Notes under the pieces: generated by a model
The model's database searches: none
The model's input: only the letters and a program-made list of their open reading frames with translations
What the model was told of the DNA's origin: nothing
Position numbers and translations under genes: made by a program
Origin: a virus
IMG/VR virus record: IMGVR_UViG_2556921039_000001
DNA length: 22,482 nt
Direction: 5' to 3' (one strand)
Shown: piece after piece, positions 1 to 22,482 of the stretch
Position numbering within the stretch: the stretch's first letter is position 1
Layout of the letters: each line of letters opens with the position of its first letter

Positions 1-348
1 AGCGGCGTCATCAGCGATTTTCTTTTCATCAACCTGCAGCGGGACAGTACACAGGGGAAGCCGCTTCGCTACGGCAATTACTACGCCATCCTGAAAAGAT
101 GCGCCCAAAGGGCAGGCCTTGACCCTGAGAAAATACGAACGCACAGCGGACGCAGTACAAAGGTGATGGAGTATCTGGAGCGTCAGGCACTCCATCCGGA
201 GGATGGCATCACCGATGCCGTCATTATGGAGAGCTTCGGCTGGCGCTCCGCCGATTCCATCGTCCACTACCGGAACCACAACAATCAGGTCATAGCCAAA
301 GCGGTTATGGAAAAGCTGCACCGGAAGAAAGGTGGCGCCAATGATTAA
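1..348 (+). CDS. Tyrosine recombinase (TnpA-like), C-terminal part; truncated by the window start
   Basis: Frame 1 is open from base 1 (SGVISDFLFINLQRDSTQGKPLRYGNYYAILKRCAQRAGLDPEKIRTHSGRST...) to TAA at 346-348. It contains HxxR (HSGR), FGW at the LG[H/W] position and a candidate catalytic Tyr (IVHY). The ORF track only shows the part from 163. Confidence 0.85.
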   Translation, partial: SGVISDFLFINLQRDSTQGKPLRYGNYYAILKRCAQRAGLDPEKIRTHSGRSTKVMEYLERQALHPEDGITDAVIMESFGWRSADSIVHYRNHNNQVIAKAVMEKLHRKKGGAND

Positions 349-2596
349 ACTGCTTGAGATTAAGACCTGTACCGCCTTTTGGGACATAGACGGGACTGTC
401 CTGCGTTTTCAGAGACGAAAGCGCGTCGATGACGAGCTGACGGGCCGGACGATAGAACGGTACCGGGAACTGCTGCTGAATGAAACCTACAAAAGCTGCC
501 CGCAAATGCTCCGCGACATTGCCTGCATCTTAACGGATAACATTCTGGTACGAATCGGCATTGAGGTGTATCAAAAGCAATTTCTGAAAATGTTTGAGCA
601 CTATTCAAAGCTATATGTCGAGCAGTGGGAACAGGCCGGAAAATGTTTCATCTCCAACAAAACGGCTATGTTTCCTGTTTTCGAGTTCATGTTCCGAAAC
701 AGGCTGGTTGAACAGCCGGATAGTCCGATTACGATCTTGAGAGACATCCCGTGTGACAGCAAGATTTTTTTGAATATCTTTGAGGAATGCTTTTCATCCT
801 TCTGGGTAAACAAGATCAGGGAGAAGGTTCTGGGACAGGAAACGCTTGCCCCCATACGGAAACGAATTGGTCCCCTGCGGATAACACAATACCTCTGCCT
901 TCTGCCGGAGCCGGTCGTCACAGATTATCTTAATTCTATTGCAGGCAGATTTACACGGCAGCGCAGGCTCATCACCACGCAAAGCTTCTGCCACGAATTG
1001 CTTGGCAGCGACACATCCATTTCCAGCCCGCGTTTTCATCCAAGGTTTGTAACACTGGTCGCTGCCGAAGTTCGCCGCGAGTTTGAAATCCAGTGCCAAA
1101 AATTCATTGCTGAAAACCACCTGCAGCTTGATATGTCCAGTGACAAGTGGACGCTGTTCCACAGGCACGGGCCGTCCCTGCACCGGGAAACCATTGATTT
1201 TACAGGAATTCGTTCACCTTCCCTGCGGCTTGAAATCAAGTATTTCATGAAGCACAGATATTACAGCATCACCGCCGACAAAGACCGTGCCATTACTACC
1301 TTAGCGTACGCGGCCAATCTGCTCACAGATAACAATCCAAGTATTCGTTTTTTCGCGGATGTGGATGATGTTGATGTCCGGTCGCTGTACATGAGCATGG
1401 AGCGCAGATATGGACAAACAGCCGGAGGAAAGTCGGTATCCAATATCATGAGGGTTTTCAGCATTTTGTCGGTACTCATGGAATATCTGATGAGCAATCA
1501 TCGGGATGAAGCAATGCGCAGCCCCGTTCCACACGACAACCCCTTTTCCCGTTACCGGTTTCATAACGCAAAGGACTACAAGGTACGGACCGCCGCCATT
1601 CCGGAGGCTGTTGCGGAGCAGATCGATGCGCATCTGGATGAACTTGACCCGGTGCAGGCTCTGCTGTACCGGATTTTCTCTGCCACAGGCATGCGTATGA
1701 AGGAGGTGCTTTTTCTGGAGGCCGACTGTCTGGAACCGTCACAGTATGAGGGTGTTGTCCAACTTAAGTACAAGCAGTACAAAACCCTGACCGCCAGACG
1801 GAAGGCCGGTGTGCCGGATTATCACAGAGTGCTCATCCTGAAAGCATTGGCAGATGAAATCTCCGGACAGATTCACAAAACGAAAGAGTGGCGGAAGGAA
1901 CTTGGCGTGCCGTATCTGTTTGTCAACAAGCGGCCGAATTTTCGGGCCAGCATGATCAGTATGAGCAATTATCTGCTGGTCATCAACAGGCTCATTGAAA
2001 AATATGACCTCCGTGATGAAAACGGCCGGCTATGGCATTTTACCAGCAAACAGCAGCGCAAAACACTGACGGTTACCCTGATTGAAAACGGAGCGTCCGT
2101 GGATGAGCTTGCTTACTGGCTCGGACATCTTAGCAGAAACACTGCCTCAAATTACTACGCCGAAGTCCGGAAAATGAAGCTGGCTGAGCTCAATACAAGC
2201 TTCTTCCGGGAAAAATTCGATCTTCTGCTATCGGATGAACAGCTTGCGGAGTACACAGAGGAAGAACGCAGGCTGTTGTATATGGATTTCCGACTGGAAC
2301 AACGGCGGGTGGAGTTTGGATTCTGCCTGAAAAAGCTGGCCGATGGCGGCTGTACAAGCAGGAGCAGCCTGATCAACTGTGTAAACTGCAAAAATCTTTG
2401 TACAGGACCCAAGTATCTTCCGTACTGGCAGAGTCTCATGAACGGACAGCGCGAGGTTGTGAACAGCCTCCTCGCCGCTTATGCTGAGGCTGGTATTACG
2501 GACTATGAGGAATTCAGAGAATACAGACAGGCAACATTCCTTCTTAACTGCTATGAAAACATTGTAAACGCCATAGAAGGAGGTGCCTCGGTATGA
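341..2596 (+). CDS. Large tyrosine recombinase/integrase (Tn554 TnpB-like) with long N-terminal extension and C-terminal Cys cluster
   Basis: Motifs TGMRMKEV, HFTSKQQRKT (KxxR at the HxxR position) and LGHLSRNTASNYY; C-terminal GFC-x8-C-x8-CxxC. Start moved to ATG 341, which has an RBS (AAAGGTGG) and overlaps the upstream stop as ATGATTAA. Confidence 0.9.
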   Translation: MIKLLEIKTCTAFWDIDGTVLRFQRRKRVDDELTGRTIERYRELLLNETYKSCPQMLRDIACILTDNILVRIGIEVYQKQFLKMFEHYSKLYVEQWEQAGKCFISNKTAMFPVFEFMFRNRLVEQPDSPITILRDIPCDSKIFLNIFEECFSSFWVNKIREKVLGQETLAPIRKRIGPLRITQYLCLLPEPVVTDYLNSIAGRFTRQRRLITTQSFCHELLGSDTSISSPRFHPRFVTLVAAEVRREFEIQCQKFIAENHLQLDMSSDKWTLFHRHGPSLHRETIDFTGIRSPSLRLEIKYFMKHRYYSITADKDRAITTLAYAANLLTDNNPSIRFFADVDDVDVRSLYMSMERRYGQTAGGKSVSNIMRVFSILSVLMEYLMSNHRDEAMRSPVPHDNPFSRYRFHNAKDYKVRTAAIPEAVAEQIDAHLDELDPVQALLYRIFSATGMRMKEVLFLEADCLEPSQYEGVVQLKYKQYKTLTARRKAGVPDYHRVLILKALADEISGQIHKTKEWRKELGVPYLFVNKRPNFRASMISMSNYLLVINRLIEKYDLRDENGRLWHFTSKQQRKTLTVTLIENGASVDELAYWLGHLSRNTASNYYAEVRKMKLAELNTSFFREKFDLLLSDEQLAEYTEEERRLLYMDFRLEQRRVEFGFCLKKLADGGCTSRSSLINCVNCKNLCTGPKYLPYWQSLMNGQREVVNSLLAAYAEAGITDYEEFREYRQATFLLNCYENIVNAIEGGASV

Positions 2597-4128
2597 ATCT
2601 TCCGCAATACAAATACATCGAAAACTACGACGAGCAGCAAAAGAGCCGGTACTTTGCCCTTTTGCCGCAGCTTGGCAGCAATATTCACTTCGATGAGGAC
2701 ACATGGGTGTGTGACAAACGAATGCGAAGTGCGGCGGAGCCGAAGAATTACATGAACATCTACTTTTCTGCCGTTCCATCTGCTTACAAAGAAATGGTGA
2801 AATACTATTCACTCCTGCGGCTGCTGCATGGTGATACGGTCAGAACGATCCGGTCAAGGATAGCCCGTCTGGTTCCATTCTTGAAGTTCCTGGCCGCAGC
2901 CTGCTCGGCCCCCCTGCTTTCGGGCTGTGACATACGGACGGCTTCAAGGCTGAAAGAGCATCTGGATGCATCCAGCCTGGCGGACAGTACCATACGGGAC
3001 ATCTGGCGCGAGGCAGGTTCTCTGTTTCGCATGATGAACGGGTTTGACGGGGTACCCTGCAAAAATCCTTTTGCCTGCAATCCATATGCGCGAGCTGAAA
3101 AGCTGGACTCCAAATATATCCCGGATAAGGTGGCTGAAAAGCTGGACGGTATCTTCCGGCAAGAAGAAATAGATCTGCACATCCGGTGTATTTACTGGCT
3201 GCTGCGGCTCATTCCGTCCCGGATATCCGAAGTGCTGGCCATGGCAATCGACTGCGTAAAGCCGTACAACGGGAATTTCGTTCTCTTTATCCCAACATGG
3301 AAGCAGAACGGAGGCAACATGGAACCGATCCTGCGTTCTGTCCACATTGAGGATACGGGGATTGCCGGATATCTTCTGGATTTGCTTCGGGCACAACAGA
3401 CAGTAGCCGAGAAATTGCAGGAGCATTTGCCTGAAAACAAACGCGGTTGTCTTTTTACCTATCGGAGGGTGCTTCATTACAAAAACGGCACGGCTTCTCA
3501 GCCGGGCAGGGTTCAAAGTGTCTGTCCTGCCGTTGTGGACTACCATTTCAAAAGAATTTGTGAGCAGTACGGCGTCCTGGATGAAAATGGGGAGGTCTAC
3601 AACCTGACATCCCATCAATTCCGCCACAACGGAATTACCGACCGGCTGGAAGCAGGCTTCACGCTGGAACAGATTGCCGACATGACGGGCCACCACGGAA
3701 ACGCCATGATATGGAACGCCTATTCCCATCTGGATTTAAAGCCTAAGACCATCCTGCAAAAGCAGCGGTATGTTTTGAATGAGCCAAAGCCGCCGGATAA
3801 TCCATATATCCTGTTCGGCGGACGAATTCTCCATATGGAGGAAATGCTTGAAAAGCGGCTGCTTAAAAACCTCCGGGCCCATAAGGTTCCGGGAGGCATC
3901 TGCGGCGACGTTACCGGATGCAAAAGCGATATGTGGGATTGTCTTGAGTGCGGGCATTTTATCCCGGACAGAGATCAGCTTTCCTATTTCGAGGAACAAG
4001 CGTCCGCATGGCGCAGCAAAGCAGACCGTTTCTCGGATTTCCCGGCCATTCACGCCAATGCGTTGAGAAACGCGGATTTATTTGAGAGGATCGCAGCCAA
4101 ACTGCTGGGAGGTGAGAAAGATGAATAG
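2593..4128 (+). CDS. Tyrosine recombinase/integrase (second TnpB-like) with C-terminal Cys cluster
   Basis: Motifs PSRISEV, HQFRH and TGHHGNAMIWNAY; C-terminal GIC-x5-C-x6-CLECGHF. ATGA overlap with the upstream gene; RBS GGAGGTG. Confidence 0.92.
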   Translation: MNLPQYKYIENYDEQQKSRYFALLPQLGSNIHFDEDTWVCDKRMRSAAEPKNYMNIYFSAVPSAYKEMVKYYSLLRLLHGDTVRTIRSRIARLVPFLKFLAAACSAPLLSGCDIRTASRLKEHLDASSLADSTIRDIWREAGSLFRMMNGFDGVPCKNPFACNPYARAEKLDSKYIPDKVAEKLDGIFRQEEIDLHIRCIYWLLRLIPSRISEVLAMAIDCVKPYNGNFVLFIPTWKQNGGNMEPILRSVHIEDTGIAGYLLDLLRAQQTVAEKLQEHLPENKRGCLFTYRRVLHYKNGTASQPGRVQSVCPAVVDYHFKRICEQYGVLDENGEVYNLTSHQFRHNGITDRLEAGFTLEQIADMTGHHGNAMIWNAYSHLDLKPKTILQKQRYVLNEPKPPDNPYILFGGRILHMEEMLEKRLLKNLRAHKVPGGICGDVTGCKSDMWDCLECGHFIPDRDQLSYFEEQASAWRSKADRFSDFPAIHANALRNADLFERIAAKLLGGEKDE

Positions 4129-4516
4129 CAAAGTACCCAAGGAGCTTATTGCCCGGCAGGAGCACCAGCGCCAAACCACGGTCAATACTGTCCTGAGAGC
4201 AATTTCAGAGCTTCGGGCCGAAGGGCACAGGCTGACGATTAAGAATCTTATGGACTATACCGGATTGTCGCGGTCTGTTTTCGGCAAAAAGCATATCCGG
4301 GCTGTTTTGGTCAGTCAGGGAATTGTAGCCGCAGAAGCTTGCGGAGCAGAGCGCACGCCGCCTAAATCCACTGTTCAACAACGAATGAAGCAAAAGCTTG
4401 AGGAAAAGGAACAACAGATTCGTCGGCTAACCGAAGAAAATACCGCTTTGAAAAGTGAATGCGAACTGCTAAGGGGCAAGTTGTATCTCCTGATGCAGCG
4501 GCAGTCACTGGAGTAG
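4121..4516 (+). CDS. TnpC/DUF6262-like transposition helper (HTH plus coiled coil)
   Basis: 131 aa from ATG 4121 (RBS GGAGGTGA; ATGAATAG overlap). HTH-like LTIKNLMDYTGLSRSVF followed by a coiled coil (KQKLEEKEQQIRRLTEENTALKSECELLRGKL). Its position after the recombinases matches Tn554 tnpC. Confidence 0.75.
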   Translation: MNSKVPKELIARQEHQRQTTVNTVLRAISELRAEGHRLTIKNLMDYTGLSRSVFGKKHIRAVLVSQGIVAAEACGAERTPPKSTVQQRMKQKLEEKEQQIRRLTEENTALKSECELLRGKLYLLMQRQSLE

Positions 4517-4544
4517 AAAACCGATTCTATTTTCACTGAAATAT

Positions 4545-4684
4545 TTAACACGATTAAACTATGAGGTTTGGTCGTGTTTTTTATTTAAAAATCAAAAATG
4601 AAAGAAGGAATTTATCTTGAAAAACAAGCATATTCAGTTTACCATTCTCGCACCACCGACAACCGCATACTTTAATCGTGTCAA
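4545..4684. repeat. 24-bp imperfect inverted repeat (arms 4545-4568 and 4661-4684); putative recombinase binding sites
   Basis: TTAACACGATTAAACTATGAGGTT versus the reverse complement of the right arm, TTGACACGATTAAAGTATGCGGTT: 21/24 identical, 92-bp spacer. Confidence 0.75.
4547..4586 (+). terminator. Putative intrinsic terminator after the tnpC-like gene
   Basis: AACACGATTAAAC-loop-GTTTGGTCGTGTT (G-U pairs) followed by TTTTATTT; overlaps the left arm of the inverted repeat. Confidence 0.55.
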
Positions 4685-4700
4685 TCGACCGTGCAGAAAA

Positions 4701-4754
4701 GTGCTTCCAACTCTAACGGATCGAATTAAAGAAATGTTCGATTTTCAAGGATAA
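4701..4754 (+). pseudogene. 3' remnant of a Flp-type major pilin gene (DUF6133-like), apparently interrupted by the recombinase element
   Basis: Translates to VLPTLTDRIKEMFDFQG*, matching my recollection of the conserved C-terminus of clostridial ICE Flp-like pilins (...LFGxxVLPTLTxRIKEMFNYxG). The leader and hydrophobic helix are absent, and the downstream Tad cluster lacks a major pilin. Confidence 0.65.
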
Positions 4755-4765
4755 TTCTGTGGTTA

Positions 4766-4803
4766 AACGGTCTATGGAGATGGAGATAACTCTATAGACC
4801 GTT
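4766..4803 (+). promoter_or_regulatory. Stem-loop downstream of the pilin remnant (mRNA stabiliser or attenuator)
   Basis: AACGGTCTATGGAG-10 nt-CTCTATAGACCGTT: 14-bp stem with one G-U pair and no clear U-tract. Confidence 0.55.
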
Positions 4804-4832
4804 GATCTATTAAATATGGGAGGTGGTGATAG

Positions 4833-5666
4833 GTGGAAGTAATATTAGTGTTGCTTATAGCAGGTCTATTGAGTGGGTGTTTAGTTTATGTGAATTCACT
4901 TTTGAACGACTTGGTATCCATTGCTCTTTATGCAGATCGTTATATGGATTCATTACTTGGCACCAGTGGTTTAAGTCAGATATTTGATATTTTCTTCGGG
5001 TTTGGTGTATCTTTAATCGTGCTAAAATTTTTAAAAAAGGGATTTGAGCAATATATTTTGTGGACCGAAGGTGATGCAGATACTGAACCATTAATCCTTC
5101 TTACAGGGTTCTTTAAAGCTTTAGCCATAGCTGTTTCTTTTCCAACACTTTATGGATGGTTAGCTGAGATTATTGAGGATTTAACTGATCAGCTGATTGC
5201 TGTTATCAGTAATAGTATGGAGACAGATTTTACAGCAGTGATTACTGGTATTTCAAGTGCAGGATTATTTACGGCAATTATTTCTCTCATATTTTTCATA
5301 TGCTTTTTTCTTTTGTATCTTCAGTTTCTTACAAGGGGACTGGAGATTTTTATTTTGAGAGTCGGATTACCACTGGCTTGTGTTGGTTTAATGGATGCCG
5401 ATAAAGGTGTTTTCAGGACTTATATACAGAAATTTTTTCAATCAACTTTAGCAGTACTTGTGCAGATAGTATTAGCTAAAATGGGGGTAGCTCTTATGCT
5501 TAATACTCATGTTTTATGGGGGATTGCTGCATTACTACTTGCACTTAGAACGCCAAGATTTTTACAAGAATTTATTATTGTATCCGGTGGACATGGTGGA
5601 GGAATGGGAACAGTTTATCAATCAGTAAGGCTTGTGCAGATTGCAAAATCAACTTTCAAGAAATAG
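4833..5666 (+). CDS. Conjugal transfer polytopic membrane protein, TrbL/VirB6-like (DUF6102-like)
   Basis: 277 aa with multiple TM helices; segment RGLEIFILRVGLPLACVGLMDADKGVFRTYIQKFFQ is typical of Gram-positive VirB6/TrbL proteins; GTG start with RBS GGGAGGTG. Confidence 0.75.
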   Translation: MEVILVLLIAGLLSGCLVYVNSLLNDLVSIALYADRYMDSLLGTSGLSQIFDIFFGFGVSLIVLKFLKKGFEQYILWTEGDADTEPLILLTGFFKALAIAVSFPTLYGWLAEIIEDLTDQLIAVISNSMETDFTAVITGISSAGLFTAIISLIFFICFFLLYLQFLTRGLEIFILRVGLPLACVGLMDADKGVFRTYIQKFFQSTLAVLVQIVLAKMGVALMLNTHVLWGIAALLLALRTPRFLQEFIIVSGGHGGGMGTVYQSVRLVQIAKSTFKK

Positions 5667-5678
5667 GGGAGGTGCTGT

Positions 5679-5888
5679 ATGGATTTGTTAAAAGAGATGG
5701 CAGATGCCTTTGTTATGCTGATTCGTTCCGGCTCTACCCTCAGAATTATCTACTGTCTTATCCGTATGGGCACTTCTGAGGAAGAAGCAGCGATGTTTAG
5801 AAAAAGAGGAAGAAATACAGTTGTGTTCTATGTATTGGCAGAATGCATCTGGCAGATTAAAGAGCTGGTGTTGGGATATTATGGGTAA
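5679..5888 (+). CDS. Small two-helix membrane protein of the ICE backbone (possibly VirB2/TrbC-like)
   Basis: 69 aa, RBS GGGGAGGTG; two hydrophobic segments separated by a charged loop (EEEAAMFRKRGRN); directly after the VirB6-like gene. Confidence 0.55.
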   Translation: MDLLKEMADAFVMLIRSGSTLRIIYCLIRMGTSEEEAAMFRKRGRNTVVFYVLAECIWQIKELVLGYYG

Positions 5889-5924
5889 AAATTGCCTGAT
5901 ATATAACAGAAACGACGGTTTTTA

Positions 5925-5933
5925 TGGTATACT
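5925..5933 (+). promoter_or_regulatory. Possible extended -10 promoter for the cargo genes
   Basis: TGGTATACT (TGnTATAcT) about 130 bp upstream of ORF 6064; no good -35 seen. Confidence 0.35.
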
Positions 5934-6063
5934 GAAATTAATATATATGGAAATCTAAAAACTAGAAATTGAATGATGGTATGTCCTATCCAATTAGATA
6001 TTATGTAAAAATTAATTTAATTTTTTGATTTCAAATAATAAATATAATTGAGAAGGTGAATTA

Positions 6064-6840
6064 ATGCTAGCAATAATAGGAGAAAAAGTCTTAGATTTAT
6101 TCATTAAGATTTTTGGAGATAAAGTTATTGAAAAAATAAATAAGCTATATGGTATCGATGCATGGTGTAGAGCATTCGAGAAAGCAATAGCATACTCAGA
6201 AGAATTTGATACAGGATTTGGAAAAGAATTAGCAACACATCGTACTATGCTGAGATTTTATTATGAGACGTTTGACACAAATAAAGAAAAGATTTCATTT
6301 AATGACTTTGTTTTATCAATTGGAATGGAATTTTTGGATTTTCAATTAACTATTTCCCCGGATATTATTATAGCGTTAGCTGATGCAATAATTAATAATT
6401 GGTATAAAGAATTACGAACAAATAAATTCTTAAAAAACAAACTAGAAAATATGAGCAAACAACTTCCCGAAATTCAAGATTGGGATGTAGAAGAGATTAA
6501 GTTAATACTAAAAGATCATGAAAAAATGAGACGAGCTTATTTTAAAAGTTTCGAACATATTAAAGGTGCAAAGACCATAAGAGTTTGGTATCCAGCTCCA
6601 AATGAAAATTGGATAAGATGGGATGAAAAATATAGTATTGATATTAAGGTAAATCCAATGTTAGGAATGGCACTAGGGTTTTTTAGAAGAGGTTATGATT
6701 ATTCTTTGCTTGAGACAGATGGAACTCATAGATTAAAATTTGCAGCAATATCGTCTTCAAAGGAGAGGGAGACCGCACAGTTTAAAACATCAACTTTTTA
6801 TATCGGTGAAAAAGGCGGTGAAGTATTCTGGGCATGGTAA
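6064..6840 (+). CDS. Hypothetical protein, 258 aa; candidate defence-associated
   Basis: RBS GAAGGTGA; very AT-rich; no family recognised; lies in the cargo block upstream of Avs2. Confidence 0.75.
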   Translation: MLAIIGEKVLDLFIKIFGDKVIEKINKLYGIDAWCRAFEKAIAYSEEFDTGFGKELATHRTMLRFYYETFDTNKEKISFNDFVLSIGMEFLDFQLTISPDIIIALADAIINNWYKELRTNKFLKNKLENMSKQLPEIQDWDVEEIKLILKDHEKMRRAYFKSFEHIKGAKTIRVWYPAPNENWIRWDEKYSIDIKVNPMLGMALGFFRRGYDYSLLETDGTHRLKFAAISSSKERETAQFKTSTFYIGEKGGEVFWAW

Positions 6841-7065
6841 GTTTAAGAACAGAATCATTTAAAGTAGATATATACAAAGGCTACGTAATACTATAATTTT
6901 AGAATTAAATATCAGTAATAATACATATTTACAAAAGCTATGCGCATTTCTATATTGTTAAAAGTTTTAGGAATATAAAAACAGTTATAAGTAAATTAAC
7001 ATATTTGGTAAGAGCTATAATTGCTTTATTTATCTAAATAAATGAAGTTAAGTAAGGAGGTTAGA

Positions 7066-10000
7066 ATGGTTAATATAGATTTTCCAAATATAAGGAAGCA
7101 TGACGGAAGTCAAGATAAAGGATTTGAAGAATTAGTTTGTCAGCTTGCTCATCTAAAACCACCAGATAATGCTCAATATTTTGTTAGAAAAGAGGGCGAT
7201 GGCGGTGACGCAGGTGTTGAATGTTATTGGAAATTAAATGATGAAACAGAACATGCATGGCAAGCAAAATACTTTTTGAATGTTATGACTGACAGTCAAT
7301 GGAGTCAAATTTCCAAATCAGTTGAGACTGCATTGGAGAAGCACCCTAAACTGACAAAGTATTATATTTGCTTACCTAGGGATTGGACAGACAGCCGGAA
7401 GACAGTTAAAGGAAAAACTGTTAACTCTTCGTGGGATAAGTGGGTTGAACATGTAAAGTCATGGGAAGAATTAGCCAGTAAAAAGGGAATGAAAGTTAAA
7501 TTTGAATATTGGTGCAAGCATGAAATAAGCCAAATGTTGCAAGTAGACAAACCGGAATTTGCAGGAAGAGCACTCTATTGGTTTAATGAACCAATTATCA
7601 GTACTGAAATTCTTTTGAGAATCGCACAAAAATCAAAAGAAACATTAGGAGAACGATTTACACCTGAATTTCATGTTGAACTTCCAATTGCTAATAAATT
7701 TGATTGTTTAGGATTAACAAATAGATGGAAAAAACAACTTAGGGGTCAATGCAATATTATAAGTGAGATTAGTGAGGAGTACAAAAGGATATTTAAACAT
7801 AGAATTGATTCATTTAGTGATAAAACTATTTGGAATAAGTTAAATGAAAATATTGAAGAATTCTATAGTGAATTCTTGTCTACTGTATATAGAGGAGAGA
7901 TTTTTCAAAGCATTGATAGATTAGTTAGCCTCACTGAAACTATATATAAAGAAGTAAATAGTTGCAATGAAACTATTTTTGAAGCTTCATATAAGGAAAA
8001 TGACACTGAATTAAAAAAGAAATTGCAAGAAATATCATATGATTTACGTAAAATATCTAAAAAAATAGATGATATCAATGACTTTTTAAATGATAAAGCC
8101 ATTTCTGCTGGAAAAAATAAATCAATGTTACTATTAGGTGAAGCTGGTATTGGAAAGTCACACTTATTGTGTGATATATCCTTGAAAAGACTTGATGAAG
8201 GCTTTCCAACTTTGTTTTTATTAGGGCAACATTATTTAGGAGGTAATCCACTTGACTTCATATGTTCTGAGTTAGGGTTACCAAAATATCCATATCGAAC
8301 TGTTTTAGGAGCTTTAGATTCTTTGGGTGAAAGCAAAGATACAAGATTATTAATAGTAATCGATGCAATAAATGAAGGAATTAATAGAGAAGCTTGGCAT
8401 GATAATATCATACAATTTTTAACTGAACTTGAAGATTATCAACACATTGCAGTTGTTTTGAGTTGTAGAAGTACATACAAAGATTATTTAATACCAGAAA
8501 ATGATAATAAACTAGTTGAAATAGAACATTATGGGTTTCGCGGATATGAGCATAGAGCTGCATTTAAGTATTTGGCAAAACAAGGAATTTCAAAACCGGG
8601 CACCCCCATCCTAACCCCTGAATTTACGAATCCATTATTTCTAAAAACATGTTGTAAAGCTATAAAGGGAATGGGAGAAAATAAATTTCCTAAAGGTCTA
8701 AATGGTTTCAATAAATTATATGAATTTTACATTGAAAGTGCTGAACGAGTTATTAGCAGAAAGAAAAGATATAGAAGTAGTGAACATATTGTGGTAGAAG
8801 CAATTAGGAGATTTGTAAGTGAATTATATCCAGATTATATATCGGGGTTACCCATTCGTGAAGCTAGAGAGATAATAACGAAAATAGATCCCAAACCTAA
8901 TATTGGAGAAAGTCTTTTTGAATTGCTCATTGACGAAGGTGTACTTGCTTTTGACGTAATACCCAGTCATGTTGAAAAAGAACGGGGAATTGAGGTTGTT
9001 AGATTTACATATGAGCGTTTTAGTGATTATGCAATAGCAATGTATATAATAGAAAATTGTGCAACAGAAGAAGATATAGGTAAATTATTTTTGCCAGATG
9101 GTACAATTGGAAAAATAATTAATGAAAATAACAAGTATAAATACAGTGGAATAATTGAGGCATTAGGAATTAGTATTCCTGAGAAATTTAATAAAGAGTT
9201 TCTTGAATTTATGGAATTTGATGATGAAGAAGAATATGAATATAATTGGTTTTTTGAAAAAACATTTACAAATGTAATTTTATGGAGAACAGGCAAATCA
9301 GTTACTGAAAAATCACTTGAGATGCTTAATAAAGTACAGCATTATAGCTATAACAATCAGTCTTTAGATATTCTTTTGGCATTATCAACTGAGCCTGAAC
9401 ATCCATGGAATGCAGATTTTTTAGATGCAAATTTAAGTAGGATGGATATGCCAAAAAGAGATGCCTTTTGGTCTACTTATGTTGCAATAAATGATCATTC
9501 TGAAAATGAATATGGCGAAGAAACTGTTGTAAGAACATTAATTGACTGGTCATTGAATGCTGAATTGGAAGAAGTAGAATTAGAGAGGTTACGATTGACA
9601 GCAGTTGTTTTACTATGGATGACAACGACATCTAATAGAAAAGTACGTGATCAAGCCACTAAATCATTAGCCCGTGTGTTATATCATATTCCTCAACACA
9701 TAGTGAGTTTTATAGAAAAATTTAATAACTGTGATGATGTTTATCTTGTAGAAAGGCTTTATGCATCCATTTATGGTGTGGTTGTACATTTAGATAGTAA
9801 TCTAATTATTAAAGATGTATCGGTTTGTGTATATAATCATCAATTTAAAGATTACAGGCCATATCCTGATATCTTATTGAGAGATTATGCAAGAGGAATA
9901 ATGGAATTTGCATATCACAAAAATCTTTTAAATGATGTTCTGGATAATCCCGAAATATTTAGACCACCTTATTTTAGTGATTGGCCTATAGAAAATCCGT

Positions 10001-11631
10001 CAAAAGAGGAAATTAATAAGATTATTGGCGATGAATTTTCGTCTTCAATAAAAAGTTCTCTTATGGGCTTTCCAGGGGATTTTGGTAACTACACAATGAG
10101 TTGTGTCCATGATTGGTCTCCAACAGCTATTACTGAAGAGAAGCCACAGACTGGAATTGAATTGAAACGAATATTCGCAGAGAAATTGCCGAACAAATTG
10201 CGAATTAGATATGAAAAATATTTAGATGATCAAGTGAAAGCTAATAGGTTAAGTGAGGAAATAGATATTGAAAGTTGGTTAGAGCAATTATCTAAGGAAG
10301 CATGGGACGAAACAGATAGTGAAAATGAAGAAAATATAGAAGAAGATTCATGGGAGTGTCTTAAGGAAGACATAAACAATGTTATTAATGAAATTGATAA
10401 GGAAGAATTCCGTTGGTTAAATGGTTTGAATAACGGGGAAAGACCTGCAGCATTTAGTAGAAAATGGGCACAAAGGTGGGTTTGTAAAAAAGCATATGAA
10501 TTAGGATGGTCAGATGAATTATTTGCAGATTTTGAGAAAATGTATTCTAATGGAGGAGGTCACGGTAGAGAAGGCGGAAGGATAGAACGCATAGGAAAAA
10601 AATATCAATGGATTGCATTTCACGAGATTCTGGCAAGAATGTCTGATAATTTGATATGGATTGATCGTGGATATAGTGATTTAGACGATCATAAATTTTT
10701 TGGACCATGGCAGATTCATAAAAGAGATATTGATCCAACGATATGGCTTAGCAAAACAGGGGATAGTGGATGGGATAAATGGGACAAAATGTTTTGGTGG
10801 CAACCATATAAATTTCCATTTGTTGAAGATAAACTAGAAGCTCAAATTGAATGGCTTTGGGATAAGTCAATAGTCCCCCCATTTAAGCAACTATTAACTG
10901 TTACTAATCCACAAGATAATATTCAATGGATAGTGTTGCAAGGATTTTCGAAATGGGATCAGGAACCGCTTAGCCAAAAAGATGTTATACCAAAACAAGA
11001 TGGCTGGTATAGGATTAATTCATGCATTATCCATAAAAATGATTATAAGAATTTAAAGTCTTATATGAAAGGTAAACCTTTATGTGATCCAGATATTGTT
11101 GGCATTTCTTCTACAGGTAATCAAGGGTACTTTGGAGAATATTCTTGGCATCCATACTATGAAAATATAGCTGAATGGAGAAATGAAGATGATGAATGGG
11201 ATAGAGGAATAAACGTAGAATATCATGTTCCTGTGTTAGAGTATGAATGGGAAAGTGGAAGTGTAGATCATTCTATTGATGAATCAATAAGATTCTATAT
11301 GCCGTCTCCTAAATTAATTAATGATTTAAATTTAGTTAATAGTATGAACCCTGGAAAATGGATAAATGGAAAAGGAGAATTAGTATTTATTGATCCGAGC
11401 ACTATGTATGAAGGACCATCTTACGGTTTAATTAGAAAAGATATAATGGAACAGTGGCTCGAAGAAAATGATCTACAGATTGTTTGGCTAATTGGTGGAG
11501 AAAAGCAATTGTTTACCTTTAGAGCTGATAAATTTTTTGGAAGATTAGTTTATAGTGGTATTTTTACTTTATTGAATGATGAATTAAAAGGTGAATTATG
11601 GTTTGAAGAAGAGAAAGGGCGGAATAGATGA
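7066..11631 (+). CDS. avs2: AVAST type 2 anti-phage STAND NTPase with N-terminal Mrr-like/PD-(D/E)xK nuclease-type domain
   Basis: Start moved to ATG 7066 (RBS AAGGAGG). N-terminus GFEELVCQL...GDAGVE...WQAKYF; Walker A GEAGIGKS (8137-8160); Walker B LLIVIDAINE; STAND motifs NPLFL and FTYERFSDY; C-terminal ERIGKKYQWIAFHEILA, which I recall as typical of Avs2; ~1521 aa. Confidence 0.82.
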   Translation: MVNIDFPNIRKHDGSQDKGFEELVCQLAHLKPPDNAQYFVRKEGDGGDAGVECYWKLNDETEHAWQAKYFLNVMTDSQWSQISKSVETALEKHPKLTKYYICLPRDWTDSRKTVKGKTVNSSWDKWVEHVKSWEELASKKGMKVKFEYWCKHEISQMLQVDKPEFAGRALYWFNEPIISTEILLRIAQKSKETLGERFTPEFHVELPIANKFDCLGLTNRWKKQLRGQCNIISEISEEYKRIFKHRIDSFSDKTIWNKLNENIEEFYSEFLSTVYRGEIFQSIDRLVSLTETIYKEVNSCNETIFEASYKENDTELKKKLQEISYDLRKISKKIDDINDFLNDKAISAGKNKSMLLLGEAGIGKSHLLCDISLKRLDEGFPTLFLLGQHYLGGNPLDFICSELGLPKYPYRTVLGALDSLGESKDTRLLIVIDAINEGINREAWHDNIIQFLTELEDYQHIAVVLSCRSTYKDYLIPENDNKLVEIEHYGFRGYEHRAAFKYLAKQGISKPGTPILTPEFTNPLFLKTCCKAIKGMGENKFPKGLNGFNKLYEFYIESAERVISRKKRYRSSEHIVVEAIRRFVSELYPDYISGLPIREAREIITKIDPKPNIGESLFELLIDEGVLAFDVIPSHVEKERGIEVVRFTYERFSDYAIAMYIIENCATEEDIGKLFLPDGTIGKIINENNKYKYSGIIEALGISIPEKFNKEFLEFMEFDDEEEYEYNWFFEKTFTNVILWRTGKSVTEKSLEMLNKVQHYSYNNQSLDILLALSTEPEHPWNADFLDANLSRMDMPKRDAFWSTYVAINDHSENEYGEETVVRTLIDWSLNAELEEVELERLRLTAVVLLWMTTTSNRKVRDQATKSLARVLYHIPQHIVSFIEKFNNCDDVYLVERLYASIYGVVVHLDSNLIIKDVSVCVYNHQFKDYRPYPDILLRDYARGIMEFAYHKNLLNDVLDNPEIFRPPYFSDWPIENPSKEEINKIIGDEFSSSIKSSLMGFPGDFGNYTMSCVHDWSPTAITEEKPQTGIELKRIFAEKLPNKLRIRYEKYLDDQVKANRLSEEIDIESWLEQLSKEAWDETDSENEENIEEDSWECLKEDINNVINEIDKEEFRWLNGLNNGERPAAFSRKWAQRWVCKKAYELGWSDELFADFEKMYSNGGGHGREGGRIERIGKKYQWIAFHEILARMSDNLIWIDRGYSDLDDHKFFGPWQIHKRDIDPTIWLSKTGDSGWDKWDKMFWWQPYKFPFVEDKLEAQIEWLWDKSIVPPFKQLLTVTNPQDNIQWIVLQGFSKWDQEPLSQKDVIPKQDGWYRINSCIIHKNDYKNLKSYMKGKPLCDPDIVGISSTGNQGYFGEYSWHPYYENIAEWRNEDDEWDRGINVEYHVPVLEYEWESGSVDHSIDESIRFYMPSPKLINDLNLVNSMNPGKWINGKGELVFIDPSTMYEGPSYGLIRKDIMEQWLEENDLQIVWLIGGEKQLFTFRADKFFGRLVYSGIFTLLNDELKGELWFEEEKGRNR

Positions 11632-11699
11632 TGTTGGTATACATTGAATATGTTCTGTGATGCGCTAATAAATTTATTTAAGCAATATATATTTTTCTG

Positions 11700-11735
11700 A
11701 AAAAACACCTGCATTATAAGCTAGGTGTTTTTTTA
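11700..11735. terminator. Intrinsic (possibly bidirectional) terminator at the right edge of the cargo
   Basis: AAAAACACCT-gcattataagct-AGGTGTTTTT: perfect 10-bp arms with A and T tracts. Confidence 0.75.
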
Positions 11736-11759
11736 TGCCAACTTTTCAGGAGGTGAACT

Positions 11760-12083
11760 ATGCAAGACAATGAAAAACACACCCTATATATCCCCCAGGG
11801 ATTAAAAACACAAGTAGAAATCTTTGATGGATTCGGAAAGGAGGAATTATTCAAAACAATCATCATTACATTAATTGCAGCGTTGGTTGATGGTGTTATC
11901 TACTTGATAACTAAAAATACTGCAATTACCGTGGTTTTTATATTAACTGCTATTGCAGGAAGCGTAATGATGCTTACTAAGGACAAAACAAACATATCGG
12001 TGGTGGATCAGATAGGATTTATGATTAGGTTTTTCAGGTCCCAAAAGAAGTATAAGTACAAATATTTAGATGAATGGAAGTGA
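11760..12083 (+). CDS. PrgI/VirB3-like conjugation membrane protein
   Basis: 107 aa; N-terminal YIP...EIFDGFG, two TM helices, basic/aromatic tail (RFFRSQKKYKYKY); RBS AGGAGGTGA. Confidence 0.65.
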   Translation: MQDNEKHTLYIPQGLKTQVEIFDGFGKEELFKTIIITLIAALVDGVIYLITKNTAITVVFILTAIAGSVMMLTKDKTNISVVDQIGFMIRFFRSQKKYKYKYLDEWK

Positions 12084-12099
12084 AGTCGGTGACAACAAT

Positions 12100-12366
12100 A
12101 TGAAAGAAGAAATGATGAAATACAAATTGGCAGGAAACTTAGAAACCACAATCTCAGGAAAGTACATTTACACCCTACTCAGTGAATTGGCAAATGAAAG
12201 CGGAGAAGTTCAAATACCGGTCGGTAAAATCAGCAGAACACTTAAGATTGGCAAGAATACGGTAAGGAGAAATTTACACAGGCTTGAGGAAGCCGGATAT
12301 ATTCATATTAGGTCTGTGTATCGTGAGGATGGCGGTCGGGCTGCCAACATATATATCATTAAATGA
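12100..12366 (+). CDS. Small winged-HTH DNA-binding protein
   Basis: KISRTLKIGKNTVRRNLHRLEEAGYI plus wing REDGGRAANIY; start likely ATG 12100 (GGTGA upstream); ATGA overlap with the next gene. Confidence 0.75.
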   Translation: MKEEMMKYKLAGNLETTISGKYIYTLLSELANESGEVQIPVGKISRTLKIGKNTVRRNLHRLEEAGYIHIRSVYREDGGRAANIYIIK

Positions 12367-12932
12367 TGAATATGTTAACATGGCTGATAATTGCCTTGGT
12401 AATGGGCATTTTAACAGATATTTTGCTGATGTATCTGTTACAGCAAAAACAATATCCGTTTTCAGTAATATTGAGTGTTATCGCAATGCTGGCTCTTTTT
12501 AAGACCTTTGGTGAAGAAATAATCATCATCAAAGGTTTTTTGTTTGCCCAAATACTAATCTTTGCCGGTTGCTATGATGCAAAGACAAAAATCATTCCCG
12601 ATATGGTCCACATTTTTATATTGATCATAGGTCTGATTAACTTTTCGCCGGTACAGTCCCTGGCAGGTATTTTAATTGTACCTATTCCCTACATGATAAC
12701 TGCCATTATAAAGCCGAAAGGCATTGGCGGTGGGGATATAAAACTGATGGCAGCCAGCGGATTCTTACTTGCCATTAAAGGAGGCTTCACTGCAAGTATT
12801 ATCGGACTTGTATTGGCTGTGATTGTAAACGGAGTATATTACAAAATCAAAGCCAAGGATAAAAATATTTCTTTTGCTCTTGCACCCTATTTATCAATCG
12901 GGTGTTTTATTGCATACCTTAAAATAATGTAA
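12363..12932 (+). CDS. A24 family prepilin peptidase (CpaA/TadV-like)
   Basis: Polytopic membrane protein with both catalytic Asp motifs (YDAKTKIIPD and GIGGGDIKL) and C-terminal LAPYLSIG; no methyltransferase Cys domain. Confidence 0.9.
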   Translation: MMNMLTWLIIALVMGILTDILLMYLLQQKQYPFSVILSVIAMLALFKTFGEEIIIIKGFLFAQILIFAGCYDAKTKIIPDMVHIFILIIGLINFSPVQSLAGILIVPIPYMITAIIKPKGIGGGDIKLMAASGFLLAIKGGFTASIIGLVLAVIVNGVYYKIKAKDKNISFALAPYLSIGCFIAYLKIM

Positions 12933-12946
12933 TGGAGGTTGTTTCA

Positions 12947-13762
12947 ATGAAGAATATTTTGAGAAACAGAACAGTATTAGGTCTTACATGCATCGTGTTG
13001 TCGCTGATTATCTGTTTTGCCTTAACGCCAATGTTTAATAAGGCGTTACAGGCCAAAACAGAAGTAGTAAGAATAACAAAAGACGTTTCAAAAGGTGAAT
13101 TGATAACCAATGCACAAGTGGAAGTCGTAGAAGTCGGCAGATATAACCTGCCCGGATCAGTGCTGAAAAACAAGGATAATGTAGTCGGCAAATATGCAAA
13201 AGCAGATTTATTCAAAGGTGACTATGTACTAAATACAAAGGTTTCTGATAATGCATTAGCGGAAAATGAATACTTATATGAGTTTAATGGAGCACAAAGA
13301 GCCATATCAGTAACTATTAAATCCTTTGCTACAGGTTTATCCGGGAAGCTTGAAAAAGGGGATATAGTATCCATTATTGCAGTTGATTACGGAGAATTCA
13401 GAGAAACGGTTGTACCTGTTGAACTTCAATACGTTAAGGTTCTTGCGGTAACTAATAATCAAGGCTTAGATAAAACCAGTCATATGACAGGCGAAGAAGG
13501 GGAACTGCCTTCTACTGTAACATTAGCTGTTAACCCAACACAAGCAAGACTGCTTGCAGAACTTGAAGAAAAAAGTAAAATACATTTTACTTTGGTTTAC
13601 AGGGGAAGCCAAGAAAATGCACAAAAATTTTTGGATGAGCAGGAGGGAGTTATTAATAGGATTTTGCATCCCGAATTAGAAGCAGACGATAAATCAGAGG
13701 ATAATCTCGTGTCCGGGCTAGAATCTGAAAAAACGGAGGGAGAAATAATCAATGAAGAATAA
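12947..13762 (+). CDS. cpaB: Flp pilus assembly protein CpaB/RcpC (SAF domain)
   Basis: N-terminal TM; SAF-like VVRITKDVSKGELIT...VVGKYA; RcpC-like RAISVTI...GLSGKLEKGDIVSII...VKVLAV...TVTLAV. Start ATG 12947 with RBS GGAGG. Confidence 0.85.
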   Translation: MKNILRNRTVLGLTCIVLSLIICFALTPMFNKALQAKTEVVRITKDVSKGELITNAQVEVVEVGRYNLPGSVLKNKDNVVGKYAKADLFKGDYVLNTKVSDNALAENEYLYEFNGAQRAISVTIKSFATGLSGKLEKGDIVSIIAVDYGEFRETVVPVELQYVKVLAVTNNQGLDKTSHMTGEEGELPSTVTLAVNPTQARLLAELEEKSKIHFTLVYRGSQENAQKFLDEQEGVINRILHPELEADDKSEDNLVSGLESEKTEGEIINEE

Positions 13763-14603
13763 TCAAATAATTGCAGTTTGGGGTAATCCATCGTCAGGAA
13801 AAACAGTTACAAGTATTAAGATGGCCAGAGAACTAGCTTTAAAAAAGAAAAATGTCATACTGGTGTTCTGTGATACTATTGCTCCTGATTTAATGATGGT
13901 GCTTCCAGATAAAAATACAGATGAAAAGTCTTTGGGGAGCTTACTTTCGGCTCCAGAAATTACTCAAGAAAAGATTTTATCGAAATGTATTACACTGGAC
14001 AAAAATGAGTATATTAGCCTGCTTGGATACTCACAGGGGGAAAATAGCTTTACTTATGCTAAATATGCTAAAGACAGAGCAGTAGATTTATTAATACTTT
14101 TACGTCATATTGCAGATTATGTAGTAGTTGATTGTTCGGCGTTTTTCATTTCTGATCTGCTTTCAGTAACTGCCATTGAATTAGCGGACAGTGTGATTCG
14201 TTTATCAAATTGTAATTTAAAGGCATTGTCCTATTTCAATTCATCCCTGCCCCTGCTTGCTGACAGACGCTTTAATACAGACAGGCATATCAAAGTGCTG
14301 TCTAAAGTAAAAGCAGATGAACCCAGTGAGCTGATGGCAGAAAAATATAATGGGGTTATGTATGAACTGCCTTATATAGAGGAAATTGTAGAACAGTATT
14401 TAACCGGACGGTTGTTTGGAACCCTTGAATCAAAGCAGAGTATCAAATATACGCAAACAATTCAACAGATAATTACTTCTGTATTGAATAAAAACTTGGA
14501 AGTGAAACAAGAACCAAAACCTGCTAAAACAAAAAAAATAAAAGAGGCAGGAGCTTCATTTTTAGATAAAGTCTTGATGGGCATGAGAGGAGGCAGGTCA
14601 TGA
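13752..14603 (+). CDS. ParA/MinD-like ATPase (CpaE/TadZ-like)
   Basis: IIAVWGNPSSGKT Walker A lacking the ParA signature Lys; DYVVVDC; lies between cpaB and cpaF. Confidence 0.75.
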   Translation: MKNNQIIAVWGNPSSGKTVTSIKMARELALKKKNVILVFCDTIAPDLMMVLPDKNTDEKSLGSLLSAPEITQEKILSKCITLDKNEYISLLGYSQGENSFTYAKYAKDRAVDLLILLRHIADYVVVDCSAFFISDLLSVTAIELADSVIRLSNCNLKALSYFNSSLPLLADRRFNTDRHIKVLSKVKADEPSELMAEKYNGVMYELPYIEEIVEQYLTGRLFGTLESKQSIKYTQTIQQIITSVLNKNLEVKQEPKPAKTKKIKEAGASFLDKVLMGMRGGRS

Positions 14604-15964
14604 ACAATGCGGCAATATTTTTCAATACAGGGCAGAATATAAAGCAGTTTGCCGACATACTTCAGGAAGTTCAAGAGTATATTTCAAGCAAATATTCTAC
14701 CCTTATATCCAGTAACCCAAAAGAGCAGCGGGAGCAGATCAAATCATATATTGCAAAATATCTGATGGACTATTCTCTTGGGGTAGAAGGACTGTCCTTC
14801 GATGAGCTTGTAGAAAAATTATACTCAGAGATGGCAGAGTTTTCATTCCTGACAAAATATCTGTTTAGAAATGATATAGAAGAAATCAATATCAACCATT
14901 GGAGAGACATTAAAATAACCTACACCAATGGTCAAATACTGCCTGCAAAAGAAAAATTCAATTCGCCTTCCCATGCCATTGATGTAATAAGGCGGCTGCT
15001 TCATAAATCCGGGATGATATTAGATAACTCACAGCCTATTGTAAGAGGTCATTTATCAAATAAAATCAGAATAACCGTGTTCGGCAATGGTATTATTGAT
15101 GAGGACAGCGGTGTTGCCGCATCCATCCGTATTGTCAATCCGCAAAAGTTAACCAAAGAAGATTTTATTAGGCATGGTACAGCAACAGAAGAAATGCTTG
15201 ATTTTTTAAGTATTTGCCTTAGATACGGTTTAAGCATGTGTGTTACTGGTGCAACCAGTTCCGGGAAAACCACTTTGATGAGCTGGCTGTTATCCACCAT
15301 CCCTGACGATAAGCGTATCTTTACTATAGAAAACGGTACACGGGAATTTAACCTCGTTAAAGAAGATGAAAAGGGTAATATCATCAATAATGTGGTGCAT
15401 ACCGTTACTCGTTACAGTGAGGATAAAAGACAAAATATCGATCAGGAAAAACTTCTTGAAAGTGCATTGACAGCAAATCCGGACTATATATGTGTTGCGG
15501 AAATGAAAGGGGATGAATCTTTTGCAGCCCAGGAAGCGGCAAGAACCGGACATGCAGTCATAACAACCACTCATGCAAATAGCTGTGAAGCAACATATTT
15601 CAGAATAGTAACGCTATGTAAAATGAAATATGATATTAATGATGATACCTTGTATTCATTGGTTACAGAAGCCTTTCCAATTGTCCTGTTTTCTAAAAAA
15701 CTTGAAGATAACTCAAGAAAAATAATGGAAATAACAGAGTGTGAAATTATGCCCGATGGAAGAAGGCAGCTTCACACTCTTTTTCGTTTTAATATTAAAG
15801 AAAACAAAGCCGTAGATGGAAAGCTAAAGATAATCGGAAATTATAAGAAAGTAAACAACCTATCAAAGAGCCTGCAAAAAAGGCTGCTTGAAAATGGTAT
15901 GCCTTTAACCATATTAGAGCAGTTACTACTCCAAGAGGAAGGAAAGGAAGGTGAAATGAAGTGA
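14600..15964 (+). CDS. cpaF: Pilus assembly ATPase CpaF/TadA (VirB11 family)
   Basis: Walker A GATSSGKTT; Asp box RIFTIENGTRE; Walker B YICVAEMKG; His box TGHAVITTTHANS. Confidence 0.9.
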   Translation: MNNAAIFFNTGQNIKQFADILQEVQEYISSKYSTLISSNPKEQREQIKSYIAKYLMDYSLGVEGLSFDELVEKLYSEMAEFSFLTKYLFRNDIEEININHWRDIKITYTNGQILPAKEKFNSPSHAIDVIRRLLHKSGMILDNSQPIVRGHLSNKIRITVFGNGIIDEDSGVAASIRIVNPQKLTKEDFIRHGTATEEMLDFLSICLRYGLSMCVTGATSSGKTTLMSWLLSTIPDDKRIFTIENGTREFNLVKEDEKGNIINNVVHTVTRYSEDKRQNIDQEKLLESALTANPDYICVAEMKGDESFAAQEAARTGHAVITTTHANSCEATYFRIVTLCKMKYDINDDTLYSLVTEAFPIVLFSKKLEDNSRKIMEITECEIMPDGRRQLHTLFRFNIKENKAVDGKLKIIGNYKKVNNLSKSLQKRLLENGMPLTILEQLLLQEEGKEGEMK

Positions 15965-16902
15965 CCTTATTAAATCTAATTGCATTCTTAGGGCTTGTGG
16001 CAGGTAGCTTTATACTCCTTTCCTTATCACCCTTTGAATTTGCAGAAGCTCTGTCAAAACCCTTTAAAGAGAATAAGAAAACCATAAAATCAAGGGTTAA
16101 AGAAGCTATAAATAAGAAGAAGCCAAAAGGGTTGAAACTTCTAGTAAAAGAGACCAAGGAAATTCTAGAAGCTACTGATAAGAGTAATCAGTTTTCAAGC
16201 TTATGTATAGCATCTTTTGCTTTATTTATTTTGGGTGTAATGATAGCAATATCCATGAATAACTTCTTTTTAATTCCAGTACTTGCTGGAGGATTTTCGC
16301 TCATACCCTTTTGGTATATTAAATTTACAGCTACATTTTACAAGAAACAGTTAAATGCAGAGCTTGAAACAGCACTTTCTGTAATTACTACATCCTATCT
16401 AAGAAGTGAAAGTATTATCACAGCAGTTGACGAAAATGTAGCTTATATTAATCCACCGGTTGCAGATGTTTTTAAGAGCTTTTTGACACAAACAAAGCTT
16501 ATCAATTCAAATATTAAAATGGCTCTGGAAAATTTAAAGCTAAAAATAGATAATGATGTATTCAGGGAATGGGTAGATACTGTTATTGTTTGCCAAGAGG
16601 ACAAAAACTTAAAAAATACCTTAAATCCAATCGTATCGAAACTTTCAGATATGCGCATTGTGGGAGCGGAGCTGGATTATTTGCTTTATGAGCCCATGAA
16701 AGAGTTTATCACCATGACAATACTTCTTGTAGGAAATATTCCACTGATGTATTTCTTGAATAAATCCTGGTATGAAACCTTGATGTATACAGCTATAGGT
16801 AAAGCAATACTGGCAATATGTGCCATGGCAATATTTATCTCTTTGGCAGCGGTGATTAAACTGACCAAACCTGTTGAATATCGGAAAGTCCAACAAGATT
16901 AA
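15961..16902 (+). CDS. tadB: TadB-like inner membrane platform protein (T2SS-F fold)
   Basis: TM-cytoplasmic-TM layout (LETALSVITTSY...C-terminal TM pair); follows cpaF with a GTGA overlap. Confidence 0.7.
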   Translation: MTLLNLIAFLGLVAGSFILLSLSPFEFAEALSKPFKENKKTIKSRVKEAINKKKPKGLKLLVKETKEILEATDKSNQFSSLCIASFALFILGVMIAISMNNFFLIPVLAGGFSLIPFWYIKFTATFYKKQLNAELETALSVITTSYLRSESIITAVDENVAYINPPVADVFKSFLTQTKLINSNIKMALENLKLKIDNDVFREWVDTVIVCQEDKNLKNTLNPIVSKLSDMRIVGAELDYLLYEPMKEFITMTILLVGNIPLMYFLNKSWYETLMYTAIGKAILAICAMAIFISLAAVIKLTKPVEYRKVQQD

Positions 16903-16921
16903 AGGGAATGGAGGTGACAAG

Positions 16922-17794
16922 GTGTTAGGTATATTAATTGCTTTTATGTGTTTTTTTTCTTTTGGGTCCTATATGGTTATGGCAGATTTAGTGAAACTAC
17001 CAACCTATCAAGCTTCTAAAGCAATTTTAAATGTAAGCAGACGTCAAAAGAAAAAAGCAAAGAACTTTGATGTATGGGTAATAGATATATCAACGAAGCT
17101 AGCTAAATTTATTAAAATCAATGCTTACAAGAAGCGGAAAATGATTACCAGCTTAAAGTCAGCACAGATAAATTTATCCCCGGAAACCTATATAGCAAAA
17201 GCCTTTGTGAAAGCAGGTCTTATACTACTGAGTATAATTCCTGCTTTATTAATTTTACCAATAATCAGTCCCATAATATTATTTTTAAGTATTGCGGTAT
17301 ATTTCAAGGAAATAGGAAGGGCAGAAGAAGCTGTTAAAAAGCAGAAAGAAGAAATTGAATACGAATTGCCTAGATTTGCATCTACCCTTACTCAAGAGCT
17401 AAAGGCAAGTAGAGATGTCTTATCAATTTTAGAAACCTATAAAAAGAGTGCAGGGAAAAGCATGAAAAAAGAATTGGAAATAACAGTTGCAGATATGAAA
17501 TCTGGCAGTTATGAAGCGGCTCTTACAAGGTTTGAAACAAGACTTGGAAGCTCATCTTTATCCGAGGTTGTAAGAGGATTAATTGGGGTAATTCGTGGAG
17601 ATAACTCGGTAGTATATTTTCAAATGCTATCCCATGACCTAAAACAGCTGGAACTGCAAAGGCTTAAAACTATAGCTGCCAAACAACCTGCAAAAATAAG
17701 AAAGTATTCCTTTGCCATGCTTTTATGCTTTATATTTATGTATCTTGCTGTAATGGGTGTTGAAATCGTTAAAACCCTTGGAGATATGTTTTAG
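16922..17794 (+). CDS. tadC: TadC-like inner membrane platform protein
   Basis: IEYELPRF...YEAALTRFETR, C-terminal TM; start likely GTG 16922 (RBS GGAGGTGA). Confidence 0.7.
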   Translation: MLGILIAFMCFFSFGSYMVMADLVKLPTYQASKAILNVSRRQKKKAKNFDVWVIDISTKLAKFIKINAYKKRKMITSLKSAQINLSPETYIAKAFVKAGLILLSIIPALLILPIISPIILFLSIAVYFKEIGRAEEAVKKQKEEIEYELPRFASTLTQELKASRDVLSILETYKKSAGKSMKKELEITVADMKSGSYEAALTRFETRLGSSSLSEVVRGLIGVIRGDNSVVYFQMLSHDLKQLELQRLKTIAAKQPAKIRKYSFAMLLCFIFMYLAVMGVEIVKTLGDMF

Positions 17795-17799
17795 GGGAG

Positions 17800-18216
17800 G
17801 TGGGAATTTTGAAAAATTTAATAAAATCCAAACGAGGCGAAGGATACATTGATACAGTTGTTATCGTAATATCAGCTATGTTAGTAATTGCCCTTGCAGT
17901 AAAAATATTTCCTGTATTTATCGTCAAAAACCAATTAAACACTGTTGCAAATGAGCTATGTAGAGAAGCTCAGATTACAGGCCGCATCGGAACTGAAGTA
18001 ACTAAAAAAGCACAAGATTTAACAGAACAAACCGGACTTAATCCTGATATTTCATGGGAAGCTGCTTATATCAGTGGAACAAATAAAATTCAATTAAATA
18101 ATGAAATGACTGTAACCGTAACACAAACTGTAGATATAGGCTTTTTTAGCTTCGGTTCTTTTCCTATTGAACTTACTTCAAAGGCAAAGGGAAGGAGTGA
18201 AGTCTATTGGAAATGA
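17800..18216 (+). CDS. TadE-like pseudopilin (DUF4320-like)
   Basis: Class III signal peptide: basic leader KSKRG|EGYIDT followed by a hydrophobic helix; C-terminal GRSEVYWK. Confidence 0.75.
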   Translation: MGILKNLIKSKRGEGYIDTVVIVISAMLVIALAVKIFPVFIVKNQLNTVANELCREAQITGRIGTEVTKKAQDLTEQTGLNPDISWEAAYISGTNKIQLNNEMTVTVTQTVDIGFFSFGSFPIELTSKAKGRSEVYWK

Positions 18217-18761
18217 CAAAAGTAAGAAGGTTATTGAAGGAGAAAAAAGGAAATGCCCTTCCCTTGGCTTGTGCTATAGTTATGTCATTGATCCTTATAT
18301 TTAGTGCTGCGAGTGAATACATGAGGCTTCAAATAATTGCAAAGGGTGTTAGAGATGCTCTGCAAACTGCTGTTATTTCAGTAGCCACAGAAAACTACGA
18401 CAATTTATATAACGGACTTCGTGAAGGCTATAGTGGAGGATACTATTTATCTGATTCAGATCAGTGGCAAAGCCAATTGGATACAGGGGATGTATATACT
18501 GAACTTGACAGTTTGCTTGGTCTTGAAACCGAAGGTATATATCATATTAAAACAACTGGGGGAGAAATGGAATTTAGGCTGTCAAATCTTAATGTTAATC
18601 TTAAAAATACTCCCTTTGCCCCATCTAATATAGAAAATGTTCAAAGGTTTGAAGCAGAAGCCTTTATAATCCTTGAAGTGCCATTATCCTTTGGGTGGAA
18701 TAAACTACCACCTTTAAAAACAAATTTGAAGGTTTTAGCAGGATATACGTCGAAATTTTAA
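18213..18761 (+). CDS. TadE/TadG-like minor pilin
   Basis: Basic leader KEKKG|NALPLAC followed by a hydrophobic helix; ATGA overlap with the upstream pseudopilin. Confidence 0.65.
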   Translation: MTKVRRLLKEKKGNALPLACAIVMSLILIFSAASEYMRLQIIAKGVRDALQTAVISVATENYDNLYNGLREGYSGGYYLSDSDQWQSQLDTGDVYTELDSLLGLETEGIYHIKTTGGEMEFRLSNLNVNLKNTPFAPSNIENVQRFEAEAFIILEVPLSFGWNKLPPLKTNLKVLAGYTSKF

Positions 18762-18847
18762 AGTGAATATATCACTTACATAAAAGTTGAATTGAGTAAA
18801 AAAATGCGTTGTTAACCTTTTTATGCTGAAAAGGAGGTCGTTAGAAA

Positions 18848-19390
18848 ATGAAAAGATTAAATATAAATACAAGAAAGAATATAGTGGTTTCTCTCTTATT
18901 ATTAAGTGTTATCGTTATGGGCGGTCTTTTAATATCACCCTTCATAGAAAAGGATAACAATGAAGATATCAATGTTGCTATAGCGGATAATGGAGAGTTG
19001 CAGATAAAAATAGAAGAAAACGAGATTAATGGGATTGAAGGGCCATCAGAAGTTGAAGGTCCTATAATAGATGAAAAGGAAAGCACTATAAATCCTAACA
19101 CCAATACCGACAGCTCCAAGAAAAAAGAGGAAGTTGTAATACCTGAACCACCTAAAGAAAAACCAGAGTCAAAGGATGATATTACTGATAAGAATAAAGT
19201 ACCTATCTATGAGGAAAAAGAGGTAAAACCAAGTGCCCAGCCTGAAACTCCAAAGGGTGACGAAAGAAATAATAAAGGTCAAATATATATACCTGGATTT
19301 GGATGGGTTGATGATAAAGGCGGTGGAGGAGAGGGGCATATCGTTGATTCTGAGGGAGATATTAATAAGCAAATTGGAAATATGAATTAA
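18848..19390 (+). CDS. Membrane-anchored Pro/Glu/Lys-rich protein (DUF6550-like) of the ICE backbone
   Basis: N-terminal TM, low-complexity stalk (PEPPKEKPE), conserved-looking C-terminal GQIYIPGFGWV...DINKQIG; RBS AAGGAGG. Confidence 0.65.
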   Translation: MKRLNINTRKNIVVSLLLLSVIVMGGLLISPFIEKDNNEDINVAIADNGELQIKIEENEINGIEGPSEVEGPIIDEKESTINPNTNTDSSKKKEEVVIPEPPKEKPESKDDITDKNKVPIYEEKEVKPSAQPETPKGDERNNKGQIYIPGFGWVDDKGGGGEGHIVDSEGDINKQIGNMN

Positions 19391-19413
19391 AAATAGAATA
19401 GAGCTAGTAAAAT

Positions 19414-19448
19414 GAGAGTATGGCAAATGCTGTACTCTCTTTTATTTT
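19414..19448 (+). terminator. Intrinsic-terminator-like hairpin directly before the next RBS
   Basis: GAGAGTATGGCA-aa-TGCTGTACTCTC followed by TTTTATTTT, then GGAGGTG. Confidence 0.65.
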
Positions 19449-19460
19449 GGAGGTGTCAGG

Positions 19461-21185
19461 GTGAAAAAAACAATAATATTTATCATTATCTTTGTGTTGT
19501 TGATAAGTATTTTTCCACTAGATGTTCTCGCTAAGGGAGATGGCAATTTTGACGGTGGTGGGGGAGATGTAGGAAGTGGAACTAGTCAAAACTTTTGGAG
19601 TTCTGGAAATGACGGGGTAAGAGTAACTGTCATAAAAAACTATGACAATACTCCAGTTACCACTCCCATAGACATTACAAATAGAAATCAGGATAGTACT
19701 CAAGTACACTTCGGCAAGAAAAGCAAAATCACTTATGTAAGCGGTAGCTCAATAATCCCTTATACAAGCGTCTACAGATATTATAATCCTACTAATCCAA
19801 TCCCACGAATAATAAGCACTGATGGCAATGTAAATATAGATGCTATAAAAAGCTATTTTTGCTCTGAATATGCAGTCAAATTAATAGCAGATATTACAGA
19901 AATTAATTTTGAGACATTGATTAATGGAGAATACAAGATTCTCTTAGAGCCTATAGCCTACATGACTTTTCAAGGAGTAAAAATGGGGATGACAGCCCAT
20001 GAAGCAGCTTTATATGATGAACAATTAAGTGGTGGACTTAGAAGTGAAATGGGAAGTTTATCCCATAAAAATTTACCTTTTGCAATGTTTTTGGAAAAAT
20101 CCGATTTAGGTTTCCCAATATGGTCTGGATCAACCAATCAAAATGTTACAAATGCTCAGATTAAATCATCATTGGGTCTTGGGATTGTTAGTTTTAGGGA
20201 AATAGAAGAAGTTCCTGAAATAAGTAGCCATGATTACGAATACAGATGCGATACAGACGTTATAACTGCTGTTACAGTAACCACAGGAAGAAGACGTACA
20301 CCTGATAATCCCATTACAGTAGAGTTTAGAGTAAATGGCAGAACCTATACAGTTAATAATATTTATATTCCAGAAGGAGAATCCCAGCTTGTATGGTTTA
20401 AATGGCGTACACCTATTACTCCACAAACAGTGAAGATTGATGTAAGCGTAAGTGGTGCATCGTTGAGCAAATCAACCATTACAGCTAATATAGTAGATCT
20501 CAATGAGAAAGTGCCGCCAAACCCAATTGCTAATGATAGAAACGAAGGTTTTAAAATACCTGCTATTCCTAATAAACCTCAAAAGACAACTGCTACTTGG
20601 GGAGAATGGGACTGCTATTGGGAACCGAAATGGGAATGGGAATCGGATTGGGATTGGTATGACGATGGAGAAGGTGGAGGATATTGGGAAGATAACGGAA
20701 GTTGGGTAGATAATGGAGATTGGAAATATGAGTGGATAAGCTATAGTGCAAGTCTATCCTCAACCATCAAGATTAAGCCGGACAACAAGGTGCCTACAGC
20801 TTCATCATCTACTATGAAATCAGGCTATGGGATTAATATGGATGTATCCACAAACTTTAATTCTAATGCTCCAAGTTCACATATTACAGGTGCGCAAAAT
20901 GTATTATCCTATTATCCTGAGTTCCACTATCAAGATTATCTAAGGCTGCTGGAGAGAACAACAGGTGGGTATTCGGCAAAATTTCAACTTAAAAGTAATA
21001 AATATTCTACCTATAATCAAAGAGTGCATTTTACGCCAGTTTGGTTTCCCGATGGAAAATATACAGTTTATGCAGAAGTGATAGATGCCTGGACACCTGA
21101 TGGCATGTTATCCATAAACTTAACGGATGAAATAACAATCAAAGGGAGCCTATATGATGACTGGCATGTTGGTCCGAAAAAATAA
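19461..21185 (+). CDS. Secreted/surface protein, 574 aa, with Trp-rich segment; putative adhesin
   Basis: Sec-type signal peptide (KKTIIFIIIFVLLISIFPLDVLA); beta-rich composition; Trp/acidic segment at 20598-20735; RBS GGAGGTG. Confidence 0.7.
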   Translation: MKKTIIFIIIFVLLISIFPLDVLAKGDGNFDGGGGDVGSGTSQNFWSSGNDGVRVTVIKNYDNTPVTTPIDITNRNQDSTQVHFGKKSKITYVSGSSIIPYTSVYRYYNPTNPIPRIISTDGNVNIDAIKSYFCSEYAVKLIADITEINFETLINGEYKILLEPIAYMTFQGVKMGMTAHEAALYDEQLSGGLRSEMGSLSHKNLPFAMFLEKSDLGFPIWSGSTNQNVTNAQIKSSLGLGIVSFREIEEVPEISSHDYEYRCDTDVITAVTVTTGRRRTPDNPITVEFRVNGRTYTVNNIYIPEGESQLVWFKWRTPITPQTVKIDVSVSGASLSKSTITANIVDLNEKVPPNPIANDRNEGFKIPAIPNKPQKTTATWGEWDCYWEPKWEWESDWDWYDDGEGGGYWEDNGSWVDNGDWKYEWISYSASLSSTIKIKPDNKVPTASSSTMKSGYGINMDVSTNFNSNAPSSHITGAQNVLSYYPEFHYQDYLRLLERTTGGYSAKFQLKSNKYSTYNQRVHFTPVWFPDGKYTVYAEVIDAWTPDGMLSINLTDEITIKGSLYDDWHVGPKK

Positions 21186-21204
21186 AGAAGATTAATTTAT
21201 TGAT

Positions 21205-21236
21205 AAGACGCAGGTAATAGTTATCTGCGTCTTTTT
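21205..21236 (+). terminator. Intrinsic-terminator-like hairpin
   Basis: AAGACGCAGGTAA-tag-TTATCTGCGTCTT followed by TTT; 13-bp stem with one G-U pair. Confidence 0.7.
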
Positions 21237-21256
21237 GGCGTAAAGAGGTGTTTTTC

Positions 21257-22482
21257 ATGGCGTTAGATCCGGCAACAGTTAAGGCTATACTACTTGCAGC
21301 TGAAAAAGTAGCAACGGACAGGAATGTAAGAAACATTGTCATTGGTGCTGTGCTTGTTCCATTTATCATAATTCTACTTATTCTTGCTTCACCCTTTGCC
21401 ATTTTCTTTGCAATAACAGGTGGGGGTGCGGGAGTAGAAAGTTTACCAATCAGTACTGTTATGCAAAACCTTAAATATGAGTTTTCCCAGAGGATAGAAG
21501 CAGAACAAATTCCGGAGGATGGTATTGATGACATACAGCTTATTATTATGGGAAGTGAAGATGGCACCATTATTGATAATTCAGGGGAAGTTTTGGCTTT
21601 ATTTGCAGTGGAAGCAAATACAGATAATGAAAATGGCGAACAGGTGGCAATGTTAAATAAAAAGCAAATAAGCAGGCTCAAAGATATTTACCGGGATATG
21701 AATAGAATAACTGTTGAGATTGAGGAAATTGAAAAGGAAATAGTGACTGAAACAGCTGGAGAAAATGGTAAAACCAAAACAGAATCTACAACAGTGACAA
21801 GAAAAATAAAAAAAGTATATGTAGACAGTCTTACATGTGAAGAAGTAGTGGACGGTTTTAATTTTAATGAAATCCAGTTAAAGCTGCTTGCTGAAATTCG
21901 AAGTAGTGAATATGCCATGTTAATGTCAGGTGCTACCGGAAGAACTGGTAATACAGTGTTGACACAGGAGGAGATCTCAAAAATAAGAGCTATGTTACCA
22001 GCAGATTTGGATTTGCAAAGAAAAAAAGTTGTAATGGCTGCTTACAGTATTGTGGGAAGAGTGAATTACTTTTGGGGTGGAAAAAGTCACGTGATCGGCT
22101 GGGATAGTCGCTGGGGAGAAATGAGCGAAGTCACATCACCGGGTAGCTCCTCAACCGGAACGAGTAGACCATTTGGGCTTGACTGTTCAGGATATGTTAC
22201 ATGGGTATTTATTAATGCAGGTGTACCGGTCGAAAACATAAATGACACGGTAGGGCACGGTGTAACGAGGCAGTGGGAGTTATCCATCCCCATATCTGAA
22301 CAACAAGTGCTGTCTGGAGATATAGCTGTTTTTTATATTCCCGGTACCCGCAAGGTTAACCATGTGGGTATTGTAGTCAGTATTGAGGAAGGTGACAAGA
22401 TAATGGTAGCTCATTGTGCATCGGGTTCCAACAATGTAGATGTAACCGAAGCCAAAGCAACAGGATTTAGATATTTCAGGAG
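21257..22482 (+). CDS. C40/NlpC-P60 cell-wall peptidase (conjugation hydrolase); runs off the window end
   Basis: Absent from the ORF track because there is no stop in the window. Hand translation from ATG 21257 (RBS GAGGTG): MALDPATVK..., an N-terminal TM, then YFWGGKS...GLDCSGYVTW...NHVGIVV...VAHC (Cys-His-His triad). Confidence 0.88.
   Translation, partial: MALDPATVKAILLAAEKVATDRNVRNIVIGAVLVPFIIILLILASPFAIFFAITGGGAGVESLPISTVMQNLKYEFSQRIEAEQIPEDGIDDIQLIIMGSEDGTIIDNSGEVLALFAVEANTDNENGEQVAMLNKKQISRLKDIYRDMNRITVEIEEIEKEIVTETAGENGKTKTESTTVTRKIKKVYVDSLTCEEVVDGFNFNEIQLKLLAEIRSSEYAMLMSGATGRTGNTVLTQEEISKIRAMLPADLDLQRKKVVMAAYSIVGRVNYFWGGKSHVIGWDSRWGEMSEVTSPGSSSTGTSRPFGLDCSGYVTWVFINAGVPVENINDTVGHGVTRQWELSIPISEQQVLSGDIAVFYIPGTRKVNHVGIVVSIEEGDKIMVAHCASGSNNVDVTEAKATGFRYFR

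What the first reader, a model, noticed from the sequence alone, without database searches (positions are those of the whole stretch)
1..4516. Four-gene tyrosine-recombinase element: TnpA-like, two TnpB-like and TnpC-like
Seen: three tyrosine recombinases and an HTH/coiled-coil gene, coupled by ATGATTAA, ATGA and ATGAATAG overlaps and GC-richer than the flanking DNA. Recombinases 2 and 3 both end in a G(F/I)C...C...CxxC cluster. Known: Tn554 has two recombinases (TnpA, and TnpB with such a Cys tail) plus TnpC; RIT elements have three recombinases and no TnpC. Inference: this is a distinct Tn554-related class with a duplicated, diverged TnpB, possibly working as a heteromeric recombinase.
Basis: partly seen in the sequence, partly recalled or inferred. 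Interest (0 to 1): 0.7.

Follow-up and report, generated by a model that had tools for sequence, protein, structure and literature searches.

The report
Three-recombinase Tn554-like transposon in ICE gene
This is the right-hand 4.7 kb of a 6-kb mobile element related to the staphylococcal transposon Tn554 but with an extra, diverged copy of its large recombinase. That gene layout was already described as "GInt", so this is a new variant of a known kind, not a new class.

Summary
Bases 1-4516 carry the last 115 codons of a TnpA-like recombinase (cut by the contig start), two TnpB-like recombinases and a TnpC-like DUF6262 protein, all with overlapping stop and start codons. GC is 0.50 against 0.33 in the flank. 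The element ends at base 4700.

A complete 6006-bp copy elsewhere in the genome adds a fifth gene at the left end (DUF6133). The genome holds three copies, each at the same codon of the DUF6133 gene of a different conjugative element. Twelve or more relatives in Clostridial MAGs and metagenomes are inserted the same way.

Both large recombinases match Tn554 TnpB, keep its Cys4 tail and keep the catalytic R..(H/K)xxR..H..Y residues. In trees they form position-specific clades shared with four-gene cassettes of Bacillus plasmids.

The joined ends would form a 12-6-12 palindromic core. The flanking hexamers are never identical. The window copy's right hexamer equals a twin copy's left hexamer, as in Tn554 and SE 6-bp carry-over.

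"Duplicated TnpB" is supported. "Distinct class" is weakened, because GInts (2017) already have three integrases plus a TnpC-like gene. Here the third recombinase looks catalytically intact.

This scan has already reported this element (e1-5691778) and similar three-recombinase elements on other DNA.

The parts
1..348 (+). Last 115 codons of recombinase 1 (TnpA-like, 388 aa in the full copy L004:5660-6826). It is cut by the contig start. Box II is H321-x-x-R324, followed by W354 and Y363.
341..2596 (+). Recombinase 2 (751 aa). It is TnpB-like from about residue 255, with an N-terminal extension of about 250 aa. Catalytic residues are R452, K570-x-x-R573, H596 and Y606. The Cys tail is C662, C671, C680 and C683.
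2593..4128 (+). Recombinase 3 (511 aa). It is TnpB-like over residues 30-504 but lacks the N-terminal ~170 aa of TnpB. Catalytic residues are R210, H341-x-x-R344, H367 and Y377. The Cys tail is C437, C443, C450 and C453.
4121..4516 (+). TnpC-like protein (131 aa, Pfam DUF6262) with an N-terminal HTH-like part and a C-terminal coiled coil.
4547..4578 (+). Terminator-like hairpin (14-bp stem followed by a T run) after the operon. It contains one copy of the ACACGATTAAA motif that also lies in both terminal repeats.
4669..4700 (.). Right terminal inverted repeat, ACTTTAATCGTGTCAATCGACCGTGCAGAAAA. Its reverse complement matches the left end TTTTCTTCACGGTATAAACACGATAGAAAGT, which lies on contigs C12 and C17 and in L004.
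4701..4706 (+). Junction hexamer GTGCTT. It repeats the Val-Leu codons of the target but differs from this copy's left hexamer (ATTTTG on C12). It is identical to the left hexamer of the twin copy on C17.
4707..4754 (+). 3' remnant (PTLTDRIKEMFDFQG, then stop) of the conjugative element's DUF6133 gene that the transposon split.

Best explanation
The region is the recombination operon and right end of a 6.0-kb site-specific transposon of the Tn554/GInt superfamily.

Gene order is left inverted repeat, DUF6133 gene, tnpA-like, tnpB-like, second tnpB-like, tnpC-like (DUF6262), terminator and right inverted repeat.

Inferred mechanism, by analogy with Tn554, SEs and GInts:
- The proteins join the two ends into a circular form.
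- The junction of that form is a classical tyrosine-recombinase core, CCGTGCAGAAAA-N6-TTTTCTTCACGG.
- This core recombines with one fixed site, the (V/I)-L|P-T codons of DUF6133 genes in conjugative elements.
- No homology is needed in the 6-bp overlap, so six bases from the donor's left flank end up at the right junction of the new copy.

All three recombinases keep the catalytic residues, so a mixed A/B/B' complex is likely. The element then spreads by riding on the conjugative elements it sits in.
For: Shown by sequence:
- Homology. Recombinase 1 matches TnpA (4e-13). Recombinase 2 matches Tn554 TnpB (2e-18) and recombinase 3 matches it too (2e-13). Recombinases 2 and 3 match each other at 5e-11.
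- The Cys4 tail is shared with canonical Tn554 TnpB.
- ORF4 is DUF6262, the family name PGAP gives to Tn554 TnpC.
- The catalytic residues are intact in all three recombinases.
- The model of recombinase 3 has the XerH/Cre/Tn1549-Int fold.
- In the careful ML tree, position-2 and position-3 proteins each form a clade with 100/100 support that includes Bacillus plasmid and G045 cassettes. All four-gene B-type proteins group apart from three-gene TnpB at 86/77.
- There are three copies in three conjugative elements with flank GC of 0.33-0.37, 0.40-0.42 and 0.49-0.57, with sharp boundaries at the same codon.
- Twelve or more related loci at 62-96% identity are inserted in the same way.
- Left and right hexamers differ in 10 of 10 complete copies.
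- Copies A and B differ by 1 base in 4904 compared, and A's right hexamer equals B's left hexamer.

From the literature:
- The 6-bp carry-over rule for SEs and Tn554 comes from PMC10214605.
- The essentiality of all four gin genes comes from PMC5385486.
Against: - No circular junction was seen. A scan of public metagenome contigs for the predicted junction found nothing.
- No empty site was found in relatives.
- The pairing of contig ends (C12 with C11, C17 with C2 start) rests on GC content alone.
- The hexamers are limited to Val/Ile-Leu codons, so the match between A's right and B's left hexamer could be chance (roughly 1 in 10).
- Deep nodes of the tree are weak: 50/41 for recombinases 2 and 3 as sisters, and 66/25 for the three-gene TnpB clade.
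- Recombinase 2 has Lys in place of the first box II His.
- Activity of any of the proteins is untested.
Confidence: 0.8

Rival explanations
1. It is simply a GInt (ginABCD, Tn6571 family), an ordinary member of an already named group with nothing distinct about it.
For: - The operon layout is the same: three integrase-type genes plus a small TnpC-like gene.
- Firmicutes GInts are listed in Table S3 of PMC5385486.
- BLAST to the E. coli H10407 GInt-like operon passes the permissive E<0.1 criterion of Bardaji et al.: GinA with recombinase 1 at 4e-6, GinB with recombinase 2 at 7e-3, GinC with recombinase 3 at 0.012.
- GinC matches the recombinase 3 profile at E 2.4e-5.
Against: - The third protein keeps the first Arg and scores above the PF00589 cut-off (36 bits). 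GinC lacks that Arg and has no PF00589 hit.
- The fourth protein is DUF6262 (65 bits), while GinD is not, and its profile comparison with DUF6262 is insignificant.
- All proteins are far closer to Tn554 proteins than to Gin proteins.
- This copy has no cargo after the fourth gene, and in relatives the cargo lies before gene 1.
- The type GInt of Pseudomonas could not be compared.
Confidence: 0.15
2. It is a recombinase-in-trio (RIT) element.
For: It has three consecutive tyrosine recombinases and imperfect terminal inverted repeats of about 31 bp.
Against: - RIT proteins are 315-410 aa and RITs have no TnpC (PMC10214605).
- Here the proteins are 388, 751 and 511 aa, two of them have the TnpB Cys4 tail, and a DUF6262 gene follows.
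- Direct BLAST places the proteins with Tn554 TnpA and TnpB.
- No Rit sequences could be fetched for a tree.
Confidence: 0.02
3. It is not one element. Either a three-gene Tn554-like transposon lies next to an unrelated integrase, or the genes are the conjugative element's own integration module.
For: The genes lie inside a conjugative transfer region.
Against: - All four genes overlap by 4-8 bases.
- The same four-gene order holds in relatives down to about 25-30% identity.
- The whole block, with identical ends, sits in three unrelated conjugative elements, splitting one gene at one codon.
Confidence: 0.03

Closest known systems
Tn554 family (Tn554, Tn558, Tn553, Tn6674, Tn6188; tnpA-tnpB-tnpC) of Staphylococcus, Enterococcus and Listeria
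   Same: - It has a TnpA-like small recombinase.
- It has a TnpB-like large recombinase with the GxC..C..CxxC tail.
- It has a TnpC of Pfam DUF6262.
- The genes overlap.
- Insertion is site-specific.
- Flanking 6-mers are non-identical, which fits donor-derived 6-bp carry-over.
   Different: - It has three recombinases, not two. The TnpB-type gene is present twice as deeply diverged paralogues (23% identity).
- One paralogue has a new N-terminal extension of about 250 aa, and the other lacks TnpB's N-terminal ~170 aa.
- This copy carries no resistance cargo.
- It carries a copy of its own target gene.
- The target lies inside conjugative elements of Clostridia.
[quoted passage not shown] 2017, PMC5385486)
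   Same: - The operon has three consecutive integrase-type genes plus a small TnpC-like protein.
- Insertion is site-specific, into a gene.
- Flanking repeats are imperfect.
- A circular form is expected.
- Firmicutes examples were already listed.
   Different: - GinC lacks the first catalytic Arg and any PF00589 hit, whereas the third protein here is intact.
- GinD is not DUF6262.
- Sequence similarity to the one Gin operon I could reach is marginal.
- GInts carry 2.5-70 kb of cargo after ginD, whereas this element is 6 kb with nothing after the fourth gene.
SEs (strand-biased circularizing integrative elements; intA-tfp-intB-srap; the 'gamma-mobile-trio' of NCBIfam; Idola et al. 2023, PMC10214605)
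   Same: - It has four core genes including an ordinary and a large recombinase.
- There is a 6-bp footprint copied from the donor's left flank to the new right junction.
- The donor copy appears to be retained.
   Different: - The gene order differs, because the non-catalytic Tfp is second in SEs.
- NCBIfam GmtY and VPA1267 scores are far below their cut-offs.
- The SE example L039 shares only marginal BLAST similarity.
RIT elements (ritA-ritB-ritC; Ricker et al. 2013)
   Same: It has three tyrosine recombinases in a row and terminal inverted repeats.
   Different: RIT proteins are all 315-410 aa, with no Cys4 tail reported and no TnpC-like gene.

Membership tests
Tn554 family | The first gene is a TnpA-type tyrosine recombinase. 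| tested here: met
   Recombinase 1 matches TnpA proteins at 4e-13 to 1e-7 and lies in the A clade (93/67).
Tn554 family | A large TnpB-type recombinase with a C-terminal Cys4 motif. | tested here: met
   Recombinase 2 matches Tn554 TnpB at 2e-18 and recombinase 3 at 2e-13. The motif aligns with NGYC..C..CxxC of Tn554 TnpB.
Tn554 family | A TnpC protein (Pfam DUF6262). | tested here: met
   ORF4 scores 64.9 bits (cut-off 29). PGAP annotates Tn554 TnpC as a DUF6262 family protein.
Tn554 family | A three-gene operon with exactly two recombinases. | tested here: not met
   Three recombinase genes are present. This is conserved in all relatives of this lineage.
Tn554 family | No true target duplication, with a 6-bp junction sequence carried over from the donor. 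| tested here: inconclusive
   Hexamers differ in 10 of 10 copies, and copy A's right hexamer equals copy B's left hexamer. The contig pairing rests on GC, and no transposition was observed.
GInt (ginABCD) | An operon of three consecutive integrase-type genes plus a small TnpC-like gene at one end of the element. | tested here: met
   The definition is taken from PMC5385486.
GInt (ginABCD) | The third protein (GinC) is degenerate, lacking the first catalytic Arg and often unrecognisable as an integrase. | tested here: not met
   Recombinase 3 has R210, H341, R344, H367 and Y377 and scores 36.1 bits on PF00589. The E. coli GinC has no PF00589 hit.
GInt (ginABCD) | BLASTP homology of the three proteins to GinA, GinB and GinC (E<0.1 in Bardaji et al.). 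| tested here: inconclusive
   Values against the E. coli H10407 GInt-like operon are 4e-6, 7e-3 and 0.012, in a tiny database.
GInt (ginABCD) | Cargo DNA after ginD and a short AT-rich 3' end. | tested here: not met
   Only 184 bp follow ORF4. In relatives the cargo (ArsR, CDF transporter, M23 peptidase) lies before gene 1.
RIT | Three recombinases of 315-410 aa and no TnpC-like gene. | tested here: not met
   The proteins are 388, 751 and 511 aa and a DUF6262 gene follows. The definition is from PMC10214605.
RIT | Placement inside the RitA, RitB and RitC clades. | not testable with these tools
   No Rit sequences could be reached. The CH34 chromid holds no recombinase trio.
SE (gamma-mobile-trio) | The order intA, tfp (non-catalytic), intB, srap, with matches to the NCBIfam Gmt and VPA1267 models. 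| tested here: not met
   GmtY scores 15 bits (cut-off 340) and VPA1267 scores 16.5 bits (cut-off 90). The second protein here is catalytic.

The most novel reading that the evidence does not exclude
This Firmicutes lineage may be the missing link between Tn554 and GInts. It would be a natural system in which one TnpA-type and two diverged TnpB-type recombinases are all catalytically active. They would divide the work at the two ends and the target as a heteromeric complex, and the element would move by a copy-out route that leaves the donor in place. GinC of GInts would then be a decayed TnpB paralogue.
Probability: 0.3. Interest if true: 0.6.

Novelty: new variant of a known kind. Interest (0 to 1): 0.45.

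Why it matters
The relationships among Tn554, GInts, SEs and RITs are described in the literature as still vague (PMC10214605). This family has Tn554-grade sequence similarity but the GInt gene layout, with all three recombinases apparently intact. It therefore gives a concrete hypothesis for how the three-integrase machines arose, namely by duplication of tnpB.

At 6 kb it is also a small, cargo-free system for asking why three recombinases are needed. The twin copies in one genome offer a natural record of 6-bp carry-over with the donor retained. In practice, such elements are annotated only as "site-specific integrase" and break assemblies of conjugative elements.

Tried and rejected
- A scan of metagenome contigs for the predicted circular junction found nothing.
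- The 6029-bp contig L056 looked like a possible circle but is an ordinary linear piece.
- No empty target site was found in 20 relatives.
- The NCBIfam GmtY search of the genome gave only noise.
- IMG coordinates for the H10407 GInt did not fit the RefSeq record. The operon was found instead by listing all PF00589 genes.
- Type Pseudomonas GInt proteins and Rit proteins could not be reached. The CH34 chromid has no trio, and a TnpC-based tblastn of plasmids found only DUF6262 genes.
- GinD against the DUF6262 profile showed only coiled-coil similarity.
- The host's GTDB class holds only five species, so a search at class level was uninformative.
- The idea that the ORF running from the right end into the target remnant (4617-4754) is functional was dropped, because the right-end sequence is not conserved in relatives.
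Full report
WHAT IS IN THE WINDOW

The window is G000:C11:2-22483, so it begins at a contig start. On the + strand there are four overlapping ORFs:
- 1-348, open at the 5' end, 115 codons
- 341-2596, 751 aa from the ATG
- 2593-4128, 511 aa
- 4121-4516, 131 aa

GC is about 0.50 up to about base 4500 and 0.26-0.37 after it. Pfam finds PF00589 in the first three proteins and DUF6262 (9e-18) plus coiled-coil signals in the fourth. NCBIfam gives nothing above its cut-offs.

THE WHOLE ELEMENT

The genome holds three copies.
- Copy C is complete, at C2:246172-252177 (6006 bp, GC 0.49, 95% identical to the window copy).
- The window copy (A) and a twin (B, at the start of C2) are cut by contig ends. 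Their left parts are the first 1253 bases of contigs C12 and C17.
- A and B differ by 1 base in 3651 on the right and by 0 in 1253 on the left.

In copy C the operon is preceded by a full-length recombinase 1 (388 aa) and, 150 bp inside the left end, by a 76-aa DUF6133 gene (1.6e-33).

The ends are imperfect inverted repeats. The left end is TTTTCTTCACGGTATAAACACGATAGAAAGT. The reverse complement of the right end is TTTTCTGCACGGTCGATTGACACGATTAAAGT. In the window the right end is at 4669-4700. A terminator-like hairpin follows ORF4 at 4547-4578.

TARGET

- All three copies split a DUF6133 gene at the same codon, (V/I)-L|P-T.
- That gene lies between a coupling-protein gene and TrbL/PrgI-type genes of three different conjugative elements.
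- Window 4707-4754 is the 3' remnant of that gene.
- Eight loci from MAGs (62-96% identity) and eleven from metagenomes, some of them the same records, show the same layout and the same insertion point wherever the junction is on the contig.
- An earlier report of this scan (e1-5691778) reached the same reading of the target and the spare gene. I confirmed it independently.

WHAT THE PROTEINS ARE

Canonical Tn554 (with ant(9)-Ia and erm(A)) and other Tn554-type operons were taken from plasmid records. PGAP names Tn554 TnpC "DUF6262 family protein", so ORF4 is a TnpC homologue.

| Protein | Best match | E-value or detail |
|---|---|---|
| Recombinase 1 | TnpA proteins | 4e-13 |
| Recombinase 2 | Tn554 TnpB | 2e-18, from about residue 255 onward |
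| Recombinase 3 | Tn554 TnpB | 2e-13; residues 30-504 align to 177-626 of a closely related Tn554-family TnpB |
| Recombinase 2 vs 3 | each other | 23% identity; 1e-12 pairwise, 5e-11 in the set |

All three proteins keep the catalytic residues:
- Recombinase 1: Arg I, H321, R324, W354, Y363
- Recombinase 2: R452, K570, R573, H596, Y606
- Recombinase 3: R210, H341, R344, H367, Y377

An AlphaFold model of recombinase 3 (pLDDT 77) matches XerH, Tn1549 Int and Cre. The Cys region is modelled with low confidence, so zinc binding is only inferred.

IS THE FOUR-GENE LAYOUT A LINEAGE?

The same order (A, B, B', DUF6262) occurs in several places:
- at least 14 Bacillus cereus-group plasmid records at 25-32% identity
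- genome G335
- in degenerate form, genome G348

A careful ML tree (50 proteins, 477 columns) gives these results:
- an A clade (93/67)
- a position-2 clade and a position-3 clade, each 100/100, each holding the window family, the Bacillus cassettes and G045
- all four-gene B-type proteins together at 86/77, apart from three-gene TnpB

The sister relation of the two position clades is weak (50/41). In G335 and G348 the two B-type proteins are each other's sisters (61/82), which suggests a second, independent duplication. So "duplicated, diverged TnpB" is supported, and the duplication is old.

COMPARISON WITH GInt, SE AND RIT

GInts are defined by ginABCD, that is, three integrase-type genes plus a small protein related to TnpC. 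All four genes are essential, and examples are listed in Roseburia and Eubacterium (PMC5385486). SEs and RITs are summarised in PMC10214605.

I found a GInt-like operon in E. coli H10407, a strain flagged as GInt-bearing in PMC10121019, and an SE in a Photobacterium plasmid.
- GinC has no PF00589 hit and GinD is not DUF6262.
- BLAST between Gin proteins and ours is marginal (4e-6, 7e-3, 0.012).
- GinC does match the recombinase 3 profile across box II and the Tyr (E 2.4e-5, probability 76%).

The element therefore has the GInt architecture but Tn554-grade sequences and an intact third enzyme. RIT is excluded on protein sizes and the presence of TnpC, although a Rit phylogeny could not be done.

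MECHANISM

Shown:
- If joined, the ends give CCGTGCAGAAAA-N6-TTTTCTTCACGG, with 12-bp inverted arms (11 of 12 complementary) around a 6-bp spacer.
- In 10 of 10 complete copies the hexamers left and right of the element both encode (V/I)-L but differ in sequence. One hexamer is therefore extra, and it is not a target duplication.
- Flank GC pairs C12 (0.37) with C11 (0.33) and pairs C17 (0.55) with the C2 start (0.50).
- Copy A then has ATTTTG on the left and GTGCTT on the right. Copy B has GTGCTT on the left and GTTCTC on the right.

Inferred:
- The element hopped from the GC-rich conjugative element (B) into the AT-rich one (A), carrying B's left hexamer to A's right junction. This is the rule reported for SEs and Tn554-related elements (PMC10214605).
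- B is still occupied, which fits copy-out. Replication of the donor before a cut-out event cannot be excluded.
- A mixed complex of the three recombinases, with TnpC as an accessory factor, is inferred from Tn554 and GInt genetics only.

LIMITS

- No circular junction was found in public metagenome contigs.
- No empty site was found.
- The type GInt and the RIT proteins were not compared.

VERDICT

The element is a Tn554-related transposon with a duplicated TnpB. The three-integrase-plus-TnpC design is already known as GInt, and this scan has met similar elements in other genomes. The family is large in public data, with at least 281 clusters of recombinase 3 relatives, named only "integrase".

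Noticed in passing
L059:1233-10170: Two diverged cassettes lie in tandem. The first is recombinase 2 (partial), recombinase 3 and DUF6262. It is followed directly by a DUF6133 gene and a second full four-gene cassette. No recognisable terminal repeats lie between them.
   Followed up: partly
L035:9677-11366 (same as L065:8677-10366): Recombinase 3 of a relative is split by a 1.7-kb insertion sequence encoding a DDE transposase (DUF772 and DDE_Tnp_1).
   Followed up: partly
L032:2532-5842 (also L033, L034, L060-L062): Relatives at 62% identity carry 3.3 kb of cargo between the DUF6133 gene and recombinase 1. The cargo is an ArsR-type regulator, a cation-efflux (CDF) transporter and an M23/LysM/G5 peptidase.
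   Followed up: partly
L045:5492-11041: A distant relative in genome G045 has only the two B-type recombinases (881 and 556 aa) plus a 172-aa protein. It has no TnpA-like gene and lies directly after a truncated dUTPase gene.
   Followed up: partly
L043:5017-9544: Genome G335 has a separate A, B, B', DUF6262 cassette whose two B-type proteins are each other's closest relatives. This suggests that tnpB was duplicated more than once.
   Followed up: partly
L004:5190-5200, 11026-11036, 11149-11159 (window about 4548-4558 and 4671-4681): The motif ACACGATWRAA occurs exactly three times in the element: once in each terminal repeat and once in the terminator hairpin 123 bp inside the right end. These may be extra recombinase-binding sites.
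   Followed up: partly
L054:6284-11055 and L039:5287-11483: GinA of the E. coli H10407 GInt-like operon is 27% identical to IntA of a Photobacterium SE (7e-34). Its GinC and GinD also hit SE proteins (4e-6, 1e-6). The literature reports no BLAST similarity between SEs and the type GInt.
   Followed up: no
G000 contigs C12/C11, C17/C2 start, C2:241000-257000: One genome (GC 0.39, from a GTDB class with only five species) holds three different conjugative elements, with flank GC from 0.33 to 0.55. Each carries a copy of the transposon.
   Followed up: partly
window 4617-4754: An ORF starts at TTG 4617 inside the right end and reads into the target remnant. The right-end sequence is not conserved in relatives, so the ORF is probably meaningless.
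   Followed up: yes

Follow-up and report, generated by a model that had tools for sequence, protein, structure and literature searches.

What is a block of tyrosine recombinase genes doing directly upstream of the type IV secretion system (T4SS) genes of an integrative and conjugative element (ICE), and has its arrival cost that ICE its pilus? The question is raised by a 22,482-nucleotide stretch of DNA (IMG/VR record IMGVR_UViG_2556921039_000001; the window), which corresponds to positions 2-22483 of contig C11 in a genome of 24 contigs and starts at the contig end, inside the first recombinase gene. The initial annotation proposed that a recombinase element had inserted into the major pilin gene of the ICE, and that it either shuts down the pilus or allows piliation only after excision. 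The insertion and its target specificity are established by the data below. From these we infer its functional consequence, which is likely to be replacement of the pilin rather than its loss, judging from the genes that the element carries.

A site-specific element within a DUF6133 gene

Window positions 1-4700 are the right-hand 4.7 kb of an approximately 6.0-kb site-specific integrative element. Positions 1-4516 code for four proteins, all on the plus strand: the C-terminus of a tyrosine recombinase, two more recombinases of 754 and 511 residues, and a 144-residue DUF6262 protein. Non-coding DNA lies between the DUF6262 gene and a short frame at 4701-4754. Recombinase 1 (1-348; Pfam Phage_integrase) is TnpA-like and is represented by its 3′ end, as the contig end cuts the gene; its translation shows an HxxR...W...Y motif, the complete copy has 388 residues, and BLASTP against the TnpA of a Tn558-type module (L015) gives an E value of 2e-9. 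Recombinase 2 (332-2596, 754 residues; Phage_integrase, E 3.8e-12) is a large TnpB-like enzyme, 23% identical to the TnpB of the same module (E 2e-17), with the C-terminal Cys cluster included in the match. Recombinase 3 (2593-4128, 511 residues; Phage_integrase) is a second TnpB-like enzyme (E 5e-13 against TnpB) that retains R..HxxRH..H..Y, and recombinases 2 and 3 are paralogues (E 1e-12); in both, the similarity to TnpB extends to its Cys-rich tail. The 144-residue protein (4082-4516; Pfam DUF6262, E 1.2e-17) is TnpC-like. The tnpC gene of the Tn558-type module is annotated as encoding a DUF6262 family protein, and DUF6262 has been equated with TnpC (PMC11947258); pairwise BLAST between the 144-residue protein and the TnpC of that module gave no significant match, so the link rests on the common Pfam family.

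The right end of the element is marked by a terminal inverted repeat at 4671-4700 on the plus strand (…AATCGTGT…ACCGTGCAGAAAA). Position 4700 is the last element base, at which identity with the two other copies in the genome and with relatives stops. The repeat mirrors the left end, TTTTCTTCACGGT…ACACGAT. Together, the ends make up an imperfect inverted repeat, TTTTCT(T/G)CACGGT … ACACGAT; in the circle its 13-bp arms flank a 6-bp spacer. By eye, no convincing half-site common to attB and the element ends was found. A terminator-like hairpin with a T-run (4547-4578, plus strand) lies 3′ of the tnpC-like gene and could render the insertion polar on the downstream T4SS genes. It holds AACACGAT-type subterminal motifs, the clustering of which at both element ends is suggestive; over the whole locus, the frequency of this motif is not above chance. 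A promoter scan returned one weak outward match, at chance level, facing the T4SS genes (4617-4645, TTGAAA-17-TACCAT). A 45-residue open reading frame (4617-4754) with a TTG start at 4617 preceded by GAAGGA runs from the right end of the element into the pilin remnant. It was considered as a fusion product and rejected, given that this region is not conserved among relatives.

The features that the initial annotation read directly beyond the element are all present. The frame at 4701-4754 translates as VLPTLTDRIKEMFDFQG* and is followed by a stem-loop (4766-4803, plus strand; -24.1 kcal/mol, z = -5.5) and by the TrbL_4/VirB6-like T4SS gene (4833-5666, plus strand; Pfam TrbL_4, E 1.7e-117), the first gene downstream of the pilin gene. 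The 45-residue frame without its stop (4617-4751) matches positions 49-65 of the 65-position Pfam DUF6133 profile with an E value of 2.2e-4, below the cut-off. Elsewhere in the genome, three 5′ fragments cover profile positions 4-50, 6-50, and 8-50 (E 1.5e-10 to 5e-20), so that the profile ranges of the 5′ fragments and the window peptide are exactly complementary. When the halves are joined, each of the three products can be aligned gap-free with an intact DUF6133 gene. The element thus sits in the DUF6133 pilin gene of the ICE, as had been proposed.

As the contig breaks off within the element, the window lacks the left junction, for which all contigs of the genome were searched. On contig C12, this search located the 5′ portion of the gene interrupted by the window copy, which encodes the anticipated basic leader, G|EGFID motif, and hydrophobic helix. 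Joining the halves yields an intact open reading frame: the C12 fragment through …QDTIL followed by PTLTDRIKEMFDFQG (window 4707-4751) is identical to a natural 76-residue protein, P0006, identified by database search. The public contig that encodes P0006 (L016) carries the uninterrupted gene between both flanks. Identity is 100% over 5147 bp of the C12 flank, as far as …GACACTATTTTG, and over 2133 bp of the window, starting at 4707 (CCAACTCTAACGG…); L016 contains the stem-loop, which is thus part of the ICE, and shares the downstream gene order of the window (TrbL_4, 69-residue, and 258-residue genes). Since L016 is identical to both flanks, the inserted DNA ends at 4706 and the hexamer GTGCTT at 4701-4706 is extra. 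The reading of 4701-4754 as the end of the pilin therefore holds from 4707 onward, where native pilin DNA restarts with CCA (Pro): the native 3′ end (4707-4754, plus strand) comprises 15 codons and the stop and is 100% identical to L016. The six bases before it are an imported core or footprint, coding for V-L in the pilin frame and missing from L016. The native core ATTTTG (I-L), which L016 contains once, stays at the left junction on C12. There is no target duplication; recombination takes place at this 6-bp core, which encodes V/I-L and lies 15 codons before the stop.

The same arrangement is found at each insertion. Outside each left end lies a 5′ gene part that encodes a basic leader, a hydrophobic helix, and the motif G|EGF(I/V)D or G|QGTLD; its frame departs from the pilin after T-(V/I)-L and continues into a tail supplied by the element, FSSRYKHDRKCYA*. 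Outside each right end the sequence reads V-L-P-T-(L/I)-…-MF-(N/D)-(Y/F)-x-G*. The truncated resident pilin retains leader and helix and acquires a 13-residue tail. It might still be made, and may interfere with or even function in the pilus. The tail includes 14 invariant nucleotides, third codon positions among them, which points to a constraint at the DNA level, such as binding sites, rather than to a selected peptide.

Copies, cores, and mobility of the element

BLAST identified three copies of the element in the genome, each in a different DUF6133 gene and at the same codon, with flanks that diverge directly outside the element ends. One copy is complete, with both junctions on contig C2 (about 246172-252181). 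The window copy is split between C12 (left 1254 bp) and the window, and the remaining copy between C17 (left 1254 bp) and the start of C2; the presence of three copies caused the assembly to break within recombinase 1. Synteny with loci that hold both flanks backs this pairing of contigs, as does L016. The two split copies are 99.97% identical (one difference in 3651 bases and none in 1253), and both differ from the complete copy by about 5.4%. The genome holds three related Tad-bearing ICE regions of differing GC content, and the element occupies the pilin genes of all three. DUF6133 was found in none of the four relatives of the host within its GTDB class (five genomes).

Left and right 6-bp cores are unequal within most insertions. 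In Tn554 and SE elements, 6 bp of the donor left junction are carried to the new right junction (PMC10214605), and GInts make 6-nt staggered cuts and have unequal attL and attR (PMC5385486). The right core of the window copy, GTGCTT, equals the left core of the C17 copy. By the Tn554/SE rule, the right cores of the present element would be copied from the donor left junction; a candidate donor has been matched to a single copy, that of the window. The most likely origin of that copy is transposition, inside the genome, from the C17/C2-start copy; the footprint would match by chance with an estimated probability of a few percent, because the cores are limited to V/I-L codons.

Evidence for mobility was obtained by placing contigs from four metagenome runs (four studies) on the complete C2 copy. 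All four runs contain a joint that skips exactly 6012 bp and gives GGT ACA GTG CTG CCG ACA, the core at this empty site being the left-junction core, and in two of them (X1 and X4) flank depth is several-fold above element depth. The empty site that the initial annotation had suggested looking for is thus present in these four runs and in L016, and two of the three sites in the genome are covered by empty-site contigs. The empty site is an intact open reading frame, and the resident gene would thus be regained upon excision; the sites found empty may be alleles that were never occupied rather than products of excision. One run contains a joint from right end to left end (one contig, depth about 5), and the element therefore circularizes or forms tandems. 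The core in this joint is GTGCTG, which is also the sequence of the left core of the C2 copy. In run X2 the C2 site is empty and the element lies in another pilin gene; because the right core of that insertion is unseen, the joint is compatible with either a left- or a right-core origin.

A search of species-representative genomes with recombinase 2 returned eight loci (62-95% identity) in Oscillospiraceae, Eubacteriaceae, Candidatus Petromonas, and other Bacillota metagenome-assembled genomes. Using a DUF6133 HMM built from seeds, these loci read 5′ fragment (HMM 1-72), intact DUF6133, recombinases, 3′ fragment (HMM 70-87), with the exception of one locus cut by a contig end and one that is rearranged. 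Their junction sequences are superimposable, and seven relatives have both junctions on one contig. In a phylum sample of 400 random genomes, DUF6133 was found in 14 besides the source genome; one of these (G236) has the gene interrupted likewise, at a contig end, and in another (G348) the ICE is truncated at the element target spot. The layout therefore recurs in nine other genomes (the eight loci and G236), and DUF6133 is the target in 12 of 12 loci. Among the best 120 database relatives of the C12 fragment, at least 38 clusters join diverse pilin N-termini to the element tail at the same fusion residue. Since the insertion falls in the same DUF6133 codon in every case examined, the proposal that the element targets a conserved pilin sequence on conjugative elements was right.

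Several of these loci have individual features. In G348 (L021:4468-4794, contig C2), DUF6133 is intact to …GETVLP, after which unrelated sequence begins and the ICE ends; the housekeeping genes serS and serA lie within 7 kb, and the deletion breakpoint coincides with the target site. One ICE (L022:3577-3900 and 8242-8484; G270:C34) has a pair of intact DUF6133 genes separated by 4.3 kb; the second immediately precedes the tad operon, and no recombinases of the element family lie between the two. A degraded relative (L014:8854-12266) has recombinases 1 and 2 each broken into two open reading frames, and keeps the element-borne DUF6133 gene and both junctions. Near-identical element/ICE sequence (L004:7000-15200) occurs in 20 public runs from 14 studies, labelled wastewater, soil, marine sediment, subsurface, activated sludge, and shale gas. 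A variant frequent in two of the public runs has 20 different bases instead of the 84 bp between the left end and the element-borne DUF6133 gene.

In larger relatives, cargo genes either follow tnpC or precede recombinase 1. In the first position, one locus (L008:14334-21098) has a defence-like set of AAA_21 and RloB-like genes, two unknown genes, and a DEAD/ResIII helicase. In the second, between the element-borne DUF6133 gene and recombinase 1, another (L010:5708-8534) has an ArsR regulator, a cation-efflux protein, and a LysM-G5-M23 peptidase. With such defence and metal-resistance cargo, the element family also moves accessory genes onto ICEs.

Resident and element-borne putative pilins

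The Tad cluster of the window spans 12363-18761. It comprises, on the plus strand, genes with Pfam matches to a prepilin peptidase (A24), CpaB, TadZ/CpaE-like, TadA/CpaF, TadB, and TadC proteins (12363-17794), followed by a DUF4320 pseudopilin (17800-18216) whose leader, KRG|EGYID, carries the same motif as that of DUF6133, KG|EGFID. An HMM scan of the whole genome found no other DUF6133 gene in the window, and a weak match at the N-terminus of the DUF4320 pseudopilin; the cluster lacks an intact major pilin gene, as had been noted. In five loci (C17/C2-start, L007, L010, L014, and L022), DUF6133 lies directly upstream of A24-cpaB-tadZ-tadA-tadB-tadC-DUF4320, which is the flp position. In the window, T4SS and cargo genes come between it and the Tad block. 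All 25 sequences aligned (20 ICE-borne and five element-borne) share the G|EGF(I/V)D motif and a hydrophobic stretch of 20 residues, in agreement with Flp-type major pilins, which are short prepilins marked by Gly at -1, a basic leader, an acidic +5 residue, and a hydrophobic helix. The leader motif G|EG(F/Y)ID is also that of the DUF4320 pseudopilin of the same operon. An AlphaFold model of the pilin consists of a leader helix and one long helix (pLDDT 81); a fold search with this model against the PDB gave no match, and is uninformative because the protein is small and helical. The pilin matches Pfam DUF6133 (PF19629) alone, with no match to Flp_Fap (G-XXXXEY motif) even at E values up to 10. 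Literature searches returned nothing on DUF6133 or DUF4320, and nothing specific on Tad/Flp pilins in clostridial conjugative elements. From gene position, leader motif, and model, we infer that DUF6133 is the 76-residue Flp-like prepilin of the Tad-type pilus of the ICE, in which case it would serve the machinery encoded at 12363-17794. A separate Tad-type locus of the genome (G000:C5:238900-241500; L018) has three tandem mini-pilin genes with the leader …G|DQMTGW. These belong to no Pfam family, have weak similarity to DUF6133, and adjoin a DUF4320 pseudopilin and a TadC-like gene; none of the three is interrupted.

The element carries a spare. Just inside its left end, between that end and recombinase 1, lies a full-length DUF6133 paralogue, approximately 165 bp downstream of the truncated resident gene and in the same orientation. 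It is present and intact in all three copies and all relatives examined, and the element-borne genes are the only intact DUF6133 genes of the genome. Its dN/dS is 0.17-0.30 where measurable and elsewhere pN is 0.18-0.43 against a pS of 0.78-0.90; among diverged elements, synonymous sites are saturated and the protein is conserved. By these substitution patterns the spare pilin is under purifying selection. Such an element-borne full-length DUF6133 paralogue in every element is the new feature of this family.

Alignment shows the mature helix to be near invariant between ICE-borne and element-borne pilins. Around the core and in the C-terminal segment, the element-borne pilins form a sequence type of their own, unlike the ICE-borne ones, and they are 49-59% identical to the native pilin of the window. 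Directly after the core, 19 of the 20 ICE-borne pilins have P-T-L and the remaining one (P0084) H-T-L, so that Thr is found in 20 of 20; in the five element-borne pilins this position is E, Q, L, or M. Without a Thr codon there, the spare copy may be shielded from targeting.

A further locus (L013:5200-5540) has the 5′ part of a resident pilin (about 80% identical to the flank of L012) in frame with an element-borne 3′ part (98% identical to L012), and the left end of the element is gone. This chimera resembles the outcome of homologous recombination between the two tandem paralogues, an event that would fix the element at its site and leave a single, chimeric, intact pilin gene behind. The fusion into one intact gene suggests that resident and spare pilin are interchangeable.

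The reading that best accommodates these observations is that the element inserts at a fixed pilin codon, uses the ICE as its carrier, and brings a spare pilin that takes the place of the one it truncates. As a whole we consider this explanation probable. As the target gene is exclusive to conjugative elements, the element would ride along with the ICE. The spare DUF6133, co-oriented with the ICE operon, would supply the pilin that the insertion truncates and would be made, processed, and assembled by the resident Tad machinery, and the carrier would stay pilus- and transfer-proficient. Replacement is in keeping with an element whose spread relies on the ICE that carries it.

It is interesting to speculate on a broader version, for which we would claim only a modest chance: a widespread family that breaks and replaces its target, whose own pilin, having lost the Thr codon, can no longer be targeted, and which remodels the mating pilus of its carrier to its own advantage in recipient range, phage sensitivity, or exclusion. 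A related and rather unlikely reading is that the pilin swap is no neutral repair but as such benefits the element, by altering recipient range, escaping pilus-specific phages, or bypassing exclusion, by analogy with SGI1 (PMC5704250). The distinct type and limited identity of the element-borne pilins are compatible with such remodelling, as is the defence cargo (AAA_21 with RloB, and the helicase) of some relatives; however, avoidance of self-targeting explains the differences near the core equally well, and the mature helix is almost the same in both pilin types.

The suggestion of the initial annotation that the insertion removes the major pilin, so that the pilus is lost or is made only after excision in the manner of skin in sigK, has fared less well and is now unlikely. 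The resident gene is indeed cut 15 codons before its stop, precise removal gives an intact open reading frame, and a circle or tandem joint exists. However, every element has the full-length paralogue under apparent purifying selection a short distance downstream of the truncated gene, no developmental or regulatory tie to excision was seen, and the L013 fusion suggests that the two pilins can stand in for each other. A skin/sigK-type switch has no other functional copy of its gene, and here a functional-looking spare is always present. That no insertion took place, the recombinase block and split pilin being an ancestral ICE layout or an assembly artefact of the contig end inside recombinase 1, is refuted by the empty-site contigs, and both junctions lie on one contig in the complete C2 copy and in the seven relatives.

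Comparison with known integrative elements

By gene content, the element appears to be of the Tn554/GInt/SE kind, with a TnpA-like and two TnpB-like recombinases, a TnpC-like DUF6262 protein, and no transfer genes. Members of the Tn554 family (Tn554, Tn558, and Tn6188, from Staphylococcus, Enterococcus, and Listeria) likewise encode TnpA- and TnpB-like tyrosine recombinases and TnpC (DUF6262) in one operon. They share with the present element strict site and orientation specificity, the absence of a target duplication, imperfect terminal inverted repeats, and a 6-bp core of variable sequence, with a footprint from the donor at one of the junctions. However, they have two recombinases, whereas here the TnpB-like gene is duplicated to give three, and the identity between the recombinases is only 19-23%. 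The targets also differ: Tn554 inserts into radC (att554), and the present element into an ICE-borne pilin gene, of which it has its own copy aboard. Its hosts, unlike those of the Tn554 family, are anaerobic Bacillota from environmental samples.

GInts (ginABCD genomic islands; PMC5385486) and SEs (strand-biased circularizing integrative elements; PMC10214605) resemble the element in several ways: they encode three recombinase-type proteins together with a small protein like TnpC, make staggered cuts of 6 nt, have attL and attR sites that are not identical, exist in a circular form, carry cargo of variable size, and lack transfer genes. They also often insert close to the 3′ end of a gene and alter the C-terminus that it encodes. 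Of the GInt-type features, the operon layout, a circle or tandem joint, and unequal 6-bp cores at the two junctions are present here. GinC and Tfp are without the catalytic Arg and Tyr residues, whereas all three recombinases here keep them; in the alignment of recombinase 3 to TnpB, the R, HxxRH, H, and Y are kept, unlike in GinC, for which absence of the first catalytic Arg is described, the GInts being compared by description. Searches for the SE families GmtY, GmtX, GmtZ, and VPA1267 gave only sub-threshold NCBIfam matches (GmtY 28.9 bits, cut-off 340; VPA1267 17.3, cut-off 90). Unlike GInts and SEs, the element has a minimal form nearly without cargo, a target on a conjugative element, and a spare target gene. 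The finding extends the multi-recombinase transposons (Tn554, GInt, SE), which are poorly understood, to environmental anaerobic Bacillota, and the natural occupied, empty, and circle junctions, with a donor-recipient pair in one genome, bear on the mechanism of the 6-bp footprint.

The carrier appears to be an LGI1-like Gram-positive ICE. LGI1 of Listeria combines a T4SS with cpa/tad genes (PMC2834635) and, like the carrier here, has VirD4, VirB6-like, NlpC/P60, and cpa/tad pilus genes in one transfer region. LGI1 corresponds to the host type of ICE, not to the inserted element; its four recombinase loci were considered as relatives of the element and rejected, since serine recombinases are described for them (PMC2834635). 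The natural pilin swap offers a handle on whether Tad pili take part in mating, and DUF6133 and DUF4320 are given a testable role as putative major pilin and pseudopilin of Tad pili in Gram-positive ICEs.

Hitchhiking on ICEs by insertion into their genes has precedent. Integrative mobilizable elements (IMEs) such as IMESp2907 and Tn6104 insert into maff2-like, SNF2, and traG genes of Tn5252-superfamily ICEs (PMC5704250). As here, these are small, target a conserved ICE gene, travel along with the ICE, and disrupt a gene beside the conjugation genes. In contrast, they have serine recombinases and relaxase/oriT mobilization modules, and the present element has no mobilization genes: the minimal 6-kb form encodes only the pilin, three recombinases, and TnpC, with no relaxase of its own. 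None of these IMEs has been reported with a full copy of the gene it disrupts. A target gene found only on conjugative elements, combined with a spare copy of it, would thus be a new way of hitchhiking for a non-transmissible element, and with the spare aboard the carrier would not be crippled.

The closest parallel to such a swap is SGI1, which exchanges the mating-pair subunits TraN, TraG, and TraH of IncC plasmids for its own (PMC5704250). In both cases the hitchhiker brings its own version of a part of the helper transfer apparatus. SGI1 is chromosomal and leaves the helper genes uninterrupted, whereas here the swap is physically coupled to disruption of the resident gene. If the tentative break-and-replace family is real, it would be a Gram-positive counterpart of the subunit swapping of SGI1, hard-wired into the integration site.
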